A stretch of 64,000 bases of DNA, taken from assembly GCA_944391465.1 (NCBI GenBank), contig CALXTS010000005.1, forward strand, positions 2,942 to 66,941. Reading direction: 5' to 3'. The notes under the pieces are model-generated. The model made no database searches. It had not been told where the DNA came from and saw only the letters and a program-made list of their open reading frames with translations. This DNA is from an uncultured Alphaproteobacteria bacterium. Lineage in GTDB: Bacteria; Pseudomonadota; Alphaproteobacteria; RF32; CAG-239. A program made the translations under genes and the position numbers. Positions within the stretch are counted from its first letter, which is position 1. Each line of letters starts with the position of its first letter. Shown piece by piece: positions 1-64,000 of the stretch.

Positions 1-365
1 GATGCGGCAAATGTTGCTTAAACAAACTTGAAATCCGTAAACAAATAAAATTTACCAATGCATGCTGTCGTTTTTTAGATACAAATACATGCTTATGCAA
101 AATTTATGAACACCGTTTTAAAAAAGTTTCAGACTGCCGAGACATAACATTAGATGCTATTCGAGAACAACCGCAATGGCTTCCTAAAACTTGTACTTAC
201 TGGCTGTTAGACAACGGTTATGAGTTGCCGAGTTGGCATCCGCTCATTACCAAAAGAGCATCATCTGTTCACGAGGCCGGAATGTCCTTAAAAAATCGTC
301 CGGTTATTTCAGAATCTGAGGTTGACGACTATGAAAATTACATTGTTGACTGGCAAGACCTTTGA
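1..365 (+). CDS. YcgN/UPF0260 family cysteine-cluster protein (5'-truncated by window edge)
   Basis: Not in ORF track. Manual translation from nt 3: CGKCCLNKLE..FTNACCRFLD..C..YEHRF..DC..WLPKTCTYW..LPSWHPLIT..SVHEAGMS, ending TGA at 363-365; typical YcgN motifs. Confidence 0.88.
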   Translation, partial: CGKCCLNKLEIRKQIKFTNACCRFLDTNTCLCKIYEHRFKKVSDCRDITLDAIREQPQWLPKTCTYWLLDNGYELPSWHPLITKRASSVHEAGMSLKNRPVISESEVDDYENYIVDWQDL

Positions 366-1041
366 TTTATCAAAACATCTGGATTTTAAAATAAAAGTTG
401 TTCACTCCAAACGAGCAAAACGACTAACCTTGCGTATTGATGAAATGGAACGCCTTCCGATATTGACGGTTCCTCAGCGTTGCTCAGAAAAAAAAGCCTT
501 AGCTTTTGTAGAAGAACATCAAGATTGGATAACCAATATGTTGGCCAAACTTCCCAAAAGCAAAAAAATAAAAGACGGCAGCCAAATAAGTTTTTTCGGA
601 CAAATTCTCACCATCAGCCACCACCCGGAACTGAGAGCCGGAACATATATTGAAGGCACCAAAATCATTGTTTGCGGAAACAAAGAATTCATACATCGCC
701 GTGTAATAGACTTTCTAAAAAAACAAGCTCACGAACGATTACTTGAACTTTCAAAAGCAAAAGCACGATTAATAAACTGCGAAATAAACAGTGTTTGTAT
801 TAAAGAAACTAAGTCCCGTTGGGGAAGTTGCTCCAGCAAAAATAATATCAACTATAACTGGAGAATAACCCTAGCTCCGGCGTACGTTATAAATTATCTC
901 ATCAGCCATGAAGTCTCTCATTTAGCACACCAAGATCATTCTAAAGAATTTTGGGCTTGTGTTGAAAGACTATGTCCGGATTACAAAGATGGTCGCAAAT
1001 GGCTCAAGATAAAAGGCAAAGAACTTTATCTGTATATCTGA
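331..1041 (+). CDS. M48/YgjP-like (DUF45) zinc metallohydrolase
   Basis: SRWGSCS, NYNWRI and ISHEVSHL (HExxH) followed by HSKEFW; ATG at 331 preferred over TTG at 322. Confidence 0.88.
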   Translation: MKITLLTGKTFDLSKHLDFKIKVVHSKRAKRLTLRIDEMERLPILTVPQRCSEKKALAFVEEHQDWITNMLAKLPKSKKIKDGSQISFFGQILTISHHPELRAGTYIEGTKIIVCGNKEFIHRRVIDFLKKQAHERLLELSKAKARLINCEINSVCIKETKSRWGSCSSKNNINYNWRITLAPAYVINYLISHEVSHLAHQDHSKEFWACVERLCPDYKDGRKWLKIKGKELYLYI

Positions 1042-1125
1042 GAGTGCTATTGATTTTTGAGGTTTTTCTCCCTATATTAAAAAGGTAAATTAATTTTTCC
1101 GATTATAAAAGGAGATATACTCATT

Positions 1126-1854
1126 ATGGAAAACAAAACTATCAGCAAAGCCGGCAGCATTTCAAATGTTGATTTAGGGCTTCGTGAATATATGATGCGC
1201 GTTTACAATTATATGACCGGCGGATTATGCATTACCGCTTTGGTCGCCTATTTAATCGCTAATACCTCGCTCATTCGTGTATTTTTTAATATTGCTCCAA
1301 CCGGACAAATTCTTGGAATGTCAGGATTCGGTTGGTTGGCCCTTTTTGCTCCGTTTATAATGGTTTTTGCCTTCGGTTGGGTTTTAGCTAAGGGAACCAC
1401 AGCTCAAGTTCAAGGGGTGTTCTGGGGATTTTCCGCTGTAATGGGCGCCTCTCTTGCTCCCATTGTTCTAAGCTACACAGGAGCCAGCGTTACCCGTATC
1501 TTTTTAATCACAGCCGCAATGTTCGGCGGTATGAGTATTTATGGTTATACCACAAAACGTGATTTAACCGGCATGGGTTCTTTTATGATTATGGGTGTCT
1601 GGGGAATAGTAATTGCTTCAATCGTCAATATTTTTCTTAAAAGCCCCGGATTATATTATGCCATTTCATTTTTAAGCGTTATAGCTTTTACAGCCCTAAC
1701 CGCTTTTGATACGCAAAAGATTAGAGAAATATATATGGAAAGTGATGATAGCGGAACAATAACACGTAAAGCTATCGCCGGAGCTCTTAATCTTTATATG
1801 GATTTTATCAATATGTTTATAGCTTTGCTTAATTTATTTGGCGAAAGAAGATAA
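1126..1854 (+). CDS. Bax inhibitor-1/YccA family membrane protein
   Basis: DLGLREYMMRVYNYM N-terminus, about 7 hydrophobic segments, YGYTTKRDL, AFDTQKI, GALNLYMDFINMF; AGGAG RBS. Confidence 0.93.
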   Translation: MENKTISKAGSISNVDLGLREYMMRVYNYMTGGLCITALVAYLIANTSLIRVFFNIAPTGQILGMSGFGWLALFAPFIMVFAFGWVLAKGTTAQVQGVFWGFSAVMGASLAPIVLSYTGASVTRIFLITAAMFGGMSIYGYTTKRDLTGMGSFMIMGVWGIVIASIVNIFLKSPGLYYAISFLSVIAFTALTAFDTQKIREIYMESDDSGTITRKAIAGALNLYMDFINMFIALLNLFGERR

Positions 1855-1862
1855 GACAAACC

Positions 1863-1896
1863 AAAAAGAAAGGCTCTAAAATGAGCCTTTCTTTTT
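1863..1896. terminator. Bidirectional intrinsic terminator
   Basis: AAAAAGAAAGGCTC-taaaat-GAGCCTTTCTTTTT inverted repeat between convergent genes. Confidence 0.75.
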
Positions 1897-3000
1897 GGTT
1901 TCCTCTTCACAAAATTCAATATAATTTTCTTTATGTAGCTTAGCTTTTTCAACAGCAACAATAGCCTGTTCAATCAATTTTTTTGCAGACTTTGCCGGAG
2001 TTGGATAAAAATTAACACCGACACTAAAAATGATATTATAATCTTGAGCAGCCTTTTTCATAACCTCTTTAATTTTCTCAAACTCAGATAAAAATTCTTT
2101 TTTATCCGAGATATCAGGAAAAAGAATCCAAAATTGGTACTTCATCCCTCGAGCAACCGTACAATTTTTCTTAAGACTCATAACCAAACCGGTAGCCATA
2201 TCGTTCAAAATTTTTTCTTTCCAAAATTTATCTGTTTTTTTATCAAAATCATCTATTGCCAAACCAACAACCGCAACAATATTTTTTGGCAATGAAGCTT
2301 TTTTATAAATTTCATTATTAACAGCAACTTGAACTCTGTCTTCCCACAAAAAGAAATTCGGTAATCCTGTCAGCTCATCATACATATTTTTAATAACATT
2401 TCCGGAATCCCGCTCAATATGACTTCCGATTAAAATAAAAGAAAAATGACTTGTATCCGGCAAATAAATAGCTTGTATCTCATTATTTATAATTTTACCG
2501 TTTTCTGCTCGAAGTTTAGCGGCATATTTTTTACCGGAAGTCAACATTTCTCCGATATTTTCAGCCAAAGAATTCCATTGAGATTTATCAACAAAAGACA
2601 AAAAAGGAACATCTAAAACCTGACGTTGATCAGTAATCCCCAAAATCATCATCATTGTTTTATTCATATAAATAATTTTATCATCACTGACCACAGCCAC
2701 CGGGCGTTCGGAGTTATCAAGCACCAAACGAATCATATCAGCCAGACTAACATCCATATTTTGCCATAAATGCTTTTCCTTTTTCAAAGACTGAGTATCT
2801 TTTTCTGCTTGTTTTTGCATAGGCATTTCATTAAAAACATCGTTACTAAATTCAATTTTTTCCAAAGCATCTAAATTAATATGATGCTTTGCGGCATCAT
2901 CTAAAACGGACAAATCATCAAAAGAAGACACTCCCAAGTCAGTACCGCCTTCTAAATCAATATCAATATTTGAAAAAAAGTTTTTTTCTGTGGCAGTCAT
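1876..3000 (-). CDS. PAS + degenerate GGDEF-domain protein
   Basis: PAS-like region (IIYMNKTMMMILG), then MYDELTGLPN...VARGMKYQFWILF...SVGV..YP..LIEQA; the GGDEF signature is replaced by MKYQF. Confidence 0.75.
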   Translation of the reverse strand: MTATEKNFFSNIDIDLEGGTDLGVSSFDDLSVLDDAAKHHINLDALEKIEFSNDVFNEMPMQKQAEKDTQSLKKEKHLWQNMDVSLADMIRLVLDNSERPVAVVSDDKIIYMNKTMMMILGITDQRQVLDVPFLSFVDKSQWNSLAENIGEMLTSGKKYAAKLRAENGKIINNEIQAIYLPDTSHFSFILIGSHIERDSGNVIKNMYDELTGLPNFFLWEDRVQVAVNNEIYKKASLPKNIVAVVGLAIDDFDKKTDKFWKEKILNDMATGLVMSLKKNCTVARGMKYQFWILFPDISDKKEFLSEFEKIKEVMKKAAQDYNIIFSVGVNFYPTPAKSAKKLIEQAIVAVEKAKLHKENYIEFCEEETKKKGSF

Positions 3001-3117
3001 TTTTTACCTCTTGCCCTATAGTATATATTTATAAGAGGTTAAAAAACAATAAAATCTTTGCAGTTTATTAATAAAATATCTCTATACTGAAAAAAATTGA
3101 ATATTTGGAACAAAAAA

Positions 3118-5127
3118 ATGAGCCTTGAAGAAACTCCGATAAATACAGAAAAAAACTCAGCGGAAACAAACCGAAAAAACATTTATGTTTTAAAAGAGCG
3201 TTTTGAAATTGACTTTAACTCTCCCTTGCCTGTTTTTGATACAAACGGAGCAAAGGCGTTTGCCGTAACTGATAAAATAAATCCGCAACGCCCGCTTTTT
3301 GCCTTGATATGTAATAATAATTTTCCACCGCGACTTTCTGTTCTTCCTTACCTTAAATCGACAGAAAATCCCAATTTGTTAAAGCTGGTAGAGTATGATA
3401 TTATAGACTATCTTCCGGAAGGTTCTCGCAATGTTGCCCTGATTTACAAACAGCCCGGAGGTCCTCGAGCAGACAATTTTACAGAAACCACAATAACTCC
3501 GGAAATTTTCAAGAAATTTCTTTCATCATTAACCAGCGCCGGTGAAAATCTCCGAGCTAACAATATTACTCACCGAGCCATTCGTCTAGATAACATCTTT
3601 TATAAAGATGAAAATCGAACCGAGTTAATTTTAGGAGATTGCGCCGCATCATTTCCCGGTCTATACCAACCTATAGAATATGAAACAATAGAAAGCTCAT
3701 TATGCATACCTCAAGGAAGAGGCAACGGAACGAATGGTAATGATATTTATTCAATTGGCGTAACCCTACTAAGTCTATATTTGCAAAAAGACATCTCACT
3801 TAACATGTCGGCTCCGGAAATTATCCGCAACAAGTTAAAAAGAGGCTCATACCAAACATTAACGGAAAAACATAAAATTATACCGCTAGTTTCTACGGTT
3901 CTGAGAGGATTGTTAAATGACAACCCCAACAACCGATGGAGTTTTAGCCAAATTTACAAATTTTTAGAGCATAATGAAGCAAGTTTTTCAAATACAGAAA
4001 GTCTTGAGCAATCGCCAAGAGCCTTGGTCATCAACGGAGAAAAGCACTATACCGCTCGAGACGTAGCTATTGCTCTTCAAAACAATCCTGAAGAAGCGAT
4101 AACGCTATTTAAATCCGGAAAATTGCTGGATTGGATAAAAAACGGCTTAGACAATGAAAAACTCTATTCAAAAATAGAAAAGCAACTTGAGACTCTCAGT
4201 GAAGATAACCACAACTTCGAAACCGTATCAGCAGGTATTTGTATAACATTAGATAATAACCTGCCGATAAAACATGGAAATATTTATATTTATCCGGATG
4301 GTATTCCCAAAACAATATTCCACTATCTTAAAAATGAATATTCTTTAAAAGATATTTTTGCAATTTTTAACAGTGACTTAGTGCGTTTATGGTACCAAGA
4401 ACAGAACAGTCTGCGTGCACCGAGCAATTTCAGTGAATTTAAAAACTACCTTAATAACAAAACTTATGGTTACGGAGTTGATCGCATTATGTATGATTTT
4501 GATGAAGATATACCCTGTACAAGCCCGTTAATCGGTAAAGACTTTGTCAACACTCCTTCCAGACTATTGAGATCCTTAAACAGAAATTATTCAAACATGA
4601 AGGACGCCATTCCTTATGACCGTAACATTATAGCATACCTGCGTTGTAAGATGGGAAAAAAAATTGACGGAATTATATCAGACCTAAACTCCAATCAAGA
4701 ATATGCGCAAAGCAATGCCGTACTCCGTTTGTACTCCAATATTCAAAATAAAAACGGCCCGGCTTCTCTACCCAACTTAACCTTATGGTTGGTTAATCTC
4801 GTTAAACCGATAATAAAATCCTATCATAATCTAAAATACCAAAAATACTTAGAACATGAACTTGTAAAAACGGCACGCACGGGAAAAATAATTGATCTTT
4901 ACAATATGCTGGAAGATGAACATGCTCGCAGTAAAGACACAGATGACTATACCAAAGCCTCAAAAGAAGCCTATTCATTAAACCGTGAACGCAACAGACT
5001 ATTAAACGAAAGAGGAAAGATAGAAGAAGAATATCGAGAATTAGCTCTCCGTATCACGGCAATCCTCGGAATTTTTACCATGCTATCAGCATTTGTATTT
5101 AACTTAATAAGATTGTTAAGCGCATGA
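3118..5127 (+). CDS. Ser/Thr protein kinase-like protein (probable pseudokinase) with C-terminal membrane anchor
   Basis: ITHRAIRLDNIFY, LILGD, DIYSIGVTL, LLNDNPNNRW kinase subdomain motifs; catalytic HRD reads HRA; C-terminal hydrophobic helix. Confidence 0.75.
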   Translation: MSLEETPINTEKNSAETNRKNIYVLKERFEIDFNSPLPVFDTNGAKAFAVTDKINPQRPLFALICNNNFPPRLSVLPYLKSTENPNLLKLVEYDIIDYLPEGSRNVALIYKQPGGPRADNFTETTITPEIFKKFLSSLTSAGENLRANNITHRAIRLDNIFYKDENRTELILGDCAASFPGLYQPIEYETIESSLCIPQGRGNGTNGNDIYSIGVTLLSLYLQKDISLNMSAPEIIRNKLKRGSYQTLTEKHKIIPLVSTVLRGLLNDNPNNRWSFSQIYKFLEHNEASFSNTESLEQSPRALVINGEKHYTARDVAIALQNNPEEAITLFKSGKLLDWIKNGLDNEKLYSKIEKQLETLSEDNHNFETVSAGICITLDNNLPIKHGNIYIYPDGIPKTIFHYLKNEYSLKDIFAIFNSDLVRLWYQEQNSLRAPSNFSEFKNYLNNKTYGYGVDRIMYDFDEDIPCTSPLIGKDFVNTPSRLLRSLNRNYSNMKDAIPYDRNIIAYLRCKMGKKIDGIISDLNSNQEYAQSNAVLRLYSNIQNKNGPASLPNLTLWLVNLVKPIIKSYHNLKYQKYLEHELVKTARTGKIIDLYNMLEDEHARSKDTDDYTKASKEAYSLNRERNRLLNERGKIEEEYRELALRITAILGIFTMLSAFVFNLIRLLSA

Positions 5128-5588
5128 AAAAACTACCTAAAAAAGAAACTACGAAAAAAAATCTGCGATTGAATCTTTTCCAAAAATTGATTCTTTTCAT
5201 AGGTCTATTTATCTTAATAATTTCGACACTCCCGATTTTAGTTGTAATTTTCGTCGGACTGCTCCCTACATTGACAATCATGCTCACAGACTCCAAAAAT
5301 GCATATAAAATTACAATAGTTGGCTGTTTTAACCTTGCCGGTGTTTTAATATGTTCAACAAGTTTGCTCAATCAATTTGACTTTAATGAAGCCTTTTCAA
5401 TTATCAGTAATATTTTCAATCTGATAATCATGCTAAGCTCGGCAGCCTTAGGTGTTATTTTATACTACGAAATGCCAAATCTTTTTGTTTTCATTTCTCG
5501 AATCACACACCAAAAACGCCTCAAATATATAGAATACAGACTTGAAAAACTTGCGGCCGAATGGGGAAACAGCATTAGAAACAACTAA
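5124..5588 (+). CDS. Hypothetical integral membrane protein coupled to the kinase-like gene
   Basis: ATGA overlap with upstream stop; 3-4 hydrophobic segments; C-terminal LAAEWG. Confidence 0.75.
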   Translation: MKKLPKKETTKKNLRLNLFQKLILFIGLFILIISTLPILVVIFVGLLPTLTIMLTDSKNAYKITIVGCFNLAGVLICSTSLLNQFDFNEAFSIISNIFNLIIMLSSAALGVILYYEMPNLFVFISRITHQKRLKYIEYRLEKLAAEWGNSIRNN

Positions 5589-5619
5589 AAAGGTCCCCGA
5601 AAAAAATTCGGGAACCTTT
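5589..5619. terminator. Bidirectional intrinsic terminator
   Basis: AAAGGTCCCCGAA-aaaaa-TTCGGGAACCTTT between convergent genes. Confidence 0.75.
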
Positions 5620-5623
5620 AACC

Positions 5624-6499
5624 TTAATTAGCAACACCAATAGCTTTTCTTAATTTTTTAATAGAATTAAGCTCAATTTGCCGAACTCTTTCTTTAGAAA
5701 TATGATAAACTTTACTCAAATCGTCTAAAGTTTGCGGTTTATCATATAAACGCCGTTTAAACAAAATATCTTTTTCTCTTTTATTAAGACAAACTAAGGC
5801 TTTATTAAAAAGATTACGACGATACTGCATTGTTTCCGAATAAGCTAAAACATCTTCCTGATTAGGCTTTGTATCGGCAATAAAATCCATCCATTCGGTT
5901 CCGCTGTCGGAAGAACTATCAATAATTGTATTCAAAGAACCATCATGAGATTTTAGACGCATATTCATATCAGTAACATCTTGTACAGTTACCTCCAAAG
6001 ATTTTGCAATACCATCTAAAACATTAGGAGATAATTCTCTGTCATCGGTTAAATTAAGCTGATTTTTAATTTTTCTTAAATTAAAAAACAATTTTTTCTG
6101 AGCAGCTGTTGTTCCGATTTTCACCAAAGACCAAGAATTAAGAATATATTTCTGAACAGAAGCCTTAATCCACCATAAAGCATAAGTTGAGAAACGAAAA
6201 CCTTTTTCCGGTTCAAATTTCTCAACGGCATATAAAAGCCCGATATTTCCCTCAGCAATTAACTCTGCTGTAGGCAATCCGTACCCTCGATATTTAGAAA
6301 CAACCTTCACAACCAAACGCAAATGAGAGGTTACAAGAACTTTTGCAATATTTTGATTTTTCGTTTTTTGGTATTCAACCGCCATTCTGTATTCTTCATC
6401 TTGAGAAAGAATGGGATATTGCCGGATTTTTTGTAAATAACGAACCATATTTATTTCCGGCGAAAAGTCTATACCGTTAAGACCGATGGGATTCTCCAT
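5624..6499 (-). CDS. rpoH: RNA polymerase sigma-32 factor
   Basis: LVTSHLRLVV, LIAEGNIGL, GFRFSTYALWWI, RpoH box WSLVKIGTTAAQKKLFFNLRK, SKERVRQIE. Confidence 0.95.
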   Translation of the reverse strand: MENPIGLNGIDFSPEINMVRYLQKIRQYPILSQDEEYRMAVEYQKTKNQNIAKVLVTSHLRLVVKVVSKYRGYGLPTAELIAEGNIGLLYAVEKFEPEKGFRFSTYALWWIKASVQKYILNSWSLVKIGTTAAQKKLFFNLRKIKNQLNLTDDRELSPNVLDGIAKSLEVTVQDVTDMNMRLKSHDGSLNTIIDSSSDSGTEWMDFIADTKPNQEDVLAYSETMQYRRNLFNKALVCLNKREKDILFKRRLYDKPQTLDDLSKVYHISKERVRQIELNSIKKLRKAIGVAN

Positions 6500-6653
6500 T
6501 TTGGCACTCCTTTAAAATGTTAAAGTAAGGAAGTCCAAGTCCTAGTCCACGTTAACGACTCATGAATCTGAAAATTCATGAGTCAGACTCTTACATTAAA
6601 AAAAGAAATCCACAACCTATACTTTAGTTCTATTTTTTCAAGGAAAAAAAGAC

Positions 6654-7628
6654 TTACAAAAGATCTGCTTTTTCAATCAACTCATTGAAATCCCTTGGCA
6701 AATCAGAATCGAACTGCAAAAATATTTTTTTTCTCGGATGTATAAAACCCAAAGATTTAGCATGTAACGCTTGCCTTGGAAAATGATTAATAAAATCTTT
6801 TAAATCACAATCAACAGAAGAAGAAACAATCTTTTTGCTCTTTTCGTATAACTGATCACCAACCAAATTACACCCCTGAGAACTCAGGTGAACTCTGATT
6901 TGATGCGTTCGTCCCGTCTCTAAATTACACTTTACCAAACTCAAAAAATTTTTAAAAACTTTAATCGTTTTGTAATTTGTTATGGCTTCCTTACCATTTT
7001 TACGAACAACAGCCATTTTCTTCCGATTATATGGACTTCTGCCGATAAGCGATTCTATTCGCCCTTCAAGAGGATTTAAAACCCCAAACACCATAGCCCA
7101 ATAAGTTCTTTCAATTGAATGTTCGGCAAACTGAGCGCATAAACTTTTATGTGTCATATCATTTTTGGCAACCACCAATAAGCCGGATGTATCTTTATCT
7201 ATTCGATGAACAATCCCCGGACGTTTTACACCTCCGATTCCCGACAAGTTTCCTCGACAATGAAACAACAATGCATTGACAAGTGTTCCATGATAAGCCC
7301 CCGGAGCCGGATGAACGGTCATTCCTGCAGGTTTGTTTACAACTAAAAGATCTTCATCCTCATAAACAATGTCTAAAGGAATATCTTCTGGTTCCGGATT
7401 TGCATCTTCCGGCTCTGGAATAAACAATTGGAACTCTTCATTTTCCTTAACTTTATAAGAAGAATCGTTAATAATTTCACCATCTTTAGTTATGCAATCA
7501 TCCTTAAGCAATCTTTGAATTTGCGAACGAGAAACCTCTGGAAAACTCACAGACAAAAACTTATCGATTCTCCAGCCGTTATAACTTTTATTAACTATTG
7601 CTATGTTATTATTCTCAGTATCAGCCAT
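6654..7628 (-). CDS. rluD: RluA/RluD family 23S rRNA pseudouridine synthase
   Basis: S4 domain, VVNKPAGMTVHP, RPGIVHRIDKDTSGLLV, LETGRTHQIRVH, RQALHA; conserved rluD-rpoH order. Confidence 0.92.
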   Translation of the reverse strand: MADTENNNIAIVNKSYNGWRIDKFLSVSFPEVSRSQIQRLLKDDCITKDGEIINDSSYKVKENEEFQLFIPEPEDANPEPEDIPLDIVYEDEDLLVVNKPAGMTVHPAPGAYHGTLVNALLFHCRGNLSGIGGVKRPGIVHRIDKDTSGLLVVAKNDMTHKSLCAQFAEHSIERTYWAMVFGVLNPLEGRIESLIGRSPYNRKKMAVVRKNGKEAITNYKTIKVFKNFLSLVKCNLETGRTHQIRVHLSSQGCNLVGDQLYEKSKKIVSSSVDCDLKDFINHFPRQALHAKSLGFIHPRKKIFLQFDSDLPRDFNELIEKADLL

Positions 7629-7694
7629 ATTATTCTTCAAAAGTTGATATAGGACATAATACGGTTAAAAAGATAACTTTCAAGAGAGATAAGC

Positions 7695-7979
7695 ATGGAA
7701 AAACTGAAAATCGTAAAAATCATTGTCTGTTTGCTCACCTTTTTATTGGTTTTAGGAACATTAGCATTACTGGGAACAATCTATAAAAAAACCAGAAAAA
7801 ATATACCGACACATGAAATTAACTATACATTATCTCAACCGAAAGGATCCGAAATATCACAATACAGCATCCACAACGGACAACTTTATATGCTGATAAA
7901 ACACGGAGGATTATCTGATAGAATTATTATCTATAATCCTGAACAAGCAACAGTAACCGGAACAATCCAATTAAACTAG
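7695..7979 (+). CDS. Small hypothetical protein, single N-terminal TM helix
   Basis: 94 aa, hydrophobic residues 6-30; divergent from rluD. Confidence 0.7.
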   Translation: MEKLKIVKIIVCLLTFLLVLGTLALLGTIYKKTRKNIPTHEINYTLSQPKGSEISQYSIHNGQLYMLIKHGGLSDRIIIYNPEQATVTGTIQLN

Positions 7980-7988
7980 GAAAACTTT

Positions 7989-8945
7989 ATGCTTGAAGAA
8001 GAATTTAACCTTGAAAATGAACTTTTGGAAACTGATTTTTCCAGCTTAATGTTAACAGATGATGTGGTAGAAACGGAAAAAGAAAGCTCTAAAACAGAAA
8101 ATGCGGATTCAGATGATGAATTTAACCGCATGCTTGATGATTTTATCAACGCACAAATAGAAAATGCTCAAGATAAGGCTAATGAAGAACTTGAATTAAT
8201 AAAAAACAATAAACCGTCACCTTCAGCATTAAAAAACAATAACGAAATAAGTGAAATTTTATTTGAAGAAGAACAGCGTCTCTATGATGCATATGTCAAC
8301 TTTACGAATGCCGTAAATGCTATGGTCGAACAACAAACAGAATTTGACGCGCCCTTTTTCAGTTTTGAGGCTAAACAATTATATCCGCGTTTTCGTCCAT
8401 CCAGAGGACGCCTTTTAAACTTGGATATCCTTGCAGGATGGGATTTTTTGCTCAAAGCACAACCCGTACGTCTCTCAAGCCTTCCGCCCAAAGCAAGCGA
8501 CGAACAACTTTTAAGTTTTGCCGAAAAATGTACGGATGAAAACTTACAATTGGCTATAATTTCCTATGTTGAGATTTTGATTGAGATGGAAGGATGCGAA
8601 ATCAGCTACAACCTAAGAAAAGCCAAGCACGACAAAAAGAAACTGGAAAAACAAATATATAAAGAACATCTGGAACGTAAAGAAAAAATCAAAAAATATA
8701 TTGAAGCCATTCAAGCAAAAAACTTTCCGGTAGATGCAGAACGTTTGGTAAACAATTATTTCAAGACCGCCAAAAAAGACCCTGAAGGAGCGCGTAAAAT
8801 TTTAGAAAACAACCCGGCGACATATGCTCCGATTCAAATAGAAAAGATACAGCCACGCTTTTTTGGAATGATAAAACCCAAACCCGAAGATGGTATCCGA
8901 GTCAATAAAGAACTGGGAGAATTTTTCAAAAAATTAAAAATCTGA
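7989..8945 (+). CDS. Hypothetical protein (acidic N-terminus, coiled coil, possible BID-like C-terminal domain)
   Basis: 318-aa ORF with AGGA RBS; domain resemblance judged by eye only. Confidence 0.7.
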   Translation: MLEEEFNLENELLETDFSSLMLTDDVVETEKESSKTENADSDDEFNRMLDDFINAQIENAQDKANEELELIKNNKPSPSALKNNNEISEILFEEEQRLYDAYVNFTNAVNAMVEQQTEFDAPFFSFEAKQLYPRFRPSRGRLLNLDILAGWDFLLKAQPVRLSSLPPKASDEQLLSFAEKCTDENLQLAIISYVEILIEMEGCEISYNLRKAKHDKKKLEKQIYKEHLERKEKIKKYIEAIQAKNFPVDAERLVNNYFKTAKKDPEGARKILENNPATYAPIQIEKIQPRFFGMIKPKPEDGIRVNKELGEFFKKLKI

Positions 8946-8961
8946 CACAAGTACAAAAATA

Positions 8962-8990
8962 TAGACAAAAACAAAAAACAATGCTAAAAT
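8962..8990 (+). promoter_or_regulatory. Putative sigma70 promoter for the 9031-15880 operon
   Basis: TAGACA-17 nt-TAAAAT with extended -10 TG. Confidence 0.55.
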
Positions 8991-9030
8991 ACAATTAATT
9001 ATCAAATAAACAAACAAAAAGGTAATCATC

Positions 9031-10809
9031 ATGAGTGTTGCAGAACGTTTAAGAAATGATGTTGATGAAAGAAGAATAATAAAACCGGAAAACCGAGACT
9101 CATCTCGTCATACATACGGTGCAAGCACTCCTCCGACACCGCCTCCCGCACCTGGTACTGTTGTTATAAATGCCGCAGGTAATGATGATGATGAAAAAAA
9201 CAAAGAAAAAGAAAAAATAAAAACCATCAGTGATAAAAACATCAGAAAACTTTTTGACCCAGACTATGATCCGACGGCTCCTGATGACGACGATGCCAAA
9301 GTCGGAGAAGTTGGCACGACTGATGATAAAGATCAAAAAACCGACGTTAACACAGATCCGATAAAGATTCAAAGCGGCGACTTCATAAAATTTTTAATGG
9401 AAGATGTCGTCTTAAATGGTTTTGCCGGATGGATAGGCGGAAAAGCAGCCGGTGCCGTAGGAGCCATCACTTACAATGTTGCTGAATGGACATATCACAA
9501 AACCATGAGAGACCCATATCGCTGGCTCGGTAAAAAATATCATGAGTATAAAGAAAAAAGAGAGAAAGAACGCGTTGAAGAACTAAAAAAAGCGGCCAAA
9601 ACTTGGACCGAAGAAAATGATTTAAAGCCTCATGAAAACGATAGCGAACGAGCAAAATTCGTAAAGAAAATGCTCCGTCGCCACAACGCCAATCTGGAAC
9701 AAATTGAAGGTTTATCATCGCAATACAGTATAGATTTTCTCATCAAAAACATTGAAGAGGGAAAACTTGAGCAAGTCAAATTTGAAAGACTTAGTCCGGA
9801 ATTAAATAAAGCACTCAAAGATCGTTTAAATATGTTAAAAGAAGCGGCTCCGGAAGAAAGAGAGGCTCAACTCAACTACTTAAGAGAAAACTTAAAAGAG
9901 GCTCTCCTGCAAGAACAGCAAATTGCTTGCTTAGCTTCAGCATACGCCGCTACAAGAATGATGCATGAAAAGAACAAAAATCCGGATTATAACGCTCATG
10001 CCTCAGACGGACAGTTGTCACAAGAATATGAACTTTATTACTTAAACGCGCGCGCTAAAATTCTGGAGCAAATGAGAAACCCTAATTTCAGCATGGATAA
10101 AACCATTGACAGCTTTAATTCAATGTTTGAAACGGAATTTAACAATCACAAGAAGTTAGATCAAATAGAAAAAAGCAACAGTAGTGAAGTTTTCGAAGTT
10201 AAAAACCCCAAGTTAACCGAAGCAATAAATAATCACACTTACGGTTCTGGAGGAGATATTGATGAAGAATTAAAATCTGCAAATGAAACTTGTGAAAGTC
10301 TGGCGCAAGAACTTGCAGAAATAAAAAGACAAAGGGATAATCTTGCAAAATTCAAAAAAAATCTCCAAAAAGGAATCCCTTTACATACGGCTATCAGAAT
10401 AAATGATAATGAAAGAAACACTGTTCAGTCAGATAAAGTTTCTCAAACCTCGTTCCAAAACGGGCAAGGAGAAAAAGTCTCTTTGAGCACAACAGATAAC
10501 AAATCCATAAACATAACCGCTAAAGATAAAGAGGGAAAACCTAAAATACCTTCAATAACAGATTTTGAAACGGTGTTTAATGGATTGAAAAACAAAAGAA
10601 GTGAGTTTGAAATCGGCAACATTGTCAATGATGAATTTAAGGCAAGAATGATAATTGCCGCAGCAAACACCGGCATAAAAATCACCAACCTTGAGACAAG
10701 AGGAGCCGTCAATCATGCTATGCTAAGTCAAGAAACCAAAAAAGCACTTCAACAAAAAAACATTGTTTTGCCACAAAAACAAACTCAAGAAAGGACGCAA
10801 GACCGCTAA
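9031..10809 (+). CDS. Large hypothetical protein (Pro/acidic N-terminus, glycine-rich hydrophobic segment, coiled coil, LPD7-like C-terminus)
   Basis: 592-aa ORF; NGFAGWIGGKAAGAVGAI segment; C-terminal EIGNIVNDEFKARMIIAAANTGIKITN; ends QERTQDR. Confidence 0.72.
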   Translation: MSVAERLRNDVDERRIIKPENRDSSRHTYGASTPPTPPPAPGTVVINAAGNDDDEKNKEKEKIKTISDKNIRKLFDPDYDPTAPDDDDAKVGEVGTTDDKDQKTDVNTDPIKIQSGDFIKFLMEDVVLNGFAGWIGGKAAGAVGAITYNVAEWTYHKTMRDPYRWLGKKYHEYKEKREKERVEELKKAAKTWTEENDLKPHENDSERAKFVKKMLRRHNANLEQIEGLSSQYSIDFLIKNIEEGKLEQVKFERLSPELNKALKDRLNMLKEAAPEEREAQLNYLRENLKEALLQEQQIACLASAYAATRMMHEKNKNPDYNAHASDGQLSQEYELYYLNARAKILEQMRNPNFSMDKTIDSFNSMFETEFNNHKKLDQIEKSNSSEVFEVKNPKLTEAINNHTYGSGGDIDEELKSANETCESLAQELAEIKRQRDNLAKFKKNLQKGIPLHTAIRINDNERNTVQSDKVSQTSFQNGQGEKVSLSTTDNKSINITAKDKEGKPKIPSITDFETVFNGLKNKRSEFEIGNIVNDEFKARMIIAAANTGIKITNLETRGAVNHAMLSQETKKALQQKNIVLPQKQTQERTQDR

Positions 10810-11298
10810 ATGTTAAAAAAATTTTTTCACCTGATTCGGTTTCTTTTAATCGGTACCATTTGGACTTTAGTCTTTTTGGTACTTTCTAGTCTTATAATGT
10901 ATCAAGCATGGAATTTTGATATTTTTAATTTTGACGACTGGCAAACCATAGAAAGATTTTGGAATTCCGGCGGAACAATAAAAATAGCAAGAGATTATGC
11001 TTTTATCGGAAGTATAATTTTAATACCGATTTTATGGATATGGATATTATACAAATTAAACAAAATAAACTGGCTTGATATTATTTTAGCTCCCGTTCAT
11101 TCATACAATGCATGGATAATCAGACGCTACGGCAGTGATTCAAAAAGGATTGTTTTAAAAAATATCAAATCGAGTCAAGATAATATTGAGTTTATAAAAC
11201 AACAGTTGGAATCCATTAAACCGGAAAAACCCAGAGAGGTCGTCAACATTCGCGAGGAGATTCAAAAAAAGATTGAATCAGAAACAACAAAGTACTAA
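10810..11298 (+). CDS. Hypothetical membrane protein, paralogous to the N-terminal domain of 11348-12604
   Basis: Starts directly after the upstream TAA; two TM segments around WNFDIF..W..FWNSG..AFI. Confidence 0.78.
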   Translation: MLKKFFHLIRFLLIGTIWTLVFLVLSSLIMYQAWNFDIFNFDDWQTIERFWNSGGTIKIARDYAFIGSIILIPILWIWILYKLNKINWLDIILAPVHSYNAWIIRRYGSDSKRIVLKNIKSSQDNIEFIKQQLESIKPEKPREVVNIREEIQKKIESETTKY

Positions 11299-11347
11299 TA
11301 AACACTTATTAACCAAATTTATGTTAGAATATGCATAAAAATAAGTC

Positions 11348-12604
11348 TTGGAGAGAATTTTGAAACCACTGTTAATATTGATACGCATAATATTCGTCGG
11401 TATCTTCTGGAGTATTTTCTTCTTTGAAGGTATTCGCGTTATTTTGCTTACTAACTGGCATTTTGACATTCTCCGTCAAGCGCACTGGTTATATGCCTGG
11501 AATTTATGGTTATCCGGTTGGGTAATTGATGATGCCAAAGAATGGGCGTTTATTTTAATTGTATTATCGTTTATTCCGCTGTGGCTGACAGGCTGGGCGG
11601 CTTTGAGCATGGTAAAATATGGAAAAATATTTGAATTTATTCTTTACCTACCGCTCAAAATCTTCAATAAGCTATTTGAAAAACAAGTTAAAAAAATTGC
11701 AGATACCGCAAGCGTAAAACTTGTAAAAAAGAAAAAATCTTATAAAGAGATACGTCCTAAGAGTATTCGCCCTCCGGTTGAAGAAAGCTCATACATGGGT
11801 GGAGCAACCTCCTCTCATAACAAATCCGGCTTATCTTCAGCCCCGACACACTCCATAACGCCATCTTCACCCAAACCGATAGCGCCAACCGAAAACAAGC
11901 CCAAAGAATTTGATCATTCTTTGTTTAATATTGATGACGGGACGGATTTTGACTTTGATTTGTTTGATGATAACATCATGGCCTCTCCGCCATCATCTCC
12001 CAAACCATCTAAAGAGCCGGCGCACACGCCTCCGGCTAAAGAAACAAACAACAAAAAAGAAAACAAACCCTCAGAAGCATCGTCAACCAACACCAAACGA
12101 CCTGTTTCTAATTCAACTCTTGAAGTTATTAAGCAAAAAGGTTATGAGGTTATCACAGCTGCAACTATCAAAAACACGCTTATTGACTTCATCGGTGTTT
12201 CTGATAAGCAAATCTGTCTATGTTTAACCGATAAAGAACCGGGAGATTGGCTTGCCGATGAAGAACGTTTTAACGATGAAGAGCCGCTTTGGTTTTCAGA
12301 AAGTTCTCACCGAATTTCGCCGGTCAGAAAAATTGATGTTGCCCGCAACTATCTTAAAGATAAATTAACCGAAAACGGACTAGACTATAAGATAGAAGCC
12401 TATGTAATCGAACAAATCGGAAACATTATAAATGCAGAAGATATGTTTGAAATCTGGAATGAAATGAACATCAAAGTAACCAGAATCGACAGGGGAACCC
12501 CTAAAGAGATAAACCTTTTTGCCAAAACCCTTGAAGAAGCATCTGGAAAAGCCACTAAAGAAGATTTTGAAAAATTAAAAAAACTAATCCGCAACTTAGC
12601 ATAA
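11348..12604 (+). CDS. Membrane protein with Pro/Ser-rich linker and degenerate NERD/PD-(D/E)xK-like C-terminal domain
   Basis: N-terminal TMs with WHFDIL..W..LWLSG..AFI; low-complexity linker; C-terminal LIDFIGVSDKQICLCLTDKEPGDW...LW...ISPVRKI. Confidence 0.7.
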   Translation: MERILKPLLILIRIIFVGIFWSIFFFEGIRVILLTNWHFDILRQAHWLYAWNLWLSGWVIDDAKEWAFILIVLSFIPLWLTGWAALSMVKYGKIFEFILYLPLKIFNKLFEKQVKKIADTASVKLVKKKKSYKEIRPKSIRPPVEESSYMGGATSSHNKSGLSSAPTHSITPSSPKPIAPTENKPKEFDHSLFNIDDGTDFDFDLFDDNIMASPPSSPKPSKEPAHTPPAKETNNKKENKPSEASSTNTKRPVSNSTLEVIKQKGYEVITAATIKNTLIDFIGVSDKQICLCLTDKEPGDWLADEERFNDEEPLWFSESSHRISPVRKIDVARNYLKDKLTENGLDYKIEAYVIEQIGNIINAEDMFEIWNEMNIKVTRIDRGTPKEINLFAKTLEEASGKATKEDFEKLKKLIRNLA

Positions 12605-12622
12605 TTTAACAGGATAAAGAAA

Positions 12623-14845
12623 TTGAGTAAACGTGGAGAAGAATGGGAAGAATATGATAATGCCGTCAAATGGATGGTTATAACCTTTCTTATCGCTATC
12701 AGCGTCACAATTATACTTGCGTTAATCTCAATGCCGTTGGGATATTTATTGGGAACCGGAATCTCCAAAGATTCTCTTTCCGATGTTGGAAAATACTTTT
12801 CGCTTGTCTTTAATAAAAGCGGATATCTTTTCTCCAGATACTGGAGATGGATGCGTCAACTTTCAACTTATCAGGGAGAGTTTTCGTTTAGTTTATGGAT
12901 ACCGATACTTCCTTTTTTAAGTTTTCCGATAATTCTTATTACTGGCATTATCAGCAATCCTTATCACTTTCAGTCTAACATCCACGGTTCAGCACGAATT
13001 GCCGAATTAGGTGATATAAAAAAGATGGAACTTTTAGGGTTCGATGGCTTTTGCCAAGTTGTAGGAAAATTTAACGGAAAATTGCTTTTATTAAAAGAAA
13101 CGCTTTCAACCTTATGTTGCGCACCTCCGGGAACCGGTAAAACGGCAGGCGTTGTTGTTCCTACTATATTTAACTCTCCCGGATTAAGTATCATCGTAAA
13201 CGACCCCAAACCGGAGTTGTGTTATCAAACATCCGGTGCGCGAGCAAAAGTCGGCCCCGTATTTATCATCAACTGGGGTATGGAAGATAACCCGGAAGAA
13301 GGAATTTATTATCCAAGTTGGAATCCACTGTCTCCGGGAGCTGTTCCTGCCCCCGGACCGGCTCGCGATATGTACATAGATTCCATGTGTAACGTTTTGG
13401 TAGAAGATCCAAAAGGTGGAGCAGATCCGCACTGGTCACAAACCGGACGAGCAGCATTAACGGGCTTTATACATTTCATCGTTTCAAAATGCGAAAAAGC
13501 CAGAGCCAATGACTATTTCATCGGCCGCATTTATGAAGGAAAATTAGATGAAGAAGATAAAAAAGTCCTTGAAGGCTATTACCTCGAAATGCATGACCCG
13601 ATGTCCTCTCGAGCGGTTCAAAATCTGCGAACAAACAACTTAAATATAGATAACTATCTTCCTATCGGAACATGGGCGCTTCTACCGGAAAAATGGATTG
13701 GAAGAGAGTCTTGTATTGCCATGATTTTGGAATGGATTACAGAAGCTCAAATCAAACAATCACAAGAAATTAAACGACGCCTAGAAGAAGGTGACCAAAT
13801 GGCTGCTATGGCAGACCCCATGCGAGACTTGTTGGAAGCAGCCATTGAAGAAGCTCGAAAATTTGGCTATTCAGCCCGATGCATCGTAGAATTAAGCCAA
13901 TTAAGCTCCATGCCGGATAAAGAAAGAGGTTCCGTACTCTCCACCGCTTTTTCTGGTATTGGTATCTTTAAAAACTCTGCCGTTGTTGCGCGTACCAGTT
14001 TCAGCGATATCAGCTTTAAAGATTTAAGAGGATTAAAAGACCCGATTACCGGAGAATTCAAACCTATTTCGGTTTATCTCTCGGTAAACCAAGTTGATGC
14101 CAGAGCGTTAAGCGTTATTTCAGGAACCTTCATTGACTTAATGTCATCTTACCTGATTGCCAACCCGCCTAAATTTAAAAATCCGACAGACGGACAAATG
14201 GGTCCCTTCCCTTGCCTGTTTGTTATGGACGAGTTTCCGACCATGCCTAAATTAAAAGCCGTTATTGACGGTCCGGCGGTTGGACGCGGACAAAAAGTTT
14301 CATACCTTCTGATTGGACAAGATTTAGGACAAATCTCCGGTAAATACGGAAAAGATGACCTTGAAACCGTAATTTCAACCACGGCATGCAAAATCATCTT
14401 ATCACAAAACAACGAACAAACAGCTCAGCGTTTTTCAAAGATGATTGGAAACAAAACCGTACAAACCACCTCATTTTCAAAAAATGAAGGTATCAGCTTG
14501 AGCAAAGGAGCTAATCCTTTCGCTAAAAATGTTAGCTACCAACTTCAAGGTGTTTCGGCAATCTCGGCAACCCAATTGCTCAGCCTTCCGATGCTCAAAC
14601 AAGTTGTCTTAATGCAAGGATATATCGACCGCCCGATTATGGCGGATTCGCCTCGTTGGTATCTTGATAACAAAATGAAAGCCTTACGCAACCTGCCTCC
14701 GGCACCAAATGTTCCTGATTGGATTGTCGCACAAAGAGAAGACATTAACGACGATATGTTAGCAAAACTCGGCATAGACTATGATCCAAATGAAGATGAT
14801 AGCACCGAAGATGGTGAATTTGACGAAGAAAACGCAACCAACTAA
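12623..14845 (+). CDS. virD4: VirD4/TraG-family type IV secretion coupling protein
   Basis: Two N-terminal TMs, HGSARIA, Walker A APPGTGKTAGVVVPT, IVNDPKPEL, WNPL, DPHW, Walker B FVMDEFPTMPKL, GRGQKV..IGQDLGQI..YG; acidic C-terminal tail. Confidence 0.9.
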   Translation: MSKRGEEWEEYDNAVKWMVITFLIAISVTIILALISMPLGYLLGTGISKDSLSDVGKYFSLVFNKSGYLFSRYWRWMRQLSTYQGEFSFSLWIPILPFLSFPIILITGIISNPYHFQSNIHGSARIAELGDIKKMELLGFDGFCQVVGKFNGKLLLLKETLSTLCCAPPGTGKTAGVVVPTIFNSPGLSIIVNDPKPELCYQTSGARAKVGPVFIINWGMEDNPEEGIYYPSWNPLSPGAVPAPGPARDMYIDSMCNVLVEDPKGGADPHWSQTGRAALTGFIHFIVSKCEKARANDYFIGRIYEGKLDEEDKKVLEGYYLEMHDPMSSRAVQNLRTNNLNIDNYLPIGTWALLPEKWIGRESCIAMILEWITEAQIKQSQEIKRRLEEGDQMAAMADPMRDLLEAAIEEARKFGYSARCIVELSQLSSMPDKERGSVLSTAFSGIGIFKNSAVVARTSFSDISFKDLRGLKDPITGEFKPISVYLSVNQVDARALSVISGTFIDLMSSYLIANPPKFKNPTDGQMGPFPCLFVMDEFPTMPKLKAVIDGPAVGRGQKVSYLLIGQDLGQISGKYGKDDLETVISTTACKIILSQNNEQTAQRFSKMIGNKTVQTTSFSKNEGISLSKGANPFAKNVSYQLQGVSAISATQLLSLPMLKQVVLMQGYIDRPIMADSPRWYLDNKMKALRNLPPAPNVPDWIVAQREDINDDMLAKLGIDYDPNEDDSTEDGEFDEENATN

Positions 14846-14856
14846 AGAGATAAGTA

Positions 14857-15462
14857 ATGTGGGAATGGTCTAACAAAAAAAATATAACCGAACAAGAAAC
14901 CAGCTCCCTTGCCGATGCCTATAATGATTTGCTAAAAAAAGACGGATATAAAACAACATCTCCCAATCGACAATTATCAGAAAATAAAAAATTTATCTTA
15001 GAAAATGAGGCATCATTACTTAAAGCTGAAAACATGCAGCATTTTCTTGAACAAAAAATAGAAAAATATGGTCTACGCGGAATTACCTTACAAGAGCATT
15101 CATATAAACCTCAAACTTGGGATGAAATGGATAAATCTTTTATAGAATACAGAAAACTCCGCAAAATTTTTTTGAAGATGCTTGGATATTCACATGAAGA
15201 AGAATGTCGCCGGCTCGGATTAAACGATAAAGATATTTCTTTGCTTAAACAAAGCATATCTCCGGAAAATTATAATACACACATTAAATTTCCGCTTGAT
15301 TTCGGAGGAGTTCTCGACCTTAACAACTTAGCACTAATGAAAACCAATCCGCATCATGAACTGTTTCACAGGCTTATTGATATCCAAATTGAAAAGAACT
15401 ATCTAAAAACCAATAAAAAAATATTTATCCCCCATTTTGAAGGGAAAATTTACTATGATTAA
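14857..15462 (+). CDS. HNH-like nuclease domain protein of polymorphic-toxin type (possibly degenerate)
   Basis: RKIFLKML..LGLNDKDISLLKQSISPENYNTHIKFPLDFGGVLDLNNLALMKTNPHHELFH resembles the toxin HNH pattern YxVHHKxPLDxGGxNDxxNLxLIKxxPxH. Confidence 0.65.
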   Translation: MWEWSNKKNITEQETSSLADAYNDLLKKDGYKTTSPNRQLSENKKFILENEASLLKAENMQHFLEQKIEKYGLRGITLQEHSYKPQTWDEMDKSFIEYRKLRKIFLKMLGYSHEEECRRLGLNDKDISLLKQSISPENYNTHIKFPLDFGGVLDLNNLALMKTNPHHELFHRLIDIQIEKNYLKTNKKIFIPHFEGKIYYD

Positions 15463-15880
15463 AGAATATGTAGAACAAATAAAAAACAAAGACGGATGTG
15501 TCTATTTTGCTCCGGCAAAAGCCGAAGATATAGAAGCAATCAATAACAAAATGAAAGAGTTTCTTTTTGCCGAAATACCCGCAGAATACAAAGAATTTTT
15601 GAGTCTTACAAACGGAATCATCTATGACGGTATAGAGTTTTTCGGATGCCGCCCTCAAATAAGAAATAATTACACTTTCCCAGACTTAATAAAAATAAAT
15701 CAACCCTATTCAGAATACGCTTATTTTAGCGATAAAATCATCATTGGGAGGATTTCAGAAAGTTTTATCGTCTATAACAGCCCATCAAATGATTACGCTA
15801 TGATAGACCGCCTAAACCTGCTTACCAGATCAGAAGAAGATAGTTTTACAGAACTTTTTAAAAATTTATGCGAAATCTAA
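15455..15880 (+). CDS. SMI1/KNR4 (SUKH, YrhA-like) immunity protein
   Basis: PAKAEDIEAI..IPAEYKEFLSLTNGIIYDGIEFFG..IIIG..Y..ID..SFTELF; overlaps the end of the HNH-like gene. Confidence 0.8.
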   Translation: MIKEYVEQIKNKDGCVYFAPAKAEDIEAINNKMKEFLFAEIPAEYKEFLSLTNGIIYDGIEFFGCRPQIRNNYTFPDLIKINQPYSEYAYFSDKIIIGRISESFIVYNSPSNDYAMIDRLNLLTRSEEDSFTELFKNLCEI

Positions 15881-16065
15881 TCTTCTTCACCTGAATTAAA
15901 TGAAGTTTCAGCAAGTTGCTCCAAATCTTTTTCATCAATTTCAACAGCTTCGACGGTATATTTCTCACAAAACCAATTACCCAAATCAATATCGGCACAA
16001 CGTTTAGAACAAAAAGGACGATATTTTTTATCGGTAAACTCTTTTTTACAAATCGGACAAATCAT
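15877..16065 (-). CDS. yacG: DNA gyrase inhibitor YacG
   Basis: CPICKK..YRPFCSKRCADIDLGNW zinc finger. Confidence 0.93.
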   Translation of the reverse strand: MICPICKKEFTDKKYRPFCSKRCADIDLGNWFCEKYTVEAVEIDEKDLEQLAETSFNSGEED

Positions 16066-17231
16066 TTTTCAACTCTTCCCTGCCCGCAACAGCTCGGACA
16101 TTCTACCGTTAAAACATCTCTCAAACTCGGACGCCGCCGCATACGAATAATTTCAACATTTCCGCCTCGACTTAAGCCATAACATGTTGACTTTACATAA
16201 TCTTTTTTCAAACCTTGATTTAATATTTCAATAGGGCTTTTCAAAAACTTATATTCAGATAACCCTGCAAAATCAATAACAATCTTTCCGGATAAATTTC
16301 TTAGCTTAATTTGTCGTAAAATTTCTTCAGCAGCTTCCGCATTAAGACGATTAAGATTTCCGTTATTTTTATCATCTCCGCTGTCAACATCAATCGCTGT
16401 ACAAGCCCTCGTTTCTTCAATAATGATTCGTCCACCGCCCGGAAGCTGAACAATTGGAGATAAAGCCTCTCCTATAGATTCATCTAACCCATAATCCTTA
16501 AAAGCATCCGAAACTAATTCAACCTCAAAATCCTTATCAGATAAAGATTGCAGTTCTTCATACAAATTCCGAGCATTAACGACAATTTTTTTAAGAGTTG
16601 ATTTATTTCTGAAAATATACTCATAAATCGGATTTTTTTTACCGAGAAGAAGAACGGGAGCATTAACTTTTCTAGCCAAAACTCTTACCTCATCATACTT
16701 TGCTCTTAATTGTTCCATTTCTTTAACAATATCTGTATTTTTAGCAGATTCGGCAGATGTTCTGACAATCCATCCTTCTTGACCTGTCGTATTATCCAAA
16801 AACAAATCTTTTAATTCTTGAGCTCTACTTTTGTCCTCAATTTTATTTGAAACTTCTACAGACATTTTATATGGACAATAAACCGAGTATTCTCCGACAA
16901 ATTGTAATGAGCGACAAAGTTTAGCACCTTTTTCTGCTCTTTGCTCTTGGGCAACCTGTACAATCAAACTTTGACCTTCGGTTGCGTTCAAATCATCTAA
17001 ACCATACTCTCTGGCATTTATAAAAGCCTCTTTACCGTCATTAATATCAACAAAATATCCTAAACTTCCGTTTGCCAAATCAATTTTATGTAAAATTTTT
17101 CCCAAATATATACTACCTTCAGCGGCAGATTTAATATCATCTATTTCTAACTCGGTAAGTTTTCCGGCCTCTAAACCGGCAATTTTAATTTTACCTTCTG
17201 TTTTTTCATAAACAATCGTATCTAAATCCAT
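16062..17231 (-). CDS. Ribonuclease E/G family protein
   Basis: S1-like GSIYLGKI..FVDI, LIVQV..KGA, IVRTSA, TAIDVDSG, RQIKLRNLSGKIVIDF, CPSCCGQG; in the maf-rng-yacG order. Confidence 0.88.
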   Translation of the reverse strand: MDLDTIVYEKTEGKIKIAGLEAGKLTELEIDDIKSAAEGSIYLGKILHKIDLANGSLGYFVDINDGKEAFINAREYGLDDLNATEGQSLIVQVAQEQRAEKGAKLCRSLQFVGEYSVYCPYKMSVEVSNKIEDKSRAQELKDLFLDNTTGQEGWIVRTSAESAKNTDIVKEMEQLRAKYDEVRVLARKVNAPVLLLGKKNPIYEYIFRNKSTLKKIVVNARNLYEELQSLSDKDFEVELVSDAFKDYGLDESIGEALSPIVQLPGGGRIIIEETRACTAIDVDSGDDKNNGNLNRLNAEAAEEILRQIKLRNLSGKIVIDFAGLSEYKFLKSPIEILNQGLKKDYVKSTCYGLSRGGNVEIIRMRRRPSLRDVLTVECPSCCGQGRVEK

Positions 17232-17233
17232 CG

Positions 17234-17815
17234 CTAAATCTCCTCTTTAATTCCGGCTGAAATCAACATATTTCTTGTTTCATACAAAGGTAATCCGACA
17301 ACCCCTGAATAAGAACCGATTATTTTGCGCACAAAAGCGGCCAAACATCCTTCGATCTTATATCCTGAACAACCAATCCATTCGTGCGTTTTTATATAAT
17401 CACTAATCTCTTTTTCCGTAAGACTCTTCATCAAAATTTTCGTAGTGTTAAGTTTAAGAGAAAGCCTTCCTTTAGCATCAATAACACTTACAGCACTTAA
17501 AACCCGATGAGTTTTTCCGGATAACATTTTCATAATACATTCTTGTTCTGCATCATTTTTAGCTTTTTGAATAATTTTTTGCCCGCAAACAACAACCGTA
17601 TCACAAGCCAAAACAATTTCTCCGGGATATTTCTGCGCTACATGCAAACATTTTTCCTTCGCCATTCTTTTAACATAGGCAGAAGGTTTCTCAAACTTAA
17701 GAGGTGTTTCATCAATATCAGCAGGCTCAATTTTTTTAGGAGAAAGAGAAACCTGCTCAAGAAGTTGTTTTCTTTGAGGAGAACCCGACGCCAAAATAAA
17801 ATTGTAACAAACCAT
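17234..17815 (-). CDS. maf: Maf family nucleoside triphosphate pyrophosphatase
   Basis: ILASGSPQRKQLL, IDET, ACDTVV, LSGKTHRV, GSYSGVVGLP. Confidence 0.92.
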   Translation of the reverse strand: MVCYNFILASGSPQRKQLLEQVSLSPKKIEPADIDETPLKFEKPSAYVKRMAKEKCLHVAQKYPGEIVLACDTVVVCGQKIIQKAKNDAEQECIMKMLSGKTHRVLSAVSVIDAKGRLSLKLNTTKILMKSLTEKEISDYIKTHEWIGCSGYKIEGCLAAFVRKIIGSYSGVVGLPLYETRNMLISAGIKEEI

Positions 17816-17921
17816 CAAAACAACCCAAAAAATAGATTACCATACAAAAAAGAGCTTTAACGAAAACGGTTCAACAAGATTTGTTTTCGAAAAAAGCTCT
17901 AAAAAAAATTAATAAAAAAGA

Positions 17922-18347
17922 TTAGGCTTCATCATCATAAGTCTTTTCCATCCGCTCATGACGCTCCTGAGCTTCAAGAGAAAGAGTTGCGACCGGACGA
18001 ACCTCTAATCTGTCAATACCGATAGGATCTCCTGTCTCTTCACAATAACCATAAACCCCATCTTCAATTCTTTTAAGGGCATCATCAATTTTAGAAATCA
18101 GTTTACGTGCACGATCCCGAGTTCTTAATTCTAAAGCCTTATCAGACTCCAAAGATGCACGATCAATCTGATCAGGCTGATTAAGTCCGCCTTGGCGTAA
18201 ATCTTCAAGAGTATCTTTAGATTGTCCGATTAAAGATTTCTTCCAGTTAAGAAGTTTCTGGCGAAAATACTCCAACTGCATTTCGTTCATATATTCTTCA
18301 TCTTTAGAAGGTTTATAATCAGGCGGAAGAATAACAACATTATCCAT
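17922..18347 (-). CDS. dksA: RNA polymerase-binding protein DksA
   Basis: EEYMNEMQLEYFR, PDQIDRAS, LRTRDRARKLISKI, YGYCEETGDPIG..RLEVRP; alphaproteobacterial one-Cys type. Confidence 0.96.
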   Translation of the reverse strand: MDNVVILPPDYKPSKDEEYMNEMQLEYFRQKLLNWKKSLIGQSKDTLEDLRQGGLNQPDQIDRASLESDKALELRTRDRARKLISKIDDALKRIEDGVYGYCEETGDPIGIDRLEVRPVATLSLEAQERHERMEKTYDDEA

Positions 18348-18457
18348 AACACGGCTCCTTAACTAACATAAAATAAATATTATCTGGTAACATACCTAAT
18401 CATATTAAAAATTCAAGAGAAAAAATAGAATTATCAGCCCATAATCAATTGAAAAGT

Positions 18458-18880
18458 CTATTTTGTCAGCTTAGCCAGCTCAACCTCGACTCTCAATTCA
18501 ATTTCTGCAATAATTTCTTTTAATTTTTCATCTTGAGTTTCAAATTGTTTTTCTTTAATCATTCTGGACAACTCTATAAGCTCGTCTTTAGATATATAAC
18601 CGGCTAACAAACCATCTCTGATAACCTCAAGTTTATCTAAAAGAGCATTACCTCTTTTAATAAGTTTTTTGCGAATTTGCTTTTCTTCCTCATCTGTTGC
18701 GGTCTGAGCAGCAAAAATAGCATCAGTTATAGAAATTGCGGATGAAGGATTTACCGGAGCACTATCTGTTTTCATCATTTCATTCAAGTAAGAAGAGAAA
18801 CTAGCACCCGTTCCAGTTTTAACACTTTTTCCTGTTTTAGAGGTTGTTCTACTAGCGGAAACATCATTAACTTTAATCAC
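18458..18880 (-). CDS. fliX: FliX-family flagellar assembly regulator
   Basis: RG..LLDKLEVIRDGLLAG and IIAEIELRVEVELAKL C-terminal motif; upstream of dksA as in other alphaproteobacteria. Confidence 0.8.
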   Translation of the reverse strand: MIKVNDVSASRTTSKTGKSVKTGTGASFSSYLNEMMKTDSAPVNPSSAISITDAIFAAQTATDEEEKQIRKKLIKRGNALLDKLEVIRDGLLAGYISKDELIELSRMIKEKQFETQDEKLKEIIAEIELRVEVELAKLTK

Positions 18881-18895
18881 AAAACATCTCCTTAT

Positions 18896-19492
18896 TTATT
18901 GGAACACCCAAGTAATATCATTGGTTGTATCACTCGTACAAGCTGCAGAAGCCTTATCAAAAGTAACCGGAAGCCTAACAACGTTACCATCAATAGTTTT
19001 CATTTCATCATAATTTCCGTAAGGCAATAAGAATAGAGTTTCTGCATTAACACTAATCGCAACCATATCAGAATTTTGGCGTTTAACCCAATTAATCTGC
19101 AAAATATCAATGCAAGCTCTTTTATTAAGACCAAAGAAAGTAACATTATAATAATCATCACTTTGAAAAACTTCATCTTTGCTGATAATTACCTTACCTC
19201 CTAACCTGTGGCGAAGCTCTTCACCCGAAATTAAAGAAGTTGGAATAACTTTTTCTTCAATAAGCGTTGCATTATCTCCTAAAGTATCATATTTACCTTC
19301 AACAGCATATCTTTCGGTAATATTTTTTTGTAAATCTTGAATCTGGCTAACCGTAACACTTTGTTTAAATTTCGACATTACATTGCTTATAATTCCCAGA
19401 ACACCAATTCCAAGAATAGATATTATAGAAATAACGGCCAAAGTTTCCATCATGGTGGCGCCGCTCTGATTACTTGTTTTACCCAAAAGCAT
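18896..19492 (-). CDS. Type IV pilin/pseudopilin (PilS-like)
   Basis: Class III signal peptide NQSG|ATMMETLAVISII with E5; YDTL, GGKVII, GLNKRACI, C-terminal Cys; AGGAG RBS before ATG 19492. Confidence 0.8.
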   Translation of the reverse strand: MLLGKTSNQSGATMMETLAVISIISILGIGVLGIISNVMSKFKQSVTVSQIQDLQKNITERYAVEGKYDTLGDNATLIEEKVIPTSLISGEELRHRLGGKVIISKDEVFQSDDYYNVTFFGLNKRACIDILQINWVKRQNSDMVAISVNAETLFLLPYGNYDEMKTIDGNVVRLPVTFDKASAACTSDTTNDITWVFQ

Positions 19493-19659
19493 CAAAATCA
19501 ACTCCTAATACCTAAAAGTATCATGATTATAAGCATAAAACAATTAAAATATTGTAATATTAATTTACTTTATTTTTATAAAATATATACTATAGTCCTA
19601 GATATAAGTCTGATATAGTATAAAGACTTAAATTAAAAATTTAGATAAAGGAACTTATA

Positions 19660-20193
19660 ATGAAAAAAACAATCGCATTATTAGTTGCAGCTTCCGCTGT
19701 TGCTTTCGCAGCTAATGCTAGCGCAAAAGAATATACACCTTATGTTGGTGTAAATTATAACTATACAGAAATGAGAGATGACTTTGATTTTAATTCTTAT
19801 TCTGTAACCGTTGGTACTGACTACAATAAATATTTCGGAACAGAGTTGTTCTATCAAAATTCAAACAAAGACCACAAACTTATTGATGGCGATAAAGAAA
19901 AGCGCGATTTTGACGCTTATGGTTTAGATGTTTATGGATATCTTCCGTTAGGTTGTGCGCAGAAATTTGCTCCGTTCGTAACCGCAGGTATTGCAAACTA
20001 TGACTTTGATTATGCTGATAATGCAGAAAAAGTTTCTGACAATGGTCTTGGTTATCGTCTCGGTGCCGGTGTTCAATATAAATTTGACAACAATATAGCT
20101 ATCCGCGCTCTTGGACGCTATGTATGGACAGATAAATTACAAGGACAAGATCATTTATCCGAATTCTCTCTCGGAGCAAGATACAGCTTCTAG
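19660..20193 (+). CDS. Outer-membrane 8-stranded beta-barrel (OmpA-like/porin family)
   Basis: Signal peptide ending ANASA; amphipathic strands YFGTELFY, YGLDVYGYLP, GYRLGAGVQY; C-terminal LGARYSF. Confidence 0.88.
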   Translation: MKKTIALLVAASAVAFAANASAKEYTPYVGVNYNYTEMRDDFDFNSYSVTVGTDYNKYFGTELFYQNSNKDHKLIDGDKEKRDFDAYGLDVYGYLPLGCAQKFAPFVTAGIANYDFDYADNAEKVSDNGLGYRLGAGVQYKFDNNIAIRALGRYVWTDKLQGQDHLSEFSLGARYSF

Positions 20194-20318
20194 TTTGAAT
20201 AGTTTAACAAAAGAAGACAGTGTATTTACTGTCTTTTTTTGTTTTAAAAATAAAAAAGCTGTTCAAAAATAAAATCAATGCTATATTTATAAAAAATATA
20301 AACAAAAGGAATATACTC

Positions 20319-20798
20319 ATGAAAAAATTACTTTCTCTTTTAGTCATAAGCTTAATTTTTTGTTCTTGCTCAAAAGAAGAAGAAAAACAAGCTCCGGAAA
20401 CAAAAAATATTCCATCAGCAGAAATAAAAACATCAGAAGAAATATATAGCTTTGATATCAACACACTAGAGGAAGGATGTAATTCTGAAAGCCAAATGAT
20501 TTGTGCAATAAATTTAAGTATAAAATGCACCATAAATCCAGAATTTAGCGAATGTATAGAACACAAAAAGGAAATGCCCGACTTTATATTTATGGAAGAT
20601 GAAAGTCTAAAAAGGCCAACATCTCAATCCTACAAAATCACAAAAATCAAACCCTTAGAAGATAGTATGGTAGAAATTTATACCCAAAGTACTTGTAACG
20701 GCAATTGGTTTGGTTTATGTAACGGAAATATTATTTATGTTATGAGTTTTCGTGATGGAAAATGGGTTGTTAAAGACCTATACGCCATAGAATCATAA
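20319..20798 (+). CDS. Putative lipoprotein with conserved Cys pairs
   Basis: AAGGA RBS then MKKLLSLLVISLIFCSC lipobox-like signal; six further Cys. Confidence 0.7.
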   Translation: MKKLLSLLVISLIFCSCSKEEEKQAPETKNIPSAEIKTSEEIYSFDINTLEEGCNSESQMICAINLSIKCTINPEFSECIEHKKEMPDFIFMEDESLKRPTSQSYKITKIKPLEDSMVEIYTQSTCNGNWFGLCNGNIIYVMSFRDGKWVVKDLYAIES

Positions 20799-20801
20799 AA
20801 A

Positions 20802-21335
20802 TTAATTCTGTAAGCTATTTTTTAAAGCCTCATCAAATCTGTCTTTGGCAGTATTCTGTTGAGGCTTTTTATTAAAAACAATTCTTTCCTCCGAATTCAT
20901 TCTTGCCAAATCCTTTTCCAATTCTTCATTATAAGGAATTTTTCCGCTTTTAGCAATTTCTTCCAAATCTTTAGAATATTGAGTATAATTACGTTGATAA
21001 ACCGGAGTATTGGAAAAATCATCCATAATATTTTGAAGATTTGTATTTTTTTCATTATTAATATTTTCTTGCTTATTATATCTGACAACCAACTCAGGCT
21101 CTTTAACCACTTTTTTCTTAGGTTTTACTTTAACATAACGAGGTTTTTGTGGTTCAGATTTTTTCAAATCATCAGCTAAATGATATCTGGGCATAACCAA
21201 CCTTTCCGGCTGAATTTTAGCACTTTCGGGGATAAAAAAATCCGGTTCTAATTTTTTACGAACAAAAGTCTCCTGAGCTTTTGCCGAACAATTAATACTA
21301 AGCACCATAAACAAACCCACAATAAATTTATTCAT
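20802..21335 (-). CDS. Hypothetical exported protein
   Basis: N-terminal signal peptide ending SAKA; 177-aa ORF. Confidence 0.65.
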   Translation of the reverse strand: MNKFIVGLFMVLSINCSAKAQETFVRKKLEPDFFIPESAKIQPERLVMPRYHLADDLKKSEPQKPRYVKVKPKKKVVKEPELVVRYNKQENINNEKNTNLQNIMDDFSNTPVYQRNYTQYSKDLEEIAKSGKIPYNEELEKDLARMNSEERIVFNKKPQQNTAKDRFDEALKNSLQN

Positions 21336-21386
21336 AAAAAAACCTCATCAACGATAAGTTAACGAATAAAATATATAATAGAATAC

Positions 21387-22058
21387 ATGAAAAAACTTTT
21401 TTTTATATTAACATTAAACACCTACATCGCTTTGTTATCAACCAAAGCGTTAGCTTTTGATTGTTCTCAAATACAAACAATTCCATCAATAGAATTTTCA
21501 ACCTCTTACGGAAAACTAAGATACGACACTACCAAAAACAACCAACAAATAACCGCAATAGCAAAAACTTACGGCATATCAGAAAAAGGATTATTTGCAG
21601 CAGGATTAGCAACCATAAACGTTAATTTTGAAGTATCTATAAACACACTGGGTAAAATATACGGAGAAAATAATATTTGTGTTATCCCAACCAATATCAA
21701 CATTTATATTGGCTATTCGGATCCTGTAATTTATATATCTAAAAATCTGGCTAAGAATAGCTGTAAATATAATGTTGTATTAAGACACGAACAAACACAT
21801 CATCAAATAAACAAAAATGCCTTAGAGTATTTTTTACCTTTATTTCATGATGCCATAAAAAAAATAATAACCAGCGTAAAACCGATTAACGTCAATACGG
21901 CAGAAGAAATAGATTTAGCAACAACCGAATTAACACAAACTTATAACCGAAAAATATCCCCTCTTATAGAAGTGTTTAAAAACGAACTTCTTATTGAACA
22001 GAGTAAACTTGATAATCATGAAAATTATCAACACGAAGAAGAAATATGCAAAAATTAA
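21387..22058 (+). CDS. Exported protein with HExxH motif (DUF922-like zinc peptidase)
   Basis: Signal peptide ending ALA; C.YNVVLRHEQTHH; C-terminal QSKLD. Confidence 0.65.
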   Translation: MKKLFFILTLNTYIALLSTKALAFDCSQIQTIPSIEFSTSYGKLRYDTTKNNQQITAIAKTYGISEKGLFAAGLATINVNFEVSINTLGKIYGENNICVIPTNINIYIGYSDPVIYISKNLAKNSCKYNVVLRHEQTHHQINKNALEYFLPLFHDAIKKIITSVKPINVNTAEEIDLATTELTQTYNRKISPLIEVFKNELLIEQSKLDNHENYQHEEEICKN

Positions 22059-22729
22059 GCTGCTGTTTTATTACCTAAAACTTCATCCAAAAAAGATTCC
22101 ACACCTCTAAAAGCATAATCTATATAAGTTTTATCTTTAGCGGAATTATTTTTATAATAAATTCTGACGGTATCCATACCGGCTTCTTTAGCAAATTCCA
22201 AATTAGAATAGCTATCATCTACAAAAAGACAATCTTCAGGCTTGACGTGTATTTTTTCACAATATTTTAAATAGACATCAGCATTTTCATTTTTTTTATA
22301 AACACCAAAATCTTCTACGGAATAAAATCTATCCTTAAAAAATTCATACAAGCCGATGTGTTTTAATATTTTTTCAGAAGCATATCGATCACTGGCCGTA
22401 AAAATATACTGTTCAGCGGGAACTTTTTTAATTTTATCCAAAAGATTTTCATAAGCAGTAATTTTTTCAACGGGTTTACGTTTATGATAAGCATAAAATA
22501 ATTCCCCGGGATCAACATTATAATCCCTATAAAAAATTTCACCACCATTACGATAAATATTGTAAGATTCTTTAACTTTGGCTTTAGCTGTCTCCAAATC
22601 CATAGGAACTTTCAAATCCTCAACCAACGCTGTCGCCATGGTTGTATCTAATAAATCAGCCCATTCAGGAGTACGCAAATAAAGAGTATCATCCAAATCC
22701 CAGATAATATATTTTTTACCAAAAACCAA
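22055..22729 (-). CDS. HAD-superfamily hydrolase (pyrimidine 5'-nucleotidase-like)
   Basis: WDLDDTLY motif I, IFTA motif II, LFVDDSYSNL..AKEAGM motif IV. Confidence 0.85.
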   Translation of the reverse strand: MVFGKKYIIWDLDDTLYLRTPEWADLLDTTMATALVEDLKVPMDLETAKAKVKESYNIYRNGGEIFYRDYNVDPGELFYAYHKRKPVEKITAYENLLDKIKKVPAEQYIFTASDRYASEKILKHIGLYEFFKDRFYSVEDFGVYKKNENADVYLKYCEKIHVKPEDCLFVDDSYSNLEFAKEAGMDTVRIYYKNNSAKDKTYIDYAFRGVESFLDEVLGNKTAA

Positions 22730-22866
22730 TTTTTAGCTCCGTTAAAATTTACAAACGCTTTAATATTACTCAATAAGAAACTTTCGTCAACACTATTCTT
22801 GAACCTTGAATGCTCAAAAGGGAATGTTATATCAAACATAACCAACAACAAAATAAAGAGGTGAAA

Positions 22867-23199
22867 ATGAAAAACATAATAGGAATAGTTTCCATAGCCG
22901 TATTGGCTTTAAGTGGTTGCAGTGATTCTCAAGCACAAGATTCCGTATCAATAGATGCAGGTAATCCCAGTTCGTCAAATGTAATGATAATGGAAGGCTA
23001 TGAAGCTGTTGTTATACCTGAAAATAACAACACATCTAACCAAGGAACACAATCAGAGACAGAAAATGATCAACAACCTTCTACAACCAATGATAACAAT
23101 CAAAATAACAACAGTATCTATGAAGAAAGCATAACCGATACCCAAACGCCAAATAGTGAAGAAATAGACATTGAAGAATCTGAAACCTCAAATAACTAA
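22867..23199 (+). CDS. Low-complexity lipoprotein
   Basis: GAGG RBS; MKNIIGIVSIAVLALSGC lipobox; N/Q/E/T/S-rich tail. Confidence 0.7.
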   Translation: MKNIIGIVSIAVLALSGCSDSQAQDSVSIDAGNPSSSNVMIMEGYEAVVIPENNNTSNQGTQSETENDQQPSTTNDNNQNNNSIYEESITDTQTPNSEEIDIEESETSNN

Positions 23200-23891
23200 T
23201 TCTCAACATTCCAAAGAGCATTTTTAATTTTTTTGCTTAAAAATTCTTCATGAAGAGATAATTCTTGTTGAGATAAAGGAAAATCCCTCGATTCACGGAA
23301 GTTTCTGGTAATTTCATTATTATCAGATGCTTCCGCACTTTTTTTATTTTTTTTAGCATCCAATAACAAACTCGGCTCTCTTCCGCCCAATAATTCAAGA
23401 TAAACCTCCGAAAGCAATTGGGCATCAAGCAAAGCACCATGAAAAGTACGAGCCGTATTATCAACATTAAATCTTTTACAAAGAGCATCTAAGTTATTAC
23501 GCGATCCAGGAAAAAGTAAACGAGCAATTTCAAGAGTATCAACCACTCTATCCCAACTATACTGTTGTTTACCGATTTGTTTTAATTCATAATTAACAAA
23601 GTTAATATCAAAAGTAGCATTATGAGCAACTAAAACAGCATCTCCGACAAAATCAATCCATTCATCGGCAACTTTATCAAAGGTCGGATAATCTTTCAAA
23701 AATTCATAAGTTAAACCATGAACTTTAACAACTTCTTCGGGAACCTCTCTTTCCGGATTAATATAACGATGAAAAGTCACTCCGGTAGGAACATGATTAA
23801 CCAATTCGACAGCCCCAATTTCAACCAAACGGTCGCCTTTATCATAATCAAAACCTGTAGTTTCAGTATCAAAAACAATTTCCCTAGTCAT
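23196..23891 (-). CDS. dnaQ: DNA polymerase III epsilon subunit
   Basis: REIVFDTETTG, VAHNATFD, NNLDALCKRF, HGALLDAQLLSEVYLELLGG; ATG at 23891. Confidence 0.96.
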   Translation of the reverse strand: MTREIVFDTETTGFDYDKGDRLVEIGAVELVNHVPTGVTFHRYINPEREVPEEVVKVHGLTYEFLKDYPTFDKVADEWIDFVGDAVLVAHNATFDINFVNYELKQIGKQQYSWDRVVDTLEIARLLFPGSRNNLDALCKRFNVDNTARTFHGALLDAQLLSEVYLELLGGREPSLLLDAKKNKKSAEASDNNEITRNFRESRDFPLSQQELSLHEEFLSKKIKNALWNVEN

Positions 23892-24474
23892 CAGCGTTTT
23901 CCAAACTTTGAATAATGTTAATAAGTTCAACTTTTAACAAATTAAGAGACTTATCTGTTTCAATAACAATATCGGATAAAAGAATTTTCTTCTCATTATC
24001 AAGCTGAATGTTATTAATTTTATCAAAATCTTCAGCCGAAACCTTATCTCTATTCATAACTCTCAGTTTTTGAGTTTCATAATCAACATGAGCGACCATA
24101 ATAAAATCGCAATATTTATCCCATCCTTGCTCGAACAATAAGGCCACATCAATAAAAAATAAATCATCAGTTTTAGAATTTCTGCGAATAACTTTTTTCA
24201 AATTATCTTTTAAGAAAGGATGAATTAAACTTTCCAATATTTTTAATTTTTTATTATCGGCAAAAACAATATTCCGCAAAGCTCTCTTATTAACGTGATG
24301 ATTAATAACGACATCAGGAAAATAGTTTTCAATCACTTTAATAAAATCTTTTTGAAAATAAAGACGTCTTACCCAACCATCAATATCAAAAACGGTATAA
24401 CCCAAATCTCTTATAATTTTAGCTAAAGTCGTTTTACCACAACCTATAGATCCGGTAATTGCAACAAGTTTCAT
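23884..24474 (-). CDS. coaE: Dephospho-CoA kinase
   Basis: AITGSIGCGKTT P-loop, LRNIVF, LESLIHP, DVALLFE; conserved coaE-dnaQ order. Confidence 0.92.
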   Translation of the reverse strand: MKLVAITGSIGCGKTTLAKIIRDLGYTVFDIDGWVRRLYFQKDFIKVIENYFPDVVINHHVNKRALRNIVFADNKKLKILESLIHPFLKDNLKKVIRRNSKTDDLFFIDVALLFEQGWDKYCDFIMVAHVDYETQKLRVMNRDKVSAEDFDKINNIQLDNEKKILLSDIVIETDKSLNLLKVELINIIQSLENADD

Positions 24475-24479
24475 ATAAA

Positions 24480-24870
24480 ATATCCTTAAAACAAGTGATT
24501 AGTATAGTTATAAACAATTCGTTAACTTTTTGTGTATAACTACACTTCAGTAAAAGGTTATATAATTTTATTCACGCTTTGTAAAATTTAATATAAAAAC
24601 TTACGCACAGCATAAAAAATTATAAACAGCTTGTTGATAACACAACTTATAAACAATATATACAATTTAAAGTTTACAAATTTAGATTATTGATTCTCCA
24701 AGTCTTTAAAATTCCTTTAAAAGATTCTTTCACAGATTATTAACAATTTATTAAAATATGAATATATCGGCAAACAAAAATTTAATCCACAGACTACACA
24801 GGCATATACAAATAACAAAAACATTTTAAATATATTAATGTTAGCCCTGCGGGGCTGTTAATAAATAACT
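24480..24870. other. Probable chromosomal replication origin (oriC)
   Basis: AT-rich ~490 bp gap between divergent coaE and rho. DnaA-box matches: TGTGTATAA 24531 (perfect TTWTNCACA on minus strand), TTATTCACG 24568, TTACGCACA 24601, TGTTGATAA 24632, TAATCCACA 24783, plus TTATAAACA x3 and TTATTAACA x2. Matches the alphaproteobacterial origin position between the coaE/dnaQ and rho/mnmE/parAB clusters. Confidence 0.8.
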
Positions 24871-24881
24871 CAACATAATAT

Positions 24882-24910
24882 TTGACAGAAAAAGATTTCC
24901 AAGTTATAAA
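24882..24910 (+). promoter_or_regulatory. Putative sigma70 promoter of rho
   Basis: TTGACA-17 nt-TATAAA. Confidence 0.6.
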
Positions 24911-24965
24911 AACAACAATCCTTCCTAATAAAATTTTCCATTAAACATATCATATCAGGATTTCC

Positions 24966-26219
24966 ATGAATTTAAAAGAATTAAAACAAAAAACCCCAAC
25001 TGAGTTATTAACTCAGGCGGAAGAGCTCGAAATTGAAGACGCTTCTTCAATGAGAGTCCAAGACTTAATGTTTGCTATATTAAAAAAAGTAGCAGGAGAC
25101 GATAATACCATATACGGAGAAGGAACCATAGAGGTTTTACAAGACGGTTTTGGTTTTTTAAGATCTGCGGAATCTAACTATCTTGCCGGACCAGACGATA
25201 TTTATGTTTCTCCTGCACAAGTAAAACGCTTTGGCTTAAGAACAGGTGATACCGTTGAAGGAGAAATCAGAGCTCCCAAAGATAATGAACGCTATTTTGC
25301 TTTGGTAAAAGTCAATAAGATTAATTTTGAAGATCCTGAAAAATCAAAATTAAGAGTAAATTTTGATAACTTAACACCTCTGTATCCGACGGAAAAACTG
25401 GATTTTGATATTATAAACGGAGAAAAAGATTATACAACACGAGTAATAGATTTAATATCTCCGCAAGGAAAAGGTCAAAGAGGTTTGATTGTAGCCCCTC
25501 CCCGTACCGGAAAAACAGTAATGTTGCAAAATATAGCTCATGCCATAGCTACAAACCATCCAGAATGTTACCTTATCGTTTTATTGATAGATGAACGTCC
25601 TGAAGAAGTTACTGATATGACCCGTTCCGTAAAGGGAGAAGTGATATCTTCAACTTTTGATGAACCGGCATCCAGACATGTTCAGGTAGCTGAGATGGTA
25701 ATAGAGAAAGCCAAAAGATTGGTAGAAACCAAAAAAGATGTTGTCATATTACTTGATTCCATCACACGTTTGGGAAGAGCCTATAATACGGTAATTCCAT
25801 CTTCTGGAAAAGTTTTAACCGGAGGTGTTGACGCTAATGCCTTACAAAGACCTAAAAGACTTCTCGGAGCAGCCAGAAACGTTGAAGAAGGAGGTTCTTT
25901 AACGATTATTGCCACAGCTTTGATTGATACTGGATCTCGTATGGATGAAGTTATCTTTGAAGAATTCAAAGGAACCGGAAACTCAGAAATAATTCTTGAT
26001 AGAAAATTGACAGACAAACGTTTATTCCCGACGATTGATATTACGCGTTCAGGAACAAGAAAAGAAGAATTATTGGTAGATAAAGAACGTCTGACAAAAA
26101 TGTGGGTTTTACGTCGTGTTCTTATGCAAATGGGAATGACGGACGGTATGGAATTTTTATTAGATAAACTTCGTCTAAGCAAAGATAACGATGATTTCTT
26201 CAATAATATGAATTCATAA
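24966..26219 (+). CDS. rho: Transcription termination factor Rho
   Basis: [60 protein letters not shown]. Confidence 0.99.
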
Positions 26220-26220
26220 A

Positions 26221-26246
26221 AAAAAAGGCCCTGAAAAAGGGCTTTT
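26221..26246 (+). terminator. Intrinsic terminator after rho
   Basis: AAAAGGCCCT-gaaaa-AGGGCTTTT. Confidence 0.7.
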
Positions 26247-26276
26247 CTTATATAAATAAAGTTACAAAAAAAATAA

Positions 26277-26306
26277 TTGACAAATTTTTTTGAAAAGAAA
26301 TATAAT
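26277..26306 (+). promoter_or_regulatory. Consensus sigma70 promoter of the ATP-grasp cassette leader
   Basis: TTGACA-18 nt-TATAAT. Confidence 0.7.
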
Positions 26307-26330
26307 ACCTCTCAGTTCACATAAAAAAGG

Positions 26331-26465
26331 ATGCAAATGACAAGCGAGAGCTTAACATATTCTTCAAAAAGACCTTTAGAGCAATTAAGCTCAAAGGTGT
26401 TTGCGCCTTTTTTACTTAACCTAATTCTCTACATTCTTTTGGCTCTGCTCATTATGAGCCTCTAG
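26331..26465 (+). CDS. Putative leader peptide / small membrane peptide (42-44 aa, Leu-rich)
   Basis: Not in ORF track (<60 aa): MQMTSESLTYSSKRPLEQLSSKVFAPFLLNLILYILLALLIMSL*; AAGGA RBS fits ATG 26337; stop codon lies inside a hairpin. Confidence 0.5.
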   Translation: MQMTSESLTYSSKRPLEQLSSKVFAPFLLNLILYILLALLIMSL

Positions 26466-26572
26466 GCGTTTTGAAAAGTTTTAGACAGACTTGGGCGCTT
26501 AGAGGGTTGAAATGAGACAAGTCTTCTTTACGCCAAATTTAAAAATAATAAAAATAAAGACAGAGAAAAAAT

Positions 26573-28411
26573 ATGCAAAAAATACAAGAATTAAACAATC
26601 AGTTAAACGAAGTTTTAGAGCAAACAGCAGAAAAATTTAAAGAAGAAAATATCAATATAGTAATGCCTACCTATATTCCGCAAAGAGGAGAAATTTTAAA
26701 AGAATTCGCCTCCAGAGGTGTTAATACGGCCATAGCAGGAGGAATGAAAGGAGCGCAATGTTTTAAAGAAATTCCTCAATACGGAATGGAAGAAGACACC
26801 TTTCCTTATACAGATGGTTTTCCTGATTATATAACACAAAGAATTACAAGATTAATACCTGATGATTTATTAAAAGACAGAAAAGTAGCTGTTTTTTCAT
26901 ATGTAAACAATTTAGGTTGGAGTCATTATATAGAAGAAAGAAACTTAGGAACGCAAATAGTAGCAACGGTTGAACAAAATTTACGCGGATATTTTGAAGA
27001 AAAAGGTAATTTATTAAAAATACTCGATACAGCAGGGTTATCTGAATACAAAATACCAACAGAACAAGTAAGTAATGAAACAACAATAGATGAATTAATA
27101 GATGTATATGAAAGAATAAAGAACGAAGACGGAAAAGTTGTAGTTCAAGATTGTTGCTCAGAAAACGGAAACGCCGGAGGTAAAGGTACCTTATTTATAA
27201 ATTCTTGTGAAGAATTTGTGAAAAATATCAAAGAAAATAAGGGAAGAAGAAAAGTAGCCCGTTTTATAAAAGGTTTTGAAAGTAATTTATCCTTTTTTGC
27301 CGGAAATACCAAGCCTGAAGAAAACATGTATGGTTCAACAAAAATGAATTTAACACCGGATATGGATAATTTTAACCCGGATACATTGGATTCTTTGTTA
27401 GCTAAAGCCAGAGAGGCAGGAATTAATGAAGATAACATTGTTACGATTGTAGGCAGAGGAACGCTGAAAGCCGTAGGAGACGAAAATTTAACAAGTTATG
27501 AAAGTAACGGTGTCGGCAATGACATAGGTTATGTTTATGAAGGAAAAATAGGAGACCAAATAACCGAAGTCGGAACCAAATTGGCTCGTTTAATGGCATT
27601 ATCGGGAAAAGTCGGTATAGCCGGAGCAGACTTAATAATAGATAAACAAGGAAAAGTCTGGATTAATGAAATAAATGACAGACAACAGGGGCCAACGGCA
27701 CAAATGTCAAAAGACGCGGAAAATAACGGAATTCCGTCTTTGTTGAAAATTTCATTATTAAGCAGTTACGGAGATTTTAGAGATAAAAAAGTTTTAGAAG
27801 TTTTTGAAAATTTAAGGAAATATTCTCAAGAAATACACAAGGCATATAAAACCGGACGAGGAGAATTTTATCTAAAAGTAAATTCAACTCATCCGAAAGG
27901 TCATTATGAGAAAGTAAAAAATAATTTAAGACCAGGAATATATGAAATATCACGAAATGAAGACGGAAAATGGAAATTAAACTTCAGTTCATATAAGTCA
28001 CCTAATTCTAATGTTTCATATCAAACCAATCCGAAAGAAGGAAAAGTTGTCGTAAAAATCGTCGGTGGAGACTGGAAGGTCGGAGATGAAGTTGAAAACG
28101 GTTCACAATTGTTCCGCTTAACAGGTATAACTAATCCAGAAAATCCACCTTTTGTAATAGAAAACGGCAAAACAGTCCTGAATAAGAGTTGGAAACCGGT
28201 TGTAGAAGCCTGCTACAACTATTTGTTTGGAGAAGGCTATACGCATAAAAATCAGTTATGGAAAAAGAGAGAAGCAGAAAAATATATTTATGTTGGTTGG
28301 TGTCCGGTTGCAAAAGAAAATCAAAAATTTACACCGACAAAACAATTTGCTATACTTTGCCCGATGCTAAAAAATCATTTATACAAGAATTCCGGAGGAA
28401 AGAATGCTTAA
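26573..28411 (+). CDS. ATP-grasp fold ligase of unknown specificity
   Basis: FEEKG, GKVVVQ..NAGGKGTLFI, KVARFIKG, GIAGADLIID..VWINEINDRQQG (ATP-grasp ExNxR motif). Confidence 0.72.
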   Translation: MQKIQELNNQLNEVLEQTAEKFKEENINIVMPTYIPQRGEILKEFASRGVNTAIAGGMKGAQCFKEIPQYGMEEDTFPYTDGFPDYITQRITRLIPDDLLKDRKVAVFSYVNNLGWSHYIEERNLGTQIVATVEQNLRGYFEEKGNLLKILDTAGLSEYKIPTEQVSNETTIDELIDVYERIKNEDGKVVVQDCCSENGNAGGKGTLFINSCEEFVKNIKENKGRRKVARFIKGFESNLSFFAGNTKPEENMYGSTKMNLTPDMDNFNPDTLDSLLAKAREAGINEDNIVTIVGRGTLKAVGDENLTSYESNGVGNDIGYVYEGKIGDQITEVGTKLARLMALSGKVGIAGADLIIDKQGKVWINEINDRQQGPTAQMSKDAENNGIPSLLKISLLSSYGDFRDKKVLEVFENLRKYSQEIHKAYKTGRGEFYLKVNSTHPKGHYEKVKNNLRPGIYEISRNEDGKWKLNFSSYKSPNSNVSYQTNPKEGKVVVKIVGGDWKVGDEVENGSQLFRLTGITNPENPPFVIENGKTVLNKSWKPVVEACYNYLFGEGYTHKNQLWKKREAEKYIYVGWCPVAKENQKFTPTKQFAILCPMLKNHLYKNSGGKNA

Positions 28412-29357
28412 AAATAAATATGTTTATTCAGTCGGTTCAACCCCGATGGGGACAAGTTTAGATATTGTAAGTTATGAGATTGATTCTGAAAAGGAAGGTA
28501 AGCATATTTATATTCAAAGCGGAATACACGGCGGAGAAATTACGCAATGGATAATTCATGAATTGTTTTCATATATAGAAAATAATTTAGATAACGGAAA
28601 AGTAACATTGGTACCGTGTGCAAATCCGGTTTCATGGACTCAAAGAATATATTTTTCAACCAATGGAAAATTTGATTTATACATGGGAAAAGATTGGAAC
28701 AGAAATTTTCCGGGGAATTCAGAAGGTTCTTTGGGAGAAAGAATAGCCGATGTTTTACTCAAAAATGCAGAAAAATCTGATTTTGCCATAGATTTACACA
28801 CATCACGAAAATCGATTCCTTTTGGTATTTATTCAAAAGAAGAATATAAAAAATATATAAAAATAATCGGCGTAGAATATAATCAGTATATAGGTATGGA
28901 AACAAAAACATCATACGCAAATACATTTAATGCCTGTCTGGATAAAAAAGGAATACCGAACCTTTGTATAGAATGCGGCAGTCATGATGCATTTGAGGCA
29001 GAATATGTCAAAAAAGTTTTTGAAGGCATCAAGCGTCTTTTAAGCAGTTTTGGAATGGTAAAAGACCAGACAATAGAAAGAGCTCCACAAAGAATAAAAA
29101 CCTTTGCCAAGACGGTAAAATATACCTCACCGAAAGGCTGTTTGATTAAGATTAATAAAGAACTCGGGGAGAAGATAAATAAAGGAGATGCTTTATTTAG
29201 TTGTTATGATAATAATGAGTTAGGTAAAGAAGAGGTTATAAAATCCGATGATGAAGGTGTTTTGTTTAAAGAATCTCCGACGCATATTTATTGGAGTGGA
29301 GATGATGTTGTTCAGATAATTTTATCTGAAGGGATAGAAGAGTTGGAAACAGAATAA
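28404..29357 (+). CDS. Succinylglutamate desuccinylase/aspartoacylase (M14-like) family protein
   Basis: QSGIHGGE, VPCANP, DWNRNFPG, AIDLHTS, IECG; overlaps the end of the ATP-grasp gene. Confidence 0.88.
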   Translation: MLKNKYVYSVGSTPMGTSLDIVSYEIDSEKEGKHIYIQSGIHGGEITQWIIHELFSYIENNLDNGKVTLVPCANPVSWTQRIYFSTNGKFDLYMGKDWNRNFPGNSEGSLGERIADVLLKNAEKSDFAIDLHTSRKSIPFGIYSKEEYKKYIKIIGVEYNQYIGMETKTSYANTFNACLDKKGIPNLCIECGSHDAFEAEYVKKVFEGIKRLLSSFGMVKDQTIERAPQRIKTFAKTVKYTSPKGCLIKINKELGEKINKGDALFSCYDNNELGKEEVIKSDDEGVLFKESPTHIYWSGDDVVQIILSEGIEELETE

Positions 29358-29358
29358 A

Positions 29359-30030
29359 TTAAGACAGCAGCCAGTTTTTGAGAGCGGACATATTATCAAA
29401 AATATATTTAACGCCAAGATTCTTAATTTTTTGAATATAGTCGGGATTATTGTTCATATCACAACCAACATAGGCAACAGGAGTCATTTTTGCTCTAAAT
29501 GCGGCAGTAATTCCGGCGATAGAATCTTCAATAACAAGAGTATTTTCAGGTTTTTCGTTCATAGTTTTGGCAGCGAGAAGGAAAATATCCGGTTCTGGCT
29601 TACCATGTTTAACCATATCAGCGGTAAAAACCTGATCTAATGTAAAAAAGGAAGATATATCGACAACTTCCAATTTCTTAAGTGTTTTGGAACGGGTTCC
29701 GCCTGTTGCAATGCATTGTTTAAAATTTTTAAGTTTAAAAATTTCTTCAATATTAGGAGACAAATCAAATCCGTTTTTCATGGTATTTAAATCCATTTCT
29801 ATAGATTTTTTCCAAAAAGCATCATCGGTTTTGATACCTAATTTTTCCAAAACATGTTTTTTTGTTTTATCACTCATTCCGCCGAGGTGGTGATTTGTTG
29901 TATTAAAATCCCAATTCAGTCCATAGACATCATTCAGAAGTTTTTGCCGATTAGCGAGCCACAATTTTTCTGTATCAGCGATAACACCGTCAAAATCCCA
30001 AATAATCAATTTAAATCTGTCTTTTATCAT
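29359..30030 (-). CDS. HAD-IA family phosphatase
   Basis: WDFDGVIADTE, CIATGG, GKPEPDIFL, LVIEDSIAGI. Confidence 0.9.
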   Translation of the reverse strand: MIKDRFKLIIWDFDGVIADTEKLWLANRQKLLNDVYGLNWDFNTTNHHLGGMSDKTKKHVLEKLGIKTDDAFWKKSIEMDLNTMKNGFDLSPNIEEIFKLKNFKQCIATGGTRSKTLKKLEVVDISSFFTLDQVFTADMVKHGKPEPDIFLLAAKTMNEKPENTLVIEDSIAGITAAFRAKMTPVAYVGCDMNNNPDYIQKIKNLGVKYIFDNMSALKNWLLS

Positions 30031-30221
30031 TTTTACAACTTTAACTTTAAAAAAATTGAGTCCGTCTAAAGGCCGTAGAAAGGGTTTTGAGCGATTCTAT
30101 AATATAAATATTAAGGAGCGGTAAATTTGCGCTCCTGAGTCAAAAAAAACGGCATTTTTAAATCTTGCAAGCAAAAAGCAAAACAGTTATAACATAAAAC
30201 AAGACAAGAGAGGGAAAAGCA

Positions 30222-31565
30222 ATGGATAATAAAACAATATATGCACTTTCGACGGTTTATGGCAAATCTGGTGTTGCGGTAATCAGAATATCCGGATCAA
30301 GAGCGATAGAAGCCATAGAAAAAATGGCAACAATAAAAATAGAGAAAATAAAACCGCGCTATGCATATTTTGTAAAATTGCATCATAGTGTTTCACATGA
30401 AACAATAGATAAATGTTTATTGCTTTATTTTAAGGCCCCCTACTCTTTTACCGGAGAGGATATTGTAGAATTTCAGGTACACGGTTCAAAAGCTGTAATA
30501 AGTTCATGTATGGATAGTTTGTCTGAGCTAAAAGATTTCAGAATGGCAGAACCCGGAGAATTTTCAAAGAGAGCTTTTTATAACAATAAGATGGATTTGA
30601 CCGAGGCGGAAGGTTTGGCTGATTTAATTGATTCTGAAACTTCTCAACAGCAAAAATACGCTTTAAGACAAATGGAGGGAGGGCTTAAGAATTTATATGA
30701 AGACTGGCGTGAGGATTTGCTAAAAATTCTTTCTCATTTGGAGGCTTATATAGATTTTCCCGATGAAGATATACCCTCAGAAGTTATACAAAACATAAAT
30801 AACGATGTATTTAAACTTAAAGACGCTGTATTTAAACATCTGAACAGTGATTCTGTCGGTGAGAGACTGAGAGAGGGATTTCGAGTTGTTATTGTCGGAC
30901 CACCCAATGCCGGAAAATCTTCATTACTTAATGCTATAGCCAACCGAGAAGCTGTAATCGTATCAGATATTGCCGGAACAACGAGAGATGCAATAGATAT
31001 TCATATGGATTTAAATGGTTATCCTGTTATATTTACAGATACGGCAGGTTTGAGAGAAACAGAGGAAGAAATTGAAAAGAAAGGTATAGAGATTGCTTAC
31101 AATAAAATATCCGATGCTGATTTTGTTGTTTGTTTGTTTGATGCCTCAAAAGACTCTGTTCAACAGTTTGATTATATTGTAAAAACATTTAAAAACAAAA
31201 TCATAGTTGTTGGAAACAAATGTGACAAATTAACATTTGAACAATGTTCTGATTATGAAAAACAAGGTATCTTACTAATCTCTGCAAAGAAGCACGAAGG
31301 AATAAATAAAATATTAAAAGCTATTAGAGTAAAAATAGCTGAGCAATTTACCTCAAATTCAGGTCTTATTATTTCTCGTCGCCGCTACCGAGAGGCTTTG
31401 GAAGAAGTTCTGGAAAACTTACAGATATTTTCCTTTAATAAAGAAATAGAGCTTTCGGCAGAAGATATCAGACTTGCAGCGCGTGCCTTAGGTAAAATAA
31501 CGGGAAGAATAGAGGTTGATGAAATCTTAGATAAAATCTTCGGAAGTTTTTGTATAGGTAAATAG
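30222..31565 (+). CDS. mnmE: tRNA modification GTPase MnmE
   Basis: [48 protein letters not shown]. Confidence 0.98.
30389..30404. promoter_or_regulatory. parS site (1 mismatch) inside mnmE
   Basis: TGTTTCACATGAAACA versus consensus TGTTTCACGTGAAACA. Confidence 0.8.
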
Positions 31566-31663
31566 AAGCAAAGATTTGGGACAACTTATCGTTAATAAGT
31601 TATTGCCATTTTTTTGATTTTAGTGTACAACCTGAACAAATCAAACAATTTAAGGCAAAACAG

Positions 31664-33511
31664 ATGGAATATAACTATGATGTTATAGTTATCGGCGGCG
31701 GGCATGCCGGATGTGAAGCATGCTCGGCATCGGCACGCATTGGTGCAAAAACCGCATTAATAACGCATAAAATATCAACAATCGGTGAGATGTCATGCAA
31801 TCCGGCAATAGGAGGATTAGGCAAAGGACATTTGGTCAGAGAGATTGACGCATTAGACGGCTTAATGGGAAGAGTTATTGATAAAGCCGGCATTCAATTT
31901 CGGATGCTTAATCAGTCAAAAGGTCCGGCCGTAAGAGGTCCCAGAGCGCAAGCGGATAGAGAACTGTATAAAAAATATATGCAAGAAGCTCTCCGTGCGC
32001 AAAAGAATTTGGATTTAATTGAAGGCGCTGCGGAAGGATTTAAGTTTGATAAAGATAACAGAATAAGCGGTGTTGTTTTATCAGATGGTAGAGAGTATAA
32101 TGCCAAAACAGTGATTCTGACCACGGGAACATTTCTTAATGGCATCATGTTTATTGGGCATGAAACATCTGTTGGAGGTCGTGTCGGAGATATCAGTTGT
32201 GAAGGAATTACACCGTATTTAAAAAAATTAGGGTTAAAAGTCGGACGTTTGAAAACCGGAACCCCTGCCCGACTAAACGGCAAAACCATAAATTGGTCAA
32301 TATTGGCTGAACAAAGTGGGGATGAAGTTATCAAACCATTTTCTTTTTTAACAGACAAAATAACCAATCCTCAGGTTAAATGTTATATAACGCATACTAA
32401 TGAAAGAACTCATAAAATAATAAGGGATAACTTTTCAAAGTGCGCATTATTTTCAGGTTTAATAACCGGAATTGGTCCAAGGTATTGCCCGAGCATAGAA
32501 GACAAATTGGTAAAATTTGCCGATAGAACAAGCCATCAAATTTTTCTTGAGCCTGAAGGTTTGAATACGGATGTTGTTTATCCGAATGGTATTTCAACAT
32601 CATTGCCTGCAGATGTTCAGGATGCTTTTATACATACTATGGAAGGTTTGGAAAATGTTGAGATATTGCGTCCGGCATATGCAATAGAATACGACTATGT
32701 CGATCCGCAAGAGTTAAACAGCCGTCTTGAATGTAAAAAAGCCCCAGGGTTATTTTTAGCCGGACAAATCAATGGAACGACCGGATATGAGGAAGCCGGA
32801 GCGCAAGGTTTGTTGGCAGGCGTCAATGCGGCTTTAACAGCCTTAGATACGGGAAAAGAATTTATCATAGACAGATCTGAAGGTTATATAGGTGTAATGA
32901 TTGACGACTTAATAACCAAAGGAGTAGATGAACCTTATAGAATGTTCACATCTAGATCAGAATATCGTTTATTTCTTCGTGCAGACAATGCAGATATGCG
33001 GTTGACTGAAAAAGGCTATAACATTGGTTGTGTCGGGGAATATAGATACGATGTATTTAAAGAGAAAAAGAGGTTGCTTGAGAAATACAAAGAAGAGTGC
33101 AATAATCTGACAACGACAATGCATGAGCTTGAAAAAATGCACATAGTCACACGAGCAGATGGGTCAAAGCGTACGGTGTTCAATGTAATGGCACACGATG
33201 TTTCACGTGAAACAATAGAGCAAATATGGCCGCAGATTAAACAAATTCCGGAAGATATATATGAACAAATAGATATAGAAGCAAGATATGCCGGTTATAT
33301 TAAACGACAAATGGCGGATATTGAGGTATTCAAAAAAGATGAAAATCTAAAAATAAGAGAAGATATTGATTATACCAAAATAGGTGGATTATCAAGAGAG
33401 ATGGTTGCAAAACTTTCAAAAGTAAAGCCGTCAACCATTGGTGAGGCTTCTCGTATCCCCGGTGTGACGCCGGCAGCCATAACGGCAATACTTGGACATC
33501 TAAAAAAATAA
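31664..33511 (+). CDS. mnmG: tRNA uridine-5-carboxymethylaminomethyl synthesis enzyme MnmG (GidA)
   Basis: [65 protein letters not shown]. Confidence 0.99.
33199..33214. promoter_or_regulatory. parS site (perfect) inside mnmG
   Basis: TGTTTCACGTGAAACA. Confidence 0.9.
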
Positions 33512-33526
33512 GTTCGGAATAAGCAA

Positions 33527-34153
33527 ATGACATGTCCCACAAGAGAAGAAGCAAAAGAAATTTTTGAAGAATTCATTTCAGCAAGAAATTCTTCTGAGTT
33601 TCCGCTAACAAAAGAACAAGAAGAAACACTCAGAAAACATTGTAATTGTGTTGCTGAAATTGCTTGTAAAATAGCAGAAAAGACCGGAACTATGAACTCG
33701 GAAAAAGCCTATGTTATGGGATTGTTACATGATTGCGGGCGCATAAAAGATGAAAAAGCCGAAAATGTTTTTCATGGTTTTGTTGGTTATGAATATATGA
33801 TGTCTAAAGGGTACGATGAAATTGCAAAAATTTCATTATCGCATAGTTTCTACAAAAAAGATTTTGATATAAGTATATATTCTCAATCACACCAAGATAT
33901 TCTAAAAAGCAAACAAATCATTTCCGAAATGGAATATGACGACTATGACTACCTTTTACAATTAAGTGATATTTTAAATAACATGGGAAAAACATGCTCA
34001 ATAGAGTATCGCTTTAGAAGTATTTCGGAAAGATACAATATTCCGAATGAAAAAATTTTACCAATGATAGACTTGTTAAATGAGCGTAAAAGATATTTTG
34101 ATAAAAAATGTGATTGCGATATTTACCAAATGTTAGGGATAAAAGAAGTATAA
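33527..34153 (+). CDS. HD-domain phosphohydrolase (copy 1)
   Basis: KHC..VA, GLLHDCGR, FHGFVGY, LSHSF, LQLSD. Confidence 0.85.
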   Translation: MTCPTREEAKEIFEEFISARNSSEFPLTKEQEETLRKHCNCVAEIACKIAEKTGTMNSEKAYVMGLLHDCGRIKDEKAENVFHGFVGYEYMMSKGYDEIAKISLSHSFYKKDFDISIYSQSHQDILKSKQIISEMEYDDYDYLLQLSDILNNMGKTCSIEYRFRSISERYNIPNEKILPMIDLLNERKRYFDKKCDCDIYQMLGIKEV

Positions 34154-34180
34154 TTCGCCAACAAAAAAGGTGAATAATAA

Positions 34181-34804
34181 ATGACGTTACCCACTCATAA
34201 TAAAGCTCTTGAGATTTTTGAAGAAGTCTGTCTTGAGACGGATAAACTCGATATAGAAAAAGGTAAAATACCTCAAACGTCTCGGAAACATTTTTTAGCA
34301 GTAGCAGAATGTGCAAAGAAAATAGCAAAAAATTGTAAAAACCTTGATCCGGAAAAAGCCTATATTTGCGGGTTACTTCACGATTGCGGGCAACCATCAG
34401 AAAACAGAGATTGTAATAAATTTCACGGATTAGTCGGTTATCATAAAATGATGGAAATGGGGTTTGATGAAGTTGCCAGAACCTGCTTGACTCACAGCTT
34501 TCCTGAGTATGATTTTAAACCGGAGCGGTTTAGTTATACGCATTCAGAAATGGTTCTCTGTCGGAATCTGATTAATAATATATCATACAATGATTATGAT
34601 TTACTGATTCAATATAGTGATATGTTGTGTAAGGGCGGCTTAGTAACAACATTGAAAGATCGAATTATATATATAATGAATACATATAAAATCAGCATAA
34701 AAGACGCCCGGATTCGCTATCGCATAATGCTTAAAATAAAAAAACATTTTGATAAACTTTGTGGCCAAGATACTTATTGTTTATTAGGAATAAAAAATGA
34801 TTAA
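34181..34804 (+). CDS. HD-domain phosphohydrolase (copy 2)
   Basis: KHF..VA, GLLHDCGQ, FHGLVGY, LTHSF, IQYSD; colinear paralog of 33527-34153. Confidence 0.85.
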   Translation: MTLPTHNKALEIFEEVCLETDKLDIEKGKIPQTSRKHFLAVAECAKKIAKNCKNLDPEKAYICGLLHDCGQPSENRDCNKFHGLVGYHKMMEMGFDEVARTCLTHSFPEYDFKPERFSYTHSEMVLCRNLINNISYNDYDLLIQYSDMLCKGGLVTTLKDRIIYIMNTYKISIKDARIRYRIMLKIKKHFDKLCGQDTYCLLGIKND

Positions 34805-35621
34805 ACAAAAATTTTCTTTACATACGCATAATAATGCGTTTGGTATTTTTGATGGAAAATCCTCGCCTGAAGATATGGTAAGGAAAGCGGAAGAATTAGG
34901 TCTTGAGACGCTGGGAATCAGCAATCATTTCATTTGGCATCCGAATATGCAACGGGCACATGATATGTTTTTTGTTGATTATAACAAGGCTTTGGATGTC
35001 TTTAAGAGAAATATTGAAATCATTAAAGAACTTCGCGCAAAGTCAAAAATAAATATACTCGCTGGTTTTGAGGTTGACTTTTTTCCCTCTGTTGAGTGGA
35101 GAAAAGGTTTTGAAAGAATGCTGAAAGAATTGGAGTATGATTATCTGATTGGCTCAACGCACTTTATGCGTACGGCAGACGAAAGTTATCTTTGCAATAT
35201 TTATCACATGAATGAGCTTCCGCAAGGAACCACCTTCGAGCAAATAGATGAATATATGAAGGGTTATTGGGAAAACACGATAGAAGCAATTAAGAGTGGT
35301 TATTTTGATTTTATGGCACACCTTGACTATTGTACAATATTTAATCTTTGCACATCGGAAAAATGGAATGAATATAAGTGGAGAGTAATAGAAGCATTAG
35401 ATAAAAATCATCAAGCCTATGAACTAAACACGAGCGGATATCGTCGAATAGAGCGCCCTCACCCTGATTATTGGATGATAGAAGAGTTAAATAAACGCAA
35501 TGTTCCGATTTTAATATCTGATGATGCTCATGTTGCGGAGCATTTATGCAACGGTTTTGATAAAGCGGAATCATATCTTGAATCTATAAATTATACCAAC
35601 AGATGGACTTTTAATAAATAA
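34797..35621 (+). CDS. PHP-domain phosphatase, HisJ/histidinol-phosphatase family (copy 1)
   Basis: SLHTHN, GISNH, GFEVDF, IGSTH, MAHLD, ELNTSG, ISDDAH. Confidence 0.87.
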   Translation: MIKQKFSLHTHNNAFGIFDGKSSPEDMVRKAEELGLETLGISNHFIWHPNMQRAHDMFFVDYNKALDVFKRNIEIIKELRAKSKINILAGFEVDFFPSVEWRKGFERMLKELEYDYLIGSTHFMRTADESYLCNIYHMNELPQGTTFEQIDEYMKGYWENTIEAIKSGYFDFMAHLDYCTIFNLCTSEKWNEYKWRVIEALDKNHQAYELNTSGYRRIERPHPDYWMIEELNKRNVPILISDDAHVAEHLCNGFDKAESYLESINYTNRWTFNK

Positions 35622-36442
35622 TGCAAAAATACACATATCATTGTCATACAAACACATTGGGAATTTATGATGGATGCAACTCTGCAGATGAAATGATTTC
35701 ACAAGCAGAAAGTTTGGGTTTTACGGAAATTGGTATTTCAAACCATCTGATTTGTCATCCCAAAATCGGATATATAAATAAAATACAAAGCATGTATTTT
35801 AGAGATTATAAAGAAGCGGAAGATGTATACAAAAGAACGGTTGAAGAAATAAGAACAGCGTCTTTAAAGTATAAAATAAAGGTTTTGGTTGGCTTTGAGG
35901 TTGATTATTTTCATGATGCTGAGTGGTGTCGTTTTTTTGAGCATCTGAAAAATACATTAGGTGCTGATTATTATATTGGTTCGAGCCATTTTATATATAA
36001 CAGAGATTATACAAACATACTTAAAATAGCGTATTTAAAGCACCATCCGGAATTTATAGATGAAGAGATGCGAAGAGATGGTTTGATAATGCATTGGTCA
36101 AATATAAAAAACTGCGTTGCCAGTGGTTATTTTGATTTTATAGCACATATGGATCAAATCAAGAGCAAAGGATTTTGTGGCGATTCCGAATGGGAAGATA
36201 AAAAATATGAAGTTATTGAGGCTTTATCAAAGGGGAAAACCGGCGTTGAGTTAAGCACAAAAGGGCTTCGTAAAGGAGATGAGATGTATCCTGCCGAATG
36301 GATTGTCAAAGAATTAAACAAGCACAATGTTCCAATCGTAATAAGTGACGACGCGCACCAGATAGAGCAATTAGGATATAAATTTGATATAGCCGAAAGC
36401 CTTCTTGAGAAATTAGATTATAAAAATCGTTTTAAATTTTGA
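35621..36442 (+). CDS. PHP-domain phosphatase, HisJ family (copy 2)
   Basis: YHCHT, GISNH, GFEVDY, IGSSH, IAHMD, ELSTKG, ISDDAH; TAATG coupling. Confidence 0.87.
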   Translation: MQKYTYHCHTNTLGIYDGCNSADEMISQAESLGFTEIGISNHLICHPKIGYINKIQSMYFRDYKEAEDVYKRTVEEIRTASLKYKIKVLVGFEVDYFHDAEWCRFFEHLKNTLGADYYIGSSHFIYNRDYTNILKIAYLKHHPEFIDEEMRRDGLIMHWSNIKNCVASGYFDFIAHMDQIKSKGFCGDSEWEDKKYEVIEALSKGKTGVELSTKGLRKGDEMYPAEWIVKELNKHNVPIVISDDAHQIEQLGYKFDIAESLLEKLDYKNRFKF

Positions 36443-36586
36443 AATATTTATAAAAAGATTCAAGAAACGGTGGTTAAGTTTTTGATTTTTAAAGAAAGAG
36501 AATTTTTGTTGTTTTTATAAAAAATAATGTGTTTATAACTAAATTTTTATCTTTTAAATTTTTATAAAAAATTATAAAAATAAGTT

Positions 36587-37216
36587 ATGAAAAATTTTAC
36601 CGAAAAATATAATGTTTCACGTGAAACATTTTCAAAACTAAAAACCTATCAAGAGCTACTGATTGAGTGGCAGGGTAAGTTTAATCTTGTCAGCAACTCT
36701 AGTTTGGAAAGCGCGTGGGAACGTCACTTTTTAGATTCAGTTCAGTTAATAAAATTTGTGCCTAAAGATGCTCAAACATTGATAGATTTTGGTTCTGGCG
36801 CTGGGTTTCCTGGTCTGATTTTAGCAACAATGTTTGAAGAGATAACGCCGTATTTAAAAGTTTTTTTGGTGGAAAGTATTTCTAAAAAAACAATGTTTTT
36901 AAACTGCGTAAAAGAAGCTCTTGGGTTAAAGAATGTGCAGGTGTTTAATTGCAGGATAGAATCGTTACCTAAACAAAAAGTAGATGTTGTTACATCACGT
37001 GCAATGACATCTTTAGTCGGTCTTTTAGATTATGCATATCCTTTTTGCCGCAAACAAACCGTTTGCATTTTTCCAAAAGGAAAAAAATATGCCGAAGAGC
37101 TTGCTGAAGCACAAAAGAAATGGAAGTTTGATTTAAAAATTTATGAGAGTGAACAAAGTTCAGAAGGTAAAATTTTAGTAATCAGTCAATTGTCGAAAGT
37201 TAAAGGGGGAAAATAA
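36587..37216 (+). CDS. rsmG: 16S rRNA m7G527 methyltransferase RsmG (GidB)
   Basis: FNLVS, RHFLDS, DFGSGAGFPG, VTSRA, FPKG. Confidence 0.96.
   Translation: MKNFTEKYNVSRETFSKLKTYQELLIEWQGKFNLVSNSSLESAWERHFLDSVQLIKFVPKDAQTLIDFGSGAGFPGLILATMFEEITPYLKVFLVESISKKTMFLNCVKEALGLKNVQVFNCRIESLPKQKVDVVTSRAMTSLVGLLDYAYPFCRKQTVCIFPKGKKYAEELAEAQKKWKFDLKIYESEQSSEGKILVISQLSKVKGGK
36613..36628. promoter_or_regulatory. parS site (perfect) at the 5' end of rsmG
   Basis: TGTTTCACGTGAAACA. Confidence 0.9.
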
Positions 37217-37996
37217 ATGCCTAGAATTTTAGCGATTGCCAACCGAAAAGGCGGAGTAGGAAAAACAACAACAACCGTAAACGTTGCAACAGCAATGGCG
37301 GCTGCCGGAAAAAAAGTGTTGGTTGTGGATTTGGACCCGCAAGGAAACGCAACAACATCAATGGGTGTTGATAAGAAAGGCAATATGGCGTCTTCGTACG
37401 AAGTTCTGCTTGGAGATGCCCGTTTAACACAAGCAATCGTCTGGACTGAGGTTCCGAATTTTTCAATAGTTCCGTCATCGCCTGATTTGGCCGGAGCTGA
37501 GATTGAGCTGGTTGATATTGAAGATAGAGAGTTTGCTCTGAAAAATGCGCTAACCAAAGATGCCGTAAATTATGATTATATTTTGATTGATTGTCCGCCA
37601 TCATTAAGTTTGGTGACAATTAATGCATTGGTTGCTGCGGATGCTGTTATTGTACCTTTGCAATGCGAATTCTTGGCTCTTGAAGGAATTACGGATTTAA
37701 TCCGCAATATTAATCAGATTAAAAAGAAATTTAATCCCAAGCTTGCACTTCACGGTGTCGTTTTAACTATGTATGACAAGAGAAATAATTTAACCCAAAT
37801 GGTTGAAGATGACGTGCGCCAATTTTTTGGTAAAAAAGTATATAATACAGTTATTCCTAGAAATGTTCGTATTTCCGAGGCGCCATCTCACGGAAAACCT
37901 GTTTTGATATACGATTTTAAATGTTCAGGATCTCAGGCTTATATAAGTTTGACGGGTGAAGTCTTAAAAAGAGAAAAGGAATTAATCGCATGCTAG
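37217..37996 (+). CDS. parA: Chromosome partitioning ATPase ParA
   Basis: KGGVGKTTT, DLDPQGNAT, IDCPPSL, PLQCEF, IPRNVRISEAPSHG. Confidence 0.97.
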   Translation: MPRILAIANRKGGVGKTTTTVNVATAMAAAGKKVLVVDLDPQGNATTSMGVDKKGNMASSYEVLLGDARLTQAIVWTEVPNFSIVPSSPDLAGAEIELVDIEDREFALKNALTKDAVNYDYILIDCPPSLSLVTINALVAADAVIVPLQCEFLALEGITDLIRNINQIKKKFNPKLALHGVVLTMYDKRNNLTQMVEDDVRQFFGKKVYNTVIPRNVRISEAPSHGKPVLIYDFKCSGSQAYISLTGEVLKREKELIAC

Positions 37997-39021
37997 TAGA
38001 TAAAGAATTAGATGAACTTCTGAACGATACTCCCTCAGCTGAGAATTCATTTCATAACAATCAGCACAAAAGAAAAAGTTTAGGTAGAGGTCTTGGGGCT
38101 CTTTTAGGTGATGATGATTTAGATATAGGAAATACTGCAAGTTCAGAAACACCGTCTTTAAAAAACAGCGATAAAATAAATATCAATCAAATTATTCCGG
38201 GAAAATATCAACCGCGAACAGAGTTTGATAAAGAATCGTTAGATGCCTTGGCTGAGTCCATTAAAGAAAAAGGAGTTTTACAACCTCTGCTTGTTCGTAA
38301 ACAAGGTGATAAATATGAAATTATTGCCGGTGAACGTCGTTGGCGAGCTTCTAAAATAGCCGGATTGTCAGAAGTCCCTGTAATCGTAAAAGATTTTAAC
38401 GATAAAGAGGTTTTAGAGGTTGCTCTCGTTGAAAACTTATTGAGAGAAAATCTGAGCGCCATTGAAGAGGCCGAGGCTTTTCAGCGGTTGATTGATGAGT
38501 TTTCGCATACACAAGAGGCTTTGTCTCAAATTGTCGGAAAATCTCGCAGTCATATTGCTAACACTTTGAGATTGTTAAATCTTCCTGAAGGTGTAAAAGA
38601 ATTAATTAAAGAGGGAAAACTTTCTGCCGGACACGCCAGAGCGCTAGTTGGATTAGAAGATGCTGAAAAAATTGCAAAAATGATAATAAGCAAAGACCTT
38701 AGTGTTCGTCAGGTAGAGGAGCTTGTTTCAAAACAAAAAGAACCTCAGAAACCGCAAAAGAGCAAAAAGAGAAGCGAAGATTTGGAAGAAATAGAAAAGG
38801 AGTTAATTAAGAATCTTGGTTTAAGAATTAAAATTACACCAAATGCTCAAGGCGGCGGCAAAGTTGTTTTGCAATATTCCTCCGTTGCTGAGCTAGATAT
38901 GATTGTTGAAGCGTTGGATAAAAAACACAAAACAGAATCAAACTATGGTGTGAACTCTGTATTTAAATCAGGGCAAGAGCCGAGTAATAATGAAAAATTT
39001 TCAATTAAAATTGTTGACTAA
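37990..39021 (+). CDS. parB: Chromosome partitioning protein ParB
   Basis: LGRGLGALL, QPR, GVLQPLLVR, IAGERRWRA, ENLLRENL, GKSRSHIANTLRLL, LSAGHARAL. Confidence 0.97.
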   Translation: MLVDKELDELLNDTPSAENSFHNNQHKRKSLGRGLGALLGDDDLDIGNTASSETPSLKNSDKININQIIPGKYQPRTEFDKESLDALAESIKEKGVLQPLLVRKQGDKYEIIAGERRWRASKIAGLSEVPVIVKDFNDKEVLEVALVENLLRENLSAIEEAEAFQRLIDEFSHTQEALSQIVGKSRSHIANTLRLLNLPEGVKELIKEGKLSAGHARALVGLEDAEKIAKMIISKDLSVRQVEELVSKQKEPQKPQKSKKRSEDLEEIEKELIKNLGLRIKITPNAQGGGKVVLQYSSVAELDMIVEALDKKHKTESNYGVNSVFKSGQEPSNNEKFSIKIVD

Positions 39022-39036
39022 TAAAGGAAATAAAAA

Positions 39037-39270
39037 ATGACTATTTTAGAAAAAATGCTGGAAAGATGTGAACAAGCAGGATACGCAACCACAAAAAACG
39101 TAGAAAAAATTGCCAAAGCCAAAAAAATGATGTTTGGCGAAAGTGAGTGGCAGCGTTGCCCGTGTGACGGAGAGAATGCCGCCAGATACTGCATTTCTGA
39201 AACATGTAGGGCGGATATAGAGCGTGATGGTGAATGTCATTGTCATTGTTATTGCAAAAAGAGTTCATAA
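39037..39270 (+). CDS. Ferredoxin-thioredoxin reductase catalytic-subunit-like small Fe-S protein
   Basis: RCPC...YCISETC..I..DGECHCHCY; AAGGA RBS; last gene before a terminator. Confidence 0.7.
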   Translation: MTILEKMLERCEQAGYATTKNVEKIAKAKKMMFGESEWQRCPCDGENAARYCISETCRADIERDGECHCHCYCKKSS

Positions 39271-39271
39271 A

Positions 39272-39305
39272 AAAAATAAAAGGCGGATTTTCCGCCTTTT
39301 ATTTT
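39272..39305 (+). terminator. Intrinsic terminator of the rsmG-parAB operon
   Basis: AAAATAAAAGGCGGA-ttt-TCCGCCTTTTATTTT. Confidence 0.8.
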
Positions 39306-39387
39306 GGTAACGATATCTTTACCAAAGCTGAATAATCTAATAAAAAGATTATATATTATCAGTAAAATCAGCTGAAGAGGATTTGCC

Positions 39388-40401
39388 ATGCAATTTTTAA
39401 AGAAGACACTATTCGGTTTAGGGGCTCTCTTTTTTATATTCGTAGGAGGGGCGGGAACCCAGTCTCACAATACACTACTGCAAGGAGGCGGTTTCTTAGG
39501 GCTGATAATCGGTCTGGTAGTCTTGTATATTTTTGCAAAAATGGCTTGGCGAGCCATGGGCTGTCTTCCCTCAATCTTTTTGATCTTAGCAATAGTTGCA
39601 TTTATTGTTTACGCTATTGGCGGATTTAACGGAGGTATATCCAATTTAAGTAACAATTTAAAAAGTTTCATAGGGCAGGGAACAAGTTCAACGGAAGGCA
39701 AAGTAGGAAATGCATCGCAATTCAACTTGTTAAGTGACGAAGATTTTGATGTAACAATAAGAGAAAATTTTTCATCACCCTCAAAAGATGCCCAACAACA
39801 ACCGCAACAACAAGCAGAGCCAGCAGAAGAAGAATCATTTCTTGATAAGTTGATTGGAAAGCCGCGAACATCAAAGCAGTCGCCATCCTCAGGTGGAATG
39901 CCGGATATGCAAAATGCCCCAACAATTTATTCTGCAGCAGAAGTCATAAGCGGAGATACTTTACGTATTAATGGCAGATATTTTAGATTATTCGGAATAG
40001 ATGCGCCGGAAAGAAATCAAACCTGCGCAGATGCAACAGGTCGTTCTTACAGTTGCGGATATCAAGCCGCCGAATGGTTGAGTGGTTGGATACAAAATAA
40101 TACGCTGGAATGTAAAGTTATTCAAAAAGACGGAAACGGAAATATGATAGGAACTTGCGCGCTAGGGGCTTATGATATCGGTGCCGCAATAGTTAACGCG
40201 GGTTGGGCTGTGGCTTATCCTAAACATACGGATATTTATATGCCTTACCAAACACAAGCAGGGCAAAACAAAAGAGGTTTATGGCAAGGAGATTTTTATA
40301 TGCCATGGGATTGGCGAAAAATACAAGCACAAAAGCCAAAAATCAAAATTATCAAACCTAAAACGCCCAAACGTCGAACAATCTTAAATCCGTTAGGCTA
40401 A
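39388..40401 (+). CDS. Thermonuclease (SNase)-family protein with N-terminal membrane domain
   Basis: VISGDTL, RLFGIDAPE..Q.C..Y.CG, VNAGWAVAY, RGLWQG..PWDWR; three N-terminal TMs. Confidence 0.85.
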   Translation: MQFLKKTLFGLGALFFIFVGGAGTQSHNTLLQGGGFLGLIIGLVVLYIFAKMAWRAMGCLPSIFLILAIVAFIVYAIGGFNGGISNLSNNLKSFIGQGTSSTEGKVGNASQFNLLSDEDFDVTIRENFSSPSKDAQQQPQQQAEPAEEESFLDKLIGKPRTSKQSPSSGGMPDMQNAPTIYSAAEVISGDTLRINGRYFRLFGIDAPERNQTCADATGRSYSCGYQAAEWLSGWIQNNTLECKVIQKDGNGNMIGTCALGAYDIGAAIVNAGWAVAYPKHTDIYMPYQTQAGQNKRGLWQGDFYMPWDWRKIQAQKPKIKIIKPKTPKRRTILNPLG

Positions 40402-40405
40402 GCTC

Positions 40406-40879
40406 ATGGAATACGTTTTTTCTTATAAATTGGAAAACGAAGCGGCAACGGTTAAATTCGGGCAAGCTCTTGCCGGAATAAGCAAAAAAGGAGACTTTTA
40501 CGCTCTGTTTGGAACACTTGGTGTTGGCAAAAGTGTATTATCACGAGCTTTTGTTCAAGAACTATGCGGAAACATTGAAGTTCCGAGCCCGACATTTACA
40601 TTGGTTCAAAGCTATGAAGCGCCGGAATTTGAAATATATCATTTTGATTTATATAGAATAAAATCACCTGAGGAAATTTTTGAGATAGGTGTTGAAGAAG
40701 CAATGTATGACGGTGTTTGCTTGGTTGAATGGCCGGAAAGAATGCTTTCATATTTACCGAGAGATTGTTTTAATGTTGAAATAACAGCAGAGGATACAAG
40801 CCGAGTTGTTGTAATTAAAGTAAAATCAGAGGAAAAAGCGTCAAGATTAAAGAAATTGGAAGGCTTTGGTAATGATTGA
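40406..40879 (+). CDS. tsaE: tRNA t6A biosynthesis ATPase TsaE
   Basis: GTLGVGKS, VPSPTFTLVQSY, HFDLYRI, LVEWPE. Confidence 0.95.
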   Translation: MEYVFSYKLENEAATVKFGQALAGISKKGDFYALFGTLGVGKSVLSRAFVQELCGNIEVPSPTFTLVQSYEAPEFEIYHFDLYRIKSPEEIFEIGVEEAMYDGVCLVEWPERMLSYLPRDCFNVEITAEDTSRVVVIKVKSEEKASRLKKLEGFGND

Positions 40880-41306
40880 GAATATACACACATGTTGTTT
40901 AAGTTATCAAAACAGAGGGTTTTTAGTCCTTGGTGCATCTGGGTCCGGAAAATCTGATTTGTGTTTAAGGCTGATTATGGATAAACATGCGGTACTGGTT
41001 TCTGATGATAGATGTGATATTTGGGAAGATGATGGAAAATTATACGCCAAAGCTCCCCAAAATTTGCAAGGAATGTTAGAGGTTAGAGGTGTAGGTATTG
41101 CAAAATTTCCGTTTATAGATAAAACAATTGTATCTGGAGTTGTAGAATTGGTTGCCAACCCAAAGGAAATAGAGAGGTTGCCGGAAGCAGAATATTATAC
41201 ATACGGAAAAATCAAATTGCCAAAATTACGTCTTTATCCTTTTGAGGCATCGGCAGCCGATAAAGTCATCGTCTTTTTAGAGCAGATATCTTGTGCGGAT
41301 TTATAG
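40872..41306 (+). CDS. hprK: HPr kinase/phosphorylase, short alphaproteobacterial type
   Basis: IH..C..G.LVLGASGSGKSDLCLRL, LVSDD, GMLEVRGVGI, ERLP. Confidence 0.85.
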   Translation: MIENIHTCCLSYQNRGFLVLGASGSGKSDLCLRLIMDKHAVLVSDDRCDIWEDDGKLYAKAPQNLQGMLEVRGVGIAKFPFIDKTIVSGVVELVANPKEIERLPEAEYYTYGKIKLPKLRLYPFEASAADKVIVFLEQISCADL

Positions 41307-41379
41307 GTTATTAATTGATTCTTAAAAACTAAAGACGTAAAATATGCCCAAAATATAACCAGTTAAGAAAGCAAGATTA

Positions 41380-42171
41380 ATGATTTTAATTAAAATTCAG
41401 AAATTTTTGCGCCGCCAAGGTAAACCGTTGGTTGCGTTCATTTCTCGTTTGGGAGAATTTTCTTTGTTTGTGGCGCAGGCAATATACAATTGTCTGACCC
41501 CACCGTTTTACTTTCGTAATTTAGGAAGACAAATAGCCGATATCGGTTTTTATTCATTACCTGTTGTTGGTTTAACAACAATTTTTGCCGGAATGGTTAT
41601 TGCCTTGCAGAGTTACTCAGGATTTGCCCGTTTTGGAGCAGAGAGTGCTGTGGCATCGGTTGTTCTTATCTCAGTAACAAGAGAATTAGCGCCGGTATTA
41701 TCGGCTTTAATGGTGGCGGGTCGTATAGGTGCAGCCATGGCGGCAGAAATCGGGACAATGCGTGTTACAGAACAGATAGACGCGCTGACAACACTTTCAA
41801 CAAATCCGTTTAAGTATCTTGTAACTCCAAGAATTTTAGCCGGACTAATAGTTATGCCTTTACTGGTTTTAATAGGAGATGTTATCGGAATTTTCGGTGG
41901 CTATGTTGTGGGTGTTTACAAACTCGGTTTTAACCCTGCAAATTATGTTAATGCCACATTGCAAGATTTACAACCGATAGATATTACAACCGGTTTAGTA
42001 AAAGCGGCTGTTTTTGGTTTTATAATTTCTATTATGGGGTGTTATAACGGTTATAAATCTAAAGGCGGAGCGCAAGGTGTTGGTACCGCAACAACGAACG
42101 CGGTTGTATCCGCATCGATTTTAATCTTAATTTTCAACTATATTATAACAGAACTTTTCTTTTCAAAATAA
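41380..42171 (+). CDS. mlaE: MlaE-family ABC transporter permease
   Basis: SLPVVGLT, RELAPV, AGRIGAAMAAEIGTMRVTEQIDAL, GGAQGVG.ATT.AVV. Confidence 0.92.
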   Translation: MILIKIQKFLRRQGKPLVAFISRLGEFSLFVAQAIYNCLTPPFYFRNLGRQIADIGFYSLPVVGLTTIFAGMVIALQSYSGFARFGAESAVASVVLISVTRELAPVLSALMVAGRIGAAMAAEIGTMRVTEQIDALTTLSTNPFKYLVTPRILAGLIVMPLLVLIGDVIGIFGGYVVGVYKLGFNPANYVNATLQDLQPIDITTGLVKAAVFGFIISIMGCYNGYKSKGGAQGVGTATTNAVVSASILILIFNYIITELFFSK

Positions 42172-42188
42172 GTCTGCGGAGAGAATAA

Positions 42189-42956
42189 ATGAGCGAAGAA
42201 AACAAAATAGAAATAAGAAATCTTCATAAATCTTTTGGAAAGAAAATAGTTCTTGACGGCATAGATTTAGATATCAGAAAAGGAGAATCTTTGGTCGTTA
42301 TCGGAGGCTCCGGTACGGGAAAGTCAGTTTTGATAAAATGTATCCAGGGATTATTAAGACCGGAAGAAGGTTCTATCCTTGTTGATGGAGAAGAAGTTGT
42401 CGGTATAGATGAGGAGCAAAAGGAAAAATTGCATTCAAAAATGGGAATGCTTTTTCAAGGCGGAGCTCTTTTTGATAGTTTGAGTGTTTGGGAAAATGTT
42501 GCTTTTGATTTATTGGAAAACAAAGGTTATGACAAACGCAGCGCAAAAAATGAAGCAATAAGGGTTCTTCGTCAAGTTGGCTTAGCACCGGATGTTGCAG
42601 ATTTATCTCCGTCAGAACTTTCCGGGGGTATGCAAAAGCGTGTTGGTCTAGCAAGAGCCATCGCCTCAAAGCCGGAAATAATATTCTTTGATGAACCGAC
42701 AACCGGATTAGACCCGATAATGTCCGATGTTATCAATGATTTGATTATTGAATCAGTCAAAGGTCTTGGAGCAACAGCATTAACCATTACTCACGATATG
42801 GCGTCTGCACGTAAAATAGCCGATAGAGTGGCAATGCTTTATAAAGGAAAAATTGTATGGCAGGGAACCGTAAAAGAAATGGATAAAACAACCAATGAAT
42901 ACGTCGTCCAATTCATAAACGGAAGTTCTCAGGGGCCGATAAAAGTGGAGGTATAA
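42189..42956 (+). CDS. mlaF: MlaF-family ABC ATPase
   Basis: GGSGTGKS, LFQGGALFDS, ELSGGMQKRV, FFDEPTTGLDP, ITHD. Confidence 0.9.
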   Translation: MSEENKIEIRNLHKSFGKKIVLDGIDLDIRKGESLVVIGGSGTGKSVLIKCIQGLLRPEEGSILVDGEEVVGIDEEQKEKLHSKMGMLFQGGALFDSLSVWENVAFDLLENKGYDKRSAKNEAIRVLRQVGLAPDVADLSPSELSGGMQKRVGLARAIASKPEIIFFDEPTTGLDPIMSDVINDLIIESVKGLGATALTITHDMASARKIADRVAMLYKGKIVWQGTVKEMDKTTNEYVVQFINGSSQGPIKVEV

Positions 42957-42958
42957 TC

Positions 42959-44332
42959 TTGGCTAAAAAAGCTCAAAAACAATATGTATGCCAAAACTGC
43001 GGTTCCGTATATCCTAAATGGCAGGGAAAATGTGATGCCTGTGGGGAATGGAATACTATTGAAGAAGAGCAGGTTGGCGGAGAAGGCTTTTCAAATCTTA
43101 GCAACAAAAAATCTCAAGGAAAGATGCTTGAGTTTGTTCCTCTGAGCGGAACAGAGCAACATTTAAGCCGTTTGTCAACGGGAATAAAAGAACTGGACCG
43201 AGTTTGCGGTGGCGGATTGGTTCCCGGATCCGTGATATTAGTTGGTGGAGACCCCGGAATAGGAAAATCGACATTATTGCTTCAGGCATGCGCAAAAGTA
43301 GCCTCACTGCCGAGTTCTCCGGAAGTCTATTACATATCTGGAGAAGAGGCGATAGATCAGGTCAGAATCAGAGCCAAACGCCTTCAATTAGACCAATCTC
43401 CGGTAAAATTGGCAAGCAGTACGGAAATAAAAGATATTGTAACAACGCTTGAAAAATCAAAAGCGGCCGTTGTTATAATTGATTCAATCCAAACCATGTA
43501 TCTTGATGAAGTTGAGTCAACTCCGGGCAGTGTAACGCAAGTCAGAGCCTGTTCTTATGAATTGATTAAATTAGCCAAACGCAAAGGTTTTACATTATTT
43601 TTGGTCGGCCATGTAACAAAACAAGGAGCGATTGCCGGTCCGAGAGTTCTGGAGCATATGGTTGATACGGTTCTTTATTTTGAAGGTGAGAGAGGGCATC
43701 ATTTTCGGATTCTTCGAGCTGTAAAAAATCGTTATGGCGCAACGGACGAAATCGGTGTTTTTGAAATGCAAGATCAAGGCTTGGTGGAAATAGAAAATCC
43801 GTCAGCGTTGTTTTTAGCAGAAAGACAAGGGAATGTATCCGGATCATGCGTTTTTGCCGGCATCGAAGGTTCTCGCCCTGTTTTAGTTGAGATACAGGCG
43901 TTGGTTAGCCCAACAAGTTATGCCAGTCCCAAAAGAGCAGTTGTTGGTTGGGACGGGAATCGAATGGCGATGGTTTTAGCTGTTTTAGAAGCTCGTTGCG
44001 GAATGAACTTCAGTTCTCAAGACATATACCTAAATATAGCCGGAGGACTAAGAATTTCTGAACCTGCTGCAGATTTAGCCGTTGCAATGGCTGTTATTTC
44101 CTCCATGACCAATAAGCCTCTTCCGGCAGATATGGTTATATTTGGAGAGATTGGGCTTTCCGGAGAGATTAGAGCCGTCAGTCAGCCGAGTATGCGTTTG
44201 AAAGAGGCTTCAAAACTTGGTTTTGCGAGCGCAATAACGCCGCCGACACACAGCAAAGAGAAAAAAGTTAATGTAGAAATCAATAGATTTGAAATCGGCA
44301 ACGTTCATCGTTTAATAAATTGGTTTAACTAG
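42959..44332 (+). CDS. radA: DNA repair protein RadA/Sms
   Basis: CQNCG..WQGKCDACGEWNT zinc finger, GDPGIGKSTLL, IDSIQT, GHVTK, KNRYG, GEIGLSGE. Confidence 0.98.
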   Translation: MAKKAQKQYVCQNCGSVYPKWQGKCDACGEWNTIEEEQVGGEGFSNLSNKKSQGKMLEFVPLSGTEQHLSRLSTGIKELDRVCGGGLVPGSVILVGGDPGIGKSTLLLQACAKVASLPSSPEVYYISGEEAIDQVRIRAKRLQLDQSPVKLASSTEIKDIVTTLEKSKAAVVIIDSIQTMYLDEVESTPGSVTQVRACSYELIKLAKRKGFTLFLVGHVTKQGAIAGPRVLEHMVDTVLYFEGERGHHFRILRAVKNRYGATDEIGVFEMQDQGLVEIENPSALFLAERQGNVSGSCVFAGIEGSRPVLVEIQALVSPTSYASPKRAVVGWDGNRMAMVLAVLEARCGMNFSSQDIYLNIAGGLRISEPAADLAVAMAVISSMTNKPLPADMVIFGEIGLSGEIRAVSQPSMRLKEASKLGFASAITPPTHSKEKKVNVEINRFEIGNVHRLINWFN

Positions 44333-44344
44333 AAGGTAAGCATA

Positions 44345-45091
44345 ATGCACCAGCTCAATAATCTTGATGTAATCATTCTAATAGTTATAGGTATATCAGC
44401 TCTGATAGCGCTGAGTCGAGGTCTGATAAAAGAAGTTTTATCAATAATCGGCTGGGTTTTGGGTGTTGCGGCGATAGTATATTTATTGCCGGTTTTAACG
44501 CCGTTTGCAAAATTATATATTGAGAGCGGGTGGCTTGCCGGCATAGTAACATCTTTATGTATTTTGATTTTATTTTTGATTTTTTGGATTATGTTTACAG
44601 GAAAGATTATCGGCAAGATTCGTAAAAGTAAATTAAACGGAGTTGATAGATTCTTAGGATTATTTTTTGGAATAGCTCGAGCATTTTTATTAATTATCTT
44701 GTTTAACATCATGGTCAACTGGATGATACCTGAAGAAAACCAATCAGAAGTTATAACGGAATCAAGATATTTCAGAATAGCAGGGAGTTTTGCCAAACCA
44801 ATAGAAGAATTGATACCGGAAAAAACATTGCAAATAATCAGAGATAAAACGGGGCATATAAAAACAGCAGAAGAAACAAAAACGGAAGAGAAAAAAGAGG
44901 AAAGAAAGCCTATAAAAGAAAATATGGATTCAGATTCTGAGGAGCTTTTCCAAAAACTTGCGCAACCCCAAGTTAAAAATAGCAAAAAGGTTGTAAAAAC
45001 GGATAAGAAAGAAAAAACGACCATAAAACATGGATATAAAGAATCAGACAGAGATAATCTGGATAGATTAATAGAGAACACATTAGAATGA
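44345..45091 (+). CDS. cvpA: CvpA (colicin V production) family membrane protein
   Basis: LDVII, RGLIKEVLSI, DRFLGLFFGIARA; follows radA. Confidence 0.88.
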   Translation: MHQLNNLDVIILIVIGISALIALSRGLIKEVLSIIGWVLGVAAIVYLLPVLTPFAKLYIESGWLAGIVTSLCILILFLIFWIMFTGKIIGKIRKSKLNGVDRFLGLFFGIARAFLLIILFNIMVNWMIPEENQSEVITESRYFRIAGSFAKPIEELIPEKTLQIIRDKTGHIKTAEETKTEEKKEERKPIKENMDSDSEELFQKLAQPQVKNSKKVVKTDKKEKTTIKHGYKESDRDNLDRLIENTLE

Positions 45092-45095
45092 AAAT

Positions 45096-45127
45096 AAGGT
45101 GCTTAATTTTTAAGCACCTTTGTTTTT
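45096..45127. terminator. Intrinsic terminator
   Basis: AAGGTGCTTA-atttt-TAAGCACCTT followed by a T-rich tract, between convergent genes. Confidence 0.75.
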
Positions 45128-45142
45128 TCAAGAAATAAAAGA

Positions 45143-45721
45143 TTAAAAGATTTCGTCCATTATTTTACAAAAAGCATCAAGGGAGAAACTTTTAGAATCT
45201 TTAAATAAATTACTAAGTTGCTCGCTTTTATCAAAATAAGATAAAGAATTTCCGATAGGGATATTAATGCTATCAGAAACACAAGGTTTCAAAGCAATCA
45301 AATTTTCTTTTAACTTATCCCAACAGGTATGCTTCAGAACAAAGAAATTGGCCATCTCACAAGAAGGAAAATGCAAATAATCCAGAACCGGCAAATGCGT
45401 AACAATGTGAAGGTGAGAATAATCAGCATTGTCAGCTGCACTTAAGCATTTTTCACATAACAAAGGCACTCGACTAACGGAATCTCTGTGCAAATATGAT
45501 TCATGAAGTTCATCCATAACAATAAGAGGAGCATTCCAGACATGTGCTCTTATTTGTGCGGTAATTAAGGCTCTTTTTATGGGAGAGCTAAGCACCAAAG
45601 ATTTTCCGTTCGGAGCAAAAGATTTAGCCGATAGATAGACCTGAACCATGCTTTCGGGAGATATTCCGAAAAAGATATCAGGCAAAGCATGTCTTCCGAT
45701 AGTTAAAGTTTTCTCTTCCAT
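45143..45721 (-). CDS. Divergent histidine-phosphatase (SixA-like) family protein
   Basis: LTIGRHA, LSSPIKRALITAQI, ELHE, HIVTHLP match the RHA / SSP..RA..TA / V.H.P pattern. Confidence 0.65.
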   Translation of the reverse strand: MEEKTLTIGRHALPDIFFGISPESMVQVYLSAKSFAPNGKSLVLSSPIKRALITAQIRAHVWNAPLIVMDELHESYLHRDSVSRVPLLCEKCLSAADNADYSHLHIVTHLPVLDYLHFPSCEMANFFVLKHTCWDKLKENLIALKPCVSDSINIPIGNSLSYFDKSEQLSNLFKDSKSFSLDAFCKIMDEIF

Positions 45722-45828
45722 ATAATTTTTATTTAATTTGTTAATACTAAAAAAACTACTGAAAAATAAATTTTAAAATATCAAAAGTCAACAAGAATAA
45801 AAAATAGAAAAAATAGACAAAAAATAAA

Positions 45829-45857
45829 TTGACTTAAAATTAATATTTTGATATTAT
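45829..45857 (+). promoter_or_regulatory. Putative sigma70 promoter
   Basis: TTGACT-17 nt-TATTAT. Confidence 0.5.
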
Positions 45858-45886
45858 GATAGAAAAGATTAAGTATGGAGGAACAC

Positions 45887-46573
45887 ATGGGAAAAACAGA
45901 AAAATTGTTAGTTGGTGCAGCATTAGCCGGAGCGGCAATGAATGTACAAGCTCAAACACAAACAGCCACCACAAATGAAAGTATTAAAGAACAAGCTGTT
46001 TCAGGGCAAAACAAAAGCGGAGAATATCTAAAATTAAAGGGATACGCCGCAATGTTGCAAATTCCATCAGAAAATATTGGCGAAATAACATCTGTTGGAG
46101 ATTTGGCAAGAAATGCTTATACAAATTCAAAAGGACAAAGAGTCGAACAAAATTTTAGTCATGTAAAAGGTTGGACTGTATTAAATGAAATAACAGAAGA
46201 CAGCCATACGGTGAAAGCAAGAAAAGGAAATACTTTTGTAACCTTTAAACAAAAAGATTATGATTTTATGGATGGAAAAGAAAGCTATGTAAGTGGAGAA
46301 TATGCTGAAAAAATAGGCGATAGAGAGTTTAAGGCTTTCTTTTCAGGAAATCCGGAAAGTAACAAATCCAAAGATTTCTCAGTAAATAGTGATGATTTTG
46401 TTTCATTGCAAGGCATCCAAGAATTGTTAACAGAAATAATTAAAGCGCACAAAGAAAATCAGGCAATTATGGATAAAGCTATCCGTGAAGGTAAAACAGA
46501 TTTAACTCTGGCTTCAGAAAATGATGCCAAAGGCGGAATAAACATGGCGTTTTATAAAGATTTAAGTCGCTAA
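45887..46573 (+). CDS. Hypothetical exported protein
   Basis: GGAGG RBS before ATG 45887; LLVGAALAGAAMNVQA signal-like segment; own promoter and terminator. Confidence 0.72.
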   Translation: MGKTEKLLVGAALAGAAMNVQAQTQTATTNESIKEQAVSGQNKSGEYLKLKGYAAMLQIPSENIGEITSVGDLARNAYTNSKGQRVEQNFSHVKGWTVLNEITEDSHTVKARKGNTFVTFKQKDYDFMDGKESYVSGEYAEKIGDREFKAFFSGNPESNKSKDFSVNSDDFVSLQGIQELLTEIIKAHKENQAIMDKAIREGKTDLTLASENDAKGGINMAFYKDLSR

Positions 46574-46577
46574 TAAC

Positions 46578-46606
46578 AAAAAGCCCCTGAAAAGGGGCTC
46601 TTTTTT
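46578..46606. terminator. Bidirectional intrinsic terminator
   Basis: AAAAAGCCCCT-gaaa-AGGGGCTCTTTTT. Confidence 0.78.
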
Positions 46607-47198
46607 ACATAGTTTTACGAGAGTTTAAAGCAAGTTGAATTGTTCCCTCGTCCATATAGTCTAGTTCAGCCCCCATGGGAATACCTTGGGCTAAGGTTGT
46701 AACTTTTAGATTATATTCTTTAAGGCGGGAAACCAGATAATGAGAAGTAATCTGTCCATCAACCGTTGCCGGCAGAGCTAAAATGACCTCTTTTACGCCC
46801 TCTGAAGAGATTCTTCTAATTAGACTGTCAATGTTAAGGTCTTCAGGGACAACTCCATCCAGAGCCGATAAAACACCCCCTAGCACATGATATTTTCCTT
46901 TAAAAAAGGAAACTCTCTCCATTGCCCATAAATCAGCAACATCTTGCACAACGCATATAGTTGTAGAATCTCTTGTTTCAGATTGACAAATAGAGCAAGG
47001 AGAACTTGTATCAAAATTTCCGCAAATATTACAAACTTTTATATTGTCAGCCACATTTTGCATGGCGTCAATAAGAGGCAAGAAAAGGCTTTCTTTCTTT
47101 TTTATAAGCTGCAACACAATTCTTCTTGCCGAACGCGTACCTAAAGCAGGAAGTTTTGAAACAAGTTTAATTAATTTTTCAATATCAGTTCCGGCCAT
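46605..47198 (-). CDS. recR: Recombination mediator RecR
   Basis: LPALGTRSARR, CNICGN..PCSIC, CVVQDVADL, YHVLGG, GIPMGAELDYMDEGT. Confidence 0.97.
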   Translation of the reverse strand: MAGTDIEKLIKLVSKLPALGTRSARRIVLQLIKKKESLFLPLIDAMQNVADNIKVCNICGNFDTSSPCSICQSETRDSTTICVVQDVADLWAMERVSFFKGKYHVLGGVLSALDGVVPEDLNIDSLIRRISSEGVKEVILALPATVDGQITSHYLVSRLKEYNLKVTTLAQGIPMGAELDYMDEGTIQLALNSRKTM

Positions 47199-47207
47199 AA
47201 TATTTCT

Positions 47208-47528
47208 CTAAAAGGGAAGTTTAAGACCGCCAAGATTTAATCCGCCCGTAACATCAGAAACACTTGATTGCATTTTAGCATCTACTTTGTTCTTTGCATC
47301 GTTGTAAGCGGCCATAATTAAGTCTTCAAGGATATCTGTTTCATCAGGAACAATAAGCGATTTATCCAGATTAATTTTTTTCATTTCAAATTTGCCGTTT
47401 AATACGACGGAAACCATACCACCGCCGCTGGTTCCGGTAACTTCTTCCTGAGCTAATTTTTCCTGCATTTCTTCCATTCTTTTTTGCATGGCTTGAGCTT
47501 GTTTCATAAGTCCTTGAATATTCATCAT
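47208..47528 (-). CDS. ybaB: YbaB/EbfC nucleoid-associated protein
   Basis: MKQAQAMQ, GTSGGGMVSV, LEDLIMAAYNDA, KLPF; dnaX-ybaB-recR order. Confidence 0.95.
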   Translation of the reverse strand: MMNIQGLMKQAQAMQKRMEEMQEKLAQEEVTGTSGGGMVSVVLNGKFEMKKINLDKSLIVPDETDILEDLIMAAYNDAKNKVDAKMQSSVSDVTGGLNLGGLKLPF

Positions 47529-47531
47529 TGT

Positions 47532-49256
47532 TTATAATTCCTCATCAAAATAAGTATTTTCGTTTTCATCAAACCCGCCTTCATTCAGTTCATTAGCAAG
47601 TTCTTTATTAATTTTACGCGTTAGCGTCTCGATTTTAGCACCTTTAAATTCGCTTAAAATGGCTTTTACGAGAGGCAAATCAGAGACATTTCTTTTATTT
47701 TGCTCATCAAGAGCTTGTTCTTGTTGGGCAATTGTTTCGCCCAAAGGTCCTTTTAGTGTTTCAATATCCCATTTAGCCCCGGTGGTTTCAAGTAAAAGTT
47801 TTTGCAAATTGAGCAAGAATTCTCCGGAAACTTTATCAGAAACCGTCATTTTAATTTTGCCGAAACTAAATTCACTGATGGAAACATCATTCTTCAAAGT
47901 ATAAAGAAAGAGCATTTTTTTTGCGTTCTGGAGATATTCCAAGAATTCGGGAAGAGAATTAAACAAACCCGAATTTGAACTCTCCTGAGGCAAATTTAAA
48001 TGTTCTGCCGGCCTGGCAAACCCCGCAGAATGAGGTGTTGAAGATTTTGGAGTCGAAGCCTCTGGAACAAAAGTGTCTAATTTAGAGTTTTTTTTTACGT
48101 CGTTCAAAATTTCCAAAGGTGTCGGCAAAGATGCAGAATAAGCAATTCTGATTAAAATCATTTCTAACGCATCAATTTGGATAGGCGCCATAAAGAGCTC
48201 ATTTAACCCTTTGAGCATCATCTGCCAAATCTTAGAAAGGATAGCGATGGATGTGTCAGGTGCAAGTCTTTTGCATAATTCTTTTTCAGCTTCTGACAAA
48301 TCATCGGAATCAACACTTGAAGGAACGATTTTAGCTTTTGCAAGCATATGGGTAACATTGATTAAATCTTGCAGAATGGTCGTCGGATTCGCGCCTTTTT
48401 TATATTGTTCTGCAAGAGTTGCGATGGTCTTATCAATATTGCCGGAAAGCAAGTTTTCAAAAAGCTCAAAAGTCTGAGCTTTATCTGCCAAACCAATCAT
48501 ATTCCGCACGATTTCTGTTTTAACCTCACCCGAGCCAAGCGATATTGCTTGGTCAAGTAAAGATAAGCCGTCACGACAAGAACCATCAGCGGCTTTAGCG
48601 ATGATATGAAGGGCTTCATCTTCTGCTTTTAAATTTTCTTTTTGAATAATGTTTTTGAAATGACTGATTAAGGTGTCCACGGTCAAACGTTGCAAATCAA
48701 AGCGCTGACATCTAGAAAGAACCGTAACCGGAACTTTTCTGATTTCCGTAGTTGCAAAAATAAAGATAACGTGAGAAGGGGGCTCTTCAAGAGTTTTTAA
48801 TAATGCATTGAAAGCATTTTTAGAAAGCATGTGAACTTCGTCGATAATATAGACTTTGTATCGAGCGTTTGTCGGTTTATAACGAACCCCGTCTAAAATT
48901 TCACGAATATCATCAACACCAGTTCTAGAGGCGGCATCAAGCTCTAAAACATCAATATGCCGAGAAGCGGCGATAGCTTTACAATTTTCACAAATCCCGC
49001 AAGGATTAATTGTCGGCCCGCTGTGACCGTCTTTACCGGTGCAGTTCAAAGCTCTGGCAATTAAACGAGCCGTCGTTGTTTTTCCGACACCGCGAATACC
49101 GGTTAATATATAAGCATGATGGATTCGGTTATTTTTTATGGCATTAGTAAGCGTACGCACCAAAGCATCTTGTCCGAGCAATTCATTAAAATTCTGCGGA
49201 CGATATTTGCGAGCTAAAACGACATATTGTTGATTATCTAAAGTATCTTCTGCCAT
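47532..49256 (-). CDS. dnaX: DNA polymerase III gamma/tau subunit
   Basis: YVVLARKYRPQ, GIRGVGKTT, ELDAAS, IIDEVHMLS, LEEPP, SRCQRF; ATG 49256 chosen because the longer ORF overlaps ffs. Confidence 0.97.
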   Translation of the reverse strand: MAEDTLDNQQYVVLARKYRPQNFNELLGQDALVRTLTNAIKNNRIHHAYILTGIRGVGKTTTARLIARALNCTGKDGHSGPTINPCGICENCKAIAASRHIDVLELDAASRTGVDDIREILDGVRYKPTNARYKVYIIDEVHMLSKNAFNALLKTLEEPPSHVIFIFATTEIRKVPVTVLSRCQRFDLQRLTVDTLISHFKNIIQKENLKAEDEALHIIAKAADGSCRDGLSLLDQAISLGSGEVKTEIVRNMIGLADKAQTFELFENLLSGNIDKTIATLAEQYKKGANPTTILQDLINVTHMLAKAKIVPSSVDSDDLSEAEKELCKRLAPDTSIAILSKIWQMMLKGLNELFMAPIQIDALEMILIRIAYSASLPTPLEILNDVKKNSKLDTFVPEASTPKSSTPHSAGFARPAEHLNLPQESSNSGLFNSLPEFLEYLQNAKKMLFLYTLKNDVSISEFSFGKIKMTVSDKVSGEFLLNLQKLLLETTGAKWDIETLKGPLGETIAQQEQALDEQNKRNVSDLPLVKAILSEFKGAKIETLTRKINKELANELNEGGFDENENTYFDEEL

Positions 49257-49274
49257 AATTCCAACCTGTAAACT

Positions 49275-49365
49275 GGTGGAGAACCGCGACCCCGAAAACA
49301 TTCGTTACGGCTGCTTCCTTCCGGACCTGACCGGATTGGCGACGATTCGACCCGCCGTCCTCCGG
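49275..49365 (-). ncRNA. ffs: Signal recognition particle RNA (4.5S)
   Basis: Minus strand GGAGGACGGCGGGTCGAA...GGTCAGGTCCGGAAGGAAGCAGCC...GGTTCTCCACC contains the conserved SRP helix-8 motif; lies upstream of dnaX. Confidence 0.95.
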
Positions 49366-49426
49366 TAAACAAAGATAACAGAAAGCTCTTAATTTTCAAG
49401 TTTTATTCTGAGTTACTGTCAGATAA

Positions 49427-50896
49427 TTATTGAAAGATACCCATTTGTCGAAGTTCTTCTTCAATAATTTTGCGTTCAAGTTCAGGGTCTGTGAAACGAG
49501 AAGACTGATTTTCCTGAGGCAAAACCTGCCCGTAAATTTGCAGTTGAGCGGCTGAAGTATCTTTTCCATAAATAAGAGGGGATTTATAATCCGCGGTTAT
49601 TTCAACGTCTTTAAGACGTTTTTCGCTATCAACATTTTCAAAGCCGCGGGGAGCGGCATCAATTACCACATCACCGACAGACTTAACTTCAACAATATCA
49701 AGACTGTGCTGATTGGTTCCGTCTTCAAACAAACGGAAGGGACCGTTAATACCGGCATATCCGTCAGGGTTTGTAATGGCTTTGTTTAGGTTATCTTTAT
49801 CTTGTTTAGAGAGTTCATTGGCAAGAGCAACGGCGTCATAAGCAAAAGAGAACAAACTGCTGGGACGATTTCCGAAAATACTGGTATATTTATTGGCAAA
49901 ATAGGAGCTGTAGTTACGAGACAAAGCCGGATACCAACTATTGACAATAGAAACTTCATTATTGAGTCGGCTGTTTTCCCAAATAGAGGTACCTAAGAAT
50001 TGCACGTTGGGATAAGCTACATCGTAATAAGCAAACATAGAGATTGCCGAAGTTAATTTGGCACCGGATTCGGGAATTAATACAGCATCAAACCCGACAG
50101 AGCCAAGACCTTCTTTGGTTGAAAGTTTTTGTAAGTTTCTGAGGGCATCAGAATCTCCGTTATCAGCTTTATACTGTAAATTAGCTTTAACTCGAGCCAA
50201 TTGAGCATGACGTTCGCTATAATTAGACATTTGTTTAATGATGTCTGCAAAATCAGAAGTTTCTGGCGCATAAAAACCGATAACGGTAACCGTCACATCG
50301 TTAGCTTGAGCAACTTTGATGGCCGCTTTGGCAACGGCAATACCTGTTCCGTTGTCCGGAAGCAGTAAAGCAAAATTTTTACGTCCTTTTTTAGCGGCAA
50401 AAGACATAATTCTTTCGACTTGTTCTTCCACCAACAAGCCGAGAGTATAAACCGTTGGCTGTAAAACGGCTTGAGAGGAAGAGAAGGCGATAACGGGAAT
50501 GCCTTGATAAATGGTTTCATTGGCAATCGCCTGTACTTCTGAGCTCATCAAAGGCCCGATAATTAAATCCGAATTCTGAGAAATAGCGTTACTGACGGCC
50601 ATTCTTGCGCCTGCGGGAGTGCTTTTTGTATCGTAGTATTGCAAAATAAGGTTGTTATTATGAATATCTTCTAAAGCGAGCATTGATGCGTTTCTCAAGC
50701 CGACGCCATATTGGCTTGCCGGTCCGGTTAAAGGGAGAAGAACACCAACTCTGAAGTTATTGGAAGATGAGATATTAATATCGCTGATATCGGTATTAAT
50801 AGCATCACTTCCGCCTTCATCAATCACACCGGAAGAGAAGCAACCGCAAAGAACAAGACAAAACAACCCGATACTAAATTTTTTAAACACTTGCAT
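49427..50896 (-). CDS. Penicillin-binding protein activator LpoA-like lipoprotein
   Basis: Lipobox LCGC, VGVLLPLTG, YDTK, IIGPL, QFLGT..W, AYDAV, GINGPFRL..DG; divergent from rsmI. Confidence 0.82.
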   Translation of the reverse strand: MQVFKKFSIGLFCLVLCGCFSSGVIDEGGSDAINTDISDINISSSNNFRVGVLLPLTGPASQYGVGLRNASMLALEDIHNNNLILQYYDTKSTPAGARMAVSNAISQNSDLIIGPLMSSEVQAIANETIYQGIPVIAFSSSQAVLQPTVYTLGLLVEEQVERIMSFAAKKGRKNFALLLPDNGTGIAVAKAAIKVAQANDVTVTVIGFYAPETSDFADIIKQMSNYSERHAQLARVKANLQYKADNGDSDALRNLQKLSTKEGLGSVGFDAVLIPESGAKLTSAISMFAYYDVAYPNVQFLGTSIWENSRLNNEVSIVNSWYPALSRNYSSYFANKYTSIFGNRPSSLFSFAYDAVALANELSKQDKDNLNKAITNPDGYAGINGPFRLFEDGTNQHSLDIVEVKSVGDVVIDAAPRGFENVDSEKRLKDVEITADYKSPLIYGKDTSAAQLQIYGQVLPQENQSSRFTDPELERKIIEEELRQMGIFQ

Positions 50897-50969
50897 TTTA
50901 CCCTAAAATATAAAACAATCTAAGCAACAGTATTAATTTAATTTTTTCAATATGTAAAGAAGACAACAC

Positions 50970-51806
50970 ATGAAAAAAGGTATTTACATTGTTGCAACGC
51001 CGATAGGCAACTTGGGAGATATCACCCCGCGCGCGATAGAGGTTCTGGAAGCCGCCGATATTATCGCTTGTGAAGATACCCGAGTTACTAAGAAACTGTT
51101 TTCATTATTAAACATTAATATTAAAAAAACATTTATATCCATGCATGATCATAATGAAAGCGAACAGCTTGAAAAAATTATAGATTTTGTAAAAGAAGGA
51201 AAGAGTGTGGCACAAGTGAGCGATGCCGGATGTCCGTTGATTTCCGACCCCGGATATAAGTTGATACGCCGCTGTAAAGAAGAAGGAATTTATTATTGCA
51301 CGATTCCCGGACCATGCGCTTTAATCTGCGCTTTGCAGTTATCGGGATTACCGACAAATTCTTTTATGTTTGCCGGCTTTATTCCCAATAAAGATAAGGC
51401 GCGCGCGGACTTATTTGGCAAACTTAAAGAGATAGACACCACACTTGTTTTTTATGAAACAGCCAATCGCATTATAAAAACACTGGAGGCGGCGCAAAAG
51501 ATTTTTCCTCAAAGAGAAATGGCGGTAGCCCGAGAGATAACCAAAGTATATGAGGAATGTTTGAACGGAAGCGCCGACGAGCTTTTGAAGCATTTTCGGA
51601 CAACGGAACCCAAAGGCGAGATGGTTTTAATGATAGCTCCTCCGCAAGAGGAGGAAAAAAATATTTCTGATGAGGATATAGAAACGTTTTTAAGAGCAGA
51701 AATGCAAACTTTGAGCTTAAAGAGCGCGGTAAAGAAGATTGCGGAACAATATAACCGAAGCAAAAATGAGGTTTACGAGCTTGCGCTTAAAATTAAAGAT
51801 GAATAA
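50970..51806 (+). CDS. rsmI: 16S rRNA C1402 2'-O-methyltransferase RsmI
   Basis: VATPIGNLGDIT.RA, CEDTRVT, SDAGCPLISDPG, AREITK, KGE. Confidence 0.96.
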   Translation: MKKGIYIVATPIGNLGDITPRAIEVLEAADIIACEDTRVTKKLFSLLNINIKKTFISMHDHNESEQLEKIIDFVKEGKSVAQVSDAGCPLISDPGYKLIRRCKEEGIYYCTIPGPCALICALQLSGLPTNSFMFAGFIPNKDKARADLFGKLKEIDTTLVFYETANRIIKTLEAAQKIFPQREMAVAREITKVYEECLNGSADELLKHFRTTEPKGEMVLMIAPPQEEEKNISDEDIETFLRAEMQTLSLKSAVKKIAEQYNRSKNEVYELALKIKDE

Positions 51807-52149
51807 CTATCGAAAAGGGCATTTTGCAGAAAAATTGGCGGCAATGTATTTGCTGATAAAAGGCTATTGGCCGCTGGCGTTTAACTATTCGGGCGGGAAA
51901 GGAACACACGCCGGAGAAATAGATTTGATTGTCCGCCGCGGCAAAACGATAGTCTTTGTAGAGGTTAAGCAGCGTACAGATTTGGTAAACGCGGCTTATG
52001 CGATTCAACCGTCACAACAGGAGCGGATTCGGCGCAATGCGGAAGCCTTTCTCTCTCGTTGTCGAAACGCAAAAAATTGTTCGATTCGTTTTGACGCGAT
52101 TTTGATAAGCTATCCTTTAAGCATTAAACATCTTCCAAACGTATTTTGA
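51799..52149 (+). CDS. yraN: YraN family (UPF0102) protein
   Basis: G..AE..A..YL..KGY, GEIDLIV, VFVEVKQR, IRFD; ATG 51799. Confidence 0.92.
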   Translation: MNNYRKGHFAEKLAAMYLLIKGYWPLAFNYSGGKGTHAGEIDLIVRRGKTIVFVEVKQRTDLVNAAYAIQPSQQERIRRNAEAFLSRCRNAKNCSIRFDAILISYPLSIKHLPNVF

Positions 52150-52217
52150 TTTTTATCTTTTATAAGCAATTGCAAAAATAAATTATTCTGTTAAGATAAG
52201 AACACTTATAAAAAAGA

Positions 52218-52470
52218 ATAACTGTGCAAGCAGTTATCCGGAGGGCTAGAGATAGTCCGGGCGAATTGACGTTTGCCTGATAAGACACAAGCAGTATCTG
52301 GATATAATACTGCAACTCGTTTATAGAATTTTTTATAAACGGGACTATATCCCCGATTGTAAAATCTTTTATGGTCGGGGAGGCCCGAAGGGTTCGCCTG
52401 TAGGGTTCCATTGCTTGTGTCATGGTAACGTCAACCTTCCCGGCCGCCTTTCCTCAGGCGGTTTTTCTTT
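52218..52470 (+). ncRNA. Structured cis-regulatory RNA resembling phage C4/CI antisense RNA with upstream target sites and a terminator
   Basis: Series of stems whose non-canonical pairs are G-U on the + strand. Closing stem 52373-83/52435-45. Loop TGCTTGTGTC and linker AACGTCAA are complementary to GACACAAGCA (52284) and TTGACGTT (52266). Terminator 52444-52470. Confidence 0.65.
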
Positions 52471-52494
52471 AGCCGAAAAAAGAAAGGAAAGCCG

Positions 52495-52890
52495 ATGGAA
52501 AATTTTATCTTGGACTACCAAAAACGTTACGAAGCAGAACAACAACGTCTGGAAAAAGAAGAAAAACTAAAAGCCCAAGCTCTGGCCGAAAAAAACAGAC
52601 TGTTTTATCAAGATATCGGTAATTTTATCCGGAAACATCGTGAGCGCCGAAAACTAAGCCAAACCGCTTTAGGAAGAAGAATAGGCTGTTCAGGGTTTCG
52701 CTTAGCCGATTATGAAAACGCCCGAAGCCGTATCAGCCTTTATAATTTTGCTCAAATTTGTAGGATTCTTGAAATTGATTATGACTATTGCGGTGGTTTG
52801 CAATTGTCCTCGGAAGAAAAAATTTGGATAGATATACTTCGTCGCCGCGATATAAAATCCGTAGCCGAATGGTTGGCTAAAGAAATTTGA
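52495..52890 (+). CDS. XRE-family helix-turn-helix protein
   Basis: IGNFIRKHRERRKLSQTALGRRIG.S...ADYENARSRIS...ICRIL; AAGGA RBS; N-terminal coiled coil. Confidence 0.85.
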   Translation: MENFILDYQKRYEAEQQRLEKEEKLKAQALAEKNRLFYQDIGNFIRKHRERRKLSQTALGRRIGCSGFRLADYENARSRISLYNFAQICRILEIDYDYCGGLQLSSEEKIWIDILRRRDIKSVAEWLAKEI

Positions 52891-52894
52891 ATTA

Positions 52895-53971
52895 TTAAAG
52901 CGGATTCGCTTCGCTTTTTTTAGATTTTAATTGTCCGCAAGCCGCCAAAATGTCTTGCCCGCGCGCCACTCTTATCGGAGCCTCGTATCCTGCGTTTTCC
53001 AACTCACGAGAAAACGCATGAACCTTGTTGTTTGAGCTCGGTTCATAAGAACACCCCGGCCACGGGTTGAACGGGATTAAATTAAATTTGGCGCCGATTT
53101 TGTACTTTTTCATCAGTTGGATTAACTCACGCGCATCATCAAGTGAATCATTAAAATCTTTTAGCATCAAGTATTCAAAAGTAATATATCTTCCCCGACC
53201 GACAATCTCCTGATATTCCTGACAGGCTTTTAACACTTCTTCAATCGGGTAACGGTCATTAATCGGCATAATTTGCGAGCGTTTTTCATTGTTTGGCGCA
53301 TGCAGACTAATAGCTAATTTAACGCCCAAATCACGAGCAACGGAAGCAATTCTAGGGGCGATTCCCGAAGTTGAAAGCGTGATTTTTCTCTTTGAAATGG
53401 AGATTCCTTCTCCATCGGACAATATTTTTAAAGCCTTAAAAGTATTTTCGGGATTATGCAAAGGTTCTCCCATACCCATAACGACAATATTAGACAAGAA
53501 ACGAGTTTCATCGGTAGGTGTCGGCCATTCGCCGTAAGCATCTCTGGCAACCATAAACTGAGAAACAATTTCTCCCGCCGTCAGATTTCTTGTAATTTTT
53601 TGGCTTCCTGTATGGCAGAACTTACACCCGACGGCGCATCCGACTTGCGTCGATATGCAAACCGCACCTCTGTCTTCTTCCGGAATATAAACCGTTTCGA
53701 TTCTTTGTCCGTCGGCAAATTCCAAAAGCCATTTATGCGTTTTGTCTTTAGATATTTGTTCGGCAACAATCTTCGGACGGCTTATGGTATAGAGCTCTTT
53801 GAGTTTTTCGCGCAAATCTTTTGATAAATTACTCATTTTATCAAAATCAGTTTCCCCTTTCAGATAAATCCACTGCCAAAGCTGTTTGGCACGAAAAGGC
53901 TTCTCTCCGATTTTAATAATTTCGGCGGCTAATTCTTCTTTTGATAAACCAATGAGCTCAATTTTATCCAT
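52895..53971 (-). CDS. rlmN: Dual-specificity RNA methyltransferase RlmN
   Basis: CISTQVGCAVGCKFCHTG radical-SAM motif, NIVVMGMGEP, ISLHA, NLIPFN, RGQDILAACGQL. Confidence 0.97.
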   Translation of the reverse strand: MDKIELIGLSKEELAAEIIKIGEKPFRAKQLWQWIYLKGETDFDKMSNLSKDLREKLKELYTISRPKIVAEQISKDKTHKWLLEFADGQRIETVYIPEEDRGAVCISTQVGCAVGCKFCHTGSQKITRNLTAGEIVSQFMVARDAYGEWPTPTDETRFLSNIVVMGMGEPLHNPENTFKALKILSDGEGISISKRKITLSTSGIAPRIASVARDLGVKLAISLHAPNNEKRSQIMPINDRYPIEEVLKACQEYQEIVGRGRYITFEYLMLKDFNDSLDDARELIQLMKKYKIGAKFNLIPFNPWPGCSYEPSSNNKVHAFSRELENAGYEAPIRVARGQDILAACGQLKSKKSEANPL

Positions 53972-54486
53972 TATTTTTGTCTTTTGCATTTATTGGTAAT
54001 AGCTTTATAAGCACTGCTGAAACCGGCAAGAGAATAAGTGTCTTTGGTTTTGGTTCCGCGGCTTGAAACACCGTGAACAATCATACGATTACCGCGTTTC
54101 ATCGCTTCAACGATTTCTTTATCAACTTTCTCGCTGACAGACCAAGCCTTATCACCGGAAGTAAACATTCTGTCAAAAGTCTTGGCTCCGATTTTGAGTT
54201 CAACCTTAGCATCGGGCTTGTAGGTATATCCGGCATTAATATTGACCACATCATAACTGTTCTCTTTCGGGCGGTGAGTTACAACGACGTAAATATCGCC
54301 TCTTTTGGTATATTTACCTTCATCTTTTTTAGGTGTTGAGGCCATATAACAAACCGGACCTGCGGAATCTCTGTAATAATAGGCAATCCAATCATCATAT
54401 TCGCCAATCATCTGTGGAGCCGCGGCTTGTGCTCCGGAAACTTTAATCAAACAAGCTAAACCGATAAAAAATAAAGTTTTTTTCAT
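53971..54486 (-). CDS. Invasion-associated locus B (IalB) family protein
   Basis: Signal peptide; IGEYDDW, CYMASTP, VTHRP, GYTY, AMKRG, SSRGTKTKDTYSLAGF; upstream of rlmN. Confidence 0.85.
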   Translation of the reverse strand: MKKTLFFIGLACLIKVSGAQAAAPQMIGEYDDWIAYYYRDSAGPVCYMASTPKKDEGKYTKRGDIYVVVTHRPKENSYDVVNINAGYTYKPDAKVELKIGAKTFDRMFTSGDKAWSVSEKVDKEIVEAMKRGNRMIVHGVSSRGTKTKDTYSLAGFSSAYKAITNKCKRQK

Positions 54487-54582
54487 TCTCAAATACCCAC
54501 ATTTCGTTCAAATTAAGATAATAGTAATTGAAAAAAATATAAAAACTGTTAATTTCAAAAAAAATTTTTTAGGCGTAATCAA

Positions 54583-55815
54583 ATGATAAAAGATAATTAC
54601 CTTGATATAAATAAGCTGATTCGCTCTCCTTTAGAGCTAAAACTTTTTTCAATAGTCGAAAAACACGGAGGGGTTCTGCGTTTTGTCGGCGGTGCCGTTC
54701 GTGACGCGCTTAAAGGCATTAAAGGGTTTGATCTTGATCTGGCAACAGACCTTTCGCCGGATGAATTGGTCGAGGCTTGTGAGGAAGAGGGAATTAAAAC
54801 CGTTGCCATCGGCATAAAATACGGAACGGTTGGTGTTATTATCGGAGATAAAGTTCTCGAGGTAACATCTTTGCGTAGAGATGTAAAAACAGATGGACGT
54901 CACGCCGAAGTAGAATTTACGGATAACTGGGAAGAAGACGCTTCTCGCCGCGATTTAACCATTAATGCCGTTTATGCAGATGAAAAAGGTAATGTTTTTG
55001 ACTATTATGACGGAGTCAAAGACCTTGAAAACGGTGTGGTGCGATTTATAGGTAATCCATCTCAAAGAATTACCGAAGACTATTTGCGGATTCTGCGTTT
55101 TTTCCGCTTTTATTCCATCTTCGGAAAAGGCCCGATAAATGAAAAAGCATTGCAAGCCTGTATAGAACACCGTGAAGGTCTGACAAAACTTTCCATGGAG
55201 CGGATTCGTGATGAATTATTTAAAATTTTGCTTACACCCAAAGCCGTGGAAACCTGCCGAATAATGCAAGAAAATAATATCTTGAGTTATATTATGCCGG
55301 ATGCACAGTATTTAGATAATTTGGATTTCTTGATAAAATTGGTAGAAAAAGAAAAAATCCCTTGCGATAGTTTGCGCCGCCTTTTTGCTTTGTATAATCC
55401 CGATGCTGAACTTGCCGAGAATATGGCATCACGTTTGCGTTTGAACAAAAAACAAAAACAGAGTTTTATCAGTTGGGCAACTTACGATATTCCGCTTAGC
55501 GAATTTCTGACGATAAGCAATTTGCCGCGATTAGTCTATTTGTATGGTAAAGAATTTTGCGTGGACAAACTTTTGTTGTTGCTCGCATTTAATCGCCAAA
55601 GTATCAACAATCTGCACCAGATTATTGATTCGATAAATGATATGGAAACACCTGAATTTCCGCTTAAAGGAAGAGATATTATAGCAATCGGCATAACCGA
55701 TTCCCGTAAAATCGGCAACCTTTTGAAAGAGCTTGAAACACTCTGGATAAACAGCGGTTTTACACTCTCAAAAGAAGAACTTTTGAATAAAAGTCATTCA
55801 TTGAATGTTGCTTAA
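54583..55815 (+). CDS. CCA tRNA nucleotidyltransferase / poly(A) polymerase family
   Basis: FVGGAVRDAL..DLDLAT, EVTSLRRD..TDGRHA, DASRRDLTINA, EDYLRILRFFRF, SMERIRDE. Confidence 0.93.
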   Translation: MIKDNYLDINKLIRSPLELKLFSIVEKHGGVLRFVGGAVRDALKGIKGFDLDLATDLSPDELVEACEEEGIKTVAIGIKYGTVGVIIGDKVLEVTSLRRDVKTDGRHAEVEFTDNWEEDASRRDLTINAVYADEKGNVFDYYDGVKDLENGVVRFIGNPSQRITEDYLRILRFFRFYSIFGKGPINEKALQACIEHREGLTKLSMERIRDELFKILLTPKAVETCRIMQENNILSYIMPDAQYLDNLDFLIKLVEKEKIPCDSLRRLFALYNPDAELAENMASRLRLNKKQKQSFISWATYDIPLSEFLTISNLPRLVYLYGKEFCVDKLLLLLAFNRQSINNLHQIIDSINDMETPEFPLKGRDIIAIGITDSRKIGNLLKELETLWINSGFTLSKEELLNKSHSLNVA

Positions 55816-55818
55816 ATT

Positions 55819-56391
55819 CTAAAGCTCGGCAAGTTTCTTAGATATTTTTTCAGCCAAATCATTAAGCAATTTGCTTTGGGTATCGACATAATCTGCATAA
55901 GTTTTGTCCAAAGGACGCTTTAATTTGCTCTGTTCACGAACGATAGTTTTTCCGTCGCTGTTGAGAATACTCCACCAAACGGATAGCTCGGCTTTATCAC
56001 CTAAAATACCGTCCATGGAAGCAACTTCTGCAAAGATTGTGTAAGTAAAGTTTTCCGAACCATAAGTTTTGCTTTTAATAAAAGCGTTTGGCAAATAATT
56101 ACCCATATCTTTAGCCAAAGTTCTCTGCATCATGGAAGAAAGAGCTTCTGCCCAGCGCTGGGTTTCGGAAAGATTCATTTCGGGAGAATTATTTTCAGAC
56201 AACACAATCTGCGGTTTATCAAGGTATCCCGGAATTTTGATAGGCTCAACGCCAATGGAAATTTTTTTCTGAGACAAAGGAGCTTGTCCGTTTAGAGCCT
56301 CCAGAATATAAAATTTGGAAGGTTGACTAGTTCCAAAACCGATACAACCGGCAAGTAAAAAAGCAATAAAGAAAACAGAGATTTTTTTCAT
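55819..56391 (-). CDS. PqiC-like ABC-type transport auxiliary lipoprotein
   Basis: Lipobox LLAGC, FYIL, IPGYLDKPQIV, RWAE.L; ATG 56391. Confidence 0.85.
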   Translation of the reverse strand: MKKISVFFIAFLLAGCIGFGTSQPSKFYILEALNGQAPLSQKKISIGVEPIKIPGYLDKPQIVLSENNSPEMNLSETQRWAEALSSMMQRTLAKDMGNYLPNAFIKSKTYGSENFTYTIFAEVASMDGILGDKAELSVWWSILNSDGKTIVREQSKLKRPLDKTYADYVDTQSKLLNDLAEKISKKLAEL

Positions 56392-56392
56392 T

Positions 56393-57190
56393 TTAATATT
56401 TTCCTTTTCCTTGTAACAAAGATTCCGGATGCCGTTCAATATAATCGGCAAAATTCCGAAGAGCTTTAGCCGCAGAGCCGACATCATCAAGGGTTTGATT
56501 AAGTTGCCTGAAAGTATTTTCAGTCTGCGGAGATGTTCTATTAACGAGTTTGTTTAAGTTTATACCTAAAGTTTTAAATTGCGGTAATATTTGAGGTAAA
56601 TCTGTTTCTAAAGATTTTAAAATATTATCAGTACGAATTAAGATTTGTTTAAGAGGCATCTCTTGCAGTTCTTTAGAAACGCTGACACCGACGGAAGGTA
56701 CGGTTGGAATCTCAAAAGTCGTACGTGCCGGATGAAACTCTTTCTGCCGAAAAACGACCGGCGTGTTGGGTAACATTTGCAATTCAATCATCAATTGCCC
56801 GGTCAAGTAACTTTGATTAACCAGTCTGGCGCGCAAACCTTTTTGAATTAACTGTAAAAGTAAATCTTTTTTGCTGGATTTTGATGGAGCTTTTAATTCG
56901 GAAAAAGTTTCATCTTGTTGAAATTTAGCATAAACCGGGATACTGAAATCAAGGTTATCAGGACTTGTTAACAGTTCGATTTTAGAAACTTTTCCGACTT
57001 CCACGCCTTCAAAAATAACCGAAGAACCGACATTCAATCCTTTAATAGATTCTTCAAAATACATAACAACCATTCCTGAGTTATTAGGCATGGCTTTTTT
57101 CATAACAAAATGAATGATAATGCCGAACAAAATAAAAAATCCGGCAAAAACAAAGAATCCGATTAATCTTTTATTAGGCTCTTTTCGCAT
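56393..57190 (-). CDS. MlaD/MCE-domain protein
   Basis: IGFFV, FEESIKGLNVGSSV.FEGVEVGKV, GLRARL..SYLTGQL, YIERHPESLL.GK. Confidence 0.9.
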   Translation of the reverse strand: MRKEPNKRLIGFFVFAGFFILFGIIIHFVMKKAMPNNSGMVVMYFEESIKGLNVGSSVIFEGVEVGKVSKIELLTSPDNLDFSIPVYAKFQQDETFSELKAPSKSSKKDLLLQLIQKGLRARLVNQSYLTGQLMIELQMLPNTPVVFRQKEFHPARTTFEIPTVPSVGVSVSKELQEMPLKQILIRTDNILKSLETDLPQILPQFKTLGINLNKLVNRTSPQTENTFRQLNQTLDDVGSAAKALRNFADYIERHPESLLQGKGKY

Positions 57191-57944
57191 TTTCTTTTCC
57201 TCGGGTTAAAAAATTATAAATAGTTTCATTTGGCGGATTTTTAAGTAATTCGGAAGGATTTCCTCGAGCAAGAATACTTTTTGTATTACCGTCTAAATAA
57301 ATTGAATTTGTTCCGATATCAAAAATAGAAGCCAATTCATGCGTAACAATAATCATCGTTGTTCCCAAACTTTGATTAATATCAATAATAAGATTATCCA
57401 ACAGCTTGGAACTGACAGGATCCAATCCTGCGGAAGGTTCGTCAAAATACACAACATCAGGATCTAAAGCCAAAGCGCGAGCCAGTCCTGCACGTTTTTT
57501 CATTCCTCCGCTGATTTCGGAAGGATAGTATTCTTCAAAACCGGCCAATCCGACTAATGCCAGTTTTAAGGAAACCAAATCTTGAATGGTGGCTTCGGAA
57601 TAATCAGTATATTGTTGCAACGGCATAGCAATATTTTCGGCTAATGTCATGGAGCTGAATAAAGCTCCGCTCTGATATAAAATACCACATTTTTGCATAA
57701 TCTCTTTTTGTTTTTCGGAGGATGCAGAAACAAAATCAATTCCGTCAATCATAATTTTGCCGCTTGCCGGAGGCATTAATCCGGTCATAACACGAAGCAA
57801 ACTGCTTTTACCCGAACCTGAACCTCCCATAATAATAAAAACATCGCCTTTATTGACTGTAAAATCAGCATTTTTAAGTAAGATATTAGAGCCATAAGCT
57901 ACCGTCAAATCTTTAACATCTATTTTAACGTTTTTAGCAATCAT
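57174..57944 (-). CDS. MlaF-like ABC ATPase (second system)
   Basis: GGSGSGKS, YQSGALF, EISGGMKKRAGLARA, FDEPSAGLDP, VTHE. Confidence 0.9.
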   Translation of the reverse strand: MIAKNVKIDVKDLTVAYGSNILLKNADFTVNKGDVFIIMGGSGSGKSSLLRVMTGLMPPASGKIMIDGIDFVSASSEKQKEIMQKCGILYQSGALFSSMTLAENIAMPLQQYTDYSEATIQDLVSLKLALVGLAGFEEYYPSEISGGMKKRAGLARALALDPDVVYFDEPSAGLDPVSSKLLDNLIIDINQSLGTTMIIVTHELASIFDIGTNSIYLDGNTKSILARGNPSELLKNPPNETIYNFLTRGKENAKRA

Positions 57945-59053
57945 AGCCCCAACCCTTCACAAATAACGGTAATAATTCCGGTTATGACAATCATCCAGAC
58001 AATTGAGGAAACGACGGCTTTAGTTGTGGCAACGCCGACGCTATCGGCATTTCTGCCACAGTTAATTCCGTAATAACATCCGCATAGCGCAATGATATAG
58101 CCAAAAACGAGCCCGTGAAACACACCGACTAAAAAGTTTTTTAACCCGAAGGCATTCCAAGCATATTTCCAATATTCTTCTGGGGCAATATCCAACATAA
58201 CAACGCCGACAAACGCACCTCCAAGCATTCCGACAAAATCAGCCAGCATTGTCAACAACGGCATAGCAATAACTAAAGCACAAAGTCGAGGCAAAACCAA
58301 AAAATCGGTAATCGGGATTCCCATCGTTTTAAGCGCATCAATTTCTTCATTAACCTGCATGGTTCCGATAGTTGCCGCATAAGACGCTCCTGTGCGGCCG
58401 GCCATAATAATACCGGCCATGATTGCACCCATAATTCGAATCATTCCGATAGTAACCAAACTAGCAACGTAAATTTGAGCACCAAAATCTTTAAGTTGAA
58501 TAGCTCCGACAAAAGCCAAAATCAAGCCAACCATAAAACTGATAAGAGATACAATCCCGATAGCTTTCGGTCCACAAGCATCAAGAGCAAATAAAAAGTC
58601 AACCGGACGCATAATGGCTTTATGTGATATTAAACGAATAAAAGACTTTGTTGCATCGGAGATAAAAGAACATCCGCGATTAAAGGCATTCCATACTATA
58701 AGAGATAGATGTCCGATTTCTGTAAAAAAGTCTTCTTTTGTTTCTTTAGGTAAAGTTGGTTTTCTATCTACGGTAAGAGCAAGTTGTAACATGTGTTTCA
58801 AATCATTAGGAAGAGAAACAAAGTCAAACTTAATATTTTTGTGTTCGGCAGCTTTTGCAATCTGGAATAGAACCGAGAGCAAACTGGAATCCCAAAGAGT
58901 TAAATTGGTCGTTTCGATTTTAACGGATTTTATGTTTGAGTTTGCAATAAAAGAAAGAAGGCTCTCAAGTTTTTGCGGAGAATCAAAGTTAAGATAATCT
59001 CCTTTTAAAAATAACAGCAAAATGCCATCTGACTCTTTGAAATCCAAATTCAT
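57941..59053 (-). CDS. MlaE-like permease with N-terminal STAS-like domain (second system)
   Basis: N-terminal WDSS STAS-like segment; AGRTGASYAATIGTMQVNEEIDAL, VG.ATT.AVV. Confidence 0.9.
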   Translation of the reverse strand: MNLDFKESDGILLLFLKGDYLNFDSPQKLESLLSFIANSNIKSVKIETTNLTLWDSSLLSVLFQIAKAAEHKNIKFDFVSLPNDLKHMLQLALTVDRKPTLPKETKEDFFTEIGHLSLIVWNAFNRGCSFISDATKSFIRLISHKAIMRPVDFLFALDACGPKAIGIVSLISFMVGLILAFVGAIQLKDFGAQIYVASLVTIGMIRIMGAIMAGIIMAGRTGASYAATIGTMQVNEEIDALKTMGIPITDFLVLPRLCALVIAMPLLTMLADFVGMLGGAFVGVVMLDIAPEEYWKYAWNAFGLKNFLVGVFHGLVFGYIIALCGCYYGINCGRNADSVGVATTKAVVSSIVWMIVITGIITVICEGLGL

Positions 59054-59194
59054 AGTTTTTCCTTAAAGACACTAACTTGACGGTAAAGAATATTTTATAA
59101 AAAGTCAATTAAAAGCAAATATAATATCTGCTTTTTAGTATGTATAATCCAAAACGCAAAAAAGAAGAGATGTTGCTAAGAAATTATCTTAAAA

Positions 59195-59270
59195 TGGTGG
59201 AGCCAGGGAGGATCGAACTCCCGACCTGTTGATTGCGAACCAACCGCTCTCCCAACTGAGCTATGACCCC
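59195..59270 (-). tRNA. tRNA-Ala(CGC)
   Basis: GGGGTCATAGCTCAGTTGGGAGAGCGGTTGGTT-CGC-AATCAACAGGTCGGGAGTTCGATCCTCCCTGGCTCCACCA; G3:U70, encoded CCA. Confidence 0.95.
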
Positions 59271-59314
59271 ATTTTAATCAAAAAACCGCTAGCAATCGCA
59301 GCGGTTCAAAAAAA

Positions 59315-59390
<76 letters not shown>

Positions 59391-59481
59391 GATAACTGAT
59401 AGGAAATTATCTAATCTGATATCAGATGTCAATAATATTTTTAATATTTTTACCAAATAACAAAGATTAATCAGCAAAGAA

Positions 59482-59952
59482 TTAAGAATCTGCAGAGTAG
59501 CGTTTGGAAAAACCGCTTTTGCATCCTAAAGCCCAACTCATAATTAATTCTTTTTCATTTGTTAAAGTATCGGTCCTTTCAGCAATAATCTTAAAATCAT
59601 TTTTCTGATAAAAAGATATTGCCGGTAGATTTTTCACATAAACTTTTAGGCACAGATGAGAATATTTTTTTCGGATAAAAGAGAGTAATTTACTGCCGAT
59701 TTTTTTTCTCTGAAAAGAAGGATCCACAAACAATGCCGCAATATAATTATTTTCTGTAACACTAATAAAACCTTTAATTTTGCGTTTATCCTCAAAGACA
59801 AAAGTTTCGCTTTTAGGCAAATAAAAGTTTTGCATATTCTGGAGGTTATTTTTCCAATAAGCCGCATCAATAAAATGATGCGCTTTCAGAGAAGCGTCTA
59901 ACCATAATTGCGCAGCTTTTTCAAATTCTTTTGCGTTTATTTTTCGAATCAT
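59482..59952 (-). CDS. GNAT family N-acetyltransferase
   Basis: AHHFI..YW, GFIS, IAALFVDPSFQRKKIGSKLL, L.VY.KN..AISFYQKNDF. Confidence 0.9.
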   Translation of the reverse strand: MIRKINAKEFEKAAQLWLDASLKAHHFIDAAYWKNNLQNMQNFYLPKSETFVFEDKRKIKGFISVTENNYIAALFVDPSFQRKKIGSKLLSFIRKKYSHLCLKVYVKNLPAISFYQKNDFKIIAERTDTLTNEKELIMSWALGCKSGFSKRYSADS

Positions 59953-59962
59953 CTTAAAATAA

Positions 59963-59990
59963 AAACCCTCATTGCGTCCAACTGAGGGTT
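59963..59990 (-). terminator. Intrinsic terminator after parE
   Basis: AACCCTCA...TGAGGGTT stem; adjacent A-tract is a U-tract on the minus strand. Confidence 0.6.
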
Positions 59991-60028
59991 ATTATAAATA
60001 AAAGATGTTAATATAATCCCAACAAAAA

Positions 60029-62020
60029 CTAAATATCCAAATCATCAACAAATTTAGCGCGTTCGATAATAAACTTAAAACGCAATTCGGGATTTTTACC
60101 CATTAATCTTTCCACTTGCCGCCGCGTTTCAAAGGCTTCTTCTTTGCCTTCTTCGGTATTGGTGGAAGGAATCATAACGCGCAACAGCATGCGTTTTTTC
60201 TTATCCATGGTCGTTTCTTTGAGTTGTTGAGCGCTCATTTCTCCCAAACCTTTAAATCGACTGATATCAGGCTTTTGATTTCCTTTAACGACTTTTGCCA
60301 AGATACGGTCTTTGTCTTCATCGTCAAGGGCATAGTAGTTGTTACCGCCAACAGCAATTTTATATAAGGGAGGTGTTGCAATAAAAAGATGTCCGTTTTC
60401 AATCAATTTAGGCATCTGCTGATAGAAGAAAGTCATTAATAAAGAGGCGATATGAGCACCGTCAACATCGGCATCTGTCATAATGATAATTTTTTCGTAA
60501 CGCAAATTATCCTCATTATAATGTTCTTTGACACCACACCCGAGAGCCTCGCACATATCCTTAATCTCTTGGTTTTGCATAATTTTATCAAGAGAAGCGC
60601 TGGCAACGTTCAAAATTTTTCCGCGCAAAGGTAAAATTGCTTGTGTCATGCGGTCGCGACCCTGTTTGGCAGAACCGCCTGCGGAATCTCCCTCTACAAT
60701 AAATATTTCTGTATCTTTGGTAGAGGTGTGAGAGCAATCGGCTAATTTTCCGGGTAATCGAAGTCTTTTAGTCGGACTTTTTCGATTTTGAACTTTTTCT
60801 TCTTTCTTTTTTTTGCGGAATTCAGCTCGTTCAATAACGTATTCAATTAAAGCCGAAGCATTTTCAGGATCAGAAGACAGCCAATGGTCAAAAGAGTCTT
60901 TAACGGCAGATTCAACTAATCGAATAGCCTTTGTAGAGGTTAATTTATCTTTTGTTTGACCTTGGAATTGAGGATCTCTGATGAATACGGAAAGCATGAT
61001 GCAGGCATCGCTCAAAAAATCTTCAGCCGTGATTGCTGAAACTTTTTTAATGTTTGCCATATCTCCATATTCTTTCAAGCCTCGAATTAAAGCCGTCTTG
61101 AAGCCGATTTCATGGGTTCCGCCCTGAGGTGTAACCACCGTATTGCAGTAGGAATTACAAAAGCCGTTTTCATCTTCAGGCCAAGTAATCGCCCATTCGA
61201 CTTTACCTTCATCGTTAGCCAAATCGGCATCACCGGCAAACGGGCGTCTGTTAATGGTAGCGCGTGCTCCGACTTGATAATTTAAGAAATCTAACAAACC
61301 GTTAGGAAAACAAAGCTCGGCTTCTGTTGGAGTAGCTTCTCCTTCTCCGATAACTTCGGGGGCACATTTCCAGTTGATATGGATTCCCTTAAACAGGAAT
61401 GCTTTGGAACGAGCCATGCGAAAAACACGGTTTGGTTGCAGATTTGCGGTAGCACCGAAGATTTCCGGATCCGGCTTAAAGGTAATGGATGTTCCCCGAC
61501 GATTCGGCGCGTTTCCGATGAGTTCCAAAGGTCCTTGAGGATAACCTTTGGAGTATTCTTGCCGATAAAGTTTTCTATCGCGAGCAATCTCAACAATGAG
61601 CTTTTCTGATAAAGCGTTGACGACGGATAAACCGACACCGTGCAAACCGCCGGAAACTTTATAAGCCCCGCCGCCGAATTTACCGCCGGAGTGCAACATG
61701 GTTAAAATAACTTCCAAAGCAGATTTGTCGGGATATTTGGGATGAGGGTCAACAGGGATGCCTCGTCCGTTATCAATGATTGTAACCGAATAGTCGGCAT
61801 TGACTTGAATATCAATTTTATTAGCATAGCCGGCAACGGCTTCATCCATAGAGTTATCTAAGATTTCGGCAACCAGATGATGAAGAGCGGTTTCATCGGT
61901 ACCGCCGATATACATACCCGGCCGATGGCGGACAGGTTCCAATCCTTCCAAAACCTCAATACTGTTAGCGCTGTAATCTTTAACATCCGGCGCAGTAGAA
62001 CCTTCAAACAAATCAGCCAT
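60029..62020 (-). CDS. parE: DNA topoisomerase IV subunit B
   Basis: LEGLEPVRHRPGMYIG, EILDNSMDEA, GIPVDPHP, FIVEGDSAGGSAKQ, DADVDGAHI, RFKGLGEM; lacks the GyrB insert and carries ParE-type signatures. Confidence 0.93.
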   Translation of the reverse strand: MADLFEGSTAPDVKDYSANSIEVLEGLEPVRHRPGMYIGGTDETALHHLVAEILDNSMDEAVAGYANKIDIQVNADYSVTIIDNGRGIPVDPHPKYPDKSALEVILTMLHSGGKFGGGAYKVSGGLHGVGLSVVNALSEKLIVEIARDRKLYRQEYSKGYPQGPLELIGNAPNRRGTSITFKPDPEIFGATANLQPNRVFRMARSKAFLFKGIHINWKCAPEVIGEGEATPTEAELCFPNGLLDFLNYQVGARATINRRPFAGDADLANDEGKVEWAITWPEDENGFCNSYCNTVVTPQGGTHEIGFKTALIRGLKEYGDMANIKKVSAITAEDFLSDACIMLSVFIRDPQFQGQTKDKLTSTKAIRLVESAVKDSFDHWLSSDPENASALIEYVIERAEFRKKKKEEKVQNRKSPTKRLRLPGKLADCSHTSTKDTEIFIVEGDSAGGSAKQGRDRMTQAILPLRGKILNVASASLDKIMQNQEIKDMCEALGCGVKEHYNEDNLRYEKIIIMTDADVDGAHIASLLMTFFYQQMPKLIENGHLFIATPPLYKIAVGGNNYYALDDEDKDRILAKVVKGNQKPDISRFKGLGEMSAQQLKETTMDKKKRMLLRVMIPSTNTEEGKEEAFETRRQVERLMGKNPELRFKFIIERAKFVDDLDI

Positions 62021-62194
62021 AATATCCTCATTAAAAAAAACTGTTAATTGTGGCTAAAATATAGCAATTCTGCGGATTTTACAAGAGTTAAACTTCAATC
62101 TTAAACAAAAAACAGTATATTAAGGGTGGTCAAGTGGTTTAAAATCAAAAAAACACTTGCAAAAACATTAAATTAGCTATAGAAAGAGTCGCGA

Positions 62195-62305
62195 AAGAGA
62201 CGCATGGTGCGTTTCTCATAACACACGCAGGTAACGGGGGCTGCTTTTAAGCCTCACACCGGTGTCTTACAGAAGACCGAGAGCCTGCGGAGGTTTAACC
62301 GGAAA
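62195..62305 (+). promoter_or_regulatory. rpsB 5' leader (S2 autoregulatory RNA structure)
   Basis: ACACACGCAGG...CCTGCGGAGGTTTAACCGG with CGCAGG/CCTGCG stem and internal hairpins directly upstream of rpsB. Confidence 0.6.
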
Positions 62306-62319
62306 AAAAGGATAATAAA

Positions 62320-63120
62320 ATGGCACTTCCTACATTTACATTACGCCAGATGATAGAAGCCGGCGTACACTTCGGACACCACGCACGTCGTTGGAACCCG
62401 AAAATGGCTCCGTATATATACGGAAAAAAAGATAATATTCACATTATCGACTTACAAAAGACATACCCGATGCTTTATACCGCATTGGCAACAACAAGAG
62501 AGATTGCCGCTAACGGTGGAAAGATTTTGTTTGTAGGAACAAAAAGACAAGCACAGGATATCATTAAAGAACATGCCGAGAGATGCGGACAGTATTATGT
62601 AAACTATCGTTGGCTCGGCGGTATGCTGACAAACTGGAAAACCATTTACAAATCAATTACCCGCTTGGTAAAATTGAATGAAATGGCAGAAAAGAATGAA
62701 TATGCCGGCTATACCAAAAAAGAAATGCAAAATTTCAAAAAAGAGCAGGAAAAACTGAGTCAAGAACTCGGCGGTATCATGAACATGGGCGGACAGCCGG
62801 ATTTGGTATTTGTTGTAGATACCTGCAAAGAGTCATTGGCAATTAAAGAAGCTAAGAAACTCGGTATTCCGGTAATAGGAATTTGCGATACCAACTCTAA
62901 CCCTGAAGAAGTAGATTTACCGGTTCCGGGAAATGATGACGCCATTCGCGCCATTCAGTTCTACTGTGAGATGGTTTCATCAGCTGTTTTGGATGGAATC
63001 CAAGCACAGATAGCCGCTCAAGGTGTTAAAGTTGAAGAAATGGTAGAAGAAACAGCAGAAGCCAAACCAGCAAAGAAAAGAGCTTCCAAGAAAGCATCTT
63101 CAGAGGCTGCTGCCGAATAA
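62320..63120 (+). CDS. rpsB: 30S ribosomal protein S2
   Basis: EAGVHFGH, WNPKM, FVGTK, RWLGGMLTN, DTN, PGNDDA. Confidence 0.99.
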   Translation: MALPTFTLRQMIEAGVHFGHHARRWNPKMAPYIYGKKDNIHIIDLQKTYPMLYTALATTREIAANGGKILFVGTKRQAQDIIKEHAERCGQYYVNYRWLGGMLTNWKTIYKSITRLVKLNEMAEKNEYAGYTKKEMQNFKKEQEKLSQELGGIMNMGGQPDLVFVVDTCKESLAIKEAKKLGIPVIGICDTNSNPEEVDLPVPGNDDAIRAIQFYCEMVSSAVLDGIQAQIAAQGVKVEEMVEETAEAKPAKKRASKKASSEAAAE

Positions 63121-63224
63121 TTTCTAAACCGTTTTAGAAAATATTATCAAGAAAAACAAGCGGCGGTATTTACTTGAAAAAGGAAGAATATCGCCGCATT
63201 TTAATCGAAAAGAAGGAAACAAAG

Positions 63225-64000
63225 ATGACAGAGATTACAGCAGCTCAGGTAAAAGAGTTGAGAGAAACAACAGGCGCCGGAATGCTTGATTGTAAAAAGG
63301 CTTTGGTAGAAGCCAATGGAAACATGGAAGAAGCCGTTGACTGGTTGCGTAAAAAAGGATTGGCATCTGCGGCCAAAAAAGCCAGCCGTATCGCTGCCGA
63401 AGGTTTAGTTTCAGTATATGTTGAAGGAAACAAAGGCGCTGTTGTAGAAGTAAATTCAGAAACAGACTTTGTTGCAAAGAACGAGATTTTCCAAGAATAT
63501 GTAGCAGATGCTGCAATAGTAGCATTAAAGACTTCTGGCGAAGTATGCGACATGAAATCATTTAACTGCCCAAAATGCGGTAAAACTTTTGAAGAACGCC
63601 TGACAGATATGATTGCCAAGATTGGTGAAAACATGAATCTCCGTCGTGCAAAAGTTATAGAAGTTAACGAAGGTGTAGTTGCATCATACATTCACAATGC
63701 CGCCGGCCAAAATATCGGGAAAATTGGTGTGTTGGTTGCTTTGGAATCAAAAGCAGATAAAGCTAAATTAGCAGAATTGGGCAAACATATAGCCATGCAT
63801 ATCGCAGCCTCTAACCCAATAGCATTAAAGATTTCAGATGTAGATCCTGCGGCTGTAGAGCATGAGAAATCAATTTTTGCAGAACAAGCAAAAGCATCAG
63901 GCAAACCGGCTAATATTATTGAAAAAATGGTAGAAGGTCGCGTCCGTAAATTTTATGATGAAGTTGTTCTTGAAGAACAGGCTTACATTATGGATCCTGA
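63225..64000 (+). CDS. tsf: Elongation factor Ts (3'-truncated by window edge)
   Basis: Not in ORF track (no stop in window). MTEITAAQVKELRETTGAGMLDCKKAL..LRKKG..AAEGLV..EVNSETDFVA..IGENM..AMHIAA..GKPANIIEKMVEG. Confidence 0.98.
   Translation, partial: MTEITAAQVKELRETTGAGMLDCKKALVEANGNMEEAVDWLRKKGLASAAKKASRIAAEGLVSVYVEGNKGAVVEVNSETDFVAKNEIFQEYVADAAIVALKTSGEVCDMKSFNCPKCGKTFEERLTDMIAKIGENMNLRRAKVIEVNEGVVASYIHNAAGQNIGKIGVLVALESKADKAKLAELGKHIAMHIAASNPIALKISDVDPAAVEHEKSIFAEQAKASGKPANIIEKMVEGRVRKFYDEVVLEEQAYIMDP

Follow-up and report, generated by a model that had tools for sequence, protein, structure and literature searches.

Which substrates would a VirD4-type coupling protein (T4CP) serve when its gene lies on a chromosome, between housekeeping genes and apart from the virB genes? 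This question is raised by a block of seven genes at positions 7989-15880 (+ strand) of the window, by which we mean the whole stretch of 64,000 nucleotides analyzed here, from an uncultured alphaproteobacterium. As described in the first-pass annotation of this DNA, the block consists of co-directional, tightly packed ORFs, in the order orfA-orfB-orfC-orfD-VirD4-orfE-SUKH; the orfE and SUKH genes overlap by 8 nt, and all other intergenic gaps measure 0-85 nt. The block is bordered on the left by rluD (6654-7640, - strand) and on the right by yacG-rng-maf, and its GC content (0.33-0.44, compared with ~0.37 genome-wide) agrees with the backbone-like composition attributed to it. A small DUF6476 gene located immediately to the left (7695-7979) was rejected as a member of the block because it is a general partner of rluD.

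The VirD4 coupling protein

The VirD4 gene (12623..14845, + strand) encodes a 740-aa protein that matches the Pfam families PF02534 (E 2.5e-56), PF12696, and PF10412, with an E value of 9.8e-22 for TraG-D_C, and that carries two hydrophobic segments at its N-terminus and an acidic C-terminal tail. The residues G170, G172, K173, and T174 of Walker A and D536 of Walker B were invariant in 31 sequences, confirming the intact motifs claimed for this protein. The block VirD4 is divergent, and all its NCBIfam scores lay below the cut-offs. The picture of a single orphan VirD4 had to be corrected, because a second VirD4 paralogue with a partner gene of its own is present on contig C2, each of the two paralogues of this genome having its own conserved neighbor. 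The next-closest VirD4 proteins (39-47% identity in full-length tblastn alignments, up to 54% in partial alignments) belong to other small alphaproteobacterial genomes with a virB11-virD4 order. The usual order for VirD4 genes, virB10-virB11-virD4, was observed outside the module-bearing set in four of the five chromosomal loci and in all three plasmids looked at.

The block occupies a conserved chromosomal position

The part of the block from orfA to VirD4 was found, with its order fixed, in all 74 related gut-MAG loci that extend far enough, representing at least 23 genera. Across 80 loci the VirD4 identity was 77-90% (median 82.5%), compared with 57-77% for rluD and 48-64% for rng, and VirD4 is therefore better conserved than the flanking housekeeping genes. 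The order orfD-VirD4-orfE-SUKH recurred in 11 of the 12 loci fetched from distant small-genome alphaproteobacterial families, where VirD4 is 50-66% identical and the GC content of the locus ranges from 33 to 60%. Thus, the block is conserved and unshuffled in relatives, and its core reappears in distant families. The module is carried by a gut-associated clade of Alphaproteobacteria whose genomes are small (0.9-2.5 Mb).

T4CP genes usually belong to plasmids or ICEs, and 4757 plasmid records match the block VirD4, as might be expected if the block were what remains of a plasmid or of an integrated conjugative element. However, every one of these records shows <60% identity, the best plasmid match being 34-36% identical, and in a quick tree in which five plasmid proteins were included, 29 of the 30 module VirD4s formed a single clade (SH-aLRT 98) apart from them, so that the block VirD4 does not fall among the TraG proteins of plasmids. 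The same remnant reading is contradicted by the fixed position and order of the genes in the 74 loci and by the lack of the expected accompaniments. The first-pass annotation had seen no relaxase or att repeats in the window; no relaxase was found genome-wide (three Pfam families searched, in a genome rated 100% complete), and no att-like repeats were found at the flanks of the block; no tRNA lies within 43 kb of it. A decayed mobile element is hence hardly credible here.

The VirB machinery is encoded elsewhere in the genome

The predicted presence of virB genes elsewhere was borne out by contig C4, which carries virB2, virB4, four virB6-like genes, two virB8 genes, virB9, virB10, and virB11. 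The gene that follows virB11 is on the opposite strand and is not virD4; the block VirD4 has thus been separated from the virB operon, whose contig is a different one. A single VirB4 and a single VirB9 were found in the genome. The giant VirB10 and a neighboring protein contain beta-flower/RHS repeats and could be adhesins. Among 31 sampled genomes of the family, a VirB4 orthologue was detected in 29 and an orthologue of the block VirD4 (at least 73% identity) also in 29, one further (30th) genome having a VirD4 match at paralogue level only (29%); a VirB4 orthologue with 55-65% identity was likewise present in five of five distant module-bearing genomes. TssC was found in none of the 31 family genomes, with the E. 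coli positive control being matched, and on these sequence searches no contact-dependent route other than the T4SS was apparent.

In gene content, this set resembles the Rickettsiales rvh T4SS, which its description (PMC2653234) presents as vertically inherited, with scattered vir genes, several VirB6 proteins, and a duplicated VirB8, likewise in small alphaproteobacterial genomes. It differs from the rvh system in having one VirB4 and one VirB9, in a VirD4 gene that is not behind virB11, and in two VirD4 paralogues, each with a conserved neighbor. The multiple VirB6 and VirB8 hallmarks, the small size of the genomes that carry the module, the origin of the next-closest VirD4s in other small alphaproteobacterial genomes with virB11-virD4 order, and the possible adhesin repeats of the giant VirB10 and its neighbor could all suit a module that, like those of Rickettsiales or Bartonella, moves effectors into eukaryotic cells, here of the host epithelium or of gut protists. 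In that case, the HNH protein would be a genotoxin or a repurposed protein, and SUKH would protect only the producer.

orfC and orfD, proposed membrane partners of VirD4

Upstream of VirD4, orfC (10810..11298, + strand) encodes a short membrane protein of 162 aa, a paralogue of the membrane domain at the N-terminus of orfD (11348..12604, + strand; 418 aa, with a database copy that begins 4 codons downstream of the 11348 start). The identity between them is 30% over 79 aa (E 1e-8), which substantiates the paralogy claimed for the two membrane proteins. In orfD, the membrane domain leads into a basic stretch and then a disordered linker bearing an acidic motif; the C-terminal domain (about residues 254-400) has a PD-(D/E)xK fold in the AF2 model. 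This domain matched the nuclease domains of Upx, Can2, AF1548, and NucS with VIA Z scores of 8.5, 8.2, 7.7, and 7.4, respectively, which are moderate, the Z range of 6-8.5 being one that VIA calls common, and it matched N.BspD6I and NucS with a Foldseek probability of 0.99. The NERD-like domain suggested for orfD was therefore upheld as a nuclease-type fold but not as a Pfam NERD match, of which there was none. An acidic-aromatic loop within the domain (residues 295-328) is invariant and is kept across families, whereas the candidate catalytic residues D280, D295, and K296 vary; to judge from this pattern, the nuclease-fold domain is probably catalytically dead.

orfD was present in 80 of 80 loci and orfC in 79, the orfC slot being occupied in four distant loci by a full-length orfD paralogue. 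Among 401 sampled genomes of the class, 25 carried the orfD family, and a VirD4 match (E <= 1e-40) was found in all 25 of them versus 12 of the 376 others. orfC and orfD represent a novel inner-membrane protein family, with one or two members fixed beside VirD4.

In Legionella, the Dot/Icm T4CP DotL works with DotM and adaptors, and the cytoplasmic domain of a DotM-type accessory is thought to dock substrates. The block shares with that system, as an analogy of gene order and logic, a T4CP gene adjoining the gene of an inner-membrane accessory with a cytoplasmic domain. In contrast to Dot/Icm, the VirB set is type IVA-like, and the cytoplasmic domain of orfD combines a nuclease fold with an acidic loop; none of the sequence or fold searches with the block proteins returned DotM.

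orfA and orfB begin the block

orfA (7989..8945, + strand; 318 aa) has, in an alignment of relatives, an acidic N-terminus bearing a short conserved acidic-hydrophobic motif, and its C-terminal ~230 aa form a conserved domain. Pfam, NCBIfam, and PADLOC searches gave no matches for it, and the 120 listed of its 535 database relatives all lack Pfam domains and are named only "hypothetical." It was found in 74 of 74 related loci reaching far enough and in one other family (L113). orfB (9031..10809, + strand; 592 aa), mostly low-complexity or coiled, evolves fast and gave no matches in family searches; its slot is occupied by an ORF of 437-755 aa in all 74 loci, and BLASTP recognized it in only 28 of 80 (23-46% identity). 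Both appear to have been added to the module in this family and in one other, and they could be further adaptors or cargo.

An HNH toxin-type protein and its SUKH partner follow VirD4

The gene following VirD4, orfE (14857..15462, + strand), encodes a 201-aa protein resembling colicin/pyocin-type HNH (beta-beta-alpha-metal) nucleases. It has no Pfam match whatever, hence no HNH or toxin family at threshold and none of the known T4SS recognition domains. The sole match of its profile in the PDB was the pyocin AP41 DNase (E 0.16), on the H..N..H..H motif. With the AF2 model (pLDDT 84), the top Foldseek matches were the colicin E9/E7 and pyocin AP41/S2 DNases, at a moderate level (probability 0.93-0.95, E 0.07-0.3), and the VIA matches were HNH nucleases (Z 5.9-4.0). 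Profile and fold therefore support the HNH-like nature first ascribed to orfE, which shares the core fold and the aligned H-N-H-H motif of these DNases and differs from them in a threonine replacing the first histidine of the HH pair in the window's orfE and in a helical N-terminal extension with a MWEWS start. H142 is invariant, and conservation of N157, H167, and H171 is at least 90%; in a single distant lineage (L115), other residues replace the HNH histidines, although SUKH is retained. The N-terminal motif is conserved, also across distant families (MWDWS/MWEWS), but within this genome it is confined to orfE, so that no shared signal indicates a set of cargo proteins.

The SUKH gene (15455..15880, + strand; SMI1/KNR4, YrhA-like) encodes an immunity-type protein of 141 aa from the ATG, or 147 aa from the TTG at 15437 that opens the longest ORF. 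Its identity is secured by matches above cut-off to Pfam SUKH_5 (E 2.3e-7, 31.1 bits, cut-off 27) and to the NCBIfam YrhA family (E 2.7e-19, 69.5 bits, cut-off 55). As its ATG precedes the orfE stop, the 8-nt overlap being read directly, the gene is predicted to be translationally coupled downstream of orfE, an arrangement that recalls the SUKH-immunized polymorphic HNH toxins. An orfE-domain profile retrieved 686 cluster representatives, and 7 of 10 long relatives scanned carry PT-HINT, PT-TG (two), Tox-PAAR-like, RHS, MuF_C, or Mu-portal modules N-terminally. The HNH domain thus belongs to a family whose members are also found at the C-termini of polymorphic toxins, such as RHS, PAAR-like, and pre-toxin proteins; unlike these, the orfE gene is linked to a T4CP and not to T5, T6, or T7 trafficking domains. 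This association with bacterial toxin modules argues against eukaryotic targets, as does the lack of eukaryote-like domains in the seven block proteins. SUKH partners are, moreover, typical of interbacterial toxin systems, as Zhang, Iyer and Aravind are said to have reported in 2011. Delivery into eukaryotic cells is accordingly unlikely.

orfE and SUKH occurred together in 29 of 71 loci, and neither occurred singly. Both are missing, with clean junctions to yacG, from the other 42 close relatives, which keep orfA to VirD4, indicating that the pair is dispensable and not the sole reason for the module. The pair also evolves faster than VirD4 (median identity 41-43% versus 82.5%), and a second, diverged HNH-like/SUKH-like pair is found on contig C8, away from any vir gene. 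These features would fit a toxin-immunity or addiction cassette that works independently and happens to occupy a permissive site downstream of virD4, with VirD4 and orfA-orfD serving unlinked substrates. We consider such a cassette rather improbable because the pair directly follows VirD4 in 11 of 11 VirD4-containing distant loci, at GC contents from 33 to 60%, which would be difficult to account for if no function linked them, and because its N-terminal motif is conserved across distant families. VirD4 is thus fixed beside an HNH DNase-type toxin domain protein and a SUKH immunity-type partner, and the proposal that this pair forms part of the system stands as regards an ancient partnership with the block VirD4 but not as regards the 42 close relatives that lack it.

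Two nuclease-type folds flanking a DNA-translocase-type ATPase, in a genome without a detected relaxase, could also point to a relaxase-independent DNA-handling unit in which a SUKH-controlled HNH protein and orfD process DNA that VirD4 exports or imports through the T4SS; some T4SSs of other bacteria do release or take up DNA. This is very unlikely, given that the candidate catalytic residues of orfD vary across families, that orfE has a colicin/pyocin-type DNase domain belonging to a toxin family, and that an immunity-type partner suits a toxin better than a processing enzyme.

A proposed coupling module for a putative DNase toxin

The interpretation of the block as a domesticated coupling module is supported, every genomic prediction set as a test having come out favorable. 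We regard it as fairly probable that the block is a vertically inherited chromosomal T4SS coupling module that loads a putative DNase toxin for contact-dependent attack, with orfC and orfD as adaptors. orfE would be the cargo: VirD4 would pass it to the VirB channel, through which it would enter neighboring cells, most likely other bacteria, upon contact. SUKH would silence the DNase in the producer cell. orfC and orfD would sit beside VirD4 in the inner membrane as coupling-protein-associated adaptors, and, on the pattern of the accessory subunits known from other coupling complexes, the acidic-aromatic loop on the cytoplasmic orfD domain may serve to dock VirD4 or substrates.

A close parallel is the X-T4SS of Xanthomonadales, which, according to a review (PMC6536674), kills bacteria with X-Tfe/X-Tfi effector-immunity pairs, has VirD4 as the presumed receptor, and in X. 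citri has one X-Tfe gene within the vir locus. Both are chromosomal VirB/VirD4 systems with a toxin gene and an adjacent immunity gene near vir genes. Unlike the X-T4SS, the present system belongs to an alphaproteobacterial lineage, its VirD4 gene is separate from the virB operon and has the extra membrane partners orfC and orfD, and orfE lacks an XVIPCD, of which a model search run with no positive control gave zero matches in the genome. The same review anticipates that additional bactericidal T4SSs exist and use different recognition signals. If the model proposed here is correct, these gut-associated Alphaproteobacteria would load a contact-dependent weapon in a manner not described so far.

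Organization of the VirD4 Block

The block consists of seven plus-strand genes located between positions 7989 and 15880, i.e. orfA (7989-8945, 318 aa), orfB (9031-10809, 592 aa), orfC (10810-11298, 162 aa), orfD (11348-12604, 418 aa), the gene encoding the VirD4-type coupling protein (T4CP) (12623-14845, 740 aa), orfE (14857-15462, 201 aa) and a SUKH gene (15455-15880), within a genome of 1.58 Mb (43 contigs, GC about 37%) that is rated 100% complete and 0.6% contaminated. The window corresponds to positions 2942-66941 of contig C5 of this genome. The intergenic gaps are 0-85 nt, the spacing between VirD4 and orfE being 11 nt, and the SUKH ATG and the orfE stop lie in an 8-nt overlap. Eight plus-strand ORFs are found between the minus-strand rluD gene (6654-7640), which forms the left flank, and the minus-strand yacG-rng-maf genes (15877-17818), which form the right flank, and the first of the eight, just left of the block, is a DUF6476 gene (7695-7979). 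The DUF6476 family adjoins rluD in 10 out of 10 loci of other alphaproteobacterial families, some of them from large genomes in which the remaining genes of the block are missing, and therefore the DUF6476 gene belongs to the backbone, which bears out the left border at 7989 proposed in the first-pass annotation. The rluD and DUF6476 genes constitute a divergent pair, a widespread small-membrane-protein/pseudouridine-synthase neighborhood.

A search for direct and inverted repeats between 5000 and 19000 yielded merely short AT-rich imperfect matches, none of which brackets the block, and a promoter/terminator scan of 7400-16300 gave counts no higher than those of shuffled sequences. The minus strand carries a pair of neighboring tRNA-Ala genes (anticodons CGC and GGC) at 59195-59390, far from the block. 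The products of orfA and orfB had no match in Pfam, NCBIfam or PADLOC and no usable match in the ESM Atlas; orfA has 535 relatives in the database, and among the 120 of them listed no Pfam domain or name other than "hypothetical" was found. The PADLOC defense-system models did not recognize any of the proteins from orfA to SUKH, nor the two neighboring proteins of contig C2 described below, the sole match being a weak ThsA hit (E 0.0016) on the DUF6476 protein.

VirD4 Is a Divergent and Strongly Conserved Coupling Protein

The VirD4 protein was recognized by PF02534 (E 2.5e-56, 191.9 bits versus a cut-off of 20.1) and also by PF12696 and PF10412, its Walker A (G170, G172, K173 and T174) and Walker B (D536) residues are invariant in 31 sequences, and its C-terminal tail is acidic. 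Nevertheless, it scored below every cut-off of the named NCBIfam equivalogs (Rickettsia-type VirD4, IncP TraG, Ti VirD4 and others), the best scores being 132.9, 120.3 and 105.4 bits versus cut-offs of 250, 728 and 674, and a phmmer search against PDB sequences returned none at E <= 0.01. Judged by these profiles, VirD4 is a divergent T4CP outside all curated NCBIfam subfamilies.

To examine its conservation, one genome per species was scanned, which revealed 265 loci with a VirD4 relative, and the best 80 of the 265 (77-90% identity) were analyzed. These 80 loci are all from gut or fecal MAGs bearing titles such as "uncultured Alphaproteobacteria bacterium," "Proteobacteria bacterium CAG:495" and "Candidatus Scatocola faecigallinarum," names that GTDB places in the order RF32. 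Where the locus extended at least 6.5 kb upstream, rluD, DUF6476, orfA, orfC and orfD were all detected by BLASTP upstream of VirD4 (74/74), and the orfB slot was always occupied by an ORF of 437-755 aa. The median identity to the copy in the window was 82.5% for VirD4, 57% for orfD, 50.5% for orfA, 43% for orfE, 41% for SUKH, 38% for orfC and 32% for orfB. VirD4 is thus better conserved than its housekeeping neighbors rluD (57-77%) and rng (48-64%). An ICE or plasmid remnant was rejected as an explanation of the block, given this conservation in 74 of 74 loci, the lack of flanking repeats or tRNA, and the zero matches to the relaxase models PF03432, PF08751 and PF03389 in the whole genome.

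The right flank of the block is variable among the close relatives. The orfE and SUKH genes are present in 29 of the 71 loci with at least 1.3 kb of downstream sequence, never one alone, and the pair lies directly behind VirD4 in 26 of these 29. The orfE/SUKH pair is dispensable in many close relatives.

Nine studies of animal-gut metagenomes contain near-identical DNA, with chicken gut as the label of the best holders, and two independent DNA runs covered all 30 bins of the block. One metatranscriptome library provided six short contigs: orfA, orfB and orfD are hit by one contig each and VirD4 by two, and the sixth lies on the yacG flank. Since DNA carry-over is possible and most bins were empty, these contigs hint at expression only weakly at best.

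The VirB Machine and a Second Coupling Protein Are Encoded Elsewhere in the Genome

The genes for a VirB machine were identified by family matches on a different contig (C4:1855-50398). The minus strand carries virB2-like genes, virB4, two virB8 genes, virB9, a gene for a 1113-aa beta-flower/RHS-repeat protein, a gene for a 1515-aa VirB10 with beta-flower repeats, and virB11; a 1877-aa protein is encoded between virB4 and the virB2-like genes, and six ORFs without assigned family (164-1323 aa) are placed between virB8 and virB4. Four virB6-like genes (proteins of 458-1129 aa) are located upstream on the plus strand and account for the four TrbL/VirB6 matches of the genome, three of which are above the cut-off. 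VirB4 and VirB9 gave one match each in the genome. The gene that follows virB11 is on the opposite strand and is not virD4.

A second T4CP paralogue (790 aa), 29% identical to the block VirD4 over 685 aa (E 6e-95), was detected by sequence similarity on another contig (C2:54647-58188), directly behind the gene of a pentapeptide-repeat protein (385 aa). Both of two distant module-bearing genomes examined show this pairing as well, and a second, weaker VirD4 match was observed in about half of 31 genomes sampled from the family (23 genera). There are thus two coupling proteins, each one with its own conserved neighbor.

In the family sample, a VirB4 orthologue was found in 29 of the 31 genomes, and an orthologue of the block VirD4 (at least 73% identity) was likewise found in 29. 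The 30th genome gave a VirD4 match of merely 29%, i.e. at the paralogue level, and G406, a genome rated 100% complete, gave no VirD4 match; the two genomes lacking VirB4 have a completeness of 59% and 72%. [quoted passage not shown] The TPS domain PF05860 also gave 0/31, in a search without a positive control.

The orfD-VirD4-orfE-SUKH Module Extends to Distant Families

A profile of orfD identified 25 of 401 genomes sampled across the class, with sizes of 0.9-2.5 Mb and several of them with tandem copies. A VirD4 match at E <= 1e-40 was present in all 25 of these genomes, versus 12 of the 376 genomes without orfD. When 12 orfD loci were taken from families other than that of the window, 11 of them showed the order orfD (one or two copies), VirD4, orfE and SUKH, with VirD4 proteins 50-66% identical and a locus GC of 33-60%; the twelfth locus has orfD only, on a contig that ends 2.6 kb beyond. 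A VirB4 orthologue (55-65% identity) was present in five out of five distant module-bearing genomes. The orfA and orfB genes and the position next to rluD were seen in only one further family (locus L113). At locus L112 a 321-aa ORF (8836-9801) between orfD and the full VirD4 is weakly similar to two parts of VirD4 and may be a remnant of a partial VirD4 duplication.

The deep and strict linkage of orfD, VirD4, the HNH protein encoded by orfE and SUKH argues that these four proteins work together. That the HNH/SUKH pair is a hitchhiking cassette is a less likely reading, to be weighed between its dispensability in close relatives and its fixed place in distant loci.

A different arrangement was found in five examined genomes out of the 12 that are VirD4-positive and lack orfD: VirD4 lies behind virB11 in four of the five, three of these also having virB10, and orfD, orfE and SUKH were absent from the vicinity of VirD4 in these loci. 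The closest plasmid T4CPs are 33.7-35.6% identical to VirD4, and the three plasmids examined (Erythrobacter, Microvirga and Sphingosinicella megaplasmids) contain canonical virB8-virB9-virB10-virB11-virD4 rows. In a quick maximum-likelihood tree of 43 T4CPs (SH-aLRT, midpoint root, careful search unfinished), which included five plasmid proteins and few named references, 29 of the 30 module VirD4s formed one clade (support 98), sister (83) to the clade of the second paralogue (96); the plasmid trio and the virB11-linked chromosomal T4CPs grouped together (86), and an IncP TraG and a Nitrosospira plasmid protein fell far outside. The branch of the 30th module VirD4 (locus L115) is long and its placement was not resolved. 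The domesticated VirD4 coupling module put forward in the first-pass annotation agrees with the genomic facts: the block is conserved in relatives, VirD4 lies outside the plasmid TraG proteins included in the tree, and virB genes exist on another contig of the same genome.

orfD Couples a Membrane Domain to a Predicted Nuclease Fold

The N-terminal membrane domain is common to orfC and orfD (30% identity over 79 aa, E 1e-8). For orfD, the AlphaFold2 model obtained from a 28-sequence alignment (mean pLDDT 66.5; 64-91 in the blocks of the C-domain) shows helices at the N terminus and, past a disordered linker, an alpha/beta domain at the C terminus. When residues 254-400 were compared with VIA-align, PD-(D/E)xK nuclease domains were retrieved, i.e. 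Upx (Z 8.5, 119 aligned, rmsd 3.7), Can2 (8.2), AF1548 (7.7) and NucS (7.4), and Foldseek matched the C-domain to N.BspD6I and NucS with a probability of 0.99 (E 7e-3 to 1e-2). The model thus suggests, with moderate confidence given that the tool calls such a Z range common, that the orfD C-domain adopts a restriction-endonuclease-like fold.

The predicted fold is that of PD-(D/E)xK/NERD nucleases, although no Pfam model, including NERD, matched orfD, and the candidate catalytic residues D280, D295 and K296, invariant within the family, are variable across families. A 34-residue acidic, aromatic-rich loop (residues 295-328) is invariant within the family and at least 90% conserved at most positions across distant families. 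Because the loop is kept across families and D280, D295 and K296 are not, the nuclease-fold domain may be a non-catalytic scaffold in which the loop provides a putative binding surface. That the module is a DNA-handling unit is a further, unlikely reading. No DotM match for orfD appeared in the Pfam, Foldseek or VIA lists, an absence that shows little because the lists are dominated by nuclease folds. The complex prediction of VirD4 (residues 1-740) with the orfD C-domain (250-418), both supplied as alignments, scored 0.00 in two runs without controls and gives no verdict, neither for nor against binding.

orfE and SUKH Resemble a Toxin/Immunity Pair

The orfE product had no match in Pfam (E <= 0.01) or NCBIfam. 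When a profile of 31 orfE relatives was compared with the PDB, the sole match was the pyocin AP41 DNase (E 0.16), aligned precisely over the H-N-H-H motif. Within this motif H142 never varies among the 31 sequences, and the conservation of N157, H167 and H171 is at least 90%. A confident AF2 model (pLDDT 84, pTM 0.70) gave as best Foldseek matches the DNase domains of colicins E9/E7 and pyocins AP41/S2 (probability 0.93-0.95, about 87 columns, rmsd about 3 A, E 0.07-0.3), and the VIA matches were almost all HNH nucleases (Cas8-HNH with Z 5.9; Gme HNH and colicins E9 and E7 with Z 4.0), with only 41 chains reaching Z >= 2.

Among 1.84 billion cluster representatives, the orfE profile recognized 686 relatives at E <= 0.001, and 10 long ones were scanned in Pfam. 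Seven of the 10 have PT-HINT, PT-TG (two), Tox-PAAR-like, RHS-repeat, MuF_C or Mu-portal modules N-terminal to the HNH domain; the domain itself received a marginal Pfam HNH match in three, and a Pfam match was absent altogether in two. In view of these toxin modules, orfE carries an HNH domain of the polymorphic-toxin type, with predicted DNase activity and toxicity. The gene directly downstream encodes an immunity-type protein of the SUKH superfamily that matches SUKH_5 (Pfam) and the YrhA family (NCBIfam), both above their cut-offs. The HNH fold, the H-N-H-H motif and the adjacent downstream SUKH gene are shared with known HNH toxin/SUKH immunity systems, and this toxin-family membership, together with the immunity-type partner, suggests that orfE would be a putative cargo toxin and SUKH its antidote. 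Eukaryotic targeting by the module is another, less likely reading.

The orfE orthologues of other families (L105-L113, L115 and L116) are longer (211-433 aa); they retain the MWDWS/MWEWS N-terminal start, contain a long inserted proline- and glutamine-rich linker, and close with a conserved stretch of about 40 residues, basic at its end, which the family of the window has lost. In the L115 orfE protein the HNH histidines are replaced and SUKH is kept. A diverged HNH-like/SUKH-like pair is located on a further contig of the genome (C8:57940-59440), where the C-terminal part of a 364-aa protein aligns with the orfE HNH motif (BLASTP E 7e-5) and the 140-aa second protein is recognized by the SUKH profile of this analysis (E 7.9e-11); both proteins lack a Pfam match.

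Discussion

T4SSs that combine a coupling protein with a toxin-immunity pair are already known as a kind of system. What is new is an uncoupled VirD4 whose conservation exceeds that of its housekeeping neighbors, a membrane-partner family with a nuclease fold beside VirD4, an HNH/SUKH pair fixed to a T4CP across many families, and a second T4CP with its own partner. Searches with RF32 and lineage names plus T4SS, with VirD4 plus SUKH, and with bacteria-killing T4SS found no published description of the module; table-level MAG gene lists may hold annotations.

According to the accessible text of PMC6536674, X-T4SSs are defined by a chromosomal location, effectors with a C-terminal XVIPCD, a VirB7 with an N0 domain and all twelve class A subunits, toxin-delivering T4SSs are placed in Gamma- and Betaproteobacteria, and further bactericidal T4SSs with other recognition signals are expected. 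The block resembles these systems, as far as that text describes them, in its chromosomal location (housekeeping flanks, conserved position and no relaxase) and in the predicted logic of cargo toxin and antidote. In contrast, no XVIPCD was recognized in orfE by Pfam (E <= 0.01), and the XVIPCD model PF20410 was silent in the genome and also in the controls. Regarding rvh-type T4SSs, the accessible part of PMC2653234 describes several VirB6 paralogues and duplicated VirB8, VirB4 and VirB9; the four VirB6-like and two VirB8 proteins are in agreement with that description, whereas VirB4 and VirB9 are not duplicated. The idea of a Micavibrio-like predator for the GC-rich module-bearing families was dropped, the accessible portion of the Micavibrio genome paper containing no mention of VirB/VirD4.

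We regard it as improbable, albeit worth stating, that orfD, VirD4, the HNH protein and SUKH constitute one machine in which orfD, with its nuclease fold, and the regulated HNH nuclease are built-in subunits rather than cargo, i.e. a T4SS front end that cuts and pumps DNA without a relaxase and is used by a clade of small-genome Alphaproteobacteria to attack, and possibly feed on, their neighbors. If such a reading were true, it would point to an epibiotic or predatory gut lifestyle, and a different class of substrates would be loaded in parallel through the second VirD4 paralogue and its pentapeptide-repeat partner.

To our knowledge, substrate choice by coupling proteins is understood for a few T4SSs only, i.e. 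relaxosome systems, XVIPCD in Xanthomonadales, BID domains and DotL adaptors. The locus offers a compact and strongly conserved natural module made of a T4CP, membrane partners of a new family whose 34-residue loop is invariant, and a candidate cargo with its antidote. If the cargo and antidote reading is true, it would extend toxin-delivering T4SSs beyond Gamma- and Betaproteobacteria, the range given in the accessible text of PMC6536674, and, the T4SS being a core trait in the genomes searched, it would provide a first functional handle on a widespread uncultured alphaproteobacterial lineage of the gut.

What the first reader, a model, noticed from the sequence alone, without database searches (positions are those of the whole stretch)
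52218..52890. Solitary C4/CI-like antisense RNA switch controlling an XRE gene outside any prophage
Seen: a GC-richer ~250-nt leader behind a TTGCAA-16-TAAGAT promoter. A 73-nt unit (52373-52445) is closed by an 11-bp stem GGTCGGGGAGG/CCTTCCCGGCC. It contains a small CCC-GAA-GGG hairpin, a CCAT/ATGG hairpin displaying TGCTTGTGTC, and an unpaired AACGTCAA. These two segments are exactly complementary to upstream GACACAAGCA (52284-93) and TTGACGTT (52266-73, in a hairpin loop). A competing hairpin (52350-52381) sequesters the 5' arm, and the 3' arm overlaps a terminator (CCGCCT/AGGCGG plus U-tract) just before the RBS. Non-canonical pairs are G-U on the + strand. Established: phage P1 C4 and P4 CI RNAs are processed from their own leader and use two short antisense elements to cause premature termination. 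Unusual: no downstream second target set that I could find, no phage genes, and the only cargo is an XRE protein between yraN and rlmN. Inference: a domesticated or hitch-hiking RNA switch, possibly sensing or blocking incoming elements.
Basis: partly seen in the sequence, partly recalled or inferred. Interest (0 to 1): 0.75.

Follow-up and report, generated by a model that had tools for sequence, protein, structure and literature searches.

The report
Self-addressed c4-like leader RNA before XRE gene
A folded RNA of about 265 bases in front of a small regulator gene carries both a phage-c4-like antisense unit and its own matching target, and it is one member of a large, uncatalogued family of such leaders in small-genome gut bacteria rather than a lone phage relic.

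Summary

**Homologues.** I recovered 14 further leaders of this XRE type. In all 15, the two short antisense elements (a', b') and their upstream partners (a1, b1) change together.
- Cognate complementarity is 13-18 nt; non-cognate pairs average 8.7 nt.
- Two near-identical pairs of leaders differ almost only in these elements.

**Family placement.** The 3' unit has the c4/CI architecture. Rfam C4 is the only family that touches it, but below threshold: 20.9 bits here and 38.2 bits in a relative, against a gathering score of 45.

**Two first-reader claims fail.**
- It is not solitary. The same genome holds 3 more units, in front of genes that start with signal-peptide-like sequences. 50 of 56 genomes of the genus have 1-9 units.
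- The lack of a second target set is a property of the family, not a gap in this copy.

**Switch.** A three-way covariation shows that the "competing hairpin" and the c4-like closing stem are both conserved alternatives, so this is a two-state leader.

**Mechanism and scan history.** Whether it acts in trans, and in which direction, is not settled. The Bartonella Brt/Trp modules look like the same kind. This scan noted c4-like leaders before XRE genes, and this leader type before secreted-protein genes, on other DNA earlier.

The parts
52170..52197 (+). Putative sigma-70-type promoter: TTGCAA, 16 nt, TAAGAT. The expected transcript start is near 52204.
   Evidence: Sequence. The TTGCA(A/T) box is conserved in 4 of 4 aligned homologues. 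It falls below the cut-off of the consensus scan. The start site is inferred.
52218..52237 (+). P0, the 5'-terminal hairpin ATAACTG/CAGTTAT.
   Evidence: By my reading of the aligned sequences, the stem changes on both sides between homologues: CTG/CAG to CCG/CGG.
52243..52258 (+). P1 hairpin GGGCUA-GAGA-UAGUCC with a GNRA-type loop. It is invariant in XRE-type leaders.
   Evidence: Identical in 14 of 15 leaders. In the fifth (L113) two letters differ: the loop reads GAGG, and a stem G-U is G-C, a one-sided change that keeps the pair. Its role is unexplained.
52260..52277 (+). P2 hairpin presenting target element b1 (TTGACGTT, 52266-52273) in its loop and 3' flank.
   Evidence: The stem co-varies: CG/UA 8:7 at one pair and AU/GC at another. 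b1 is complementary to b' in 15 of 15 leaders.
52284..52293 (+). Target element a1 (GACACAAGCA). It is single-stranded and overlaps the foot of P3.
   Evidence: Complementary to the a' loop. It co-varies across 15 leaders.
52292..52341 (+). P3 (52292-52312) and the variable hairpin P4 (52318-52341).
   Evidence: Both are predicted by RNAalifold, with changes on both sides of several pairs.
52350..52356 (+). Region 1 (UCCCCGA), the anti-arm. It pairs with the 5' arm to form the competing hairpin 52350-52382.
   Evidence: Its sixth base (52355, aligned column 16) co-varies with region 2: G-C in 18 and A-U in 22 of 51 distinct units.
52373..52445 (+). The c4-like unit. 5' arm 52373-52383; variable hairpin 52384-52405; a' hairpin 52408-52425 with loop TGCTTGTGTC at 52412-52421; b' AACGTCAA at 52427-52434; 3' arm 52435-52445.
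   Evidence: Rfam C4 aligns over model positions 1-87 at 20.9 bits. The closing stem and a' hairpin are in the RNAalifold consensus. Own model R1 scores it 103.2 bits.
52446..52449 (+). Tail G-C-C-U directly 3' of the closing stem.
   Evidence: R-C-C is kept in 51 of 51 distinct units and the U in 50 of 51, including units with no terminator hairpin. A metatranscriptome contig ends at 52446.
52444..52470 (+). Intrinsic terminator: CCGCCU/AGGCGG, a 6-nt loop, then UUUUUCUUU. Its first two C are also the last two bases of the 3' arm.
   Evidence: Listed by the terminator scan. By my reading of the aligned sequences, the stem changes on both sides in relatives: CCGCC/GGCGG to CCACC/GGUGG.
52483..52890 (+). 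Ribosome site (AAAGGAAAG, 52483-52491) and the XRE-family gene (ATG at 52495, 131 aa).
   Evidence: HTH_31 8.7e-10 and HTH_3 2.8e-07. PHROGs give only generic repressor and regulator families.

Best explanation
This is a self-addressed, two-state leader RNA of the c4/CI kind. One promoter makes a transcript of about 265 nt. It first presents two short 'address' elements: b1 in a hairpin loop and a1 single-stranded. About 130 nt later comes a c4-like unit whose loop (a') and junction (b') are complementary to them.

The unit's 5' arm can pair in two ways. It can pair with an upstream anti-arm (helix 1:2), or with the 3' arm (helix 2:3, the c4 fold). Pairing of a1/b1 with a'/b' locks the 1:2 state. 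That leaves the intrinsic terminator before the XRE gene intact, so the default product is a stable short leader RNA and little XRE.

Anything that occupies a1/b1 removes that lock and lets 2:3 compete. The most likely occupant is free copies of the same RNA acting in trans on the nascent transcript, as P4 CI RNA does on seqA. This would change read-through.

Shown: the anatomy, the conservation of both alternative helices, and the co-variation and specificity switching of the address pairs. Inferred: trans action, the direction of the effect, and processing of the unit.
For: **Architecture**
- Rfam C4 aligns end to end with the unit at 20.9 bits.
- A relative reaches 38.2 bits, E 0.0011 in a 62-kb search.
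- No other Rfam family competes at the units.

**Address pairs**
- 15 of 15 leaders have 13-18 nt of cognate complementarity, against a non-cognate mean of 8.7 nt.
- In the wider set of 50 units, cognate a matches of 8 nt or more occur in 37 of 50, mostly at -49 to -83, with b 10-20 nt further upstream.

**Specificity switching**
- L081 and L108 differ at 10 of 271 columns. 8 of these lie in b1/b' and all are compensatory (P 6e-9).
- L053 and L073 differ at 17 columns, 12 of them in a/b (P 1e-7).
- The four units of this genome all carry different addresses.

**Two states**
- One position of region 2 co-varies with both partners. The triples are G-C-G in 18, A-U-A in 16 and A-U-G in 6 of 51. 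A second position shows U-A-U in 2.

**Energetics**
- In 11 of 15 leaders the MFE is 1:2 plus cis address pairing.
- In the 10 terminator-bearing leaders, forcing 2:3 costs 5-19 kcal/mol.
- With a1/b1 blocked, the two states lie within -6.2 to +6.9 kcal/mol of each other.
- In the window the 2:3 state cuts the terminator stem from 6 to 4 pairs.

**Expression hint**
- In two metatranscriptome runs from two studies, the only contigs on 51900-52950 are 52227-52446 and 52288-52525. DNA runs cover the whole stretch.

**Precedent**
- P4 CI RNA pairs with seqA upstream and seqC downstream of itself and causes termination. IsrK acts in trans on its own read-through form (passages read in PMC4825925).
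- The 3' end of Bartonella Brt1 is an attenuator for the XRE gene trp1 (passages read in PMC8070961).
Against: - No trans target was found. In this genome the only other two-part site (C8:51140, b exact, a with 2 mismatches) lies inside a large ORF that I take from recall to be a pyruvate:ferredoxin oxidoreductase gene; no family search was run on it. It may well be chance.
- 3 of 3 orphan units tested in other genomes had no exact two-part target apart from their own opposite strand.
- Co-variation proves pairing but not that it is intermolecular.
- With a1/b1 blocked, the MFE moves to 2:3 in only 3 more leaders (L014, L016, L108). It does not move in the window copy, whose 1:2 hairpin is long.
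- The direction is ambiguous. In 5 of 15 leaders (L053, L073, L081, L108, L113) there is no separate terminator hairpin, and the 2:3 stem followed by a U-rich run would itself be the stop signal. That is the opposite logic.
- The Rfam thresholds are not met.
- The RNA evidence comes from assembled contigs at depth 2-4. They cannot show ends, strand or level, and DNA carry-over cannot be excluded.
Confidence: 0.55

Rival explanations
1. A purely cis-acting attenuator or riboswitch-like leader. The a1/b1:a'/b' pairing is only an intramolecular long-range clamp of one folded state. An unknown ligand, protein (for example the XRE product or a factor binding the invariant P1 hairpin) or physical cue flips 1:2 to 2:3. 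No RNA acts in trans.
For: - The MFE pairs the elements in cis in 11 of 15 leaders.
- The cis partner is always present at high local concentration.
- No trans target was found.
- The invariant 16-nt P1 hairpin is not explained by the antisense model.
- The Brt literature proposes a riboswitch or heme response (passages read).
Against: - Neutral drift of an internal helix does not explain why 8 of 10 and 12 of 17 differences between near-identical leaders fall in the address elements.
- It does not explain why co-resident units all differ in address.
- Orphan units with a' and b' but no cis target exist.
- No Rfam riboswitch matches.
Confidence: 0.3
2. Primarily a stable small-RNA gene. The terminated leader or the processed unit regulates distant mRNAs in trans through a' and b'. 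The XRE gene is only a passive downstream neighbour.
For: - Only the leader is seen in RNA contigs.
- Brt1 is among the most abundant transcripts in B. henselae and is proposed to act in trans (PMC5387305 results section; PMC8070961 passages).
- There is one two-part site inside a large ORF on contig C8.
Against: - The leader is fused to a downstream gene with no visible promoter of its own in 15 of 15 copies.
- The address elements change too fast to track conserved cellular targets.
- The single candidate site is inside a coding region and has 2 mismatches.
Confidence: 0.1
3. A relic or hitch-hiking piece of a phage or satellite immunity region, which now senses or blocks incoming related elements.
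For: - c4/CI-like layout.
- The XRE cargo has generic phage-repressor-like profiles.
- The module looks inserted between yraN and rlmN. These two genes abut in 13 of 29 other loci of the genus, and modules sit at that site in only 3 genomes.
- One copy lies on a scaffold filed as 'UNVERIFIED Bacteriophage sp.'.
Against: - No phage genes lie around this or the other examined copies.
- None of the 6 viral-contig matches to the 16-mer is a leader.
- The same unit precedes signal-peptide genes in this genome.
- It is present in 50 of 56 genomes of the genus, so it is a lineage-wide device.
- The 'phage' scaffold carries a large cysteine-rich secreted-protein gene and no recognisable phage gene by ORF inspection.
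Confidence: 0.05

Closest known systems
c4 antisense RNA of phages P1 and P7 (Rfam C4, RF01695), with its upstream a1/b1 motif (c4-a1b1, listed in Weinberg et al. 2010, PMC2864571 table)
   Same: - The unit's ends are joined by a long stem, with two inner hairpins, a' in the second loop, b' in the junction and an R-C-C tail.
- It is co-transcribed behind an a1/b1 copy of its target.
- Specificity sits in two short elements that differ between relatives.
- Rfam C4 is the only family that matches: 20.9 bits here and 38.2 bits in a relative.
   Different: - Below the gathering score of 45.
- The closing stem has 10-11 pairs, against 17 in the Rfam consensus.
- No a2/b2 target at the downstream ribosome site in 15 of 15 copies.
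- Chromosomal, multi-copy and not in a phage.
- Followed by its own terminator and an XRE or surface-protein gene.
- An extra competing anti-arm.
- The P1 details (RNase P processing, icd/ant control) are recalled, not read here.
CI RNA of satellite phage P4, with seqA and seqC
   Same: An untranslated leader RNA carries an antisense element that pairs with a complementary sequence upstream of itself in the same transcript and controls transcription termination (passage in PMC4825925).
   Different: - P4 also has a downstream target (seqC), which is absent here.
- P4 terminators lie between the promoter and cI and further downstream (recalled from Briani et al. 2000, not read). Here the only terminator follows the unit.
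- No sequence similarity was tested.
IsrK / STnc1160 of the Salmonella Gifsy-1 prophage
   Same: A short terminated leader RNA and its read-through form share complementary sequences. The short form acts in trans on the long form (PMC4825925 abstract listing, passages).
   Different: It is prophage-borne and acts on translation of a downstream ORF. No homology was tested here.
Brt1-9 / Trp1-9 modules of Bartonella (Tu et al. 2016, PMC5387305; review PMC8070961)
   Same: - An abundant, structured leader of about 200 nt lies directly before an HTH-XRE gene that lacks its own promoter, in many copies per genome, and its 3' end acts as an attenuator.
- The one copy I could fetch (pBGR3) folds with the same plan: a 5' hairpin, the b1 and a1 segments paired with b' and a', an anti-arm/5'-arm hairpin, and a 3' arm followed by ACC.
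- Its HTH gene is 45% identical to the XRE behind leader L096 (E 3e-27).
   Different: - My model R1 and Rfam C4 do not detect it.
- Only one copy was examined, so there is no co-variation test.
- The window's own XRE is only 28% identical.
- The Brt papers, in the parts I read, describe a riboswitch or attenuator. I found no c4-type self-addressing there, though 'C4' itself could not be searched.
sRNA-Xcc1 (Rfam RF02221)
   Same: The same general plan in the Rfam consensus: a GGCCGGGG/CCCCGGCC closing stem, two hairpins and an ACC tail, as seen in the alignment. Earlier notes of this scan name it as closest for similar XRE leaders.
   Different: It gives no match to the window unit at E up to 10. 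The 49.5-bit match I saw lies on the Bartonella plasmid, not here.

Membership tests
Rfam C4 (RF01695) | Covariance-model score at or above the gathering score (45 bits). | tested here: not met
   The window scores 20.9 bits, E 0.15 in 461 nt. There is no gathering hit in the window or in the genome. The best relative, L045, scores 38.2 bits, E 0.0011. L014, L015 and L016 give nothing at E up to 5.
Rfam C4 (RF01695) | Fold: a long stem joining the 5' and 3' ends, two inner hairpins, a large second loop (a') and an unpaired junction (b'). | tested here: met
   The alignment to model positions 1-87. The RNAalifold consensus on 15 leaders keeps the closing stem and the a' hairpin.
P1/P7 c4 system | a' and b' are complementary to an upstream a1/b1 pair in the same transcript. 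| tested here: met
   10 + 8 nt in the window. 15 of 15 leaders have 13-18 nt, and the elements co-vary.
P1/P7 c4 system | A second target set (a2/b2) at the ribosome site of the controlled downstream gene. | tested here: not met
   No second two-part site within about 1.5 kb (3 kb for the window) in 15 of 15 leaders, allowing 1 mismatch per element.
P1/P7 c4 and P4 CI | Processing of the unit out of the leader (RNase P at the 5' end) to a small stable RNA. | not testable with these tools
   Only indirect evidence. The R-C-C tail is kept in 51 of 51 units, and one RNA contig ends at 52446. Contigs cannot show ends. The RNase P fact is recalled.
P1/P7 c4 and P4 CI | Location in a phage or satellite immunity region. 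| tested here: not met
   The neighbours are rsmI, yraN, rlmN and an IalB-like gene. Other copies lie among housekeeping genes.
c4-a1b1 motif (Rfam) | A covariance-model match on the upstream target region. | tested here: not met
   Not among the matches at E up to 10 on 52100-52560.
P4 CI / seqA / seqC | Complementary sites both upstream (seqA) and downstream (seqC) of the antisense unit. | tested here: not met
   The upstream site is present and the downstream one absent.
sRNA-Xcc1 (RF02221) | A covariance-model match. | tested here: not met
   No match at E up to 10 on the window region or in 20 related loci.
Bartonella Brt/Trp | A structured leader of about 200 nt with a 3' attenuator directly before an HTH-XRE gene, in many copies. 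| tested here: met
   The arrangement is the same, compared with the paper's results section and review passages.
Bartonella Brt/Trp | Sequence or structure homology of the RNA. | tested here: inconclusive
   R1 gives no hit on pBGR3 at E up to 0.01. The MFE of the single copy shows the same plan, z = -5.0. The XRE behind L096 is 45% identical to the plasmid's HTH gene. The window XRE is 28% identical, E 1e-9.
Known riboswitch or ribozyme classes | A match to any curated aptamer or ribozyme model. | tested here: not met
   None at the gathering score in the window. None at E up to 10 on the leader.

The most novel reading that the evidence does not exclude
The leaders form a programmable RNA 'address' network. 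Each gene for a regulator or surface protein in these small-genome gut Alphaproteobacteria carries its own two-part barcode. Free c4-like units, including the orphan units that lack a cis target, read these barcodes in trans. This would let the cell count, exclude or coordinate paralogous genes, for example to give one-at-a-time expression of variable surface proteins or to exclude incoming copies. The Bartonella Brt/Trp virulence circuit would be a branch of the same system.
Probability: 0.15. Interest if true: 0.85.

Novelty: new variant of a known kind. Interest (0 to 1): 0.68.

Why it matters
c4- and CI-type antisense control is a textbook feature of a few phages of enteric bacteria. Here the same design appears as a lineage-wide chromosomal gene-control module.

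- It has a single, self-addressed target set and an added competing helix.
- It occurs in 50 of 56 species-level genomes of an uncultured gut genus, before regulators and before genes that start with signal-peptide-like sequences.
- No family in Rfam 15 reaches its gathering score on it.

It also gives a concrete, testable structural reading for the Bartonella Brt RNAs. Their mechanism is open in the parts of the papers I read.

The rapid, compensated switching of the two address elements is a natural example of orthogonal RNA-RNA recognition. It could be tested with simple compensatory mutants.

Tried and rejected
**Other copies by blastn**
- In the own genome, blastn found only the leader itself. 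The further copies were found only with a covariance model.
- blastn against plasmids found nothing.
- Against phages it found 2 unverified virome scaffolds.

**16-mer scan**
- The P1 16-mer matched 6 viral-contig loci. None is a leader.
- It matched 81 genome-contig loci, of which 14 are leaders and 3 of those duplicate earlier loci.
- All 81 went through a motif filter. I read 24 loci in all by eye, chosen by title: the 6 viral loci and 18 of the 81. The rest (Alicyclobacillus, Corynebacterium, Glutamicibacter repeats and others) failed the filter and were not read.

**Second target set**
- None was found near any of the 15 leaders.
- Genome-wide, one imperfect site lies inside a large ORF on contig C8.
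- Trans targets of the three orphan units tested returned only their own opposite strand.

**Rfam and tRNA checks**
- The Atu_C6 and suhB sub-threshold matches (17.2 and 13.2 bits) fit only the closing stem and the terminator, so I rejected them.
- No tRNA or tmRNA was found.

**Brt**
- The BrtF primer was not found on pBGR3 with up to 3 mismatches. The BrtR site was found by eye with 1 mismatch.

**RNA runs**
- The parts of 51900-52950 without RNA contigs in X19 and X20 cannot be read as silence.

**Papers**
- Sabbattini 1995 (PMC176756) and Hartmann 1995 (DOI) are not held. P1 and P4 details beyond the passage are recalled.

**Class-wide sample**
- R1 matched 2 of 149 other families, with strict filters. 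That means 'not found in those searched', not absent.

Full report
**1. The observation**

- TTGCAA (52170-52175), a 16-nt spacer and TAAGAT (52192-52197) precede a leader of about 265 nt.
- The unit 52373-52445 is closed by GGTCGGGGAGG/CCTTCCCGGCC.
- Inside it, a CCAT/ATGG hairpin displays TGCTTGTGTC (52412-52421) and an unpaired AACGTCAA (52427-52434).
- These are exact complements of GACACAAGCA (52284-52293) and TTGACGTT (52266-52273). The latter lies in the loop of hairpin 52260-52277.
- A competing hairpin (52350-52382) takes the 5' arm.
- The 3' arm shares two C with the terminator CCGCCT/AGGCGG + TTTTTCTTT (52444-52470).
- The ORF 52495-52890 is an HTH_31/HTH_3 protein.
- The fold energy of 52200-52500 is 7.2 standard deviations below shuffles.

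**2. Rfam**

No family reaches its gathering score on the leader.
- With permissive thresholds the best match is C4 (RF01695): 20.9 bits, E 0.15, covering the whole model at 52367-52451.
- The own genome gives the same single sub-threshold match.
- In a 62-kb search of 20 related loci, one relative (L045) reaches 38.2 bits, E 0.0011, still below 45. No other family matches any unit.
- L014, L015 and L016 give nothing at E up to 5.
- Neither c4-a1b1 nor sRNA-Xcc1 appears for the window.

**3. Homologues**

- blastn in the 56 genomes of the genus found three full-length relatives. Two had been picked up on the wrong strand, because the leader is self-complementary.
- A scan of public genomes for the invariant 16-mer added 11 more loci, all from gut Alphaproteobacteria MAGs. 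One of them (L063) is cut off by a contig end and was not used.
- blastn against phage records added a copy on an unverified virome scaffold.
- Fifteen leaders were aligned.
- RNAalifold predicts hairpins P1-P4, the closing stem and the a' hairpin. 17 of 46 pairs are kept through changes on both sides.

**4. The address pairs**

- In every one of the 15 leaders, a1 matches a' and b1 matches b'. The summed longest complements are 13-18 nt.
- Non-cognate combinations average 8.7 nt. About ten distinct specificities occur.
- L081 and L108 differ at 10 of 271 columns. 8 of these are in b1/b' and all are compensatory (P 6e-9).
- L053 and L073 differ at 17 columns, 12 of them in a/b (P 1e-7).
- None of the 15 has a second two-part site nearby.

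**5. Not solitary**

I built a covariance model (R1) of the unit plus its anti-arm.
- It finds units in 50 of 56 genomes of the genus, 1-9 per genome where present.
- It finds four in this genome: the window copy (103 bits), and C1:21865-21993, C18:1324-1466 and C35:7515-7660 (39-47 bits).
- The last three precede ORFs that start with signal-peptide-like sequences. Each has its own a1/b1-a'/b' pair, different in each.
- Earlier notes of this scan had described that leader before cysteine-rich secreted-protein genes. They had also described c4-like leaders before XRE genes in other genomes.
- In a sample of one genome per family of the class, 2 of 149 other families match.

In 50 units with enough upstream sequence:
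- 37 have a cognate a match of 8 nt or more, mostly at -49 to -83, with b 10-20 nt further upstream.
- At least six units are 'orphans' without a cis target: L073:1981, L073:2084, L053:935, L053:856, L120:1501 and L121:658.

**6. Two conserved alternative helices**

In 51 distinct aligned units, one position of the 5' arm co-varies both with the anti-arm and with the 3' arm.
- The triples are G-C-G in 18, A-U-A in 16 and A-U-G in 6.
- A second position shows U-A-U in 2.

So both helix 1:2 and helix 2:3 are maintained. These counts are not independent events, because the two main triples largely follow the two subfamilies.

**7. Energetics**

- In 11 of 15 leaders the MFE contains 1:2 together with the cis address pairing.
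- In the 10 terminator-bearing leaders, forcing 2:3 costs 5-19 kcal/mol.
- With a1/b1 blocked, the two states differ by only -6.2 to +6.9 kcal/mol.
- With a1/b1 blocked, the MFE moves to 2:3 in 3 more leaders, but not in the window.
- In the window the 2:3 state shortens the terminator from 6 to 4 pairs.
- Five leaders have no separate terminator hairpin. There the closing stem followed by a U-rich run would itself be the stop signal.

The direction of the switch is therefore open.

**8. Expression hint**

- Two metatranscriptome runs from different studies each hold one contig on 51900-52950: 52227-52446 (220 nt, exact) and 52288-52525.
- Two DNA runs cover the whole stretch.
- This fits an abundant leader RNA with some read-through. 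But the contigs are at depth 2-4 and cannot show ends or exclude DNA.

**9. Context**

- The flanks are rsmI, yraN (UPF0102), rlmN and an IalB-like gene.
- yraN and rlmN abut in 13 of 29 other loci of the genus.
- Modules occupy that site only in G000, G012 and G010. So the module looks inserted.
- Downstream genes of the 15 leaders are HTH/XRE proteins in 10 and a small unknown protein in 5.
- Around two copies in another genome I found divergent HTH genes and housekeeping genes, and no phage genes.

**10. Comparison**

- The layout is that of P1 c4 with a1/b1 and of P4 CI with seqA, but without a2/b2 or seqC (for P4; P1 details recalled).
- The Bartonella Brt/Trp modules share the arrangement and the attenuator property.
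- The one Brt copy I could fetch, on pBGR3, folds with the same plan.
- Its HTH gene is 45% identical to the XRE behind L096.
- Neither R1 nor Rfam C4 detects that Brt copy.

**11. Verdict**

This is a real, conserved, two-state leader RNA of the c4/CI kind that carries its own target. It is a new variant of a known kind and one member of a large uncatalogued family.
- Firm: the structure and the co-variation.
- Inferred: trans action, direction and processing.

Noticed in passing
G000 contigs C1:21865-21993, C18:1324-1466, C35:7515-7660 (outside the window): Three further c4-like units with their own upstream a1/b1 pairs and terminators. Each lies directly before an ORF that starts with a signal-peptide-like or lipoprotein-like sequence.
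   Followed up: partly
L073:1981-2081 and 2084-2160; L053:935-1035 and 856-932: Tandem 'orphan' c4-like units follow the small unknown ORF behind a leader. They have a' and b' elements different from the leader's and no cis target. The closing stem is followed directly by GCC + UUUUU.
   Followed up: partly
L115 (Bartonella grahamii plasmid pBGR3) 25880-25967, minus strand: An sRNA-Xcc1 (RF02221) match at 49.5 bits, just under its gathering score of 53. It lies about 500 nt from the Brt copy on the same plasmid.
   Followed up: no
G000 contig C8:51140-51168: The only other two-part site for the window's a'/b' in the genome (b exact, a core 8 of 10, similar spacing). It lies on the sense strand inside a 1177-aa ORF whose N-terminus looks, from recall, like pyruvate:ferredoxin oxidoreductase. 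No family search was run. It is probably chance.
   Followed up: partly
window 52888-52897: The stop codons of the XRE gene and of the convergent rlmN are 4 nt apart. A terminator-like hairpin at 52897-52917 lies inside the end of rlmN on the + strand.
   Followed up: no
L113 (MT837687, filed as UNVERIFIED Bacteriophage sp.) 161-2578: The scaffold that carries a leader copy also encodes an 805-aa cysteine-rich secreted protein and two XRE genes. No recognisable phage gene was seen by ORF inspection. It is probably bacterial DNA in a virome.
   Followed up: partly
window 49269-49366, 59198-59390, 62222-62317: Rfam gathering-level matches elsewhere in the window: small SRP RNA, two tRNAs and the rpsB sRNA motif.
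   Followed up: no
L182:4580-9166 (G056 contig C4): Four consecutive ORFs (113, 103, 745 and 420 aa) without any Pfam match follow one leader-small-ORF module.
   Followed up: no
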